Virus record (IMG/VR): IMGVR_UViG_2778261688_000005
Span: 1 to 10,981 of that record
Direction: 5' to 3' (one strand)
DNA from: a virus
Taxonomy: Duplodnaviria > Heunggongvirae > Uroviricota > Caudoviricetes
Length of the DNA stretch: 10,981 nucleotides
Shown: in pieces, positions 1-10,981 of the stretch
Layout of the letters: the number at the start of each line of letters is the position of its first letter
Numbering within the stretch: position 1 is the first letter of the stretch
Notes under the pieces: generated by a model
Seen by the model: the letters and a program-made list of their open reading frames with translations, nothing else
Databases searched by the model: none
What the model was told of the DNA's origin: nothing
Program-made: the position numbers and the translations under genes

Positions 1-753
1 GACAGGCGTGTCATCAGCATGGAGCTTACCGTCAGTCAGCACATAGTCCTGAAGCGCTTCTTCCAGCGGTGACAGTAGCCGGCAGCATGCATCCACCCAG
101 CCCGACAGCAGTGAACGACTCAGCTCCACGCCCTGGCGGCCGTACATTTCAGACTGGCGGTACAGCGGGGTGTGCTCTGCATACTTTGAGATCAGCACGC
201 GGGCCAGCAGCCCCGGTCCTGCGATACCCCGCTCGATGGGCCGTGAAGGCGCGGGGGCCTGCACGATGGCATCGCACTGAGTACAGGCATGCTTTTCACG
301 TACAGTCCGGATAACCCGGAAGGCGCTGCGCATCAGCTCCAGCTGTTCGGCGGCATCCTCACCCAGATAGCTCAGCGAGCCTCCACATTCCGGGCAGCAT
401 GACGCTGCCGGCAGCAGCCGTTTTTCATCGCGGGGGAGTGATTCGGGGAACGGTTTGCGGGTGCGGGTTTGACGCAGCGGGCGCTGCACGGCCGGGTCGT
501 CAACCCGACCGGTAAGGGTATCACTTTCTTTCTGAAGTGCCTTCAGGTCAGCTTCCATCTGTGCGATACGACGGGAGACTTTTTCCGAGCGGCTGCCGAA
601 GTTCATCCGGCGCAGCTTATCCAGCTGTGCCTGCAGATGGTCTATTTCGCGTTCACGCTCGTTCAGCTTTTCCTGCAGGGCACGGTTCAGCGCCTCCTGT
701 TCGGCAAGGAGACGTTTCAGTGCATTGATATCGTCAGGAAGTGAGCTGCTCAT
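1..753 (-). CDS. tnpC: IS66-family transposase TnpC, N-terminal 251 codons (3' end beyond window start)
   Basis: Reverse complement of 751-753 is ATG, followed by MSSSLPDDINA... The antisense of plus ORF 469..744 gives the leucine-rich coiled-coil region (LKRLLAEQEALNRALQEKLNEREREIDHLQAQLDKLRR) and a CxxC zinc-finger-like stretch typical of IS66 TnpC. No stop codon occurs in this frame down to position 1. Confidence 0.8.
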   Translation of the reverse strand, partial: MSSSLPDDINALKRLLAEQEALNRALQEKLNEREREIDHLQAQLDKLRRMNFGSRSEKVSRRIAQMEADLKALQKESDTLTGRVDDPAVQRPLRQTRTRKPFPESLPRDEKRLLPAASCCPECGGSLSYLGEDAAEQLELMRSAFRVIRTVREKHACTQCDAIVQAPAPSRPIERGIAGPGLLARVLISKYAEHTPLYRQSEMYGRQGVELSRSLLSGWVDACCRLLSPLEEALQDYVLTDGKLHADDTPV

Positions 754-801
754 ACCGGGTATATTACCAGGCTCATTCAGCGTCGACCAGGATAAAGAGG
801 C

Positions 802-1149
802 TTACAACATAGTCAGGGACGTAAGCAGTCTTTTAGGCTGCCGCCAGTCGATACCTTCCAGCAGCATCGCCAGCTGTGCCGGTGTGAGGAACACTTTGCC
901 ATCCCGGGCTGACGGCCAGGCGAAGCGGCCGCGCTCCAGCCGTTTGGTCAGCAGACACAGTCCATCGCCGGTAGACCAGAGGAGCTTTACCTGACTGCCA
1001 TTACGCCCACGGAAGATAAAAACGTGACCTGACATCGGATCGTCTTTCAGCGTCGTCTGCACCTTTGCCGCCAGGCCGTTGAAGCCGTTTCTCATATCGG
1101 TGATGCCAGCGACCAGCCAGATCTTTGTCCCTGATGGTAATGGGATCAA
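802..1149 (-). CDS. tnpB: IS66-family accessory protein TnpB (IS66 Orf2)
   Basis: 115-aa ORF MIPLPSGTKIWLVAGITDMRNGFNGLAAKV... has the length and signature of IS66 Orf2. It overlaps tnpA by 4 nt, as is usual for IS66 orfA/orfB. Confidence 0.85.
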   Translation of the reverse strand: MIPLPSGTKIWLVAGITDMRNGFNGLAAKVQTTLKDDPMSGHVFIFRGRNGSQVKLLWSTGDGLCLLTKRLERGRFAWPSARDGKVFLTPAQLAMLLEGIDWRQPKRLLTSLTML

Positions 1150-1550
1150 CGTTTGAGCTCCCGTATCAGCAGGTTCAGGATATTTTCGCTGATGGCACCA
1201 TTCAGACGGAGTGATCCGTGCCGGAACGTCACTTCACAGCTGATATTGAGTGATTCAGGTGTCGCAGCAGCTACAGGTTGTGACCGGGGGGAGGTTGTAG
1301 GGACAACATCTTCGGCATCAAGTGTTATCGGGAGCAGCTCAGGCACGTTGTTTTCTGTTGTTGAAGGAGGACGTAGTTTTCCTTCGCGCCAGTACTGGCG
1401 CCACTTGAACAGCAAATTATCGTTGATCCCATGCTCACGAGCGAGTTGCGCTACGGAGATCTCTGGTCGATGCGAGAGTTCAACCATTTTGATTTTGAAC
1501 TCAACGGGATAATTAGGGCTTTTTTTACGCACTGCGGTTAATGATTTCAT
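1146..1550 (-). CDS. tnpA: IS66-family TnpA (IS66 Orf1, helix-turn-helix protein)
   Basis: 134-aa ORF MKSLTAVRKKSPNYPVEFKIKMVELSHRPEISVAQLAREHGIN... with an HTH-like N-terminus, first gene of the IS66 triad, about 80 bp inside the putative IR. Confidence 0.85.
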   Translation of the reverse strand: MKSLTAVRKKSPNYPVEFKIKMVELSHRPEISVAQLAREHGINDNLLFKWRQYWREGKLRPPSTTENNVPELLPITLDAEDVVPTTSPRSQPVAAATPESLNISCEVTFRHGSLRLNGAISENILNLLIRELKR

Positions 1551-1599
1551 GGATTGCGTCCACCATATTTGGTGTCCACTATTCTCTCAGGAATTTCAG

Positions 1600-1631
1600 G
1601 ATCTGCCAGACGGTGCTGAGACGACGCTTAC
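1600..1631 (-). repeat. Putative terminal inverted repeat of the IS66-family element
   Basis: Reverse complement starts GTAAGCGTCGTCTCAGCACCGTCTGGCAG. The partner repeat lies outside the window, so this cannot be confirmed here. Confidence 0.45.
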
Positions 1632-1733
1632 GATAAAGACGGCTTTCTTGCCACAAATGGCAGCACGTTAACCATTCAGTCAAATGGTGCGGCGTTTACT
1701 GCCACAACCATCAAGATAATCGCGGAGCAGTAA
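1632..1733 (+). pseudogene. 3'-terminal 33-codon remnant of an upstream phage gene (probably the tail needle / P22 gene 26 equivalent), truncated by the IS66 insertion
   Basis: Open frame from 1632 (first base outside the IS terminus) to TAA at 1731-1733 encodes DKDGFLATNGSTLTIQSNGAAFTATTIKIIAEQ*. The stop overlaps the next ATG (TAATG), which is typical operon coupling. Identification as tail needle is by synteny only (P22 order 26-14-7-20-16). Confidence 0.4.
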
Positions 1734-2188
1734 TGATTCAGTTCAAACCAACGCGAAACATCGACCTGATCGAAGCAGTCGGAAATCACCCTGACATTAT
1801 TGCCGGGAGCAACAACGGTGATGGATACGACTACAAACCTGATTGCCGTTACTTTGAGGTGAACGTGCACGGGCAGTTCGGCGGCATTGTTTACTATCAG
1901 GAGATTCAGCCGCTGACATTAGATTGCCACGCCATGTACCTGCCAGAGATTCGCGGCTTCAGCAAGGAAATTGGGCTGGCGTTCTGGCGATACATTCTGA
2001 CTAACACCACCGTTCAGTGCGTCACATCGTTCGCCGCACGCAAATTCCGCCACGGTCAGATGTACTGCGCAATGATTGGCCTTAAGCGTGTAGGAACCAT
2101 CAAGAAATACTTCAAAGGCGTGGATGACGTGACTTTTTACAGCGCCACACGAGAAGAACTAATCGACTTCCTGAATCACGGGAGATAG
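1733..2188 (+). CDS. P22 gene 14-like protein (151 aa)
   Basis: ORF sits immediately upstream of the gp7/gp20/gp16-like cassette, in the position of P22 gene 14. GGAG lies 5 nt upstream of the ATG, and the start overlaps the preceding stop. Confidence 0.7.
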   Translation: MIQFKPTRNIDLIEAVGNHPDIIAGSNNGDGYDYKPDCRYFEVNVHGQFGGIVYYQEIQPLTLDCHAMYLPEIRGFSKEIGLAFWRYILTNTTVQCVTSFAARKFRHGQMYCAMIGLKRVGTIKKYFKGVDDVTFYSATREELIDFLNHGR

Positions 2189-2190
2189 CC

Positions 2191-2883
2191 ATGTTATATG
2201 CATTTAAGCTGGGCAGAAAACTGCGCGGCGAGGAACCTTATTGCCCTGAAAAGGGTGGGAAAGGTGGCAGTTCTGATAAAAGCGCAAAGTATGCAGCAGA
2301 AGCTCAGAAGTATGCCGCAGACCTGCAAAATCAGCAGTGGCAGACGATCATGAAAAACCTTGCTCCGTTCACGCCGCTTGCGGAGCAGTATGTTAACCAG
2401 CTTCAGAACCTTTCCAGTTTAGAAGGACAGGGTCAGGCACTTAATCAGTATTACAACTCTCAGCAGTATAAAGACCTTGCAGGCCAGGCTCGTTACCAGA
2501 GTCTTGCTGCTGCGGAGGCTACGGGAGGACTTGGTTCGACAGCCACAAGCAATCAACTTGCTACGATCGCGCCGACTCTCGGTCAGTCTTGGTTATCAAA
2601 CCAGATGAGCAATTACAACAATCTGGCAAACGTTGGGCTTGGTGCTCTGCAAGGTCAGGCAAACGCCGGGCAGACGTACGCCAACAACATGAGCAGCATT
2701 GCACAGCAAAGCGCAGCTCTTGCCGCTGCTAATGCCAACAAACCATCAAGTCTTCAGACAGCAATTAGTGGCGGAACGTCTGGTGCGATTGCCGGTGCAG
2801 GTCTTGCCAGCCTTTTGGGAACATCAACACCTTGGGGCGCTGGCATTGGTGCTGGTATCGGATTGCTTGGCTCGTTGTTTTAA
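2191..2883 (+). CDS. Ejection (internal virion) protein, P22 gp7-like (230 aa)
   Basis: GGGAG is 6 nt upstream of the ATG. The size is close to P22 gp7 (about 229 aa). The C-terminus is Gly/Ala-rich and hydrophobic (GAIAGAGLASLLG...GAGIGAGIGLLGSLF), consistent with a membrane-inserting segment. Position is second in the 14-7-20-16 order. Confidence 0.75.
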   Translation: MLYAFKLGRKLRGEEPYCPEKGGKGGSSDKSAKYAAEAQKYAADLQNQQWQTIMKNLAPFTPLAEQYVNQLQNLSSLEGQGQALNQYYNSQQYKDLAGQARYQSLAAAEATGGLGSTATSNQLATIAPTLGQSWLSNQMSNYNNLANVGLGALQGQANAGQTYANNMSSIAQQSAALAAANANKPSSLQTAISGGTSGAIAGAGLASLLGTSTPWGAGIGAGIGLLGSLF

Positions 2884-2892
2884 GGGGTAATC

Positions 2893-4188
2893 ATGGCTAC
2901 TTGGCAAGGATCAAATGGCGGATTGTTAGCTGGTATCGGCGGCGTCAACTCAAACGCTCCGAGCGTAAATGACATCGGCAATACGCTTCAGCTTATCAGG
3001 CAGAACAATGATATTGAGCGTTCAGGCGCTAACAATGTTGGGCTGACTGCTTTGCAAGGCCTTTCAGGTATTGCGGGGGTGTTTCAGCAGGAAAAGCAGG
3101 CTCAGCGGCAGAAAGAATTTCAGCAGGCATACGCTAATGCTTATGCGTCTGGTGATCGCGGTGCTTTGCGTCAGTTGGCTACTCAATATCCAGACCAGAT
3201 TGAATCCGTTCGTAAAGGCATGGGATTCATTGATGAAGATCAGCGTAATTCTATCGGCACCTTAGCGGCTGGCGCACGCCTTGCGTCATCGTCTCCAGAA
3301 GCAATGCAATCATGGCTGCAAAACAACGCCAAGGAACTGACTCGCGTCGGTGTTGACCCTAATAACGTTGCTCAGATGTATCAGCAGAACCCTTCAGGAT
3401 TTGGTGAGTTTGTTGATCACCTTGGAATGGCTGCTCTTGGTCCGATTGATTACTTCAATGTTCAGGACAAGATGGCTGGTCGTGAAATTGACCGAGGCAG
3501 GCTGGCAGAGACAATCCGCAGCAATCAGGCTGGAGAAGCACTAACAGCGCGTGGTCAGGACATCCAGATACGTGGACAGAACATCAGCGCACAGAATGCT
3601 GCTCTTTCCCGCGAAATACAAAGAGCAGAATTACAAGAAAAGGCTCTGGACAGACAGATAGCCAGAGAAAGCAATCAGTTAAAGCTTGAAGAGCTAAAAC
3701 AGAAACAGGCAGATGTTCGGCAAAAGGCTGACATAGCCCGCGCTGACAGGCAGGCCGCCGCTCAGGGTGCAGTTGATACGTTCAGCACAGCACTTGATTC
3801 TCTCAACGAGATAGAGCAAAGCCCCGGCCTTTCAAAAGCAGTAGGAATTCGCTCAGCGTTTCCAACAGTTCCTGGCTCTGATGCGGCTAACTTTGAAGCA
3901 AGGCTCGACACCTTTAAAGCTCAAACTTTCCTTCCTATGGTGCAGTCCCTTAAGGGTATGGGGGCTCTTTCAGATGCTGAGGGTAAAAAATTATCCGATG
4001 CGGTTGGTGCCCTAAGCCCCAAAATGAGCGAAAAGGCTTTTCGTGACTCTATCGGAAAGATTAGAAATCAGCTTGAAAGCAAGTTGAGCACTGTTAAAAA
4101 ACAGTTTGATTATCAGGATCCAGTACAGAATACGCCAGGACAACAATCTCCTGCTGGCAGTAACTTTTCTTCACTATGGGGTGATTAA
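2893..4188 (+). CDS. Ejection protein, P22 gp20-like (431 aa)
   Basis: AAGGGG ribosome-binding site upstream. Contains a long charged coiled-coil-like segment (REIQRAELQEKALDRQIARESNQLKLEELKQKQADVRQKADIARADRQ). Third in the syntenic cassette; its stop overlaps the next start (TAATG at 4186-4190). Confidence 0.75.
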   Translation: MATWQGSNGGLLAGIGGVNSNAPSVNDIGNTLQLIRQNNDIERSGANNVGLTALQGLSGIAGVFQQEKQAQRQKEFQQAYANAYASGDRGALRQLATQYPDQIESVRKGMGFIDEDQRNSIGTLAAGARLASSSPEAMQSWLQNNAKELTRVGVDPNNVAQMYQQNPSGFGEFVDHLGMAALGPIDYFNVQDKMAGREIDRGRLAETIRSNQAGEALTARGQDIQIRGQNISAQNAALSREIQRAELQEKALDRQIARESNQLKLEELKQKQADVRQKADIARADRQAAAQGAVDTFSTALDSLNEIEQSPGLSKAVGIRSAFPTVPGSDAANFEARLDTFKAQTFLPMVQSLKGMGALSDAEGKKLSDAVGALSPKMSEKAFRDSIGKIRNQLESKLSTVKKQFDYQDPVQNTPGQQSPAGSNFSSLWGD

Positions 4189-6185
4189 TGGCTAAAGCAT
4201 GGAAAGATGTTATCGCCTCTCCACAGTATCAGGCGTTAGCACCAGAACAAAAAGCGCAGGCTCAGGAGCAATACTTCAATGAAGTCGTGGCCCCGCAAGC
4301 CGGAGAAAATGCAGAGCAGGCTAAGCAAGCTTTCTATGCAGCCTATCCATTGCCATCTGTGCAGCCAGTGGAGACACAGCAACCAGTAGCACAGCAACAA
4401 CCACAGCAAAGTGGATTTATGTCTGATCTTGGTGAAGCAGTGAAAGAGACTGGTCGCGGACTGGTGCAGGCTGGCGTGAACGTGGCAAACATACCTGCAT
4501 CAGTTGCCGATGCTGTAACAAGCGCGGCGGCTTGGGCTGGCGGTAAACTCGGCATTGGCGATGGTACATATCAACCAGCGCCACGAGTAACAACGCAGGG
4601 ATTAGAGCAGGACTTTGGCCTTCGGCAAGGTGCGCTGACTCCACAAACGACAGAGGGAAGGGTATTTGCTGAAGCATTGCCTTACCTCACTCCTGCTGGC
4701 GTTGAGAGAGCGGCGGTACAGGCACCAACACTTGCTGGTCGAATTGCTCATGGGGCAACTCGCCTTCTCGCAGAAAACGCAGTTGGATCACTTGCTGCAA
4801 ACAGTATGAAAGATGATGCGGAAGCACTCGCTACCGATTTAGGTGTTGGCGTTCTGGCAGGCGGCGCTATTAACGCTGCTGGACGTGGATTAGGTGCTGC
4901 TTATCGTGGCGTCCGCGGTGCTATTGCGCCAGAAGCGCAGCAAGCTATCAGATTTGCAGAGCGTGAAGGAGTTCCTCTGCACACCACAGACCTGTTACAA
5001 CCCACTTCCCGCGTCGGAAAAATGGCGCAGACTACAGCAGAAAATATCCCTCTGGCTGGCACAAGCGGAATGAGAGCAACGCAACAGGAAGCGAGAAGCC
5101 AGTTGGTGCAGAGATTTGCCGATAAATTCGGTGAGTATGATCCAGCGGTTGTTATTGACAGCCTTAAAGCGAAAACATCAGGAATTCGTCGTGCCGCCGG
5201 TAATCGACTGGAGCAGGTTCAGAATGCTATGGCTGGAGTAAACATTCAGCCTGCGCGAGCAATTCAGCAGATTGATACAGAAATATCTAACCTGCAGAAG
5301 CTTGGTAAGGTCGCCGATAACGAGACTATTTCAAAACTTCAGTCCTATCGTGATGAGCTTGTTCGCAATGCTGGTCCGGATGGTCCGGTAAATCTGGATT
5401 TGAAGCAATTAAGCGATCTGCGCAGCCAGTTCAGAATGGACGTGAAGGGGGAACGACCAGTGTTACCAAACCGTTCCGATGCTGCCATTCAGCGCGTTTA
5501 CAAGGCGATGACAGACGATATCAATGGTGCCATTGGTCAGAATCTTGGCAACGATACTCTCCGTAAATATCAGCAGGCCAATGCCGTCTACGCTGACGAA
5601 GCGGCGAAACTAAAGAATACCAGGCTGAAGAATGTTCTCATGAAAGGCGACCTGACGCCGGAAGTTGTCAACAACATGCTATTCAGCAAGAACAAATCGG
5701 AAATTAAGACGCTGTATAACTCAGTTGGTCGTGTTGGCAGGGCGCAAATGCGCAATGGCATCATTGGAAAGGCGATGGAGAAATCTGGCGGATCCCCTGA
5801 CCAGTTCCTTCGGCAGCTTAACATCCTGCAAAACCAGACTGGCATCACATTTAAAGGTCAGGAAGCCGCTTATCTGAAAGGATTGAAAAACTACCTGCAA
5901 TCCACGCAGCAGGCTGCAAAAGCAGCAGTAACAACACCAACAGGGCAGCAAACCATCCCGTTCATTATCGGGTATGGGACGGCAATGAACCCGGCGACAA
6001 CTGGCGCAGCGGTAAGCTACGGACTTCTTACTCGCGCCTATGAGAGCGAGCCATTCAGAAATGCAATGCTCCGAATGGCAAATACCCCACGCGGATCGAC
6101 AGCGTTTGAGAAAGCCATGCAGCAAGCGCAAAAAGCGATTAATGCACTGACGCAGGGTGCGAAGTCTGATTCGTTGTCAGAATAG
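4188..6185 (+). CDS. Ejection protein, P22 gp16-like (665 aa)
   Basis: Large Ala/Gln-rich protein, last gene of the cassette and translationally coupled to the gp20-like gene. The size is in the range of P22 gp16 (about 609 aa). Confidence 0.75.
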   Translation: MAKAWKDVIASPQYQALAPEQKAQAQEQYFNEVVAPQAGENAEQAKQAFYAAYPLPSVQPVETQQPVAQQQPQQSGFMSDLGEAVKETGRGLVQAGVNVANIPASVADAVTSAAAWAGGKLGIGDGTYQPAPRVTTQGLEQDFGLRQGALTPQTTEGRVFAEALPYLTPAGVERAAVQAPTLAGRIAHGATRLLAENAVGSLAANSMKDDAEALATDLGVGVLAGGAINAAGRGLGAAYRGVRGAIAPEAQQAIRFAEREGVPLHTTDLLQPTSRVGKMAQTTAENIPLAGTSGMRATQQEARSQLVQRFADKFGEYDPAVVIDSLKAKTSGIRRAAGNRLEQVQNAMAGVNIQPARAIQQIDTEISNLQKLGKVADNETISKLQSYRDELVRNAGPDGPVNLDLKQLSDLRSQFRMDVKGERPVLPNRSDAAIQRVYKAMTDDINGAIGQNLGNDTLRKYQQANAVYADEAAKLKNTRLKNVLMKGDLTPEVVNNMLFSKNKSEIKTLYNSVGRVGRAQMRNGIIGKAMEKSGGSPDQFLRQLNILQNQTGITFKGQEAAYLKGLKNYLQSTQQAAKAAVTTPTGQQTIPFIIGYGTAMNPATTGAAVSYGLLTRAYESEPFRNAMLRMANTPRGSTAFEKAMQQAQKAINALTQGAKSDSLSE

Positions 6186-6226
6186 CCTTTCAAACACCAG
6201 GAACGTGCAAAAACCAAATATGTAGA

Positions 6227-6254
6227 ATGCAATATTCATCATATCTCTTTGCAT
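6227..6254. promoter_or_regulatory. Second copy of the dyad motif (ATGCAA-N16-TTGCAT with internal CATCATATC) in the gp16 / mnt intergenic region
   Basis: ATGCAA 6227-6232, CATCATATC 6237-6245, TTGCAT 6249-6254. Same sequence elements as the 6609-6637 site, arranged differently. Confidence 0.25.
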
Positions 6255-6274
6255 AAATCCTCCGTAATGGATGG

Positions 6275-6535
6275 TTAGTTGCTGTCTTTTTTATATAGCT
6301 CCTTGAGCGTATCAAAGACAATTTTCTTAACCATATCAGATTGTTGTTCTGCCATACGCTCTGCATCGTCAATGTAAACTGATGCAGAGCTTTGTTTATC
6401 CAATGATTCTTCAATCGCTGCAATTATCTCTGAGTTCAGCGACCTGTTATTCATCTTCGCACGCTGCTTAATTTTCGCGTGGAGTTCATGCGGAAGTCTC
6501 AAGTGAAACTGCGCCTCGTCGTATTTGCTGTACAT
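6275..6535 (-). CDS. mnt: Mnt-like ribbon-helix-helix repressor (Arc/Mnt family); the ORF extends to an upstream ATG at 6568, but the internal ATG at 6535 aligns with the P22 Mnt start
   Basis: FHLRLPHELHAKIKQRAKMNNRSLNSEIIAAIEESL matches the RHH region of P22 Mnt as I recall it (HFNFRMPMEVREKLKFRAEANGRSMNSELLQIVQDAL). The C-terminus DDAERMAEQQSDMVKKIVFDTLKELYKK matches the Mnt tetramerisation helix (NDAERLADEQSELVKKMVFDTLKDLYKK). Confidence 0.8.
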   Translation of the reverse strand: MYSKYDEAQFHLRLPHELHAKIKQRAKMNNRSLNSEIIAAIEESLDKQSSASVYIDDAERMAEQQSDMVKKIVFDTLKELYKKDSN

Positions 6536-6608
6536 CCTTGATGCCTCACCAGTTGGGTGGAATGGCATCGTAACCTACTGGATAAATACTCAATAGTACC
6601 ATTTCGGT

Positions 6609-6637
6609 ATGCAATCACATCATGGTTGCATCATATC
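6609..6637. promoter_or_regulatory. Dyad element ATGCAA-N11-TTGCAT followed by CATCATATC in the mnt / tailspike divergent intergenic region; candidate operator and promoter region
   Basis: ATGCAA at 6609-6614 and its reverse complement TTGCAT at 6626-6631; the 9-mer CATCATATC at 6629-6637 is repeated on the other side of mnt. It lies between two divergently transcribed genes. Confidence 0.3.
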
Positions 6638-6656
6638 ATTCGTTTGGAGCAATGAA

Positions 6657-8639
6657 ATGTCAGATATCACCGCAAATGTTGTGGTAAGCATGCCTTCGCA
6701 ACTCTTCACTATGGCTCGTTCTTTTAAAGCCGTAGCCAATGGCAAAATTTATATCGGAAAAATTGACACTGACCCGGTAAATCCAGAAAACCAGATCCAG
6801 GTTTATGTGGAGAACGAAGATGGCTCTCATGTTCCTGTTTCGCAACCAATCATCATTAACGCTGCTGGATATCCGGTATATAACGGACAGATTGCCAAGT
6901 TCGTAACTGTGCAAGGCCATTCTATGGCTGTTTATGATGCGTACGGTGCGCAGCAGTTCTATTTTCCTAATGTGCTGAAGTATGACCCGGATCAGCTTGA
7001 GCAGAGGCTCTCTTCTTTTGATGGGCAAAAATATATAGGAGTATGTCCAGACATTGTCACATTACGAACAATAGAGCCAACGGTTGATGGCCAAATGATA
7101 ACTCTTAAGCAACACACAGATGGAACAGGGATTGGTGGTGGTAGATTTCGCGCTGTTTTACATGGTGAATCTTACTCTGATAACAACGGGACTATAGTTA
7201 AAACTGTTGGCGGCTCTGCTTGGTTGCGCATTAATGCTGATGTAGTAAACCCATTGATGTTTGGAGCTTATGGAGACGGTATTACTGATGACACGGAAGC
7301 TGTTAATAATGCAATTGCTTCATCAAGCAATATTGATGGCGTTGCAAACACATACCTTGTATCAGGTAATGGCATACAAATTCAGCATGGTAAAACATTT
7401 AAAAATGCAACAATAACTGAGTCGAAAGCAAGCAATGCCGTTATGCTGAGATTTACAGGTAGTAATTCGGCAATAGAAAACATTATTTTCGATGGTTCCA
7501 ATGGATTAACAAGCAGAGGGGTAATTGTCAACGCTGGTCTTTCTGATATACACATCTACAAATGCAGAGCGACTGACCTTAAAAAACCATTTGTAGGAGT
7601 GTCTGGAGACTATGATAATAATCTTTTCTGTGTTCGAGTAACAATTGAAAAATGTTTCGCCAATAACTGCGGAAATGATGGTACAAATTACGACCGTTCA
7701 ACAATAATATTTGACGGGGTTTCAGGTTGCACTGTAAAAGATTGCTATTTCAGCTCATGCAATTGGGGAATTACTTTCAGACAGCCGTATGACTACCCAG
7801 AGTTAACAAAACCTTATGCGTACTACAACAGAGTTGATGGTTGCTACTTATCCGGGAAGACCGGTTACCCATATAATCAGGGTATCAGCGCGCAAAGCCA
7901 AAAACATTTCTCAGCATCAGGAAACACGATAGAAGGATTTTTAGGTAACGCTATCGATAACCAAAGATGTGACTTTAGTCGCATCGAAAACAATAAACTT
8001 TCATCCGGAGATGATGGTATCTTTTTTGGTGATTTAAACTGCAAGGGCCACGTTGTGACTGGTAACGTGATTACTGGATGTGCAAGGGGTATTAGGGTTT
8101 ACGGTGCCGTTGGAGATTGGGCTAATCAGGCCATGACGGATATCACCATAACCGGTAACATAATAACGGACTCCACCGTAGTAGGCATCTATGTGTACCG
8201 CACGGAGCCGACTAACTCCTTTGCTGGTTTTAACATCACAGAAAATATCATAGACAACTCAGGCACAAGGTCGCTAACCGGCAACACACAAGGCATTCTC
8301 GTAACAGGGTTGTCAGGTGGCGTCGTGTCGAATAACGTTATACGCAATACACGCATGGAAGGGTTAAGGTTCGTTAACTCTGTCGGGGTTGTGGCTGTGG
8401 GTAATTCTGTGACTGGATTCGATTACTCTGCTACGGCGCAAGCTGGTATTTACATCGATGTAACTTCAAGAGGTATACAACTAAGAAATTCAACTGTTTC
8501 ATCTTCAGGTGGTTCAGGTGCAGCAGTTAGAGAAGCGGGCGTTAATAACACGGTCACCGGAACCAGATGGAATGGAGTCACTACTGGGGTTAACTCAACC
8601 GGCACAGGTGCTGTATTGGACGATAACGTTGGATTTTAA
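6657..8639 (+). CDS. Tailspike protein: P22-type head-binding N-terminal domain fused to a right-handed beta-helix (pectate-lyase-like) receptor-binding domain, a putative polysaccharide depolymerase
   Basis: From the ATG at 6657 (GGAG 7 nt upstream) the protein starts [59 protein letters not shown]...VLKYDPDQ, which matches the P22 gp9 N-terminus ([43 protein letters not shown]...). After about residue 115 it diverges into a sequence with a [21 protein letters not shown] motif and repetitive G/N/T/V-rich beta-helix-like segments. The ORF track starts at 6609, but the homology-supported start is 6657. Confidence 0.85.
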
Positions 8640-8641
8640 AA

Positions 8642-8666
8642 AAAGAGCGCCTTGTTGGCGCTCTTT
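8642..8666. terminator. Hairpin terminator between the convergent tailspike and acyltransferase genes
   Basis: AAAGAGCGCC-TTGTT-GGCGCTCTTT gives a 10-bp stem with a 5-nt loop. On the minus strand it is followed by a run of seven T (complement of AAAAAAA at 8638-8644), a strong intrinsic terminator for the acyltransferase transcript. On the plus strand only TTT follows. Confidence 0.6.
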
Positions 8667-8668
8667 AA

Positions 8669-9691
8669 TCACGTTATTATTTTCAATTTATTCTTTATCA
8701 TTATTGGTAAAATTGGTACTATAATTCCGAGAAAAACATACAATATAAATGAGAATTGATTGTATACATTATTTAGCTTCCCATGCTCATGGTTTTCAAA
8801 TCCAAAAAATAGAAATAATAAATTTAACATTGCAAAAACAGATAGATGCCATGACATTATTGTTTTCGAATTGTCTCCTATCATTTTCAATAATCTATTA
8901 TATTTAGATGATAGGATATTGGATATTATTAACACTACAAAGATACATATCAATGATGCTATTGATGTCATAATAAAACCAGATGGGTATGTTGACCATG
9001 CCATTGCACTTTGTTTTATCAATCCAAATGATATCATTGTTCCTGTTATAACTATCAAAATCATTGCTGATATTGGGTTATTTACTGTTAGTGATTGTTT
9101 TTTTAGTGAAAAGCCAAGTAGCATAAACATAGAACCATAAAGTGACTGTGCGGAAACATTATAAATTTGATATCCAGTCTCCTTAAATTTTACTGCGCAT
9201 ATGTTAAGCGCCACAAAGCCAATAATTATTGCAATTATAATTAACGTAATATTTTGGTGTTTAAACTCAGTAGTTACTGAGATTATAATCCTTGATATTA
9301 TTGATGATAAGTAATAAGCAAGCAAAAACCAACAAACAAGAAATAATGGGTTGTTGTGAAAGTTCTTTTCTAGTGGGTTGGTAGTGAACGGTTCGCCAAA
9401 ATACAGTCCTGTAAATTTATTTAGTGTTATTGCTAAAACTCCAGTTAGAATGTACGTAAAAACAATGTATGGGATTATTTTTTTTGATAGTTTTCTCAAT
9501 GCGTTGAACGTAACTATCTCATTTTTTAATGTCAATCCACCAACAAAAAAGAAAAAAGGCATGTGATATAAATACGGATGCATTACATTAAAGAACCCAC
9601 TTGTGTAATGACCTATCACAACAACTATTATGCCGATTGCCTTCATGTAACTTATGGACAAGCTTTGTTCATTGGTAATTTGGTGCATTTT
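8669..9691 (-). CDS. oac: Acyltransferase-3 family integral membrane protein, Oac-like O-antigen acetyltransferase (lysogenic conversion); the ORF extends to an ATG at 9733, but 9691 is the preferred start
   Basis: Polytopic hydrophobic protein of about 340 aa with a conserved His early in the first membrane segment (MKAIGIIVVVIGHY) and an FFFFVGG motif. It sits between tailspike and integrase, as oac does in Sf6 and the gtr genes do in P22. The gene is markedly AT-rich relative to its flanks. The second ATG is preceded by AAGAGA; the first has no Shine-Dalgarno sequence. Confidence 0.75.
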   Translation of the reverse strand, partial: KMHQITNEQSLSISYMKAIGIIVVVIGHYTSGFFNVMHPYLYHMPFFFFVGGLTLKNEIVTFNALRKLSKKIIPYIVFTYILTGVLAITLNKFTGLYFGEPFTTNPLEKNFHNNPLFLVCWFLLAYYLSSIISRIIISVTTEFKHQNITLIIIAIIIGFVALNICAVKFKETGYQIYNVSAQSLYGSMFMLLGFSLKKQSLTVNNPISAMILIVITGTMISFGLIKQSAMAWSTYPSGFIMTSIASLICIFVVLIISNILSSKYNRLLKMIGDNSKTIMSWHLSVFAMLNLLFLFFGFENHEHGKLNNVYNQFSFILYVFLGIIVPILPIMIKNKLKIIT

Positions 9692-9733
9692 TATCTCTTC
9701 ATTTCTATGTGGCAATATTTTCGCAAAAAACAT

Positions 9734-9823
9734 ACGAATGTTAATTTATTAATATACCAATAACATTTGAGTTAGTATGCAATTTTAAAATGTTTGTTCT
9801 ATGTGTGTGCTTTGGATGATATA
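9734..9823 (-). promoter_or_regulatory. AT-rich intergenic region upstream of the acyltransferase gene; likely promoter and possible attP location by synteny
   Basis: The minus strand contains TTGCAT (9777-9782) and an extended -10-like TGGTATATT (about 9751-9759), but the spacing between them is about 20 nt, which is too long. No tRNA-like core is visible. Confidence 0.25.
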
Positions 9824-10981
9824 TCACTCCACCTTTTCATCAAGCCAGTCCGCCCACCACTGCATCATTTCTCTGCGCTTATCTAGATATTGAGCATGGT
9901 TGTAAATCCCGCGCACAGATCCGCCGTTGGCATGTGCCAGTTGCACTTCAATAGCGTCAGCAGGCCATTCGTGCTCGTTCATAATCGTGCTGAATTCATG
10001 CCTGAATCCGTGACCGCTTTCCAGCCCCTCATAGCCGATTTGTTTGATCACAAGTAGCACCGCGTTCTCGCAGATTGGCTTCTTCTTATCGTTACGCCCT
10101 GCAAAAACAAACTCTGATACTGGTTTGGTGATGGAGCTTAACGTAGTGAGAAGTTCAACCACCTGGTCTGACATCGGGACCACATGAATTTTGCGTCCCT
10201 TCATCACATTGGCGTCGATGGTGATAATCCTGTTTTCAAAATCGACGTTCTTCCATAGCATGGAACGAAGCTCTTTTGTTCTGAGGGCTGTGTAGCGTAA
10301 AACTTTGGTCGCAATGAGCGATACGATACTTCCTGAAAATGTTGCCAGTGCTTTGTTAAATGCCGGGATCTGGTCTGCAGGAAGAAACGGGAAGTTCTTC
10401 TTGCGGTATCCTTTCATGGCGTCAGCAAGGTCAGGTGCCGGGTTATATTTAGCCCTGCCGGTGACAATAGCGTAACGGAAAACCTCGCCGCATCTTCTGC
10501 GGGCTTTATTTGCTCGCTCCATTGCGCCGCGATCTTCAAATCTGCGGATTACTTCCAGCAGTTGCATCGGCTCAATATCCTGAATTTCAAGGCCGCCGAT
10601 GATGGGTAAAATGTCGTCATCAAACATTTTGGCAAGTTCAGTTGCATAGCCTACTGACCAGACTTGCTTCTTGTGCTCGTACCATTCCTTGTAAATCGCA
10701 CTAAAGGAATTGTTGTTAGACGAAGCCTTTTTCGCCTTTACCGGATCGATGCCAACCGAGATGTCTTTCCTCGCAGTCCATGCTTTATCCCTTGCCTCTT
10801 GCAAAGTCATAAGCGGATATTTTCCGACGGTCAGGATTTTCTCCTTACCGTCAATCTTGTAGCGAAGCTGCCATACCTTTTTCCCGGATACAGGGACATA
10901 AAGGTACAGGCCATTACCATCGAGAAGGCGGTATGGTTTTTCTTTCGGCTTTGCTGCTTCAATCTGCTTAACGGTGAGCAT
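9824..10981 (-). CDS. int: Tyrosine site-specific integrase, P4-type (arm-binding N-terminal domain plus catalytic domain)
   Basis: 385-aa ORF. The N-terminus LTVKQIEAAKPKEKPYRLLDGNGLYLYVPVSGKKVWQLRYKIDGKE is the typical P4-family arm-binding domain. The C-terminus carries the catalytic residues in HGFRHEFST...LAHANGGSVRGIYNHAQY (R...HxxR...Y). The start ATG is the last codon of the window, so the true N-terminus could lie a few codons further upstream. Confidence 0.9.
   Translation of the reverse strand: MLTVKQIEAAKPKEKPYRLLDGNGLYLYVPVSGKKVWQLRYKIDGKEKILTVGKYPLMTLQEARDKAWTARKDISVGIDPVKAKKASSNNNSFSAIYKEWYEHKKQVWSVGYATELAKMFDDDILPIIGGLEIQDIEPMQLLEVIRRFEDRGAMERANKARRRCGEVFRYAIVTGRAKYNPAPDLADAMKGYRKKNFPFLPADQIPAFNKALATFSGSIVSLIATKVLRYTALRTKELRSMLWKNVDFENRIITIDANVMKGRKIHVVPMSDQVVELLTTLSSITKPVSEFVFAGRNDKKKPICENAVLLVIKQIGYEGLESGHGFRHEFSTIMNEHEWPADAIEVQLAHANGGSVRGIYNHAQYLDKRREMMQWWADWLDEKVE

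Follow-up and report, generated by a model that had tools for sequence, protein, structure and literature searches.

The window, that is, the whole stretch of 10,981 nucleotides analysed here, very probably documents a simple insertion, by ordinary transposition, of a single copy of the IS66-family element ISEc22, which splits the gene for the tail needle in an Sf6/P22-like prophage. It corresponds to bases 1-10,981 of the 128-kb contig NLGU01000015.1 from the assembly GCA_002225785.1 (contig label L017), a match found by looking up the exact sequence of the gp20-like protein and corroborated by sequence comparison, in which the window is identical to the beginning of that contig. (A look-up of the gp14-like protein gave only intact prophages, this protein being too widespread and the gp20-like one specific enough.) The left edge of the window is a short-read assembly break inside a multi-copy IS and is silent on the DNA further left. 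Since the window begins at base 1 of the contig, the statement in the sequence-only reading that the upstream gene had been displaced down to a 33-codon tail describes the contig correctly but not the genome, where the needle gene is not missing beyond these codons: its 5' part sits on another contig, as seen in sibling assemblies. The left part of the window is occupied by the following features.

Positions 1-1631, minus strand: ISEc22 (IS66 family), the tnpA-proximal 1631 nt of the 2455-bp element, with 100% identity to L003:2501-4131
Positions 1-753, minus strand: tnpC (DDE transposase), N-terminal 251 aa only, with Pfam matches to LZ_Tnp_IS66, zf-IS66 and DDE_Tnp_IS66 (model positions 1-77 of 284)
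Positions 802-1149, minus strand: tnpB, IS66 accessory protein (PF05717 TnpB_IS66, E=1.6e-38)
Positions 1146-1550, minus strand: tnpA, IS66 accessory HTH protein (PF01527 HTH_Tnp_1), called 'IS66-like element accessory protein TnpA' where identical copies are annotated
Positions 1606-1631, minus strand: terminal inverted repeat of ISEc22 (reverse complement GTAAGCGTCGTCTCAGCACCGTCTGG), the last IS base being 1631
Positions 1632-1639, plus strand: right-hand copy of the 8-bp target-site duplication, GATAAAGA, the same 8 bp standing before the other IS end
Positions 1632-1733, plus strand: Sf6-type tail-needle (knob) gene, 3' remnant comprising codons 250-282 and the TAA, recognized by homology to intact needle genes

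The three co-oriented genes tnpA-tnpB-tnpC represent the architecture of the IS66 family, to which the sequence-only reading had already assigned the element, and the Pfam matches together with the 100% identity to an ISEc22 copy bear this assignment out. (The product of the IS66 tnpB gene is unrelated to the TnpB protein of IS200/IS605 elements.) The window contains only two thirds of ISEc22, a truncation due to the contig stopping within the element and not to any biological cause, and the C-terminal end of tnpC can be read on another contig (L021, see below). The name ISEc22 rests on the PGAP annotation of an identical copy as 'IS66-like element ISEc22 family'. Our reference copy, from E. 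coli 6409 (L003), is complete, measures 2455 bp and runs from GTAAGCGTGCAGC... to ...GACGACGCTTAC; its ends, GTAAGCGT.../...ACGCTTAC (GTAAGCG...CGCTTAC), directly abut an 8-bp duplication, GAATAACC, on both sides. As this complete copy is 100% identical to the part of the element present in the window, the IS terminus in the window is fixed at position 1631. Indeed, the termini are of the imperfect GTAAGCG type characteristic of the IS66 family, with the IS in the window ending ...ACGCTTAC at 1631 and the far end reading GTAAGCGTGCAGC in L003, L021 and L022. Aligned by eye, the two ends of ISEc22 agree at about 17 of their first 26 positions, and an inverted-repeat finder did not report the terminal inverted repeats, which are too imperfect. 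Complete E. coli genomes contain thousands of copies, which bear the same ISEc22-family annotation, with 992 records having a best megablast match of at least 99% identity; tape-measure, terminase and lytic-transglycosylase genes are among the features that underlie the matches elsewhere. A promoter scan of positions 1-2300 found no sigma-70-like site, and the terminator-like hairpins there are weak and at chance level; the sequence thus gives no evidence suggestive of an outward-firing IS promoter.

The remaining part of the window comprises the right arm of the prophage, with the genes listed below.

Positions 1733-2188, plus strand: gp14-like (DUF2824) gene (PF11039, E=5e-53), in synteny with Sf6 gene 10
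Positions 2191-2883, plus strand: gp7-like ejection-protein gene, intact, among the PF25688 / PF16928 Pfam matches, in synteny with Sf6
Positions 2893-4188, plus strand: gp20-like ejection-protein gene, intact, among the PF25688 / PF16928 Pfam matches, in synteny with Sf6
Positions 4188-6185, plus strand: gp16-like ejection-protein gene, intact (PF26808, precomputed for the 665-aa product), in synteny with Sf6
Positions 6657-8639, plus strand: tailspike (PF09008 Head_binding plus beta-helix)
Positions 8669-9688, minus strand: low-GC acyltransferase (PF01757; GC 0.31-0.34 at 8401-9600)
Positions 9824-10,981, minus strand: integrase, from Pfam matches

An Mnt/Arc-type repressor is also present in the right arm, and in the parent contig a tRNA-Arg(CCU) gene sits 160 nt past int. 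The late-region order gp14-gp7-gp20-gp16-(mnt/arc)-tailspike, with a P22 head-binding domain in the tailspike and, beyond it, a conversion gene and then int at a tRNA, is that of P22-like (Lederbergvirus-type) phages, and the DNA at positions 1632-2400 is 95-98% identical to Sf6, HK620, CUS-3 and similar P22-like phages. The prophage is a standard Sf6/P22-like one, integrated at argW in E. coli. Its exact right arm was not found among the complete RefSeq E. coli genomes, the best match there covering 70%.

The identity of the interrupted gene is evident from the short segment between the IS and the gp14-like gene. Positions 1632-1730 translate to DKDGFLATNGSTLTIQSNGAAFTATTIKIIAEQ, i.e. 33 codons, followed by TAA at 1731-1733, and this stop overlaps the gp14-like ATG at 1733 (TAATG), as it does at the boundary of Sf6 gene 9 and gene 10. 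The positions given for the IS end, the 33 codons and the overlapping stop in the sequence-only reading all hold, as does its proposal that the disrupted gene encodes the tail needle: the remnant is identical to Sf6 gene 9 at 32 of its 33 residues, aligning to residues 129-161 of PDB 3RWN (the Sf6 knob), and its 102 nt agree without a mismatch with the 3' end of the intact needle gene in five E. coli loci (L014, L016, L018, L019 and L020), with all 33 residues shared. The Sf6 annotation at this gene is 'tail needle protein'. Homology to Sf6 gene 9 and to the intact E. coli prophage needle genes begins at 1632 to the base, and since this breakpoint coincides to the base with the verified IS terminus, it is not a chance pattern. 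The gene order also matches that of Sf6, with gp10 followed by the needle 5' part on L021 and L022 and the needle 3' part followed by the DUF2824 gene in the window. We also considered the remnant as an independent small gene and rejected this reading on account of the lack of a start codon and the presence of a same-frame TGA at 1617-1619, 12 nt inside the IS; the ORF list of the window has no ORF ending at 1733. The 33-codon remnant is non-functional on its own.

A simple insertion makes a precise prediction about the other junction, which should read ...GTG GAT AAA GA/G TAA GCG... (the slash marking the IS end), with a product consisting of needle residues 1-251, a Glu and a stop. We therefore built the 252-aa products predicted from eight needle variants of related loci and looked them up by exact sequence. 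Seven of these needle(1-251)+E variants were absent in the exact-sequence look-up, and one was found as WP_089580645.1, 'tail needle knob protein [Escherichia coli]', 252 aa, which occurs only on short contigs; the matching variant is the needle of the closest relatives, L016, L018, L019 and L020. The contigs in question, L021 (GCA_965257995.1, 2647 nt) and L022 (GCA_002227175.1, NLJE01000048.1, 2478 nt), share one layout, comprising an intact gp10, the needle 5' part, the sequence ...CTTCAGCGTGGATAAAGA joined directly to GTAAGCGTGCAGCAAGAACCG... and then, on the minus strand, the C-terminal end of tnpC. Read in frame, the junction is ...GTG GATAAAGA followed by GTAAGCGTGCAGC..., and GATAAAGA stands directly before the far IS end at positions 2342-2349 in L021 and 2344-2351 in L022, so that an 8-bp target-site duplication is present, its left copy being taken from sibling assemblies.

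Finding the needle 5' part at the far end of the IS, with GATAAAGA duplicated, argues for a simple insertion and not for a deletion boundary. The sequence-only reading had raised the latter alternative, according to which ISEc22 would mark the point where a deletion or rearrangement mediated by the IS had taken away the 5' part of the needle gene together with the prophage left arm. The window, indeed, holds nothing to the left of the IS, and there is IS-associated decay in this lineage, with an ISEc52 end abutting gene 4 in L019, L021 and L022 and an internal position of gp10 in L020. The left window edge is, however, merely a contig end, and in the sibling assemblies the far end of ISEc22 is immediately adjoined by the needle 5' part, with the intact gp10 before it and the 8 bp repeated at the joint; an adjacent deletion or recombination between IS copies would destroy such a duplication. 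We thus regard a deletion boundary as very improbable for ISEc22, and the intact target-site duplication likewise argues against two ISEc22 copies with intervening DNA.

Further support for the simple insertion comes from the distribution of the two junctions and of the empty site. The left junction is present on four contigs and the right junction also on four, with more than one accession series and Logan read-set assemblies represented among them, and both junctions are oriented as expected of one IS copy. An uninterrupted needle gene, with a single GATAAAGA at the site, occurs in L014, L016, L018, L019, L020 and Sf6, and four of these relatives (L016, L018, L019 and L020) are 99.98-100% identical to positions 1632-10,981 of the window and have an intact 282-aa needle. 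The left junction is displayed here for GCA_002227175.1 and GCA_965257995.1, which are siblings, and not individually for the window assembly GCA_002225785.1; the simple insertion in the strain of the window itself rests on the four-to-four match of the junction contigs. A junction produced by the assembler, i.e. a chimeric contig end joining a repeat to phage DNA, could be suspected in view of the contig ending in a multi-copy repeat and of the insertion junction not being found in the complete RefSeq E. coli genomes searched; an exact search with a right-junction 32-mer in a contig collection with one genome per species also gave 0 matches. Such an artefact is nevertheless hardly credible, as the junctions recur across the contig sets mentioned above and a misassembly would not give a break at the true IS terminus to the base together with a reciprocal 8-bp duplication.

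The present arrangement very probably arose as follows. ISEc22 (2455 bp) transposed into codons 250-252 of the 282-codon needle gene, in an orientation opposing the phage late operon, and duplicated the 8 bp GATAAAGA in doing so. Duplications of 8 bp are what IS66-family elements generally make at their targets. The split gene now consists of a 5' part encoding residues 1-251 plus Glu and a stop (252 aa) and a 3' part left as a dead 33-codon fragment, at positions 1632-1733 of the window. The short-read assembler was unable to bridge the multi-copy IS, and both the contig and the window for this reason start inside it.

ISEc22 is not the only IS associated with this prophage. At their start, the left-junction contigs carry the end of an IS3-family element, ISEc52, located ~2.2 kb upstream of the ISEc22 insertion; its 128 nt match copies in Nissle 1917 and numerous further genomes at 100% identity. 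In gene 4, which has 160 codons, ISEc52 adjoins codon 148, twelve codons before the gene end, and the same ISEc52-gene 4 junction is also found in L019, one of the relatives with an empty ISEc22 site. In L020 the same ISEc52 end abuts an internal gp10 position instead, which hints at either a deletion next to the IS or an insertion of its own, and L016 and L018, which contain no ISEc52 sequence, begin at the ISEc52 breakpoints or beside them. Six predicted gp4(1-148)+ISEc52 read-through products (assuming 3- or 4-bp target-site duplications) were absent from the look-up, these being approximate queries in which three gp4 variants stand in for the gp4 of the lineage. The left-junction contigs stop at the ISEc52 end inside gene 4, and the full left arm, with terminase, portal, scaffold, coat and gp4, is present in a close relative (L014). 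The presence of ISEc52 in gene 4 makes for a stronger case of prophage decay.

The consequences of the ISEc22 insertion for the needle can be predicted to some extent. The 252-aa product keeps 251 of the 282 needle residues, among them those of the portal-plug domain and of the coiled-coil shaft, and residues 1-145 of the needle align to P22 gp26 structures. It matches PF16532 (Phage_tail_NK) at model positions 1-145 of 175, positions 146-175, about the last sixth of the knob, being lost. The truncated needle is presumably impaired by this loss and would likely be misfolded and destabilised. The break falls at Asp250, which is among the residues mutated as part of the L-glutamate site of the knob (PMC3741392). 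In P22, gene 26, encoding the needle, is essential, with an amber mutation at codon 54 giving the null phenotype (PMC3741392). Work on the same phage has established that exchanging the C-terminal tip domain of the needle for an Sf6/HS1 knob causes no defect (PMC3741392), and that replacing the tip with a foldon causes a partial defect, manifested as tiny plaques, ~10-fold lower PFU per particle and slow DNA delivery, so the C-terminal domain is not strictly indispensable (Leavitt et al. 2013, PMC3741392). Taking away the C-terminal domain makes the trimer less stable, and the authors for this reason avoided a plain truncation (PMC3741392).

It might be argued that the insertion is functionally mild, with the 252-aa needle still trimerising, plugging the portal and supporting some infectivity, such that ISEc22 alone would not be crippling. 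That the plug domain at the N-terminus and the entire coiled-coil shaft are kept speaks for this possibility. Late-operon antitermination is established P22 biology, and it could conceivably read through the IS. P22 with a foldon needle tip, moreover, still forms plaques (PMC3741392). We consider a mild effect rather unlikely, given that the stability of the trimer depends on the C-terminal domain (PMC3741392), that the knob is not cleanly removed and, having lost about its last sixth, would probably misfold, that a 2.45-kb insert enlarges a genome packaged by the headful mechanism, and that ISEc52 independently interrupts gene 4 in the same contigs. From the truncated needle combined with ISEc52 in gene 4, we infer that the prophage is unlikely to make normal infectious virions. 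The earlier argument that the needle is essential and the prophage hence probably defective is accordingly a reasonable one, to which the second IS adds support; it is weaker than originally put, considering the extent of the needle retained and the fact that the P22 C-terminal domain is not strictly required. The right-arm genes for the tailspike, the O-antigen-type acyltransferase and the integrase remain intact.

A more adventurous interpretation, which we deem improbable, is that the successive IS events represent a selected 'grounding' of a serotype-converting prophage, or that a natural knob-crippled Sf6-type virion exists with the 252-aa needle assembling into it. Under grounding, ISEc52 would have entered gene 4 (it abuts gp10 in some siblings) and ISEc22 would subsequently have entered the needle knob; if this were true, virion production would be abolished while the tailspike, the low-GC O-antigen-type acyltransferase, the integrase and the Mnt-like repressor would be kept.

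The finding itself is routine prophage decay of a kind already known, with no new system involved, and has little importance beyond annotation. In that respect, the 33-codon fragment and WP_089580645.1 are halves of one IS-split gene, which should be annotated as a pseudogene, and prophage-calling tools should score the prophage as probably defective. Where the edge of a window falls within an IS, it may be due to a break in the draft assembly and not to a biological boundary, and a junction missing for this reason is recoverable by predicting the fusion product and looking up its exact sequence.

Compared with ISEc22 copies known from E. coli and other Enterobacteriaceae, the copy in the window is 100% identical over 1631 nt and shows no difference except for the new site. 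The needle that it interrupts differs from P22 gp26 in being of the Sf6 type with a knob domain (PF16532) and not of the gp26 tip type, the two being functional equivalents. With Sf6 gene 9 it shares the position between gp10 and gp14, and its 5' part matches PF16532 as well as the gp26 N-terminal and shaft structures; unlike Sf6 gene 9, the gene here is interrupted, and its 252-aa product ends ...FFSVDK-E, losing the last 31 native residues. The engineered needle tips of P22 (PMC3741392) resemble the present case in that only the distal C-terminal domain is altered, with the plug and shaft kept. They are, however, clean swaps to a foldon or a foreign knob that preserve trimerisation, whereas here a transposon cuts the knob part-way. 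The closest parallel at the level of the insertion is an IS66-family element, ISKpn24, residing in gp7 of a P22-like prophage of E. coli 1368KP (NZ_CM173843.1) and flanked by the 8-bp target-site duplication GAAGTATG. The two cases have in common the IS family, the orientation with respect to the late operon and the gene cluster hit; they differ in the isoform, in the target gene, which in the ISKpn24 case lies 0.6 kb downstream, and in that the contiguous complete genome of 1368KP shows both junctions directly.

ISEc22 entered the tail needle gene at the codon for Asp250 (window 1632-1634). Four residues, Glu146, Lys200, Ser248 and Asp250, have been mutated as part of the L-glutamate site in the needle knob (PMC3741392), and the match between the insertion point and one of them is probably a coincidence. 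At its left edge, position 1 of the window is base 1 of the draft contig NLGU01000015.1, and tnpC and the IS look truncated there because the assembly breaks inside a repeat; this is no biological end.

In most independent ISEc22 copies from various E. coli genomes, the match to the window reaches 4-8 nt past the IS end (to 1635-1639), and the features underlying such matches include prophage genes for tape measure, terminase and lytic transglycosylase. The extension past the IS end may hint that ISEc22 prefers targets with a G-A/T-rich sequence beside its tnpA-proximal end, or it may be an edge effect of the alignment. An independent IS66-family insertion is found in a different P22-like prophage, that of E. 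coli 1368KP (NZ_CM173843.1, locus L002):

L002:6583-9036, ISKpn24 (IS66 family), within the gp7 ejection-protein gene

This copy has the same orientation as ISEc22 here and is flanked by an 8-bp target-site duplication, GAAGTATG.

Upstream of the ISEc22 site, at a distance of about 2.2 kb, there is an end of a second element, as seen in two sibling-assembly contigs (L022, L021) and two near-identical prophages with an uninterrupted needle gene (L019, L020):

L022:1-127, L021:1-125, L019:1-28 and L020:1-26, end of ISEc52 (IS3 family)

Gene 4 is joined to this end at codon 148 of 160 (junction ...ACCACTTCA|AGGCGATCTCC). In L020 the same ISEc52 end is joined to an internal position of gp10 (...ACCACTTCA|TTCATCAGCAATCC), which suggests that DNA next to the IS was deleted or that the element inserted there separately.

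Further to the right lie the tailspike and acyltransferase genes:

6609-8639, plus strand, tailspike ORF, delimited mechanically from the ATG at 6609
8669-9688, minus strand, Acyl_transf_3 gene of low GC content (0.31-0.34)

Gene callers place the tailspike start at 6657 (MSDITANVV..., 660 aa), and with this start the match to the Pfam Head_binding model begins at residue 1. For the receptor-binding part (NosD/beta-helix), none of the complete RefSeq E. coli genomes searched gave a match at the megablast level, the best coverage being 70%. In L014, a close relative, the equivalent acyltransferase gene is shorter (203 aa) and accompanied by an extra ORF of 115 aa, so it is possibly disrupted there. 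Flanked by the tailspike and integrase genes, the Acyl_transf_3 gene occupies the place of serotype-conversion genes (Sf6 oac or gtr). About 160 nt past the integrase start, the parent contig (L017) carries a tRNA gene, followed by yfdC-like and mlaA genes:

L017:11143-11217, minus strand, tRNA-Arg(CCU) (argW)

The right end of the prophage is located at the usual attachment site of the Sf6/KpLE1 type.

Follow-up and report, generated by a model that had tools for sequence, protein, structure and literature searches.

A lone mnt gene between the gp16 homologue and the tailspike gene of a P22-like prophage is conserved and under purifying selection

Organisation of the locus

The window analysed here, a stretch of 10,981 nucleotides of the IMG/VR virus record IMGVR_UViG_2778261688_000005, carries a lone homologue of the Mnt repressor between a gp16 homologue (stop at position 6185) and the tailspike gene (ATG at 6657), as seen from the list of open reading frames and the sequence itself. 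The gp16-type DNA ejection protein gene (4188-6185, plus strand) is the final late-operon gene ahead of the mnt module and is convergent with mnt. Homologues of gp7 and gp20 were recognised upstream of it by Pfam, and its own homologues in E. coli are annotated as DNA transfer or P22-gp16 family proteins. The mnt gene (6275-6535, minus strand) encodes an 86-aa Mnt-family repressor with an N-terminal ribbon-helix-helix, whose beta-strand reads AQFHLRLP, and a C-terminal tetramerisation helix.

The stops of gp16 and mnt are separated by 89 bp (6186-6274) which contain no recognisable gene; a search of this spacer for a terminator-like site found none, and its RNA folds were no better than those of shuffled sequences (z = -0.4 and -1.4). 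On the other side, 121 bp (6536-6656) lie between the mnt start (ATG at 6535-6533) and the tailspike start. Both distances agree with the 89 bp and about 120 bp given in an earlier, sequence-only reading of this DNA. The tailspike gene (6657-8639, plus strand) is preceded by a Shine-Dalgarno sequence GGAG at 6646-6649, and encodes a protein, starting with MSDITANVV, in which a beta-helix (Pfam Beta_helix) comes after a head-binding domain of the P22 type (Pfam Head_binding, 1.6e-67); the start at 6657 agrees with the PGAP annotation of relatives. The prophage of the window is damaged, as an IS element lies inside its tail-needle gene.

The lone gene is a Mnt orthologue

The sequence-only reading had recognised a Mnt-like repressor in the immI position, and this was borne out by the family matches. 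The reading frame matches Pfam Arc (PF03869, the N-terminal ribbon-helix-helix domain) at 1.1e-14 and Repressor_Mnt (PF11423) at 3.3e-14, the latter over residues 68-93 of a 97-aa version of the frame, as well as the PDB entries 1mnt (5e-19, residues 6-79) and 1qey, the tetramerisation domain (1.7e-8). The identity of the 86-aa protein as Mnt is thus far above chance. It is 49% identical to P22 Mnt, with which it has in common the fold, both domains, the position between gene 16 and the tailspike gene and the orientation against the late operon; the same position and orientation are also found in eps34, L, Gally and ST160. Judged by its domain content, its place between the gene-16 homologue and the tailspike gene and its transcription opposing the late operon, the gene is the Mnt orthologue in the immI position. 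P22 Arc shares with the window protein the ribbon-helix-helix fold with recognition by a beta-strand (PDB 1arq, 1e-3). However, Arc is a 53-aa dimer that lacks the C-terminal tetramerisation helix, and its gene, which shares a transcript with ant, lies across the operator region from mnt.

The mechanical start of the 97-aa frame at 6568 was rejected, and the 86-aa start at 6535 is almost certain: this length is annotated by PGAP in E. coli A11, Escherichia sp. E1V33 and Buttiauxella do not have the upstream ATG, and a Shine-Dalgarno sequence GAGG (6544-6547, minus strand), placed 8 nt before the ATG at 6535, is kept in all mnt-only relatives. An overlapping 77-aa frame (6190-6423) has no family match and was also rejected. 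In RefSeq, Mnt homologues, P22 mnt itself included, are called 'partition protein ATPase'; this name is an annotation error, because an 86-aa protein cannot be an ATPase.

The remaining parts of immI are missing

No match to Arc, Ant and SieA of P22, or to three other Ant proteins, was found in the window by tblastn at E<=1e-5, in keeping with the earlier remark that arc, ant and sieA are absent. The three genes are likewise lacking in Sf101, whose genome is complete and has the same layout, and a tblastn search of the whole of it with Arc and four Ant proteins returned nothing. Neither arc nor ant occurs on the divergent side of mnt in any of about 170 loci of the window's class, and the sar RNA has no Rfam match in the window at E<=1 except one at chance level. 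Compared with P22, the window lacks Pant, arc, sar, ant and sieA, and with them the arc and ant genes that a complete immI region transcribes divergently from mnt.

In P22, Pant is a strong rightward promoter, and the Mnt operator extends over its start. A consensus scan of 6100-6750 found no sigma-70-like promoter on the plus strand, while in P22, used as positive control, the same scan recovered Pant (at 11/12) and also Pmnt. The -35 hexamer of Pant, TTGACA, is present in 7/7 complete immI regions and in 0/11 mnt-only regions; the rightward -10 position is not conserved among the mnt-only relatives either. The scan did report a promoter-like site on the minus strand, CTGACA-17-AATGAT (6663-6635), which we regard as chance, because other leader types have not kept it and shuffled sequences are expected to yield as many hits.

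The mnt-only layout is common and conserved

The sequence-only reading proposed a comparison with other P22-like prophages to see whether the mnt-only arrangement is a conserved variant. Conserved it is, and not unusual. The gp16-mnt-tailspike layout was also found in phages Sf101 and IME10 and in at least 136 of 5426 complete E. coli genomes (the segment made of mnt plus operator in 256 of the 5426), and the mnt-only layout occurs in 227-233 IMG/VR contigs and across Escherichia, Buttiauxella and Serratia. Moreover, it is already in the literature. The variable region of P22-like phages between gene 16 and the tailspike gene is known as the 'ant moron' (PMC2629481), mnt-only ant morons have been reported in ST64T, ST104, Para1 and L (PMC2629481, PMC8022706), and whether a lone mnt has another function or is a remnant has been asked before for phage L (PMC8022706).

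The closest counterparts are gp14 of Shigella phage Sf101 and its equivalent in E. coli phage IME10, which are essentially the module of the window: protein identity is 96-98%, the operator described below is identical and the distance to the tailspike gene is the same 121 bp. The upstream gp16-type gene of Sf101 is, however, a different and longer allele, and the spacer there is 17 bp instead of 89 bp. In Sf101 the gene bears the wrong name 'partition protein ATPase', and IME10 has no annotation for it. Comparable too are the morons of the Salmonella phages L, ST64T, ST104 and ST160/SE1, which likewise have mnt divergent from the tailspike gene but neither arc nor ant (Villafane 2008, PMC2629481; PMC8022706). 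They have in common with the window the loss of the Pant -35, the promoter layout and a leader inverted repeat, but have one more small gene (orf62 or orf64), placed between mnt and gene 16, which the window does not have, and belong to a different specificity class.

Over 54 distinct alleles the mean dN/dS of mnt is about 0.15. A frame of 85-88 aa is present in 88/91 loci of a first set, and the same Mnt N-terminus in 79/80 further loci; between the window's mnt and the Buttiauxella, Serratia and JEP4 types dS is saturated, with dN at about 0.2. The gene is under purifying selection with both Mnt domains kept. The proposal that this is a decaying immunity region is contradicted by these values, together with the spread over three genera, and the lone-mnt layout is neither new nor decaying.

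A putative promoter and a predicted operator accompany mnt

A candidate mnt promoter (6567-6593, minus strand) consists of the -35 TTGAGT (6593-6588), a 15-bp spacer and the -10 TACGAT (6572-6567), and it is the positional homologue of the annotated P22 Pmnt. With such a spacer and with hexamers of 4/6 and 4/6 it stays below the thresholds of the consensus scan, as do its equivalents in L and JEP4. The pattern TTG...TAnnAT is kept in all mnt-only relatives, with a 17-bp spacer outside the window type. An inverted repeat, GATGCC...GGCATC with an inner stem CACC/GGTG (6540-6569), spans the mnt leader and the Shine-Dalgarno sequence and overlaps the -10. It is present in 11/11 mnt-only modules, of both operator classes, and in 0/7 complete immI regions, and the Buttiauxella leader repeat carries the compensatory change GTCC/GGAC; folding of the mnt leader and of the intergenic region was no better than that of shuffled sequences.

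The predicted Mnt operator, GTACCATTTCGGTAT (GTACC-N5-GGTAY, 6596-6610), adjoins the -35 of mnt and lies about 47 bp upstream of the tailspike ATG. Mnt's own promoter, named in the sequence-only reading as a possible target, is therefore a plausible one, because this operator-like dyad occupies the position of the annotated P22 mnt operator (O_mnt), which in P22 too stands directly upstream of the -35. Symmetric variants of the dyad are present in relatives. All 86 matches of the motif (86/86) in 1.07 Mb of fetched loci lay upstream of a window-type mnt, at the same spot. The dyad is single-copy in the whole Sf101 genome, and a search for additional copies in Sf101 and the window gave only two-mismatch matches, at chance frequency. 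Within the window class the arms are fixed while the centre varies (ATTTC, GTTTC, ATTTT, GTTTA, TTAAC), which is what would be expected of a dyad protein site.

The base-contacting beta-strand residues are Q-H-R in the window and H-N-R in P22 Mnt, and the operators differ as well. In the loci compared, the class of the operator-like dyad changes together with that of the beta-strand: PHFNFRM goes with GGTCCAC-G-GTGGACC (P22, eps34, Pluralibacter, Pectobacterium), PQFNLRL/M with AGACCAC-N-GTGGTCT (L, ST160, Gally and the complete immI loci L198 and L202; the L, ST64T, ST104 and ST160 morons are of this Q-N-R class) and AQFHLRL with GTACC-N5-GGTAC. The pairing is no strict code, as an ATATCAC operator accompanies the QFN residues in Phlomobacter. 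The right half of the operator is degenerate in Symbiopectobacterium and Providencia, so decay may indeed be under way in some mnt-only modules. Of the 15 operator positions 3 vary within the window type, against about 25% across the intergenic DNA, which makes the operator no more conserved than its surroundings, in a comparison where divergence is too low to discriminate; the case for the operator therefore rests on the comparison between types.

A mosaic boundary follows directly after the GTACCATTTCGGTAT dyad. Four different tailspike leaders occur after one and the same unit of mnt, promoter and operator, so the module ends just past the dyad. A hairpin, ATGCAATCA...TGGTTGCAT (6609-6631, plus strand), belongs to the tailspike 5' leader, hence to the tailspike module and not to the mnt module, and nearly all other tailspike leader types have a hairpin at the same place, with different sequences.

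What a lone Mnt might do

We consider it probable that the window holds a functional and self-contained Mnt module, composed of mnt, a weak leftward promoter and one dyad operator, in other words a 'mnt-only' ant moron that would be autoregulated. The protein is expected to be tetrameric, as P22 Mnt is, and to bind GTACC-N5-GGTAY at 6596-6610, a site centred at about -43 from the presumed mnt transcription start and adjoining the gene's own -35. As the rightward ant promoter is gone, the mnt promoter would be the sole remaining target in cis, which suggests autoregulation. A weak -35 beside the predicted operator would be compatible with activation as well as with repression. Mnt is said to have activated its own promoter in vitro in the work of Vershon et al. 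in 1987. While the identity of the gene, its two domains, the purifying selection, the widely conserved layout and the lack of arc, ant and sieA are established here, operator binding, the mnt promoter, autoregulation and any benefit to the prophage are inferred. Autoregulation alone, though, fails to explain the selective retention of mnt, and the lone Mnt may also repress the ant promoters of incoming phages or modulate late read-through.

In the first of these scenarios Mnt would act in trans, repressing the ant promoter of incoming phages of the same operator class and thus shielding the prophage from induction by a foreign antirepressor. Classical immI immunity, in the work of Susskind and Botstein, reportedly is just that, with the prophage Mnt repressing ant of superinfecting P22. 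Such a role, which we regard as a tentative possibility, is reconcilable with the autoregulated module and would supply its missing benefit. Immunity by prophage Mnt is summarised in PMC8022706. The operator AAGACCACnGTGGTCT, together with a Q-N-R beta-strand (the L/ST160/Gally class), occurs in complete mnt-Pant-arc-ant regions (IMG/VR loci L197-L203), so targets do exist for the lone Mnt of that class; besides, two specificity classes of lone mnt share one leader and inverted repeat, which suggests that specificity has diversified within the lone-mnt lineage, as it does for immunity specificities. For the window's own class, on the other hand, no ant-promoter target was found in IMG/VR, in searches that were narrow as they used exact patterns: the dyad followed by an arc-like start gave 22 matches, all unrelated, and TTGACA followed by the dyad gave 79 chance matches with no ribbon-helix-helix gene nearby, the biggest group of which falls within a coding sequence of an AT-rich phage. 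The lack of arc or ant on the divergent side in about 170 loci speaks against it too, and the arc'-ant' operon that adjoins the module in JEP4 and T2 has different palindromes. It is a rather speculative extension that lone mnt genes are long-lived, stand-alone immunity genes of prophages, 'anti-antirepressor' repressors that diversify their operator specificity (at least three classes) against the ant promoters of competitors, and that the Q-H-R / GTACC class of the window targets phages so far unsampled.

Control of the tailspike gene seems unlikely. Here Mnt, bound about 47 bp upstream of the ATG, would repress a tailspike-proximal promoter, as the sequence-only reading had suggested, or would act as a roadblock that tunes late read-through into the tailspike gene. 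The P22 region, and perhaps Mnt and Arc, has been suggested by Villafane et al. to affect late transcription into gene 9 (PMC2629481), and almost all of about 170 window-class loci have the tailspike gene on the divergent side of mnt, even where other genes are inserted on its far side; yet simple descent from immI predicts this adjacency too. The loss of Pant in all 11 mnt-only relatives leaves control of a tailspike-proximal promoter unsupported, with no rightward promoter recovered by a scan that does find Pant in P22, the mosaic boundary parts the operator from the tailspike leader, and Sf6 and HK620 express their tailspike without any mnt (PMC2629481). That mnt is a non-functional remnant of a decaying immI, not yet deleted, is quite improbable. 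Its known target is absent, its promoter matches the consensus weakly, two genera have degenerate right operator halves and the window's prophage is itself damaged by the IS element; nevertheless, the low dN/dS, the intact frames with their constant N-terminus, both domains and the layout kept across genera with saturated synonymous divergence, as well as the mnt-only arrangement of inducible, plaque-forming phages such as Sf101 and L, largely refute this reading. An antitoxin of the ribbon-helix-helix type or a plasmid-type partition protein, instead of a phage repressor, is barely conceivable. Weaker Pfam matches to HicB (5e-7) and to a FitA-like ribbon-helix-helix (2e-6) and the RefSeq product name would point that way, but there is no adjacent toxin or ParA-like gene, the neighbours being gp16 and the tailspike gene, the overlapping 77-aa frame matches no family and the protein has the C-terminal tetramerisation domain of Mnt; this reading is refuted by gene context and domain content.

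Significance

The practical value of these results is modest. The lone mnt of P22-like prophages of E. coli and Shigella is under selection and is not decaying. A widespread misannotation as 'partition protein ATPase' is corrected. The predicted 15-bp operator makes the published question on the role of Mnt without ant directly testable. If immunity in trans is true, lone repressors would be a simple and common layer of competition between prophages.

A lone mnt gene lies between the gene 16 homologue and the tailspike gene

The window holds the right end of a P22-like (Lederbergvirus-type) prophage, with homologues of P22 genes 14, 7, 20 and 16 (1733-6185; Pfam DUF2824, P22_gp7 and Inj_translocase), the small mnt gene (6275-6535, minus strand), the tailspike gene (6657-8639; Pfam Head_binding, 1.6e-67, plus beta-helix), an acyltransferase gene of the Acyl_transf_3 family (8669-9733, minus strand, convergent with the tailspike gene) and an IntS-type integrase gene (9824-10981, minus strand). 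The acyltransferase gene, which has different alleles at the same position in relatives, is likely an O-antigen-modifying lysogenic conversion gene. An IS66-family element (1-1631; orfA 1146-1550 and orfB 802-1149, both on the minus strand, with the transposase gene continuing past the left window edge) interrupts the 3' end of the tail-needle gene (P22 gene 26), with the junction at about 1632, the position where prophage homology starts. This junction occurs in none of 5426 E. coli genomes. The interrupted copy is probably defective, but in its mnt region it does not differ from intact prophages.

Pfam assigns the small gene to Arc (1e-14) and Repressor_Mnt (3e-14); the solved P22 Mnt structures are matched too (1mnt, N-terminal domain, 5e-19; 1qey, tetramerisation domain, 2e-8), and the protein shares 49% identity with P22 Mnt. 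A mechanically called 97-aa ORF was rejected as an over-extension (PGAP gives 86 aa; the upstream ATG is absent in other species; the ATG at 6535 is preceded, at 8 nt, by a GAGG). The sequence-only reading had described mnt without arc, ant and sieA, and this was borne out: no homologue of Arc, Ant or SieA was found in the window, nor was a sar RNA, and its gaps are exact (89 bp from mnt to the gp16 stop, 121 bp to the tailspike ATG).

The Pant -35 is lost from mnt-only regions

In the P22 control, a consensus scan scored Pant, the rightward ant promoter, at 11/12 and Pmnt, the leftward mnt promoter, at 10/12; the same scan found no rightward promoter in the window. The Pant TTGACA is present in all seven complete immI regions compared, and an ATGGCA or TCGGCA-like sequence stands in its place in all eleven mnt-only regions, where the -10 position is not conserved. 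These results speak against the tailspike-proximal promoter under Mnt that the sequence-only reading had suggested as a possibility. A leftward TTG...TAnnAT pair at the place of P22 Pmnt is conserved in all mnt-only modules, the spacer of this putative mnt promoter being 17 bp in other modules and 15 bp in the window type (TTGAGT-TACGAT). These putative leftward promoters match the consensus poorly and are not picked up by the scan.

An inverted repeat at 6540-6569 (GATGCC...GGCATC, inner stem CACC/GGTG, with compensatory GTCC/GGAC in Buttiauxella) overlaps the mnt -10, transcription start and Shine-Dalgarno sequence. Every mnt-only module has it, whichever of the two operator classes the module belongs to; complete immI regions lack it and have the Pant -35 there instead.

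A predicted Mnt operator belongs to the mnt module

The annotated P22 Mnt operator lies directly beyond the Pmnt -35 and covers the Pant start; at the homologous position in the window, past a shared CTCAATAG, there is a dyad, GTACCATTTCGGTAT (6596-6610). Across the relatives compared, three classes pair a beta-strand with an operator, PHFNFRM with GGTCCAC-G-GTGGACC, PQFNLRL/M with AGACCAC-N-GTGGTCT and AQFHLRL (the window's class) with GTACC-N5-GGTAC, a correspondence that is not a strict code, Phlomobacter being an exception. The residues that differ between classes align with Arc Gln9, Asn11 and Arg13, which make base contacts in the structure of Arc bound to its operator (Raumann et al. 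1994, as cited in PMC2724298).

In the window's class the arms of the dyad are fixed and the centre is variable, and some versions are fully symmetric, for example GTACCATTTTGGTAC (Buttiauxella) and ATACCATTTTGGTAT (one IMG/VR contig). All 86 matches to the GTACC-class motif in 1.07 Mb of fetched loci lie at one spot upstream of this mnt type; the whole Sf101 genome has a single copy, with relaxed matches at chance level. The right half-site is degenerate in two distant mnt-only relatives, and among loci of the window type conservation of the dyad does not exceed that of the surrounding DNA. Four unrelated tailspike leaders were found downstream of one mnt-promoter-operator unit, and because the breakpoint falls directly past the dyad, the predicted operator is assigned to the mnt module. 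Its centre lies about 43-45 bp upstream of the inferred mnt transcription start and adjoins the weak -35, a placement that, as far as sequence can tell, fits Mnt autoregulation of either sign. In vitro, Vershon et al. (1987) reportedly saw Pant repressed and Pmnt stimulated by P22 Mnt.

Ten tailspike leader types were folded, and nearly all of them have a hairpin 20-30 nt ahead of the Shine-Dalgarno sequence (among them the window, at 6609-6631, and the relative loci L095, L005, L006, L097, L099, L103 and L004). The stems differ in sequence, for example ATGCAATCA/TGGTTGCAT in the window, TTCAAT/ATTGAA in L095 and CCGTAGC/GCTGCGG in P22, phage L and JEP4; the hairpins may be processing, pausing or translation elements of the tailspike message. 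Some relatives (loci L096, L284, L296 and L304) carry an HNH/AP2-type homing endonuclease gene, on the opposite strand, that splits the tailspike gene after about its fifth codon, at the equivalent of window position ~6672; a new tailspike start follows the insertion. Between gp16 and a window-type mnt, E. coli T2 (locus L013, 1671-3863) and JEP4 (L006) have a second, unrelated immunity-like cluster; convergent with mnt, it comprises a truncated mnt-like gene, an arc-like gene, a Bro-N/P22_AR_C antirepressor gene and two unknown genes, and its palindromes (ATGACATCATGGTGATGTCAT) are unlike the mnt operator.

The lone mnt gene is under purifying selection

An ORF of 85-88 aa is present in 88 of 91 loci of the window type, and 54 distinct 86-codon alleles give a mean dS of 0.098 and dN of 0.015 (ratio 0.15). 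Comparison with the versions in JEP4, Buttiauxella and Serratia gives a saturated dS and a dN of about 0.2; a further 80 loci, more divergent than the first, left the picture unchanged. The idea that mnt is a remnant, offered by the sequence-only reading as a decaying immunity region, is contradicted by this ratio and by the intact-length ORFs.

Having weighed this idea together with tailspike control and trans immunity, we consider it fairly probable that the lone mnt is a functional, autoregulated stand-alone module. Control of tailspike expression by Mnt might be suspected, as the divergent neighbour of mnt is almost always the tailspike gene; however, the scan shows no promoter to repress, operator and tailspike leader are separable modules, and the adjacency is likewise expected from descent from immI. 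Immunity in trans against ant-bearing relatives is compatible with autoregulation and is the leading candidate for a benefit, if a rather doubtful one. On one hand, IMG/VR has complete mnt-Pant-arc-ant regions that share the operator and beta-strand of the L/ST160/Gally class, and therefore targets exist for that class. On the other hand, exact-pattern searches of IMG/VR located no complete-region target for the window's class, and in all ~170 of its loci the divergent side is free of arc and ant. A separate arc'-ant' operon (Bro-N plus P22_AR_C), convergent with window-type mnt, does occur in JEP4, E. coli T2 and Serratia; the palindromes of its promoter region are unrelated to the mnt operator. 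The observation made from the sequence stood, while its interpretation did so in part: action of Mnt on its own promoter agrees with an autoregulated module, whereas tailspike control is not supported and decay is contradicted.

Mnt-only modules are common and have published precedents

Phages IME10 and Sf101 match the window at 96-98% identity over the 701 bp that run from the end of gp16 across mnt to the start of the tailspike gene, and at least 136 of 5426 complete E. coli genomes cover this segment in full. The mnt-plus-operator part occurs in 256 E. coli genomes, and IMG/VR holds 227-233 relatives. Neither arc nor ant is found anywhere in the complete Sf101 genome, which has the same layout; the only related item there is a gene of the Rha family in the late region, and it lacks the operator motif. 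RefSeq labels Mnt homologues, P22 mnt included, as 'partition protein ATPase' (NC_027398, Sf101; NC_002371, P22; NC_014900, ST160), and in the IME10 record (NC_019501) annotation is missing for gene 16, mnt and the tailspike gene.

The name 'ant moron' for this variable region comes from Villafane et al. (2008; PMC2629481), who distinguished ten types in sixteen genomes, ST64T, ST104 and Para1 keeping only mnt and one small gene. The interpretation first put forward for this locus repeats a question already asked in print for phage L (PMC8022706). The window is a further mnt-only ant moron, an arrangement already described; its predicted operator-specificity class is new.

What the first reader, a model, noticed from the sequence alone, without database searches (positions are those of the whole stretch)
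6657..8639. Modular tailspike: conserved P22-type head-binding domain joined to a different beta-helix receptor-binding domain
The first roughly 115 residues align closely with the P22 gp9 N-terminus, ending at the shared VLKYDPDQ. The sequence then changes to a domain with a pectate-lyase-like [18 protein letters not shown] motif, a cysteine-containing stretch (CRATDLKK...[10 protein letters not shown]...[15 protein letters not shown]) and G/N/T/V-rich repeats typical of parallel beta-helices. The swap point immediately after the head-binding domain is the classic recombination joint that changes host O-antigen or capsule specificity. The substrate of this enzyme cannot be inferred from sequence alone.
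Basis: partly seen in the sequence, partly recalled or inferred. Interest (0 to 1): 0.55.

Follow-up and report, generated by a model that had tools for sequence, protein, structure and literature searches.

The report
Modular prophage tailspike, uncharacterised receptor domain
This is the tailspike gene of an Sf6/P22-like prophage of E. coli: it carries the usual conserved virion-attachment domain joined to a rare, uncharacterised sugar-cutting beta-helix that travels with a neighbouring O-antigen-modifying gene, a clean but ordinary example of how phages swap host specificity.

Summary
Window 6657-8639 (+) encodes a 660-aa tailspike. Residues 1-113 are a P22-type head-binding domain (Pfam E=1.6e-67; 92% identical to Sf6 gp14, 76% to P22 gp9). 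Nucleotide similarity to 31 phage records and 1,130 complete E. coli genomes stops at nt 338-367 of the gene, right after VLKYDPDQ.

- An ~80-residue D3'-type module (aa 118-195) sits between the anchor and the beta-helix and is shared with phage CBA120 TSP2.
- The beta-helix itself is a mosaic.
- The receptor domain and the convergent AT-rich acyltransferase (8669-9688, -) replace the Sf6 region as one block (6996-9830). The same pairing occurs in a contractile-tail-type temperate phage.

Six of eight different genomic contexts of homologues have an acyltransferase, a hexapeptide acetyltransferase or gtrABC immediately downstream, which points to O-antigen as the receptor.

The receptor domain has no characterised relative. 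The best phage-record match is 36% identical, and no solved structure matches beyond the D3' module. The family is tiny and mostly from Enterobacter. Whether the enzyme is a hydrolase or a lyase is unresolved, and the serogroup is unknown.

Verdict: a new member of a well-known kind, of modest interest.

The parts
6646..6649 (+). Shine-Dalgarno GGAG, 7 nt upstream of the ATG at 6657
   Evidence: Read directly from the sequence. Homology to Sf6 starts at 6646.
6657..8639 (+). Tailspike gene, 660 codons plus stop
   Evidence: Translation. An identical protein, P0003, is annotated 'phage tailspike protein' in NCBI/UniRef. It lies after the gp14-gp7-gp20-gp16 homologues of a P22/Sf6-like late operon.
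6657..6995 (+). Head-binding (virion anchor) domain, aa 1-113, ending in VLKYDPDQ
   Evidence: PF09008 at E=1.6e-67. 92% identical to Sf6 gp14 and 76% to P22 gp9. Nucleotide similarity to 31 phage records and 1,130 E. coli genomes ends at gene nt 338-367. Sf6 blastn gives 86.9% over 6646-6995, then nothing.
7008..7241 (+). D3'-type small beta-sandwich module (Pfam PF27114 Phage_tail_beta), aa 118-195, preceded by a short neck helix (aa ~111-118)
   Evidence: phmmer against PDB: aa 118-236 match CBA120 TSP2 (5w6p 14-130, 6w4q 255-371) at E=5e-33. PF27114 is listed for the protein. The modelled strands and helix (126-130, H133-138, 147-152, 160-167, 180-182, 188-191) fit the D3' fold described for TSP2 (PMC7506556). 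This segment is 45-76% identical across relatives whose beta-helices are only 20-60% identical.
7242..8636 (+). Right-handed parallel beta-helix receptor-binding and probable depolymerase domain, aa 196-660. The N-cap motif [19 protein letters not shown] lies at 7260-7316.
7878..8105 (+). Most conserved core of the beta-helix (aa 408-483): [36 protein letters not shown]. It contains invariant D434, D453, D459 and R480 and is the inferred active site.
   Evidence: Invariant columns in alignments A1 and A2, with positions. There is a weak profile alignment of the N431..D434 / D452-D453 stretch to the GH28 'NxDGID ... GDD' signature of 3jur (whole-protein E=1.3e-4; that stretch alone E=18). The catalytic role is an inference, not a demonstrated result.
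7557..8100 (+). Zone of intragenic recombination joints inside the beta-helix
   Evidence: Identity was computed in 90-nt bins. Upstream of ~7650 the gene is 98-100% identical to L006 (E. coli prophage, P0015) and 44-61% to L013 (P0016). From 8097 to 8456 it is 58-68% identical to L006 but 91-94% to L013. Per-segment amino-acid identities agree.
8669..9688 (-). Convergent membrane acyltransferase (Acyl_transf_3), 339 aa (the ORF can extend to 9733). It is the probable O-antigen-modifying, seroconversion gene.
   Evidence: PF01757 at E=1.4e-15. GC is 29-31% against 44-50% in the flanks. It occupies the position of Sf6 oac but is unrelated in sequence. There is no tblastn hit in phage records and no megablast hit in complete E. 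coli genomes. It is 99-100% identical in L006 next to the 88%-identical tailspike, and 80% identical in L011 next to a 57%-identical receptor domain in a phage with contractile-tail-type baseplate genes.
6996..9830 (.). Block replaced relative to Sf6: tailspike receptor domain plus acyltransferase
   Evidence: blastn against Sf6 aligns 1632-6255 (96.8%), 6646-6995 (86.9%) and 9831-10981 (96.4%), with nothing in between.
6275..6568 (-). mnt-type repressor gene (Arc/Mnt fold), divergent from the tailspike gene
   Evidence: PF03869 and PF11423. Absent at this place in Sf6.
9824..10981 (-). Integrase, at the end of the prophage next to the yfdC-mlaA-fadL chromosomal side
   Evidence: Pfam integrase domains. 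96.4% identical to Sf6 int. Flanking genes are seen in L002.

Best explanation
The gene encodes the tailspike of an Sf6-like (Lederbergvirus, P22-type) prophage of E. coli. The protein has three modules.
- aa 1-113: a head-binding domain that plugs the spike into the P22-type tail hub.
- aa 118-195: a D3'-type adaptor module after a short neck.
- aa 196-660: a parallel beta-helix that binds, and most likely cleaves, the host O-antigen so that the virion can reach the outer membrane.

The most likely chemistry is endoglycosidase (hydrolase) action using invariant carboxylates D434, D453 and D459 on two adjacent rungs. Specificity was acquired by recombination at the joint just after VLKYDPDQ, and was further reshuffled inside the beta-helix. 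The receptor domain is inherited together with the convergent acyltransferase downstream. After lysogeny this acyltransferase probably acylates the same O-antigen and so blocks superinfection by phages carrying this spike.

Shown here: the domain architecture, the breakpoints, the fold, the rarity of the family and the linkage to the acyltransferase. Inferred: O-antigen as substrate, hydrolysis as the mechanism, the catalytic residues, trimer formation and the exclusion role of the acyltransferase.
For: - Genomic setting: the gene lies after gp14, gp7, gp20 and gp16 and before int, 96-97% identical to Sf6, at the yfdC side of the chromosome.
- Joint: matches to 31 phage records and 1,130 E. 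coli genomes end at gene nt 338-367.
- Modular reuse: homologues of the same receptor domain carry at least four other kinds of N-terminal region, for example PF18668 Tail_spike_N and long N-terminal regions without a Pfam match. They occur in phages with contractile-tail-type baseplate genes and in siphovirus-like phages, mostly of Enterobacter.
- O-antigen as receptor: in 6 of 8 distinct contexts the gene immediately downstream and convergent is an Acyl_transf_3 acyltransferase (window, L006, L011), a hexapeptide acetyltransferase (L012, L014; passes the Pfam threshold) or gtrABC (L009, L015). That an O-antigen modification gene sits behind the receptor-binding gene is a described feature of Lederberg- and Uetakeviruses (PMC10408124). 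Sf6 has oac at this very position.
- Enzyme: D434, D453, D459, N431, Q408 and R480 are invariant across 54 sequences that are down to ~25% identical. Catalytic carboxylate pairs or triads in a beta-helix groove are the norm for tailspike glycosidases, for example TSP2 D506/E568/D571 (PMC7506556).
Against: - No substrate or activity data exist, and no characterised homologue was found.
- The GH28-like alignment is weak (E=18 for that stretch alone). It puts an Asn (N431) where GH28 has a catalytic Asp.
- Model coordinates could not be inspected, so the spatial clustering of D434, D453 and D459 was not measured.
- The host serogroup is unknown.
- In this strain the prophage's tail needle gene is cut by an IS element, so the spike may not be in use here.
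Confidence: 0.75

Rival explanations
1. The architecture and O-antigen receptor are the same, but the beta-helix is a polysaccharide lyase (beta-elimination on a uronic-acid-containing O-antigen) rather than a glycoside hydrolase. The invariant Asp residues would act as Ca2+ or substrate ligands and R480 as the base.
Confidence: 0.18
2. The receptor is not O-antigen but a capsule or exopolysaccharide (a K antigen or colanic acid), as for the CUS-3 endosialidase spike.
For: The best PHROG hit is named 'tail spike protein with colanic acid degradation activity' (phrog_8280). There are PDB sequence matches to WceF, an exopolysaccharide-modifying enzyme. Many structural neighbours are capsule depolymerases. 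The same head-binding anchor is used by a capsule-specific spike in CUS-3.
Against: The PHROG and WceF matches lie mainly in the N-terminal modules: aa 1-481 map onto profile positions 1-389 only, and WceF aligns to aa 7-218. gtrABC, a bactoprenol-linked O-antigen glucosylation system by established knowledge, follows the receptor-domain homologue in two independent contexts. Acyltransferases sit at the Sf6 oac position.
Confidence: 0.1
3. The beta-helix only binds its glycan and has no catalytic activity, or the gene is a decaying remnant in a defective prophage.
For: The prophage in this strain has an IS66-family insertion in the tail needle gene. No catalytic motif of a defined CAZy family is met.
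Against: The ORF is intact and is 99-100% identical in at least nine protein clusters from about 18 contigs, including a prophage with an intact needle gene (L003). Polar and acidic residues are strictly invariant in one region across distant homologues, which argues for a conserved active site under selection.
Confidence: 0.05

Closest known systems
Shigella phage Sf6 gp14 tailspike with oac (Lederbergvirus Sf6)
   Same: The prophage backbone is the same: 96-97% nucleotide identity for gp14 to gp16 and for int. The head-binding domain is 92% identical. The gene order is the same: tailspike, then a convergent O-antigen acyltransferase, then int.
   Different: The receptor domain from aa ~114 onward is unrelated in sequence. 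The Sf6 spike lacks the D3' module. The acyltransferase shares only Pfam family membership with Oac. An mnt gene is present upstream here and absent in Sf6.
P22 gp9, HK620 gp9 and CUS-3 tailspikes (the P22-type modular tailspike paradigm)
   Same: A conserved N-terminal anchor ending at the ...YDPDQ joint, followed by an exchangeable beta-helix receptor domain. Nucleotide similarity stops at the same point. The principle is described in PMC10408124.
   Different: The beta-helix belongs to a different, rare lineage, with no PDB sequence match to these proteins past aa 152. In the model the helix runs to the C-terminus with no separate C-terminal domain. The specificity is unknown.
CBA120 TSP2 (ORF211; PDB 5W6P, 6W4Q), the O157-specific tailspike of a Kuttervirus
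   Same: aa 118-236 align to TSP2 255-371 at E=5e-33. This covers the end of the neck, the D3' open-face beta-sandwich and the capping helix with the first rung. TSP2 is also the top Foldseek hit in the PDB.
   Different: The remainder of the beta-helix is not alignable by sequence. TSP2's catalytic D506/E568/D571 and its large D4 beta-sandwich have no counterpart identified here. The virion anchor is different (T4 gp10-like against P22 head-binding).
Receptor-domain homologues in Enterobacter prophages and phages (for example P0027, P0029, P0031, P0048; Enterobacter phage IME278 tail spike)
   Same: They share the D3' module plus beta-helix lineage, at 32-66% identity over aa 118-660, with the same invariant core residues. 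They are often followed by an O-antigen modification gene.
   Different: They have different N-terminal anchors and virion types. All are uncharacterised, so they give no substrate information.

Membership tests
P22-type (Lederbergvirus) tailspike | N-terminal head-binding domain (Pfam PF09008) | tested here: met
   PF09008 covers aa 1-113 at E=1.6e-67, 225 bits against a cut-off of 24. 92% identical to Sf6 gp14 and 76% to P22 gp9.
P22-type (Lederbergvirus) tailspike | Encoded at the end of the P22-like late operon, after the ejection-protein genes, in a P22-like genome | tested here: met
   gp14, gp7, gp20 and gp16 homologues lie upstream and int downstream, with 96-97% nucleotide identity to Sf6.
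P22-type (Lederbergvirus) tailspike | C-terminal right-handed parallel beta-helix receptor-binding domain | tested here: met
P22-type (Lederbergvirus) tailspike | Homotrimer with receptor-destroying activity on the host surface polysaccharide | not testable with these tools
P22 / Sf6 endorhamnosidase or HK620 endo-N-acetylglucosaminidase receptor domains (orthology of the catalytic domain) | Sequence homology of the beta-helix domain to these enzymes | tested here: not met
   phmmer matches to Sf6 and P22 chains are confined to aa 1-115/152. The remaining stretches have E of 13 or more. Megablast similarity ends at gene nt ~340.
D3' / Phage_tail_beta module (PF27114), as in CBA120 TSP2 and TSP4 | A ~60-80-residue open-face beta-sandwich (4-stranded sheet plus a 2-turn helix) between the neck helix and the beta-helix cap | tested here: met
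   aa 118-236 match 5w6p/6w6q-type TSP2 chains (5w6p, 6w4q) at E=5e-33. PF27114 is precomputed for the identical protein. The model's secondary structure fits the fold description in PMC7506556.
Glycoside hydrolase family 28 (polygalacturonase-like) | Conserved NTD, G/QDD, G/SHG and RIK motifs with three catalytic Asp (motifs recalled from the GH28 literature) | tested here: not met
   The profile hit to 3jur has E=1.3e-4 overall. The catalytic stretch aligns only weakly (E=18), with invariant N431 in place of the first catalytic Asp, and only D453 of the 'DD' pair is conserved. No GHG or RIK equivalents were seen.
Alginate C5-epimerase / lyase-type CASH beta-helix (AlgE4, AlgG) | Catalytic YG(F/I)DPH(D/E) motif (recalled from the AlgE4/AlgG literature) | tested here: not met
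Acyl_transf_3 O-antigen acyltransferases (Oac-like seroconversion genes), for the neighbouring gene | Multi-pass membrane acyltransferase (PF01757) encoded next to the tailspike and integrase of a temperate phage | tested here: met
   PF01757 at E=1.4e-15, 57.7 bits against a cut-off of 31. Same position as Sf6 oac.
Acyl_transf_3 O-antigen acyltransferases (Oac-like seroconversion genes), for the neighbouring gene | Acylates the O-antigen and alters phage adsorption | not testable with these tools
   No sequence relationship to Sf6 Oac beyond the family. The function is inferred from position and from linkage to the receptor domain.

The most novel reading that the evidence does not exclude
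The receptor domain and its acyltransferase may form a two-gene 'specificity plus seroconversion' cassette. It would move as a unit between unrelated temperate phage types (P22-like podoviruses of E. coli and phages with contractile-tail-type baseplate genes) and across genera from Enterobacter into E. coli. The spike itself could be a CASH/AlgE-like lyase acting on an acidic O-antigen, which would be the first O-antigen lyase on a P22-type anchor.
Probability: 0.15. Interest if true: 0.45.

Novelty: new member of a known kind. Interest (0 to 1): 0.3.

Why it matters
Tailspike receptor domains decide which serotypes a phage, or an engineered tailocin or phage, can attack. This one is an intact, confidently foldable domain of unknown specificity from a very small family: 11 representatives at E<=1e-30 among 1.84 billion proteins.

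It comes with a built-in clue to its receptor, the linked acyltransferase. It also has natural chimeras that mark where such domains can be cut and rejoined: after YDPDQ, after the D3' module, and inside the helix near aa 330 and aa 480. That is useful for predicting receptor-binding-protein specificity and for engineering.

It does not change how tailspike modularity is understood.

Tried and rejected
- Looked for a near-identical or characterised receptor domain. Megablast against phages and against 5,426 complete E. coli genomes found only the anchor. tblastn against phages gave at most 36% identity. Blastn 'distant' mode against E. coli found four genomes with short 69-73% stretches. PDB sequence and profile searches found nothing beyond the D3' module. 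BFVD gave only uncharacterised spikes. A literature search found no study of this domain.
- Tried to find the host serogroup. The strain accession is not in the paper library, and the O-antigen locus is not within reach of the contigs returned.
- Rejected the longer ORF starting at 6609: it has no ribosome-binding site, and homology and gene calls start at 6657.
- Rfam found no RNA family in the window. The promoter and terminator scan was at shuffle level and found no terminator in the 29-nt gap between the convergent genes.
- NCBIfam and PHROGs gave no specific name for the receptor domain or the acyltransferase.

Full report
**What the window is.** The window is identical in coordinates to the first 10,981 nt of E. 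coli draft contig NLGU01000015.1 (GCA_002225785.1). It holds the right end of an Sf6-like (Lederbergvirus, P22-type) prophage.
- Homologues of P22 gp14 (1733-2188), gp7 (2191-2883), gp20 (2893-4188) and gp16 (4188-6185)
- An mnt-type repressor gene (6275-6568, -)
- The tailspike gene (6657-8639, +)
- A membrane acyltransferase gene (8669-9688, -)
- An integrase gene (9824-10981, -)

Beyond the integrase lie yfdC-, mlaA- and fadL-type chromosomal genes. blastn against Sf6 aligns 1632-6255 (96.8%), 6646-6995 (86.9%) and 9831-10981 (96.4%), and nothing else.

**Checking the observation.** The start at 6657 is preferred over the in-frame ATG at 6609 for three reasons: GGAG lies at 6646-6649, homology to Sf6 starts at 6646, and an identical 660-aa protein (P0003) is on record as 'phage tailspike protein'.

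Residues 1-113 are a head-binding domain. Pfam PF09008 scores E=1.6e-67. Identity is 104/113 to Sf6 gp14 and 86/113 to P22 gp9. Megablast of the whole gene finds 31 phage records and 1,130 of 5,426 complete E. coli genomes. In every case only nt 1 to ~338-367 match, and VLKYDPDQ is encoded by nt 316-339.

Residues 118-236 match CBA120 TSP2 (PDB 5W6P residues 14-130, 6W4Q residues 255-371) at E=5e-33. The precomputed Pfam domain there is PF27114, Phage_tail_beta. In the TSP2 structure paper this region is the end of the neck helix, the 'D3'' open-face beta-sandwich (TSP2 270-328) and the capping helix of the beta-helix (PMC7506556). The AlphaFold2 model has the matching strands and short helix at 126-191.

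Across 53 homologues this module stays 45-76% identical while the beta-helices fall to 20-60%. Some proteins (P0061-P0064) share only the stretch up to aa ~224-251. The D3'/beta-helix boundary is therefore a second exchange point. The [10 protein letters not shown]... motif (aa 203-220) is the common N-cap motif of beta-helix carbohydrate enzymes. In a profile search it aligns to a beta-1,3-glucanase, to endosialidases and to mannuronan epimerases, so it does not indicate a mechanism.

**The beta-helix domain.** The domain spans aa 196-660.
- The model is confident, with pLDDT mostly above 90 from residue 130 onward; overall mean pLDDT is 84.7 and pTM 0.77. It shows a regular beta-helix running to the C-terminus.
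- Foldseek against the PDB ranks CBA120 TSP2 first because of the D3' module.
- Foldseek against BFVD ranks an uncharacterised Enterobacter phage IME278 spike first.

At sequence level the domain has no characterised relative. The best phage-record hit is 35.6% identical. No complete E. coli genome has it, and only four show short 69-73% stretches. In an exhaustive HMMER scan of 1.84 billion representative proteins, only 83 match at E<=1e-3 and 11 at E<=1e-30.

Close copies (88-100% identical) occur in roughly 27 E. coli draft or metagenome contigs. More distant copies (32-66%) are mostly in Enterobacter kobei, E. cloacae, E. mori and E. hormaechei.

**Probable active site.** Alignments of 54 and of 11 sequences leave these positions invariant: C338, G339, C368, W370, G371, N391, Q408, S411, Q415, F428, N431, D434, D453, F456, G458, D459, C475 and R480. 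They cluster in four motifs at aa 408-483: [27 protein letters not shown] and CARGIRVYG.

**Recombination inside the beta-helix.** Nucleotide identity in 90-nt bins shows the gene is 98-100% identical to the tailspike of a different P22-like E. coli prophage (L006, P0015) from nt ~6927 to ~7646. It is then only 58-80% identical, apart from one 99% bin at 7917-8006 over the GNAID core. The reverse holds for L013 (P0016), which sits on an Enc34-like siphovirus contig from a metagenome. There identity is 44-61% up to ~7556, 80-87% to ~8096, and 91-94% from 8097 to 8456. Segment-wise amino-acid identities agree. The receptor domain is therefore itself a chimera of two lineages of the same family.

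**Linkage to O-antigen modification genes.** The acyltransferase (PF01757, E=1.4e-15) sits where Sf6 has oac. It is unrelated in sequence to Oac and has only 29-31% GC. It has no match in phage records or in complete E. coli genomes. Together with the receptor domain it forms the block 6996-9830 that differs from Sf6.

In L006, whose late region upstream shows no nucleotide similarity to the window, tailspike, acyltransferase and integrase are collinear with the window, and the acyltransferase is 99-100% identical. In L011, a temperate phage with sheath-initiator, Baseplate_J and wedge genes, a 57%-identical receptor domain on a different N-terminus is followed by a convergent acyltransferase that is 80% identical to the window's. 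The acyltransferase's other relatives are again from Enterobacter and E. coli.

Other contexts carry a hexapeptide-repeat acetyltransferase (L012, L014) or gtrABC (L009/L010, L015) at the same place. Two contexts (L007, L013) have none. Three different kinds of O-antigen-modifying function next to one receptor-domain family are best explained by an O-antigen receptor and by post-lysogeny receptor masking. This is the arrangement known for Sf6 and noted for Lederberg- and Uetakeviruses (PMC10408124).

**Comparison with known systems, and novelty.** The anchor-plus-exchangeable-receptor-domain design, the YDPDQ joint and the trailing seroconversion gene are all textbook features of P22-like phages. 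The protein meets the testable defining features of a P22-type tailspike. It is not an orthologue of the P22, Sf6 or HK620 catalytic domains, and it does not meet the GH28 or alginate-epimerase motif definitions.

It is a new, uncharacterised member of a known kind. Extra points of modest interest are the D3' adaptor on a P22 anchor, the intra-helix chimerism, and the receptor-domain and acyltransferase pair being shared across virion types and genera. The serogroup and the chemistry remain open.

**Caveat for this strain.** The first ~1,632 nt of the window are the end of an IS66-family ISEc22. It interrupts the tail needle gene, leaving only its last ~33 codons at 1633-1732. A 99.9%-identical prophage in another strain (L003) has the needle gene intact but carries a frameshift in the acyltransferase. 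The prophage here is probably defective, even though the tailspike ORF is intact.

Noticed in passing
window 1-1732: The window and its contig start inside an IS66-family element, ISEc22 (tnpA 1146-1550 -, tnpB 802-1149 -, transposase 5' part 1-753 -). The element has inserted into the P22-gp26-type tail needle gene, and only its last ~33 codons (1633-1732) remain. The prophage in this strain is probably defective. The same prophage in L003 has an intact 282-aa needle gene.
   Followed up: yes
L003 ~12100-13030 (equivalent to window ~9105): In an otherwise 99.9%-identical prophage, the acyltransferase carries a 1-nt indel (frameshift) and is called as two ORFs. This natural knock-out would be useful for testing the seroconversion idea.
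   Followed up: partly
window 8600-9800: The acyltransferase gene is strikingly AT-rich (29-31% GC against 44-50% in the flanking phage genes). This suggests recent foreign origin. Its relatives are in Enterobacter, Hafnia and Salmonella.
   Followed up: partly
window 6256-6645: An mnt-type repressor gene stands alone between gp16 and the tailspike gene, with no arc or ant, which looks like an immI remnant. It is absent at this place in Sf6, whereas L006 has mnt, arc and ant plus a PIN-domain gene here.
   Followed up: no
window 7557-8456; L006 and L013: The beta-helix is a chimera. The proximal half is about 100% identical to one E. coli prophage allele. The distal part (aa 481-600) is 91-94% identical in nucleotides to a spike on an Enc34-like siphovirus contig from a metagenome.
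   Followed up: yes
L012 9314-9898 and L014 7389-7979: Some receptor-domain homologues are followed by a ~195-aa hexapeptide-repeat acetyltransferase, which is cytoplasmic by fold, instead of the membrane acyltransferase. This is a second, unrelated acetylation gene at the same position.
   Followed up: partly
window 8640-8668: Only 29 nt separate the convergent stop codons of the tailspike and acyltransferase genes. The consensus scan found no intrinsic terminator there, whereas Sf6 is annotated with one at the equivalent spot.
   Followed up: no

What the first reader, a model, noticed from the sequence alone, without database searches (positions are those of the whole stretch)
8638..8670. 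Shared hairpin terminator at the convergence of tailspike and acyltransferase genes
A single 10-bp GC-rich stem (AAAGAGCGCC / GGCGCTCTTT) sits between two convergent stop codons 30 nt apart. It has a seven-U tail only for the minus-strand transcript, so it should terminate acyltransferase transcription efficiently and the late tailspike transcript less so. This asymmetric insulator keeps late-operon read-through from producing antisense RNA to the conversion gene only in part.
Basis: seen in the sequence. Interest (0 to 1): 0.2.

Follow-up and report, generated by a model that had tools for sequence, protein, structure and literature searches.

The report
Terminator hairpin after prophage acyltransferase gene
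The hairpin is an ordinary one-directional transcription stop signal that belongs to a horizontally acquired O-antigen acyltransferase gene in a P22-like prophage, the same layout already annotated in phages P22 and Sf6.

Summary
A perfect inverted repeat, AAAGAGCGCC/TTGTT/GGCGCTCTTT (8642-8666), fills the 29-nt gap between the tailspike stop (TAA 8637-8639, +) and the Acyl_transf_3 gene stop (TGA 8671-8669, -). It is the only perfect hairpin of 10 bp or more in the window.

On the minus strand it reads as a canonical intrinsic terminator: a 7-bp G+C core, a 5-nt loop and U7. My terminator score is +34.5, above lambda tR2 (25.0) and the oop terminator (29.6). On the plus strand the tail is UUUAAUCAC and the score is borderline (+1.2).

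Relatives of the acyltransferase in E. coli, Enterobacter, Hafnia and one other chromosome keep the 7-bp core, with three compensatory pair changes. They keep only the T-run on the acyltransferase strand. Hafnia has the hairpin without any tailspike gene. The hairpin is therefore the acyltransferase cassette's own terminator, not a selected "shared" one.

P22 (gtrC terminator) and Sf6 (oac terminator) carry annotated equivalents. In 59 P22-like tailspike-downstream regions the polarity of such hairpins varies.

Two caveats apply. Late transcription is Q/gp23-antiterminated, so the "partial insulator" idea is largely moot. Both stop codons also lie 2-5 nt from the stem. No 3'-end data exist. 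Ordinary; low interest.

The parts
6657..8639 (+). Tailspike gene (660 aa). It has a P22-type head-binding domain followed by a beta-helix receptor-binding domain. The stop codon is TAA at 8637-8639. The mechanical ORF starts at 6609, but the true start is probably 6657.
   Evidence: Pfam Head_binding matches residues 17-129 of the 676-aa ORF at profile positions 1-113; Beta_helix and NosD also match. Gene callers give 660 aa in identical loci. The N-terminus reads [11 protein letters not shown].
8645..8663 (-). Core terminator hairpin: GAGCGCC / AACAA / GGCGCUC on the minus-strand RNA, with a 7-bp stem (6 G-C pairs) and a 5-nt loop.
   Evidence: The hairpin alone scores dG -12.8 kcal/mol. The core is kept in 5 lineages with 100% of 35 cells paired and 3 pairs changed on both sides.
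8642..8666 (.). Full perfect inverted repeat, AAAGAGCGCC-TTGTT-GGCGCTCTTT. The three outer A-T pairs are the start of the A/T run and are not conserved as pairs in relatives.
   Evidence: I5. Pairs 8-10 are broken in the E. coli group B and Enterobacter relatives.
8638..8644 (-). U7 tract of the minus-strand terminator (A7 on the plus strand). Its distal two bases are the AA of the tailspike TAA stop codon.
   Evidence: Tail score T = 4.75. The run is T6, T7 or T8 in otherwise identical E. coli prophages and T6-7 in 82-86% relatives.
8664..8678 (+). Plus-strand 'tail', TTTAATCACGTTATT. It has only three U's directly after the core and overlaps the acyltransferase stop codon and last codons.
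   Evidence: Tail score 2.75 and d = +1.2. It is not T-rich in relatives.
8669..9688 (-). Acyl_transf_3 family membrane acyltransferase, a putative O-antigen O-acetyltransferase and lysogenic-conversion 'moron' gene. It is 339 aa from the ATG at 9688. The mechanical ORF extends to 9733 (354 aa).
   Evidence: Pfam PF01757, E = 1.4e-15. Homologues start at the MHQ position. G+C is 26-32% against 45-50% in the flanks, and the drop begins at the hairpin.
9689..9823 (-). Intergenic region between the integrase and acyltransferase genes that should hold the acyltransferase promoter. Candidates are TGgTATATT (extended -10) at 9759-9751 and the scan hits at 9843-9816 and 9744-9717.
   Evidence: Sf6 and P22 carry annotated promoters at the equivalent position. 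The promoter was not resolved here.
9824..10981 (-). Integrase gene (385 aa), upstream on the same strand. Its transcripts, and read-through from the host flank in the prophage, would meet the same terminator.
   Evidence: Pfam Phage_integrase, Phage_int_M and Arm-DNA-bind_3. It is 96-97% identical to the Sf6, HK620 and CUS-3 int genes. In E. coli the prophage end lies next to tRNA-Arg(CCT) and a gene with the same orientation.

Best explanation
The hairpin is a Rho-independent (intrinsic) terminator for minus-strand transcription. It belongs to the acyltransferase 'moron' cassette (promoter, AT-rich acyltransferase gene, terminator) that sits between the integrase and tailspike genes of a P22-like prophage.

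Proposed mechanism in a lysogen. RNA polymerase transcribes the acyltransferase gene, or reads in from int or the host flank. It transcribes GAGCGCC-AACAA-GGCGCUC and then U7. The G+C-rich hairpin forms in the exit channel while the weak rU:dA hybrid is in the active site, and the transcript is released at about 8638-8642. [quoted passage not shown]

On the plus strand the same hairpin is followed by UUUAAUCAC. It is at best a weak terminator or pause for non-antiterminated polymerases. It is probably irrelevant for Q/gp23-modified late transcription, which would read through into the antisense strand of the acyltransferase and int genes.

Shown here: the sequence anatomy, thermodynamic stability, rarity by chance, terminator scores with calibration, and conservation with compensatory changes. 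Inferred: that termination actually occurs, its efficiency, and the biological role.
For: Anatomy: a 7-bp core with 6 G-C pairs, a 5-nt loop and U7, placed 5 nt after the stop codon.

Stability: -16.7 to -17.8 kcal/mol, z = -5.5 to -6.7.

Rarity: it is the only perfect hairpin of 10 bp or more in the window, and only 4.5% of shuffles have one.

Score: d = +34.5 on the minus strand, the highest in the window on either strand. Every other ungapped hairpin scores below 0 except the same hairpin on the plus strand, at +1.2.

Calibration: the same script gives lambda tR2 25.0 and the lambda oop terminator 29.6.

Conservation: identical-gene E. coli prophages keep the hairpin. Relatives at 86% (E. 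coli) and 82% (Enterobacter) keep GAGCGCC-N5-GGCGCTC plus T6-7, although the C-terminus of the protein and the plus-strand 'tail' differ.

Compensatory change: the Hafnia homologue (60% identity, no tailspike gene) has GAGCACC-TTT-GGTGCTC-T5, a compensatory G-C to A-T change. L203 (51% identity) has AGGCGCC-CATAG-GGTGCCT, with two more compensatory pairs and one G.U. Counted formally, 35 of 35 cells pair and 3 pairs change on both sides; 7 of 500 shuffles reach this, and slid registers give 23-66% pairing.

Local identity peaks at 0.85-0.88 over the 3' arm and T-run, against 0.62-0.73 in the flanks.

The G+C content drops from about 46% to about 26% at the hairpin, which marks the cassette boundary.

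Precedent: P22 has an annotated minus-strand terminator for gtrC at 18214-18245 between gene 9 and gtrC. Sf6 has an annotated 'putative terminator for oac gene transcription' between the tailspike and oac genes. The moron concept holds that each such gene has its own promoter and terminator (PMC3594210).
Against: There is no experimental 3'-end mapping for this or any homologous locus.

The stem begins only 2-5 nt after the acyltransferase stop codon, and in the 82-86% relatives the stop codon lies in the loop. In vivo, lambda tR2 placed a few bp after a gene was almost completely repressed by the terminating ribosome (PMC4824070). Real efficiency may therefore be well below what the score suggests.

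The covariation rests on 5 lineages. The Hafnia and L203 hairpins were picked out by their structure, so the alignment is fitted to it.

The terminator score is my own implementation from memory of the d'Aubenton-Carafa formula, with ViennaRNA energies and ungapped stems only.

The core GAGCGCC-N5-GGCGCTC-T6 also occurs in 7 unrelated IMG/VR contigs. Sequence identity of the core alone is therefore weak evidence of common descent.
Confidence: 0.8

Rival explanations
1. It is a truly bidirectional (shared) terminator. The hairpin stops both the acyltransferase transcript and the tailspike/late transcript to a useful extent.
For: The plus-strand score is marginally positive, at +1.2, and the hairpin is slightly more stable on that strand, at -17.8 kcal/mol. 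P22 has a symmetric A5/T5 hairpin at the same position that scores +22.9 and +10.9. Several P22-like loci (L033, L080, L031) score positive on both strands. Hairpins between convergent genes can act as pause sites where head-on collisions complete termination without a good U-tract (bioRxiv 10.1101/2022.10.23.513370).
Against: Only 3 U's follow the core on the plus strand. In the 82-86% relatives the corresponding tail is AGCAAUUAAC or UACAACUAAC, scoring -50 and -31, so plus-strand termination is not conserved. Late transcription in P22-like phages is antiterminated by gp23/Q. The tailspike stop codon lies 2-5 nt before the stem, so the ribosome would occlude it.
Confidence: 0.15
2. On the plus strand the hairpin works mainly as a 3'-end stabiliser. 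Read-through late transcripts are trimmed back by 3'-5' exonucleases to the stem, which protects the tailspike mRNA. This is compatible with the main explanation for the minus strand.
For: The hairpin is stable (-17.8 kcal/mol) and lies directly after the last late gene. No other plus-strand terminator-like hairpin scores above 0 between 8670 and the end of the window, so long antisense tails would otherwise be produced. That stable 3' stem-loops block exonucleases is established general knowledge.
Against: Nothing here tests RNA decay. The hairpin is retained in Hafnia and L203, where no tailspike gene converges on it.
Confidence: 0.15
3. It is a recombination or module-boundary sequence: a short conserved joint at which tailspike and conversion-gene modules are swapped between phages, with no role in RNA.
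For: It lies exactly at a sharp G+C boundary. The core is identical across modules whose flanks are 62-73% identical. P22-like genomes are highly mosaic around the tailspike gene.
Against: In every phage relative found, the 3' end of the tailspike receptor-binding domain and the acyltransferase gene stay together across the hairpin (L015-L026, L113, L201), so no exchange point is seen at it. Compensatory stem changes point to a structural constraint, not a sequence constraint.
Confidence: 0.04
4. It is a chance palindrome without function.
For: 4.5% of shuffled windows contain a perfect hairpin of 10 bp or more somewhere. The outer three pairs are simply an A-run facing a T-run.
Against: It sits exactly in the only 29-nt convergent gap. 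It carries a U7 tract. It is conserved with compensatory changes across genera. It matches annotated terminators at the same position in P22 and Sf6.
Confidence: 0.02

Closest known systems
Phage P22 terminator between gene 9 (tailspike) and gtrC (NC_002371 18214-18245, annotated on the gtrC strand)
   Same: The position and logic are the same. A single hairpin lies in the short gap where the last late gene (tailspike) converges on an O-antigen conversion operon that has its own promoter. It is annotated as the conversion gene's terminator.
   Different: The sequences are unrelated. P22's hairpin (AAAAATGGGTGTAAACACCCATTTTTATTTT) is symmetric and scores positive on both strands, +22.9 and +10.9. 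The window's hairpin is one-sided, +1.2 and +34.5. The conversion genes differ: gtrABC in P22, an Acyl_transf_3 gene here.
Phage Sf6 'putative terminator for oac gene transcription' (NC_005344 15599-15614)
   Same: The gene order is the same: tailspike, then hairpin, then Acyl_transf_3-type O-acetylase and int on the opposite strand. The int gene is 96% identical. The oac gene with its promoter and terminator behaves as a transferable unit (PMC3630932).
   Different: The hairpin sequence is different (AGGGGCCATATGGCCCCT). Its T-run is on the tailspike strand, scoring +33.5 there and -22.5 on the oac strand. That is the opposite polarity to the window. The acyltransferases are not close relatives: Sf6 DNA matches the window only outside 7000-9830, and no phage record encodes a similar protein.
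Canonical E. coli / lambda intrinsic terminators (lambda tR2, lambda oop terminator)
   Same: A G+C-rich stem of 7-8 bp, a short loop, and a run of 5-7 U immediately after the stem. Scores are comparable or lower: 25.0 and 29.6 against 34.5.
   Different: The lambda terminators have been characterised experimentally. This one has not. This one also lies unusually close to two stop codons.
Bidirectional terminators between convergent E. coli genes (Ju et al. 2019, as described in bioRxiv 10.1101/2022.10.23.513370)
   Same: A single hairpin lies in a short gap between convergent genes and is transcribed from both sides.
   Different: The hairpins in that class are described as not resembling strong intrinsic terminators in either direction and as relying on polymerase collisions. 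Here one direction is a textbook intrinsic terminator, and the two transcription units are mostly active at different times (lysogeny versus late lytic growth).

Membership tests
Rho-independent (intrinsic) terminator, minus strand | G+C-rich stem of about 5-14 bp with a loop of 3-8 nt | tested here: met
   The core is 7 bp with 6 G-C pairs, extendable to 10 bp, with a 5-nt loop. The hairpin dG is -12.8 to -16.7 kcal/mol.
Rho-independent (intrinsic) terminator, minus strand | U-rich tract immediately 3' of the stem | tested here: met
   U7 directly follows the core. The tail score is 4.75 and d = +34.5, above lambda tR2 and the oop terminator scored with the same script.
Rho-independent (intrinsic) terminator, minus strand | Located downstream of the last gene of a transcription unit | tested here: met
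   The core starts 5 nt after the acyltransferase stop codon, TGA at 8671-8669.
Rho-independent (intrinsic) terminator, minus strand | Stem structure maintained in evolution | tested here: met
   In 5 lineages, 35 of 35 cells pair and 3 pairs change on both sides; 7 of 500 shuffles do as well. The sample is small and the alignment is fitted to the structure.
Rho-independent (intrinsic) terminator, minus strand | Transcript 3' ends map to the U-tract, and termination occurs with pure RNA polymerase in vitro | not testable with these tools
   No transcript data were available. This needs Term-seq, 3'-RACE or in vitro transcription.
Bidirectional intrinsic terminator | U-tract after the hairpin on both strands (an A-tract upstream and a T-tract downstream) | tested here: not met
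   The plus-strand tail is UUUAAUCACGUUAUU, with tail score 2.75 and d = +1.2, which is borderline. In relatives the plus-strand tail is not U-rich, scoring -50 and -31.
Phage 'moron' (independently transcribed insert with its own promoter and terminator and deviant G+C content) | G+C content differs from that of neighbouring phage genes | tested here: met
   G+C is 26-32% across 8650-9850, against 45-50% on either side.
Phage 'moron' (independently transcribed insert with its own promoter and terminator and deviant G+C content) | Own terminator | tested here: met
   This is the hairpin itself. It stays with the gene in a non-phage context in Hafnia.
Phage 'moron' (independently transcribed insert with its own promoter and terminator and deviant G+C content) | Own promoter, active in the repressed prophage | tested here: inconclusive
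   Only consensus-like candidates were found in 9689-9843. Promoter-like hits in the whole window are not above the shuffle expectation, 15 against 17.3.
Rfam RF02054 STnc420 (Salmonella sRNA) | Covariance-model score at or above the gathering threshold (70 bits) | tested here: not met
   The score is 25.9 bits on the plus strand and 16.2 bits on the minus strand. The match rests on the generic AGCGCC...GGCGCU terminator hairpin.

The most novel reading that the evidence does not exclude
The terminator may be conditional on translation. Its stem starts 2-5 nt after the stop codon, and in the 82-86% and 51% relatives the stop codon lies inside the loop. A ribosome closely coupled to RNA polymerase would then mask the 5' arm and allow read-through. 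The level of antisense transcription into the tailspike and late genes, or of convergent collision with late transcription, would then depend on how well the AT-rich membrane-protein gene is being translated. This would make the hairpin a small regulatory switch between lysogenic-conversion expression and late-gene expression, not a passive stop.
Probability: 0.07. Interest if true: 0.4.

Novelty: new member of a known kind. Interest (0 to 1): 0.1.

Why it matters
It matters little beyond annotation. The result marks the 3' end of a lysogenic-conversion transcription unit in a P22-like E. coli prophage. That prophage's tailspike receptor-binding domain and acyltransferase are absent from sequenced phage records. 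The result also shows that the terminator travels with the acyltransferase gene as a cassette. In addition, the hairpin at the tailspike/conversion-gene junction of P22-like phages is a recurrent feature whose polarity varies: tailspike strand only in Sf6, both strands in P22, conversion-gene strand only here. This could interest people mapping phage transcription units or sourcing compact one-directional terminators. No open question becomes testable through it.

Tried and rejected
(1) The built-in terminator scan did not list the hairpin. This is an artefact of taking the maximal 10-bp stem, which leaves only 4 T's. It is not evidence against the hairpin.

(2) An exact search for the 25-nt hairpin in GTDB species representatives found nothing. 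A profile search for the acyltransferase there found only relatives of 33% identity or less, which are useless for hairpin comparison.

(3) DNA searches of the tailspike 3' end, hairpin and acyltransferase gene found no match in 50,697 phage records (distant mode) or in complete RefSeq E. coli genomes. A protein search with the acyltransferase against phages found no match. The tailspike receptor-binding domain reaches at most 35% identity to Enterobacter phage tail fibres.

(4) Rfam gave only sub-threshold hits, STnc420 at 25.9 of 70 bits. No paper in the library mentions STnc420. Rejected as a family member.

(5) The degenerate pattern GAGCGCC-N5-GGCGCTC-T6 matched 8 IMG/VR contigs, but only one (L113) is homologous. 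The others show that this is a generic terminator stem.

(6) A MAFFT alignment of 53-nt flanks mis-registered the Hafnia arm. It was replaced by arm-anchored counting and a trimmed alignment.

(7) The longer-range pairing predicted around the hairpin (AACGU.../...ACGUU) is not conserved in relatives and was not pursued.

(8) The Mnt operator and promoter region upstream of the tailspike gene was compared by eye with P22. No obvious match was seen, and it was dropped.
Full report
Context. The window is the right-hand end of a P22-like (Lederbergvirus-type) prophage. On the plus strand it carries ejection-protein genes gp7, gp20 and gp16 (2191-6185). An mnt-like repressor gene follows on the minus strand (6275-6568). 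The tailspike gene has a P22 head-binding domain and a beta-helix domain. On the minus strand there are an Acyl_transf_3 membrane acyltransferase gene and a tyrosine integrase gene (Pfam; ORFs). The integrase gene and the tailspike N-terminal part are 94-97% identical to Sf6, HK620, CUS-3 and other E. coli/Shigella P22-like phages. The tailspike receptor-binding part, the hairpin and the acyltransferase gene match no phage record and no complete RefSeq E. coli genome. They do occur in about two dozen draft E. coli assemblies and metagenome contigs. There the prophage lies next to tRNA-Arg(CCT).

Observation. The sequence at 8637-8671 is TAA-AA-AAAGAGCGCC-TTGTT-GGCGCTCTTT-AA-TCA. The tailspike stop is TAA at 8637-8639. 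The acyltransferase stop is TGA at 8671-8669 on the minus strand. The gap between them is 29 nt. The inverted repeat (8642-8651 / 8657-8666) is 10 nt per arm and perfect, with a 5-nt loop. The isolated 33-mer folds at -17.8 kcal/mol as plus-strand RNA and -16.7 kcal/mol as minus-strand RNA, with z = -6.7 and -5.5 and 0 of 200 shuffles as good. It is the only perfect hairpin of 10 bp or more with a 3-8 nt loop in the window, and only 4.5% of dinucleotide shuffles contain one anywhere. The element is best described as a 7-bp G+C core (8645-8663) followed on the minus strand by U7 (complement of 8644-8638). The last two of those bases are the AA of the tailspike stop codon.

Terminator strength on each strand. 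The built-in consensus scan did not report the site, because it takes the maximal stem and then sees only four T's. I therefore scored every ungapped hairpin in the window with a d'Aubenton-Carafa-type discriminant. The formula was recalled from memory, energies came from ViennaRNA, and the tail was weighted over 15 nt. On the minus strand the core plus U7 scores +34.5, the best value in the window on either strand. On the plus strand the same core followed by UUUAAUCACGUUAUU scores +1.2. Every other hairpin in the window is below 0. As calibration, the same script run on 18.5 kb of phage lambda gives 25.0 for the hairpin at 40597-40618 and 29.6 for the one at 38625-38606 (minus strand). From my own knowledge these are tR2 and the oop terminator. 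The minus-strand signal is thus as good as classic functional terminators, and the plus-strand signal is marginal.

Comparative evidence. E. coli prophages with the identical acyltransferase keep the hairpin exactly, with the T-run varying between 6, 7 and 8 (L008, L007, L011). Two further lineages have acyltransferases 86% identical (E. coli prophages L015-L020, IMG/VR L113, and L201) and 82% identical (a degraded prophage in Enterobacter, L021-L026). Both keep GAGCGCC-N5-GGCGCTC followed by T6-7. Their proteins are six residues longer, so the 5' arm is coding and the stop codon (TAG or TAA) lies in the loop. The sequence that would form a plus-strand tail is AGCAATTAAC or TACAACTAAC. Their scores are +34.3 and +26.3 on the acyltransferase strand, and -50 and -31 on the other.

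A 60%-identical homologue in Hafnia alvei is not in a prophage. It is preceded by a second acyltransferase gene and converges on cas6f. It is followed by TAA-TTAAAAAGAGCACC-TTT-GGTGCTCTTTTT, the same hairpin with a compensatory G-C to A-T change. A 51%-identical chromosomal homologue (L203) has AGGCGCC-CATAG-GGTGCCT, again with the stop codon in the loop, two more compensatory pairs and one G.U. Counted on a trimmed alignment, all 35 cells pair and 3 of 7 pairs change on both sides. 7 of 500 shuffles do as well, and slid registers give 23-66% pairing. This is a small sample fitted to the structure. Even so, together with the local identity peak over the 3' arm and T-run (0.85-0.88 against 0.62-0.73 in the flanks), it indicates selection on the RNA stem and on the minus-strand U-tract only.

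Hence the hairpin is the acyltransferase cassette's own terminator. G+C content falls from about 46% to about 26% exactly at the hairpin and stays at 26-32% to the end of the cassette. This fits the 'moron' definition: its own promoter and terminator and deviant G+C content (PMC3594210).

What is already known. P22 itself carries an annotated minus-strand terminator for gtrC at 18214-18245, between gene 9 (tailspike) and the gtrCBA conversion operon, which has its own promoter. Sf6 carries an annotated 'putative terminator for oac gene transcription' between its tailspike and oac genes, plus an oac promoter. The oac gene with these elements has been cloned as a functional unit (PMC3630932). 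Scored with my script, the P22 hairpin is bidirectional (+22.9 and +10.9). The Sf6 hairpin has its T-run on the tailspike strand (+33.5 and -22.5), despite its annotation.

A survey covered 59 distinct tailspike-downstream regions from IMG/VR P22-like contigs. Many have a hairpin within about 30 nt of the tailspike stop, facing a convergent gene of 300-490 codons. All three polarities occur. Conversion-gene strand only: L056, L089, L060. Both strands: L033, L080, L031. Tailspike strand only: L055, L087. Many others have no good hairpin. More distant acyltransferase relatives show the same variety. L118 and L202 have a different hairpin with T7-8 on the tail-protein strand, and in Salmonella L119 the two genes overlap by 35 nt with no hairpin. 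The window's element is therefore one more instance of a known and variable arrangement.

Mechanism and caveats. The most likely function is intrinsic termination of minus-strand transcripts in the lysogen. These are acyltransferase mRNA and any read-through from int or the host flank. It is the only minus-strand hairpin in the window scoring above 0. It would protect the tailspike gene and the late operon from antisense transcription.

This is weak. Late operons of P22-like and lambdoid phages are transcribed by polymerase modified by gp23/Q at the late promoter, which reads through terminators (P22 annotation; PMC2629481; PMC8022706). PMC8022706 also notes that terminators inside late operons may only stop non-antiterminated, spurious transcription. 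On the plus strand the hairpin may still act as a pause, as a collision site (bioRxiv 10.1101/2022.10.23.513370) or as a 3'-end stabiliser. None of these was tested here.

A second caveat concerns efficiency. Both stop codons lie 2-5 nt from the stem, and in relatives the stop is inside the loop. In vivo, lambda tR2 placed a few bp after a gene was almost fully repressed by the ribosome (PMC4824070). The actual efficiency may therefore be lower than the score implies, or may depend on transcription-translation coupling. That is the only mildly novel possibility left open.

Verdict. The feature is a new member of a well-known kind. Interest is low.

Noticed in passing
L015-L026, L113, L201 (stop at about locus 4036-4038); L203 3560-3562; L118 and L202: In several acyltransferase relatives the stop codon (TAG or TAA) lies in the loop of the terminator hairpin, so the 5' arm of the stem is coding. 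This is seen for two unrelated hairpin sequences: GAGCGCC-ACTAG-GGCGCTC and GCCTCCC-GTAA-GGGAGGC. In the window the protein is 6 residues shorter and stops 5 nt before the core.
   Followed up: partly
window 8638-8644; L008 and L011 at about 4046-4053: The A/T run next to the hairpin is 6, 7 or 8 nt long in E. coli prophages that are otherwise identical here. It lies after both stop codons, so it changes neither protein. It could be real slippage or assembly error.
   Followed up: no
L001 (Sf6) 3231-3246: The Sf6 hairpin annotated as 'putative terminator for oac gene transcription' has its T-run on the tailspike strand (score +33.5) and AAAATAATCA on the oac strand (score -22.5). By sequence it looks like a tailspike/late-strand terminator, not an oac terminator.
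   Followed up: partly
L201 2687-5056; L021-L026 downstream of about 4045; L025 2683-2862: The cassette consists of the tailspike C-terminal receptor-binding part, the hairpin and the acyltransferase gene. It also occurs fused to a 789-aa tail protein without a P22 head-binding domain, next to a Collar-domain protein (L201). It occurs as well as a remnant in a degraded Enterobacter prophage beside holin and lysozyme genes, with a 59-codon tailspike tail left. This is module exchange across phage types.
   Followed up: partly
window 8650-9850: The acyltransferase cassette has 26-32% G+C against 45-50% in the flanking phage genes, with sharp edges at the hairpin and near the int stop codon. This is typical of horizontally acquired O-antigen modification genes.
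   Followed up: yes
window 6609-6657 and 9688-9733: The mechanical ORF starts are probably too far upstream. The tailspike gene most likely starts at 6657 (660 aa, [10 protein letters not shown]...). The acyltransferase gene most likely starts at 9688 (339 aa, MHQ...), judged from Pfam coordinates, gene calls in identical loci and the homologue alignment.
   Followed up: yes
window 6186-6656: The region between gp16 and the tailspike gene (the 'immI/ant moron' position) holds only an mnt-like gene on the minus strand, with no arc or ant. A weak plus-strand hairpin with a T6 run (6270-6286, score -13) lies just after gp16 and overlaps the 3' end of mnt. Any Pant-like promoter at 6569-6656 would point straight into the tailspike gene and give non-antiterminated tailspike transcripts.
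   Followed up: no
window 8614-8673 (+): There is a weak Rfam match to the Salmonella sRNA family STnc420: 25.9 bits against a gathering score of 70. It is driven by a similar AAAAAGCGCC...GGCGCUUUUU terminator hairpin. No paper in the searchable library mentions this sRNA.
   Followed up: partly
L115 1916-4044 and 4080-7044: In Hafnia alvei the 60%-identical acyltransferase gene is the second of two tandem Acyl_transf_3 genes. It converges on a type I-F CRISPR-Cas operon (Csy4/Csy3/Csy2/Csy1). The homologous hairpin there is symmetric (A5/T5) and scores positive on both strands.
   Followed up: no
L119 and L120, 4034-4068: In Salmonella P22-like prophages a 39%-identical acyltransferase gene and a 790-aa tailspike gene overlap convergently by 35 nt. 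No terminator-like hairpin lies between them.
   Followed up: no

Follow-up and report, generated by a model that had tools for sequence, protein, structure and literature searches.

An AT-rich acyltransferase-3 gene convergent with a beta-helix tailspike gene in a P22-like prophage: a candidate for receptor-modifying conversion

In the 10,981-nt stretch of phage DNA analyzed here (hereafter, the window), which comes from a P22-like prophage of E. coli, one AT-rich gene is lodged between the tailspike and integrase genes, which raises the question of what it does for the prophage and its host. The original prediction was that it encodes an Oac-like membrane acyltransferase that modifies the glycan targeted by the tailspike. 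The acyltransferase-3 (AT3) gene, its family, predicted fold, position, the selection acting on it and its linkage to the tailspike have been established here. The answer that we favor, and consider reasonably probable, is that the AT3 of the prophage acylates the surface polysaccharide that the tailspike recognizes, seroconverting and protecting the lysogen, and that it moves as part of a two-gene module. The relevant features are as follows.

6657..7034, plus strand: tailspike N-terminal head-binding domain, a P22/Sf6-type particle anchor (Pfam Head_binding, E-value = 1.7e-67)
7035..8639, plus strand: tailspike receptor-binding beta-helix domain, the partner of AT3 (Pfam Beta_helix and NosD)
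8642..8666, no strand assigned: intrinsic-terminator hairpin filling the 29 nt that separate the convergent stops of the tailspike and AT3 genes
8669..9688, minus strand: acyltransferase-3 gene (PF01757), 339 aa, with its TGA stop at 8671-8669
9689..9823, minus strand: AT-rich (25% GC) 5' region of the AT3 gene, with an SD-like GAAGAG and two candidate promoters
9824..10981, minus strand: integrase IntS (argW-type), the right border of the island (Pfam Phage_integrase and arm-binding domains)

The abrupt AT-rich island that had been predicted was borne out by windowed GC content: positions 8640-9823 have 29.5% GC (0.295), compared with 48.7 ± 4.3% (0.487) in the rest of the window. Values in 300-nt windows are 0.27-0.34 between 8551 and 9900 and 0.42-0.50 on both sides; the minimum-GC 1184-nt stretch of the whole sequence begins at 8623, and the lowest 1184-nt window outside the island has a GC content of 0.402 (mean 0.487, sd 0.043). 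By segment, the GC content is 0.426 in the tailspike gene, 0.296 in the AT3 coding sequence (0.31, 0.30 and 0.28 at the three codon positions), 0.252 in the upstream region 9689-9823 and 0.480 in int. The open-reading-frame list and the Pfam assignment to PF01757 likewise confirmed a lone minus-strand AT3 gene with an AT-rich 5' region, and the flanking tailspike (Head_binding plus beta-helix) and integrase genes match their earlier description. Homology to Sf6, HK620 and others ends inside the tailspike head-binding domain, and that to Sf6 and HK620 returns at about 9823-9831, at the int stop codon. The locus is, in short, a unit of deviant GC content between conserved phage genes that is missing in close relatives and is provided with a terminator, as a moron should be. 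In this copy of the prophage, ISEc22 is inserted in the tail-needle gene.

The sole minus-strand ORF in the island extends over 8669-9733 (354 aa). The start is nevertheless assigned, from sequence comparison, to the ATG at 9688, which gives a protein of 339 aa. A start at 9733 is ruled out by one allele (L008) in which an additional T lying between the ATGs shifts 9733 out of frame; an SD-like GAAGAG lies 6 nt upstream of the ATG at 9688, and a database protein (P0001) with 100% identity is 339 aa long. The gene is real and is under purifying selection, with a dN/dS of about 0.1 (0.10-0.16 when compared with alleles from E. coli, Enterobacter and Hafnia; 0.32, with dS saturated, for the Salmonella homolog), and it is 99.7-100% identical in six prophages that differ in other modules. 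Three plus-strand antisense ORFs (8760-9140, 9378-9566 and 9578-9763) were discounted as by-products of AT-rich sequence, since it is the minus-strand frame that the dN/dS signal favors.

The hairpin at 8642-8666, which the original prediction gave to the AT3 gene as its own terminator, is real, but since it lies between two convergent stops, it is common to both genes and does not belong to the island alone. It folds at -19.8 kcal/mol (z = -5.9), and none of 200 shuffled sequences was as stable. Read on the minus strand, a stem of 10 bp, AAAGAGCGCC/GGCGCUCUUU, is followed by four more U's, making a run of seven; these four (8641-8638) overlap the tailspike stop codon. The annotated oac terminator of Sf6 occupies the equivalent place. 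A consensus terminator scanner did not report the hairpin, and a search of the island for RNA elements in Rfam gave only sub-threshold matches, all of them over the hairpin (STnc420, 25.9 bits against a gathering score of 70). Upstream of the gene, positions 9689-9823 are conserved at 98.5-100% in every E. coli carrier, also where the AT3 allele is the divergent one. The AT3 promoter is represented by consensus candidates only, namely two putative sigma-70-like sites at 9744->9717 (with an extended -10) and 9843->9816; promoter candidates were not enriched over shuffled sequence (10 found, 8.4 expected).

The protein matched Pfam Acyl_transf_3 (PF01757) with an E-value of 1.4e-15 and 57.7 bits (cut-off, 31), over residues 26-340 (numbered on the 354-aa ORF) and across positions 3-321 of the 326-position profile. 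This is its only Pfam domain, so that the protein is a standalone AT3, and the same domain was found in all of its relatives. About ten transmembrane helices are predicted: the AF2 model (pLDDT 85.8, pTM 0.88) has 10 long helices, at residues 6-26, 38-52, 61-93, 114-138, 145-171, 174-194, 205-220, 237-259, 265-294 and 311-338. The longer loop between TMH3 and TMH4, predicted to be extracytoplasmic, is present in the model as 20 non-helical residues (94-113), of which F101, N109, N112 and N113 are nearly invariant across the subfamily. The top PDB match in Foldseek was the acetyl-CoA-dependent transmembrane acetyltransferase HGSNAT (human, with CoA; probability 0.99, but E-value = 0.087 and TM 0.46), and HGSNAT and the AT3 proteins are placed in one fold superfamily (PMC12423673). 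By sequence, no solved structure was found in the PDB. The protein belongs to no family in PHROG, NCBIfam or PADLOC and matched no defense-system model, its viral structural relatives in BFVD amounted to one weak match to an unnamed 637-aa protein, and an OpgC-like function was ruled out because there was no profile similarity.

In the first transmembrane helix, K16-X10-H27 is invariant in all 22 subfamily sequences, and in Oac and WecH an Arg and a His align with K16 and H27, respectively. The TMH1 motif of AT3 proteins has been given as R/K-X10-H with an essential His, so that the Lys variant is allowed (PMC9558356); elsewhere it is written R-X10-H, and an acetyl-CoA pore involving the TM1 His has been proposed (PMC9833829). 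In OafB the essential residues of the TMH1 motif are Arg14 and His25. The RXXR motif at the cytoplasmic face of TMH3 was not found in the window protein, which reads R65-K66-L-S68-K69-K70; in the hhalign alignment with Oac, only R65 pairs with R73, and R75 and R76 of Oac face L67 and S68. These columns are unconserved in the subfamily, except for a mostly basic residue at 66. Since RXXR is reported to be essential in Oac and OafB, its absence means that the donor may be handled differently.

How far, then, is the protein Oac-like? The label holds for the Pfam family and the genomic slot but not for the sequence: BLASTP against Oac gave an E-value of 0.018 over 35 residues and hhalign a probability of 25% over 72 columns, and we regard this as no recognizable homology. 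The predicted oac position, in contrast, is the actual one, the order in Sf6 being tailspike, terminator, oac (on the opposite strand), promoter and int.

The AT3 belongs, judging from sequence searches, to a small AT-rich subfamily of Enterobacterales and Aeromonas that is mostly prophage-borne, and this lineage, which has no characterized member, was previously unstudied. Among 50,697 phage records, including Sf6, Sf101 and SfII, tblastn found no relative (the best match had an E-value of 2e-4 over a third of the protein, and SfII an E-value of 1); plasmids and isolated phages gave nothing past marginal matches, and megablast did not find the AT3 DNA in any of 5,426 complete E. coli RefSeq genomes. 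Subfamily genes are AT-rich in every examined host (GC 0.30-0.40, with surroundings of 0.45-0.61), so that the composition of the island is no evidence for recent import into this prophage. In Hafnia there is a tandem AT3 pair adjoining cas genes, in Cronobacter and one other genome the gene lies in chromosomal islets, and an Aeromonas P2-like prophage has it flanked by the baseplate-spike (V-like) gene on one side and the tail-completion (S-like) gene on the other. The idea of a low-GC donor, for instance Campylobacter, was rejected, because the 'C. jejuni' homolog (P0021) lies among Enterobacterales-type genes on a 2.06-Mb contig, in an assembly that is probably mislabeled; murJ and a glutaredoxin 2 (grxB-like) gene are among the genes of that contig. 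Several database members of the AT3 cluster are truncated fragments; such entries are often flagged 'partial', which suggests contig-end artefacts.

Subfamily members are repeatedly found convergent with a beta-helix tailspike gene, and in all 10 of the E. coli loci read it is the same one. The tailspike gene is called at 660 aa in all related loci, and its head-binding domain aligns with the start of the Sf6 and P22 tailspike structures. In an Enterobacter prophage whose baseplate is of the myovirus type (L026), the tailspike has a receptor-binding domain 48% identical to that of the window over 541 aa (BLASTP E-value = 2e-167), and the gene convergent with it encodes, once more, an AT3, which is 50% identical. 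Since the receptor-binding domain and AT3 are found there together, the functional and mobile unit would be the two-gene pair; the 'single-gene island' of the original prediction is thus correct for composition and incorrect for inheritance, the AT3 gene moving with the receptor-binding domain. An Enterobacter prophage remnant retains AT3 together with tailspike fragments, and in a Salmonella P22-like prophage the 3' end of a 39%-identical AT3 overlaps a different tailspike gene. The C-terminal third of the tailspike varies (about 60-75% nucleotide identity) while AT3 stays 100% identical, so the co-variation is not strict. Among isolated phages, the best tailspike match was 36%, and the closest are Enterobacter phages with no stated receptor.

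What we propose about donor and acceptor, about expression in lysogens and about an exclusion phenotype is inferred. AT3 would be expressed from the prophage as an inner-membrane enzyme, and an acyl group, most probably acetyl supplied by acetyl-CoA in the cytoplasm, would pass through its transmembrane pore onto a hydroxyl of the surface polysaccharide that the neighboring tailspike binds and cleaves. The acceptor would most probably be the O-antigen repeat unit, modified in the periplasm before ligation to lipid A-core. The acylated glycan would be a poorer substrate for the cognate tailspike, and the lysogen would be seroconverted and shielded from phages with the same receptor-binding domain; AT3 and that domain would form a convergent two-gene module with one common terminator, moving between prophages. 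In Sf6, acetylation by Oac blocks the endorhamnosidase (PMC9558356). The predicted protection of lysogens through receptor modification is consistent with the genomic context, and the glycan need not be O-antigen.

The same logic could apply to another polymer, AT3 acylating the capsule (K antigen), colanic acid or enterobacterial common antigen and the tailspike being specific for that glycan, and we consider this fairly unlikely. Of the known AT3 proteins that were compared, the one with the longest alignment to the subfamily profile is WecH (250 columns, 21% identity by hhalign), an acetyltransferase of enterobacterial common antigen; this counts against O-antigen, although the hhalign probability is 39%. 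The best PHROG of the tailspike is labeled colanic-acid degradation, but that label applies largely to the N-terminal part, which is conserved. The slot between tailspike and int in the P22-like phage CUS-3 holds the capsule O-acetyltransferase NeuO. On the other hand, most characterized P22-like tailspikes with a head-binding domain, such as those of Sf6, P22 and HK620, target O-antigen.

Two further readings dispense with the receptor. AT3 as a host-fitness moron, acylating an envelope glycan or lipid in the service of immune evasion, antimicrobial resistance or colonization from a permissive site at the prophage end, would account for the lone chromosomal islets and the P2-like copy away from any tailspike; such members outside prophages or away from tailspikes count against receptor masking. 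The gap between tailspike and int is also a general moron site with unrelated cargo, and AT3 proteins act on many substrates (PMC9558356). A permissive site alone, however, predicts neither the joint transfer of a receptor-binding domain and an AT3 that have diverged equally (48% and 50%) between unrelated morphotypes nor the retention of AT3 with tailspike fragments in the Enterobacter remnant, and we regard this reading as improbable. That AT3 is a passenger without current function, silent or in decay, its AT-rich DNA being xenogeneically silenced in a defective prophage, seems very improbable: a GC content of 30% may be typical of H-NS-silenced DNA, and the ISEc22 insertion and the truncated cluster members could be signs of decay, but the ORF is intact, is identical across mosaic prophages with a dN/dS of about 0.1 and belongs to a subfamily in which the catalytic K and H are invariant, and many of the truncated entries may be the contig-end artefacts mentioned above.

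Acylation of the tailspike's own glycan thus remains our preferred reading. A bolder extension of it, possible but doubtful at present, is that receptor-binding domain and AT3 form a portable 'recognize-and-mask' cassette whose two parts co-diverge while hopping between podovirus- and myovirus-type prophages across genera, the AT3 lineage being a dedicated receptor-masking family. The traits of that lineage are the invariant K-X10-H, the lack of RXXR and AT-richness in every host. If the extension were true, the lineage would have its own acceptor chemistry, and possibly its own donor chemistry, and tailspike-AT3 pairs could be used to predict pairs of glycan receptor and modification from sequence.

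Glycan acetylation by prophages alters serotype, vaccine epitopes and phage susceptibility. Because the present lineage is uncharacterized and missing from the phage isolates searched, predictions of serotype or of phage-host range based on homology to Oac, Gtr or OafA would miss it as a conversion gene, which could help to explain strains that resist phages or depolymerases expected to match their O-antigen cluster. The repeated pairing of AT3 with a beta-helix tailspike offers a concrete, testable enzyme-substrate pair. Conversion genes beside tailspike genes have been known for a long time, so that what this case adds is a new member of the family and a clear instance of module co-transfer, and no new mechanism.

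Among known systems, Oac (OacA of Sf6, with the related phage-borne OacB/Oac1b) is the nearest in arrangement. Both are standalone AT3 proteins of 333-339 aa with about 10 TM helices, and both genes are convergent with the tailspike gene and upstream of int in Sf6/HK620-type P22-like prophages at argW, as AT-rich transcription units of their own with a terminator squeezed behind the tailspike stop; the backbone flanking both sides is 96% identical to that of Sf6. The proteins differ in that the hhalign profile alignment is limited to TM1-TM3, Lys replaces Arg in the TM1 motif and RXXR of Oac (R73/R75/R76) has no conserved counterpart; moreover, the partner tailspike domain is unrelated to the Sf6 endorhamnosidase, without any match past the head-binding domain. 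WecH (YiaH), the enterobacterial common antigen O-acetyltransferase of E. coli K-12, is likewise a standalone AT3 of similar length, with which the TM1 basic residue and His, (M/V)P(L/F)FF(F/M), a WF motif and a late His (H281) line up, but it has the canonical Arg in TM1 and is encoded by a chromosomal housekeeping gene, neither prophage-borne nor tailspike-linked. OafA and OafB (GtrC family II) of Salmonella share the AT3 membrane domain and the proposed acetyl-CoA pore mechanism, and OafB-type genes also lie on prophages or islands and alter phage susceptibility; no sequence similarity to OafA or OafB appeared in the searches run, and unlike the AT3-SGNH proteins (OafA, OafB and OatA), the window protein stops after TM10, without the 11th helix and the C-terminal periplasmic SGNH domain. 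The slot between tailspike and int elsewhere carries a second AT3 lineage (E. coli mip270_04), gtr-type glucosyltransferases and an esterase. The gtr enzymes and NeuO belong to families other than AT3, and the mip270_04 AT3 is related to Oac (E-value = 1e-8) and not detectably to the window AT3 (hhalign probability 2%); yet the mip270_04 AT3, the gtr cargo and NeuO share with the window gene the integration site, the flanking genes and a presumed role in receptor-modifying conversion.

The window represents the right arm of a P22-like prophage of the Sf6/HK620 type, and carries the following features (assignments marked Pfam are Pfam-based).

1–1647: end of an IS66-family element, ISEc22 (GC 0.56–0.62)
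homologs of P22 gp14, gp7, gp20 and gp16 (Pfam)
6275–6568, minus strand: Arc/Mnt-type ribbon-helix-helix repressor gene of the immI region (Pfam), directly upstream of the tailspike gene
tailspike gene, with head-binding domain and beta-helix (Pfam)
8642–8666: terminator hairpin
8669–9688, minus strand: acyltransferase-3 (AT3) gene
IntS integrase gene, int (Pfam)

The ejection genes and int are 96% identical to those of Sf6. Across all phage records, Sf6 and HK620 included, homology stops inside the tailspike head-binding domain, and returns, for Sf6, HK620 and others, at about 9823–9831, the int stop codon. In Sf6 the same interval is annotated with oac, which lies on the opposite strand, and with its terminator and promoter, and therefore the AT3 gene lies in the classical conversion-gene slot, the moron position to which the original prediction had assigned it. 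In other E. coli prophages, the cargo of this slot comprises gtr-type glucosyltransferase, esterase and other AT3 genes. The ISEc22 copy, 99.7% identical to many in E. coli, interrupts the tail-needle (gp26) gene about 100 bp short of its 3' end. An otherwise 99.98% identical prophage (L007) has an intact needle gene at this site; the prophage copy in the window is probably unable to make infectious virions, and still keeps AT3 intact. Carriers that are otherwise alike differ in the content of the immI region, where some have antirepressor or HNH genes.

In 300-nt windows, GC is 0.27–0.34 between 8551 and 9900, against 0.42–0.49 in the 3' half of the tailspike gene, and is back at 0.45–0.50 in the integrase gene (whole genes: tailspike 0.426, int 0.480). 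The island at 8640–9823 has a GC of 0.295, the lowest-GC 1184-nt stretch of the window starts at 8623, and 1184-nt stretches outside the island have a mean of 0.487 (sd 0.043) and a minimum of 0.402; the abrupt AT-rich break after the tailspike, with recovery at int, is thus confirmed. All three codon positions of the AT3 coding sequence (GC 0.296) are low (0.31, 0.30 and 0.28), and the 5' region at 9689–9823 is at 0.252. Because every member of the AT3 subfamily is AT-rich relative to its own surroundings (0.30–0.40 vs 0.45–0.61), the low GC is a trait of the lineage and not a sign of recent arrival in the prophage.

The hairpin, which a simple consensus terminator scanner missed, folds at −19.8 kcal/mol (z = −5.9; none of 200 shuffles was equally stable) and has four further U's after its stem on the minus strand. 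Since it fills the entire 29-nt gap between the convergent stop codons of the tailspike and AT3 genes, it is a terminator common to both, probably bidirectional, and not AT3's own as had been supposed. The hairpin coincides with a match at 8614–8673 to the Salmonella sRNA STnc420 that falls below the Rfam threshold (25.9 bits vs a gathering score of 70, E = 0.024) and most likely reflects terminator-like structure only.

The sole long ORF of the island (8669–9733, minus strand, 354 aa) matches Pfam Acyl_transf_3 at 57.7 bits (cut-off 31), in agreement with the single minus-strand acyltransferase-3 gene predicted. Its start is the second ATG, at 9688, giving 339 aa, because the 100% identical database protein P0001 has 339 aa, GAAGAG lies 6 nt upstream of this ATG, and a divergent allele (L008), otherwise identical to the window around this site, carries one more T in the run of T's separating the two ATGs, which puts the upstream one out of frame; the 354-aa start at 9733 is rejected. 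The AlphaFold2 model (built on 22 relatives) has a pLDDT of 85.8 and a pTM of 0.88, and the predicted structure agrees with the published 10-TMH architecture of AT3 proteins and the long TMH3–4 loop of Oac (PMC9833829). There is no SGNH domain, and the protein is a standalone AT3. Its top structural match is human HGSNAT with CoA (probability 0.99, TM 0.46, E = 0.087), which a 2025 paper groups with the AT3 proteins into a single fold superfamily (PMC12423673); no AT3 structure was found in the PDB by sequence. Residues invariant across the subfamily include K16, H27, H42, P44, F46-F47, G51, W120-F121 and H281. Among these, K16-X10-H27 is the counterpart of the essential TM1 motif, given as R-X10-H (PMC9833829) or R/K-X10-H (PMC9558356), and its two residues line up with an Arg and a His in both Oac and WecH, while the second canonical motif, RXXR in TMH3, is absent as such from the window protein and unconserved in the subfamily.

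The description "Oac-like" fits the slot and the Acyl_transf_3 family but not the sequence: BLASTP against Sf6 Oac gave only E = 0.018 over 35 residues, and profile alignment a probability of 25% over TM1–3 only, and in practical terms the protein is not an Oac homolog. The same-slot AT3 of E. coli mip270_04 shows homology to Oac (E = 1e-8), and no relationship was found between it and the window AT3. The furthest-aligning known AT3 tested was WecH (250 columns, 21% identity, probability 39%); OpgC gave no alignment, and none of the PHROG, NCBIfam and PADLOC models matched. A tblastn search of 50,697 phage records found nothing at E 1e-5 and, at E 5, marginal matches to uncultured gut phages (26% identity), the SfII acyltransferase (E = 1) and a Bacillus phage (E = 2e-4, covering one third of the protein); a plasmid search gave one marginal match. 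None of 5,426 complete E. coli genomes has the island DNA; the protein occurs in about 24 draft contigs of E. coli, and an 86% allele (P0002) in about 12. A profile search recovered about 50 protein clusters at E < 1e-68, from E. coli, Enterobacter, Hafnia, Salmonella, Cronobacter, Pantoea and Aeromonas, none of the subfamily clusters bearing a functional name; after a few short fragments came, at about 1e-38, anonymous "fucose 4-O-acetylase-like" metagenome proteins. An assembly labelled Campylobacter jejuni (L027, GCA_901482455.1) has a 51% homolog as a lone chromosomal islet on a 2.06-Mb contig, with Enterobacterales-type neighbours (murJ, a YceM-like GFO/IDH/MocA-type oxidoreductase, a grxB-like glutaredoxin 2 and MFS transporters), and is probably mislabelled or contaminated.

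Single-gene in composition, with one long ORF, the island is not so in inheritance. When the window was compared with E. coli carriers in sliding 100-nt blocks, the central beta-helix (about 7000–8000) was 93–100% identical in most blocks (lowest 74%) in all carriers. The C-terminal third of the tailspike (about 8000–8600) is variable, at about 60–75% nucleotide identity in two loci (L002 and L004) with a 100% identical AT3, and may mark either a hot spot of recombination or a tailspike segment undergoing diversification. The P0002 allele (L008–L011), which has the same slot and a related tailspike, has 99–100% identity to the window between about 9300 and int, that is, over the first ~130 codons (the 5' third of AT3) and the 135-bp upstream region, and only 71–77% identity over 8500–9300 (the rest of AT3 and the tailspike 3' end), where it resembles the Enterobacter type; it is a recombinant with a junction at about 9300 inside AT3. 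In Enterobacter cloacae, a prophage encoding baseplate-J, wedge and sheath-initiator proteins has a 50% homolog in convergent orientation to a tailspike of 790 aa; the C-terminal 541 residues of this tailspike are 48% identical to the window receptor-binding domain (E = 2e-167), with an unrelated N-terminus, so that domain and AT3 have diverged equally from the window (48% and 50%). Together, the sliding comparison and this pair show that receptor-binding domain and AT3 remain neighbours in both inheritance and exchange, across different types of phage.

Other contexts vary. In the E. coli loci read, the P0001 allele is always convergent with the same tailspike, whereas the immI, gp16 and gp20 modules differ, and most of these prophages lie at argW. 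In L003 (GCA_030204535.1, 9464–10000), the same pair, 98.9% identical, lies beside bioA/ybhB and not argW, with int reduced to its last 84 bp; the locus is either a rearrangement or the end of a prophage located elsewhere in the chromosome. An 82% homolog in E. cloacae sits in the remains of a prophage, next to fragments of holin and lysozyme genes; its locus is homologous to the window at the nucleotide level from AT3 into the tailspike 3' end (8515–8639), and again over another tailspike fragment (7869–8105). In Salmonella (serovar Minnesota is one of the record names), a 39% homolog overlaps at its 3' end with the gene for a P22-like tailspike of 790 aa; the receptor-binding parts of this tailspike and the window tailspike are unrelated. 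In Aeromonas, the homolog is carried as a moron by a P2-like prophage, with the baseplate-spike (V-like) gene on one side and the tail-completion (S-like) gene on the other.

The linkage of AT3 to the beta-helix domain is physical and repeated. In Sf6, acetylation by Oac impedes the endorhamnosidase of the phage and confers immunity to superinfection (PMC9558356), and in the mechanistic model of AT3 proteins acetyl-CoA enters a pore lined with basic residues, with a His at the periplasmic face (PMC9833829). From these two precedents we infer that the protein probably acetylates the polysaccharide recognised by the adjacent tailspike, most likely O-antigen; the lysogen would thereby be converted, and phages with the same receptor-binding domain excluded. 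The main alternative, that the same logic applies to a different polymer (capsule, colanic acid or enterobacterial common antigen), is considerably less likely. The Hafnia alvei homolog (60%; L020–L022) is chromosomal, directly beside a type I-F CRISPR-Cas operon and in tandem, translationally coupled, with a second, unrelated AT3 gene (361 aa), both at about 30% GC, and the Cronobacter homolog is a lone chromosomal islet. Such settings speak for a fitness function unrelated to the receptor, which nevertheless seems less likely still. The gene is constrained and intact, with dN/dS of 0.10 against the 86% allele, 0.11 against an Enterobacter allele and 0.16 against the Hafnia homolog, and three differences from L004, all synonymous; that it is a silent passenger is quite improbable. 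Acetylation of the tailspike receptor is the reading we prefer.

In short, the kind of system is already known, an AT3 conversion gene adjoining the tailspike of a temperate phage being a textbook arrangement. What is new is an enzyme lineage without a characterised member, undetectable by similarity to Oac, departing from the RXXR motif, absent from the sequenced phage isolates searched and rare in E. coli, together with clear evidence that it and its tailspike domain move jointly between prophages of the podovirus and myovirus types.

Follow-up and report, generated by a model that had tools for sequence, protein, structure and literature searches.

The window (the whole stretch of 10,981 nt that was analyzed) carries on its minus strand a gene for an AT3 membrane acyltransferase, located between the integrase and tailspike genes of a Sf6/P22-like E. 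coli prophage. The longest ORF reading goes from 9733 to 8669 and gives 354 aa. The best definition of the gene is 8669..9688, with the ATG at 9688..9686 and a TGA stop at 8671..8669, which corresponds to a protein of 339 aa. Its immediate upstream neighbor on the same strand is the integrase gene (9824..10981, 385 aa), whose ATG is formed by the last three bases of the window and whose product is an IntS of the HK620/Sf6 type with Pfam Phage_integrase domains. The tailspike gene is convergent. The same prophage context was also seen in the copies L081-L090, and homologous loci have a yfdC/mlaA chromosomal flank. The acyltransferase gene has a GC content of 29.6% versus 48-49% in the phage genes on either side, and the 135-nt gap separating it from int is AT-rich (25% GC). 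The 25-30% GC found over positions 8669-9823, which comprise the acyltransferase gene and its leader, is typical of cargo genes ("morons") acquired horizontally.

Between the convergent tailspike and acyltransferase genes there is a GC-rich hairpin of 10 bp followed by a T-run (AAAGAGCGCC-aacaa-GGCGCTCTTT, 8643..8666), which is likely the intrinsic terminator of the acyltransferase gene. It was overlooked by a consensus scan for intrinsic terminators and was revealed by folding, the region reaching -18.5 kcal/mol. The tailspike ORF (plus strand) presents, at positions 6609-6659, a start ambiguity of the kind discussed below. Its first ATG, at 6609, gives 676 aa, has no Shine-Dalgarno (SD) sequence (+0.7 kcal/mol) and is probably not the true start; the conserved P22-type N-terminus is obtained from ATG 6657, giving 660 aa, as called in the homologous loci.

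The acyltransferase is visibly hydrophobic along its whole length. The Pfam profile Acyl_transf_3 (PF01757) matches the 354-aa reading with an E-value of 1.4e-15 and 57.7 bits (cut-off 31), residues 26-340 corresponding to profile positions 3-321 of 326. In an alignment of 28 sequences (A1), K31 and H42 (numbering of the long reading) are invariant, and their codons (9608..9643, minus strand) delimit the R/K-X10-H motif of the first transmembrane helix (TMH1). This motif was found in all bacterial AT3 acetyltransferases aligned by Pearson et al., and the corresponding OafA residues, R14 and H25, are essential (PMC7448272). The near-full-length PF01757 match and the presence of R/K-X10-H in TMH1, with its catalytic His, are what is expected for a member of the AT3 family. 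No second Pfam domain was found after AT3 and the protein ends at residue 339, so it lacks the C-terminal periplasmic SGNH domain that follows an 11th helix in fused acyltransferases of the AT3-SGNH type (OafA, OafB and GtrC). Searches against NCBIfam and PHROG returned no hit and thus no finer family assignment. The reading frame, the start position and the membership in the AT3 family are demonstrated by these comparisons and by those described below.

All the in-frame ATGs that precede the first membrane helix are on the minus strand, and there are three of them, as the original prediction had counted. The first (9731..9733) is M1 of the 354-aa reading, the second (9686..9688) is M16 and the third (9644..9646) is M30, immediately followed by the K of the K-X10-H motif of TMH1. 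The first and third had been placed correctly, but the second had been put at 9691, 3 nt away from its position. The change of 14 residues at the N-terminus attributed to the choice between the first two has also to be corrected, since 15 residues separate ATG 9733 from ATG 9688, and 14 is the distance from ATG 9688 to ATG 9646. Based on comparisons among homologous genes, it is highly probable that translation of the acyltransferase begins at the second in-frame ATG (9688..9686), resulting in an AT3-only integral membrane protein of 339 aa. This start is already used in public annotation (NCBI) and is nothing new biologically. All named NCBI records of this protein have 339 aa, with the 354-aa form being restricted to unnamed automatic calls on five short contigs. 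For cloning, tagging and structural modelling it is important to have the gene model right (339 aa, start at 9688); a wrong start leads to either a spurious extension of 15 residues or a truncation of 14 residues directly ahead of the catalytic first helix.

In the protein database, a 100% identical protein of 339 aa (P0001) was found, as well as orthologues with 35-86% identity. DNA was fetched for 23 orthologous loci and then for five more. In orthologues with 50 to 82% identity, in-frame stops are located 1 to 12 codons upstream of the start equivalent to M16: at -12 in Enterobacter (L091-093), at -9 in E. coli L094/097/098 and in L099, at -1 in L100, and at -11 in L101. Those orthologues have no alternative upstream start, or a GTG at -3 only. 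The distant orthologues come from varied contexts, including an Enterobacter prophage remnant, other tailspike-linked prophages of E. coli and Enterobacter, and a chromosomal locus. In the alignment A1, 20 of the 26 database homologues start exactly at M16 and the other 6 start one codon later. The annotated starts of homologues are predictions, and the evidence from stop codons and from the frameshift described below is independent of them. Conservation sets in a few codons past ATG 9688 and well before ATG 9646, residues 17-21 being variable, as expected right after a start.

A T homopolymer (9725..9730, minus strand) immediately follows ATG 9733 and contains six, seven or eight T's depending on the allele (T6, T7 or T8). 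In 12 independently retrieved and nearly identical E. coli prophage copies (the window, L081-L090 and L105), the segment 9877..9689 is identical except for this T-run. T6 is found in 5 copies (window, L081, L083, L084 and L086), T7 in 6 (L082, L085, L087, L089, L090 and L105) and T8 in a single one (L088). Four other copies (L106-L109) were retrieved via the 354-aa form, being T6 by construction, and were left out of this count. In T7 and T8 alleles, ATG 9733 falls out of frame and gives rise to no more than a uORF of 9 or 14 codons, while the protein from M16 on is either 100% identical (P0001 alleles L082 and L085) or 86% identical (P0002 alleles) to that of the window. Since the first ATG is frameshifted in these alleles and the protein from M16 is nevertheless kept, the stretch 9733-9689 is free of coding constraint. 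The length of the T-run varies together with linked SNPs in int (9908 and 9890), which identifies it as a trait of the lineage rather than read or sequencing noise. Judging by these alleles, ATG 9733 is dispensable and not a functional start. Its being in frame in the window is due solely to the six T's of this lineage, where others have seven or eight, and the 45 nt from ATG 9733 to ATG 9688 would constitute an untranslated leader. A frameshifting indel among nearly identical alleles can resolve a question about a start codon without experiment.

The P0002 alleles (L087-L090) share the leader and the N-terminal part with the window protein, the first DNA difference appearing at window position 9599. 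Past this point there are about 165 DNA differences, with 86% amino acid identity overall, which suggests that P0002 is the product of a recombinant, mosaic acyltransferase gene.

Between the second and third ATGs, the codons for EQSLSISY (residues 22-29) were compared with those of six orthologues and show 4 to 6 synonymous and no non-synonymous differences in four of them (L091, L094, L097 and L100), with 2 replacements in L099 and 4 in L101. S24 remains almost invariant among homologues with as little as 35% identity. The conservation of EQSLSISY upstream, together with the Pfam match starting at residue 26, indicates that ATG 9646 encodes an internal methionine. No database entry of this exact sequence begins at M30; for a truncated-looking homologue, P0012, the annotated start is the equivalent Met. 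When translation is read from ATG 9688, a 15-residue N-terminal tail (MHQITNEQSLSISYM) precedes K16 and H27 (K31 and H42 of the long numbering), so the motif lies at an essentially canonical position, with the geometry seen in characterised AT3 O-acetyltransferases, and from ATG 9646 the Lys would be residue 2.

The signals for translation initiation are less informative than the comparisons. The original prediction had described an AAGAGA sequence 5 nt upstream of the second ATG, which is indeed found at 9694..9699 (minus strand), followed by the spacer TAAAA. The energies of the anti-SD duplexes are -2.9 kcal/mol for ATG 9688, +1.6 for ATG 9733 and -1.0 for ATG 9646. ATG 9688 is thus the best of the three, as had been argued, although its SD is weak and statistically unremarkable: 30% of the 405 ATG trinucleotides in the window have a pairing equal to or better than that of AAGAGA, and among six other long ORFs that were checked, five have values from -4.1 to -8.4, the sixth being the tailspike with its first ATG at 6609. 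AAGAGA belongs to a translation-initiation motif, (A/G)AG(A/T)GATAAA(A/T)ATG, common to some orthologues. The initiation regions read gaAGAGAtaaaaATG in the window, atAGAGAtaaatATG in L099 and aaAGTGAtaaaaATG in L094; the partial motif AGAGATAAA(A/T)ATG is shared by the window and L099, and by L094 with one change. Stronger SDs are found at the equivalent position in L091 (GGGGTGAG, -6.0) and L100 (AGAGAAGGA, -5.5). The minimum-energy fold of the leader places AUG 9733 in a stem and leaves both the SD and AUG 9688 unpaired. The mean unpaired probabilities (0.48, 0.54 and 0.58 for AUGs 9733, 9688 and 9646) differ little, and RNA accessibility does not strongly discriminate between the three AUGs. 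Taken together, the sequence signals weakly favor ATG 9688, where initiation would use a weak SD in an unstructured A-rich region.

An in-frame TTG at 9715 was also considered as a start and rejected, since it has no SD (+0.1 kcal/mol) and is not matched in orthologues. An out-of-frame mini-ORF (ATG AAG AGA TAA, 9691-9702, minus strand) overlaps AAGAGA and terminates 2 nt ahead of ATG 9688. In the T8 allele, the uORF opened by ATG 9733 enters the frame of this mini-ORF (9702..9691) and stops there, at the same distance from ATG 9688.

The leader contains three promoter-like sites, all on the minus strand. The extended -10-like sequence originally reported at about 9751-9759 is present there (TGGTATATT, 9751..9759), and from this candidate promoter, P_A, transcription would start near 9744. 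It has no usable -35 at 16-18 nt, hence its absence from the list of the sigma-70 scan. As an argument for the start codon this sequence is weak, since matches of this type occur at chance frequency: TGNTATAAT, with at most one mismatch, is found 13 times in the window, where 10.2 ± 3.0 are expected. The sigma-70-like candidate P_B (TTAACA-16-TGcGAAAAT, 9717..9744) matches 9/12 positions of the consensus plus the TG, and its start is predicted near 9710. The T-run falls in its spacer, which therefore measures 16, 17 or 18 in T6, T7 and T8 alleles. The third site (TTGCCA-17-AAAAAT, 9715..9687) would start the transcript downstream of ATG 9688. In a 1.5-kb region, 10 sigma-70-like sites were found versus 8.7 expected. 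With three candidates in an AT-rich leader and a density no higher than chance, the assignment of a promoter by consensus scan was dropped. A 10-mer common to the leaders of the window and of the Salmonella P0024 (ATTGGTATAT) was also rejected as a conserved -10; it is plausibly a chance match in AT-rich DNA, and the hexamer differs in its downstream base. If transcription started at P_A, ATG 9733 would lie about 11 nt from the 5' end, without SD, and it would be absent from an mRNA starting at P_B.

Initiation at the second ATG, as the original prediction had favored, is then supported by the stops in orthologues and by the T6/T7/T8 frameshift, and not by the SD and -10 arguments first offered for it. 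The proposed search for conserved coding sequence upstream of this ATG in orthologues gave a negative result, with stops 1 to 12 codons upstream and the first ATG frameshifted in T7 and T8.

A start at ATG 9733 would add the tail MFFAKILPHRNEEIK, making the 354-aa protein either the principal product or an additional isoform of T6 lineages. This reading is the longest ORF, it stays in frame in L081/083/084/086 as in the window, and some automatic gene callers picked it on the five short contigs. Initiation without a Shine-Dalgarno sequence is possible in AT-rich leaders, and a minor isoform could be made if 9733 is part of a transcript, such as one reading through from int or one starting from the TGGTATATT site. 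However, T7 and T8 alleles, in which the frame of this ATG is lost, keep the same protein, and no orthologue has an equivalent of the extension, all of them having stops upstream of the start equivalent to M16. In addition, ATG 9733 has no SD pairing and lies only about 11 nt from the P_A start and upstream of the P_B start. Beyond the open frame, nothing favors the 354-aa isoform, and we regard this start as very improbable. Even less credible, to the point of being nearly negligible, is a start at ATG 9646, which would produce a 325-aa protein beginning with MK at the TMH1 motif. This protein would preserve the K-X10-H motif, and the TTGCCA-17-AAAAAT site would fit such a start by placing the 5' end of the transcript after ATG 9688; but sites like this one are at chance density. 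Furthermore, residues 22-29 are under purifying selection (synonymous-only in 4/6 orthologues, and conserved down to 35% identity), the Pfam domain begins ahead of M30, the SD pairing is poor, and the M30 start is unused in database entries of the exact sequence, P0012 alone being annotated from the equivalent position.

The T-run itself could be read as a regulatory switch, in which the T6/T7/T8 tract either tunes the P_B spacer or exchanges an in-frame extension for short uORFs that modulate initiation at 9688. It is the sole polymorphism in the gap between int and the acyltransferase gene, it lies exactly in the spacer of a promoter-like site with 9/12 matches plus TG, and the T8 uORF ends immediately before ATG 9688. 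Phase variation is known to arise through homopolymer tracts in promoter spacers, and a switch of this kind would control the expression of a prophage surface-modification gene. On the other hand, six to eight T's are short for frequent slippage, the tract length behaves as a stable lineage marker by following linked SNPs, and the TTAACA-N16-TGcGAAAAT match is not above chance, which makes the switch very unlikely. With translation from ATG 9688 as the preferred reading, the T-run would simply belong to the untranslated leader.

The closest parallel for the organization of the locus is Sf6. Its backbone covers 57% of window positions 1-8700 at 96% identity, including the DNA-injection genes and the beginning of the tailspike gene. 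The Sf6 oac gene (gene 15, encoding the LPS O-antigen acetylase) occupies an equivalent slot, with int, an acyltransferase on the same strand, a terminator and a convergent tailspike. The Sf6 annotation gives oac a putative promoter of its own between int and oac, as well as a "putative terminator for oac gene transcription", the latter matching the position of the hairpin found here. Sf6 Oac is from the same Pfam superfamily, AT3-only, with about 335 aa and a short N-terminal tail before the R-X10-H of TMH1 (MHKSNCFDTARLVAAMMVLVSH). Nevertheless, it shows no significant pairwise similarity with the window protein (best BLASTP E-value of 0.016 over 35 residues), and the int-oac intergenic DNA is unrelated to that of the window, only the 3' end of int matching. 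The gene thus occupies a temperate-phage cargo slot like that of the serotype-converting O-antigen O-acetyltransferases of the Sf6 Oac type, next to int and tailspike and with its own terminator, while sequence relatedness to the Oac/OacB/OacC/OacD proteins was not observed in a comparison that covered Sf6 Oac.

We suggest that this is a low-GC cargo gene ("moron") inserted in the integrase/tailspike slot of a P22/Sf6-like prophage, with its own AT-rich leader and terminator hairpin. A promoter of its own in the gap after int would drive the acyltransferase gene in the lysogen. By analogy with the gene position, its product probably acylates a surface polysaccharide there, most likely the host O-antigen.

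In comparison with OafA and OafB of Salmonella (PMC7448272), the AT3 R/K-X10-H motif of TMH1 is located at nearly equal residue numbers (R14/H25 in OafA and K16/H27 here). TMH1 is also followed by an FF..GG-type motif, and close to where the RXXR motif sits there is a basic cluster, RKLSKK. Unlike these AT3-SGNH proteins, the 339-aa window protein has no fused periplasmic SGNH domain, and RXXR is not strictly present. True homologues are found among the "Fucose 4-O-acetylase-like" AT3 proteins of Enterobacter, E. coli and Salmonella prophages (P0021, P0027 and P0028; P0024/P0025 in Salmonella), a name that comes from automatic annotation. Their identities are 35-86% across more than 90% of the length, their starts line up with M16, and many adjoin tailspike genes of P22-like prophages.

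Searches with the gene in 50,697 phage records (DNA and tblastn) gave no match, only the 3' end of int being found, and the same was observed in 5,426 complete E. coli genomes, with nothing beyond the 3' end of int. The DNA used in the comparisons was therefore obtained from draft assemblies encoding the protein. A profile scan with alignment A1 in a collection with one genome per species recovered only distant AT3 relatives (up to 37% identity), of no use for the start question, and exact-pattern scans for the leader in viral and metagenome contigs found no further copies.

Some of the assemblies show related genes in other surroundings. In L083 (1-3000), the gene is identical and the leader is the same back to about window position 9908, with no integrase gene called upstream. 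This copy adjoins biotin-synthesis genes (radical-SAM/BATS and aminotransferase) and a PBP-family gene, and these different neighbors indicate that the module is also found in another chromosomal or prophage context. In Hafnia alvei (L095/L096, 916-3044), an orthologue with 60% identity has an N-terminal tail 10 residues longer, so the length of this tail is not strictly fixed in the family. It is the second of two tandem AT3 genes with overlapping stop and start codons, and the pair is located outside a prophage, adjoining a type I-F CRISPR-Cas (Csy) locus.

Follow-up and report, generated by a model that had tools for sequence, protein, structure and literature searches.

An IntS-type integrase gene directly beside a putative conversion gene in a P22-like element of Escherichia coli, with the attachment site very probably on the far side of the integrase

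The window, by which we mean the whole stretch of 10,981 nucleotides analysed here (positions 1 to 10,981 of IMG/VR record IMGVR_UViG_2778261688_000005), ends in three genes, for a tailspike, an AT3 acyltransferase and an integrase, which together occupy its final 4.4 kb. The remainder corresponds to genes for ejection proteins and tail in Sf6 and other Lederbergvirus phages, with about 95-96% identity. Very probably the window comes from a temperate phage or prophage of Escherichia coli that is P22-like (Lederbergvirus) and has a recombination module of the KplE1/CPS-53 IntS-TorI type; it would be the end that runs from the tailspike to the integrase. The right-hand end of the window contains the following features:

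6609-8639, + strand: tailspike gene of the P22 type, convergent with the acyltransferase gene; head-binding domain and beta-helix (Pfam Head_binding, 1.7e-67; Beta_helix; NosD)
8641-8665, - strand: hairpin followed by the U-run UUUUUUU, predicted intrinsic terminator of the acyltransferase transcript (-18.5 kcal/mol, z = -5.9)
8669-9733, - strand: gene for a membrane acyltransferase of 354 aa with an AT3 domain only (Pfam Acyl_transf_3, 1.4e-15)
9734-9823, - strand: AT-rich spacer of 90 bp and 24% GC, from the int stop to the longest-ORF acyltransferase start
9824-9907, - strand: final 84 bp of intS, which persist as a scar in relatives with a lambda-type integration module
9824-10981, - strand: gene for an intS-type tyrosine integrase of 385 aa (Pfam Arm-DNA-bind_3, Phage_int_M, Phage_integrase)
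10604-10611, + strand: copy of the repeat GGGTAAAA inside the int coding sequence, corresponding to HK620 repeat_region 829-839

Read from the integrase side, GC content is about 48-52% before 9823, falls to about 26-34% over the spacer and the acyltransferase gene, and is higher again from the tailspike gene onwards (neighbours, 45-53%). The hairpin lies in the gap common to the acyltransferase gene and the convergent tailspike gene. A first-pass annotation of this DNA had put the end of int 90 bp from the start of the acyltransferase gene and the start of int at the exact edge of the window, and both placements are borne out: the int stop lies at 9824, the longest acyltransferase open reading frame starts at 9733, and the integrase ATG forms the last three bases of the window. 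The start at 9733 (354 aa) is the one called on ENA and Logan contigs, versus 9688 (339 aa, P0001) at NCBI. The ATG at 9688 has a Shine-Dalgarno-like GAAGAGA ahead of it; a start there would lengthen the spacer to 135 bp and would leave our conclusion about the attachment site unaffected. For the tailspike, the longest open reading frame begins at 6609 (676 aa), gene callers on related contigs begin at about 6657 (660 aa), and homology among relatives starts at 6645.

The integrase open reading frame is full length, and its product is identical at 384 of 385 residues to IntS of the cryptic E. coli K-12 prophage CPS-53/KplE1, of which it is an orthologue. At the DNA level the gene is 95.6-97.5% identical to int of HK620, Sf6, CUS-3, HF4s and others, and RefSeq names matching genes 'prophage integrase IntS'; NCBIfam has no named equivalog for either the integrase or the acyltransferase. 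All the domains of a P4-like tyrosine integrase are present, namely an N-terminal Arm-DNA-bind_3 domain (2.1e-25), a central domain (5.8e-28) and a catalytic Phage_integrase domain (5.4e-39). The protein is related neither to P22 Int, with which BLASTP finds no significant similarity (E = 0.12), nor to lambda Int, and its N-terminal domain is unlike the lambda-type Arm-DNA-bind_1 found in phage Gally. Homology with other IntS phages ends just one base beyond the int stop codon, at 9823. The motif GGGTAAAA occurs twice in the window, versus 0.26 copies expected; the arms of attL and attP (P' and P) contain it as well, and the authors of the HK620 record annotate it as an attP repeat. The copy within int is a putative att-type repeat, judged by its sequence.

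No att core or other attachment sequence lies between the 3' end of int and the acyltransferase gene. ARAGORN detects neither a tRNA nor a tmRNA across the whole window, and an Rfam search of 9600-9950 at E<=10 returned just two chance-level eukaryotic matches. The argW-derived att core CTGCAGGGGACACCA, 15 bp that form the 3' end of argW, which encodes tRNA-Arg(CCU), is absent from the whole window even when up to 3 mismatches are allowed. Local alignment of the spacer with the argW attL region and with Sf6 attP gave scores of 14-20, against shuffle means of 17-19, and a blastn search at E<=10 of 5,426 complete E. coli genomes, with all their host tRNA and tmRNA genes, gave no match, the low-complexity filter being a caveat for a sequence of 24% GC. 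Nor does the spacer RNA have a significant fold (z = 0.23). These scans uphold the earlier statement that 9734-9823 contains no tRNA-like sequence. An 11-mer, TTCCTGCAGGG, common to window 670-680 and argW was rejected as a chance match (about 0.3 expected by our own arithmetic) that lies about 10 kb from int.

Since homology stops and GC content drops at 9823, the spacer is to be assigned to the acyltransferase cassette; it is neither part of the integration module nor an attachment site. It is present exactly in 12 of the 13 contigs with this acyltransferase, including one (L024) that is without int. A promoter scan yielded 10 sites, versus 9.0 expected, and is therefore at chance level; the scan tool proposes TTAACA-16-GAAAAT at 9744-9717, and by eye an extended -10 element, TGGTATATT, can be picked out at about 9751-9759 on the - strand. 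The spacer probably holds the acyltransferase promoter, with the candidate sites occurring at chance frequency.

An attP of the P22 or lambda style might nevertheless be hidden in the 90-bp spacer, too diverged or too short to be recognised, in which case the window would be unintegrated phage DNA. Such a position has a precedent in P22, where gtrA and the 3' end of int flank the attP core (21300-21322), so that int and gtr come to lie at opposite prophage ends; and in the sister prophage L024 the att junction is about 210 bp past what is left of int, and the same acyltransferase gene lies downstream of it. We consider this explanation scarcely credible. The integrase is IntS and not P22 or lambda Int, the spacer lacks the core, and its similarity to attL and attP does not rise above that of shuffled sequences. 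Moreover, the spacer is unbroken in the integrated prophages L021, L004, L022, L023 and L025-L027, whose junction is at argW, across int; a functional attP in the spacer would have been split in those prophages, which contradicts its presence there.

The location of att in other members of this integrase family points to the other side of int. The GenBank annotation of Sf6 places int at 16781-17938 (- strand) and the attP core upstream of it, at 18099-18114, and not between int and oac. The core sits within the small ORF 17, immediately before gene 18, and the product of gene 18, beyond the core, equals the K-12 excisionase TorI in 66 of 66 residues by direct comparison; this Sf6 TorI homologue has no Pfam match. 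The HK620 annotation has int at 50-1207, the attP core at 1368-1383 and arm repeats at 1207-1253 and 1441-1463, with a 'prophage excision' promoter at 1224-1273, beside the int start. The first-pass annotation had assumed an attP between int and the conversion genes for Sf6- and P22-type genomes alike, which is right for P22 and wrong for Sf6, and HK620 follows Sf6; its corollary, that int and oac sit at opposite ends of an Sf6-type prophage, fails because attP is upstream of int.

In K-12 the gene order is yfdC - argW - intS - gtrA(yfdG) - gtrB(yfdH) - gtrS(yfdI) ... torI - pawZ - dsdC. Here pawZ is the duplicated 3' end of argW, and the attR at that place has a P arm and the core CTGCAGGGGACACCA beside torI. 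This IntS/TorI module has an unusual organisation that is common to KplE1, HK620, Sf6 and CUS-3: the intS promoter overlaps attL, IntS and TorI negatively autoregulate intS, and the two genes finish at opposite prophage ends (Panis, Mejean, Ansaldi; PMC2951348, PMC3509656).

Because the window stops at the int ATG, the att evidence for its own molecule comes from identical or near-identical sequences elsewhere. A few dozen contigs encode exactly this acyltransferase or its 339-aa version. One of them, L021 (GCA_002227175.1), matches window 3669-10981 (7,313 bp) with 100.000% identity; for L023 and L004 the identity to the window is 99.97% and 99.63%, respectively. In all three, the int ATG is followed by a 161-bp arm and then by a complete tRNA-Arg(CCT) gene, with yfdC and mlaA coming next where the contig is long enough (L021 included). 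In L021 and L004 the att core is the 3' end of argW, it is located 5' of int, and the int promoter region overlaps attL. More broadly, argW is beside int at seven of the eight places shown with this acyltransferase and at all ten of the places read that encode the exact window integrase.

When the attL regions of L021, L004 and K-12 are aligned with the attP regions of Sf6 and HK620, all five are near-identical from the int ATG through the core. The alignment splits directly 5' of CTGCAGGGGACACCA, with tRNA sequence in attL and a P arm with GGGTAAAA repeats in attP. Of the possibilities raised by the first-pass annotation, an attachment site beyond the 5' end of int is thus the one that fits, argW being 161 bp past the int ATG in L021 and L004. 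Its suggestion that a tRNA gene be looked for beyond 10981 leads, in these identical and near-identical contigs, to tRNA-Arg(CCT), and its premise that P4-type integrases target the 3' end of a tRNA gene is correct here, the target being argW.

With high confidence, then, we regard the adjacency of int and the acyltransferase gene with no att between them as the known IntS/TorI architecture, the attachment site being located beyond 10981. The source of the window would continue past that position as L021 and L004 do. If the explanation as a whole is right, as seems very likely, the attachment site would start at 10982, the first base outside the window; read on the plus strand, GGGTAAAAATCCGGTGGGTAAAATTATTTTATCCACTTTTTACCCGTCATGG... 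would extend over 161 bp and give way to TGGTGTCCCCTGCAG. The attP core CTGCAGGGGACACCA would lie between int and a TorI-type excisionase gene, about 160 bp from the int start codon in the upstream direction, and IntS would recombine this core with argW. The sequence after the core would be GAATCGAACCTGCAATTAGCCC (argW) in an integrated prophage (attL), and ACATCTACTTGAAGCAGCAGGGG followed by the torI homologue in phage or circular DNA (attP). The predicted prophage order is yfdC - argW(attL) - 161-bp P' arm with the int promoter - int - cargo - tailspike ... torI - attR - dsdC.

With attP upstream of int, integration leaves int side by side with its downstream conversion gene at the attL end. 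The low-GC acyltransferase cassette would fill a variable cargo slot that reaches from the tailspike terminator to the int stop codon; among contigs with an identical integrase, the slot after int is empty (the tailspike follows directly) or contains a different AT3 acyltransferase, gtrABC or other genes. The layout itself is already known, having been published and experimentally characterised (Panis et al. 2007, 2010).

The closest parallel to the integration end is KplE1 (CPS-53), which shares the near-identical integrase, the argW target, the same core and, in the window-identical sequences, a near-identical 161-bp attL arm, and which likewise has a conversion locus directly downstream of int (gtrABS in K-12). 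However, KplE1 is defective, a remnant of 10 kb in which the tail-fibre fragments are myovirus-like, whereas the window is podoviral and P22-like and has an AT3 acyltransferase gene in place of gtrABS. Sf6 (Casjens et al. 2004; GenBank AF547987) matches the window in overall order, with the tailspike followed by a terminator, an acyltransferase gene and int on the opposite strand and with attP upstream of int; its int is 96.4% identical in DNA sequence, its ejection-protein genes are about 96% identical, and its annotated oac terminator is at the same relative position as the hairpin at 8641-8665. It differs in its acyltransferase (Oac, 333 aa, versus 354 or 339 aa in the window, with the Pfam family alone in common), in an int-oac spacer of 155 bp that is unrelated in sequence to that of the window, and in the receptor-binding part of its tailspike.

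HK620 and CUS-3 have IntS-type int genes with 95.6% and 97.2% DNA identity, respectively, to that of the window, and HK620 has its attP core and arm repeats annotated upstream of int but is without a conversion gene between int and the tailspike. CUS-3 presumably has a capsule O-acetyltransferase of a different family. P22, of the same phage genus, also has its conversion genes between the tailspike and int; in addition to having an unrelated Int, it differs in that its attP core is downstream of int, before gtrA, and in that xis overlaps int.

The same IntS module would also be expected if the source of the window were phage DNA in free or circular form, or a record linearised at int, with attP (P' arm, core and P arm) and a torI-like gene beyond 10981 instead of attL and argW. 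Phage records that end at the int start do exist (vB_EcoP-683R2 ends at 43142, and VT2phi_272 begins 3 nt from int), and the P' arm adjoining int is the same for attP and attL, which is why prophage and free phage are not separable from the window itself. Against this origin, every contig retrieved with this int-acyltransferase pair is the integrated form with argW. The acyltransferase is in no record of the phage collection (tblastn against 50,697 phage records), exact-match scans of IMG/VR viral contigs and of species-representative genomes did not find the int-spacer junction, and a cut exactly at a gene boundary also suits the boundary of a predicted prophage. We therefore consider free phage DNA an unlikely source, and an integrated prophage is clearly favoured.

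A further possibility is that the adjacency arose by rearrangement or decay in a defective prophage, a deletion having taken out an attP that formerly lay between int and the acyltransferase gene. Many elements inserted at argW are indeed remnants, for example CPS-53 of K-12 and an element of about 15 kb in NCCP12480, and the 84-bp intS scar in other phages indicates that recombination occurs in the region. We think this very improbable: the int open reading frame is full length and differs at a single residue from functional IntS, the viable phage Sf6 has the same order of int, cargo and tailspike, and the ejection-protein and tailspike genes of the window are intact.

The element in E. coli NCCP12480 (2511291-2526026; L003, L032) is an argW-inserted P22-like prophage that has been cut down to about 15 kb. 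It contains torI, a truncated N gene, a cI-like repressor gene, ejection-protein genes, a tailspike gene and intS, in the order dsdC-torI ... tailspike-intS-argW. Both ends of the recombination module have been kept, and the middle has decayed.

Integration modules are also exchanged among relatives of this element. Prophage L024 (GCA_030204535.1, 4464-5000; equivalent to window 9689-9907) has the tailspike gene, the acyltransferase gene, the 90-bp spacer and the final 84 bp of intS, with no integrase gene at that place, and is joined to host bioA-ybhB via the exact lambda att core GCTTTTTTATACTAA. Its conversion gene is therefore at the end opposite int, the layout that the first-pass annotation had expected. 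L024 is 98.9% identical to window 6645-9907, and the homology of both L024 and L005 to the window ends at 9907, as does that of phages Gally and vB_EcoP-720R6. All that the latter two retain of intS is 84-86 bp from its 3' end (window 9822-9907); in Gally (OV696608.1) this remnant is at 18314-18399 (L030, 2815-2900) and is followed by a lambda-family int (Arm-DNA-bind_1) and an Exc excisionase gene. The stretch of roughly 300 bp that separates the remnant from the Gally int presumably contains the Gally attP.

The intS scars in L024, Gally and vB_EcoP-720R6 thus point to recombination inside intS as the route by which the integration module was exchanged, a case of typical lambdoid mosaicism. 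Comparison of the sequences indicates that in L024 a lambda-type module has replaced the IntS module, with a putative crossover inside intS near window 9907. Since L024 pairs the same tailspike-acyltransferase block with a lambda-type module, the integration module is not readable from the cargo alone; in the window, intS is intact.

The acyltransferase is a putative lysogenic-conversion protein that would modify the O antigen. As with Oac of Sf6, it is an integral-membrane protein with an AT3 domain only (PF01757, spanning residues 26-340 of 354), and its gene lies between the tailspike gene and int; the gene in the window is also co-inherited with the tailspike gene. It shows no sequence relationship to Oac beyond the shared Pfam family: the best segment in a single BLASTP comparison has 11 of 35 residues identical (E = 0.018). 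Identical proteins are encoded on draft contigs of E. coli assemblies, and neither the gene nor the spacer has a match in the complete E. coli genomes. Relatives are found in Enterobacter (82%), Hafnia (60%) and Salmonella (about 39%), and some are labelled 'fucose 4-O-acetylase-like'.

The tailspike and acyltransferase genes are inherited as one block (window 6645-9907) in L005 and L024, and the block moves among phages that differ in their immI/ant regions and integration modules (L004, L005, L024, L025, L028). This would suit a pairing in which receptor specificity and receptor modification are matched. The acyltransferase gene may be transcribed from its own promoter or by read-through from int; no terminator was found between the two genes, which makes read-through from the intS promoter possible. 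It is a doubtful proposition that the protein is an uncharacterised serotype-converting O-antigen acetylase which travels with its matching tailspike and whose gene is partly transcribed via read-through from the autoregulated intS promoter at attL. If it is true, expression of the acyltransferase in a lysogen would be tied to integrase autoregulation.

As a discovery, the layout carries little weight, since it is the published module of KplE1, Sf6, HK620 and CUS-3. Its use lies in annotation. The rule that attP lies between int and the conversion genes is valid for P22 and invalid for Sf6; argW, 161 bp past the int ATG, marks the attL boundary of IntS-type P22-like prophages, and the conversion gene is to be sought within the prophage beside int and not at its far end. 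The acyltransferase, together with its linked tailspike, may be of interest for work on O-antigen modification in E. coli.
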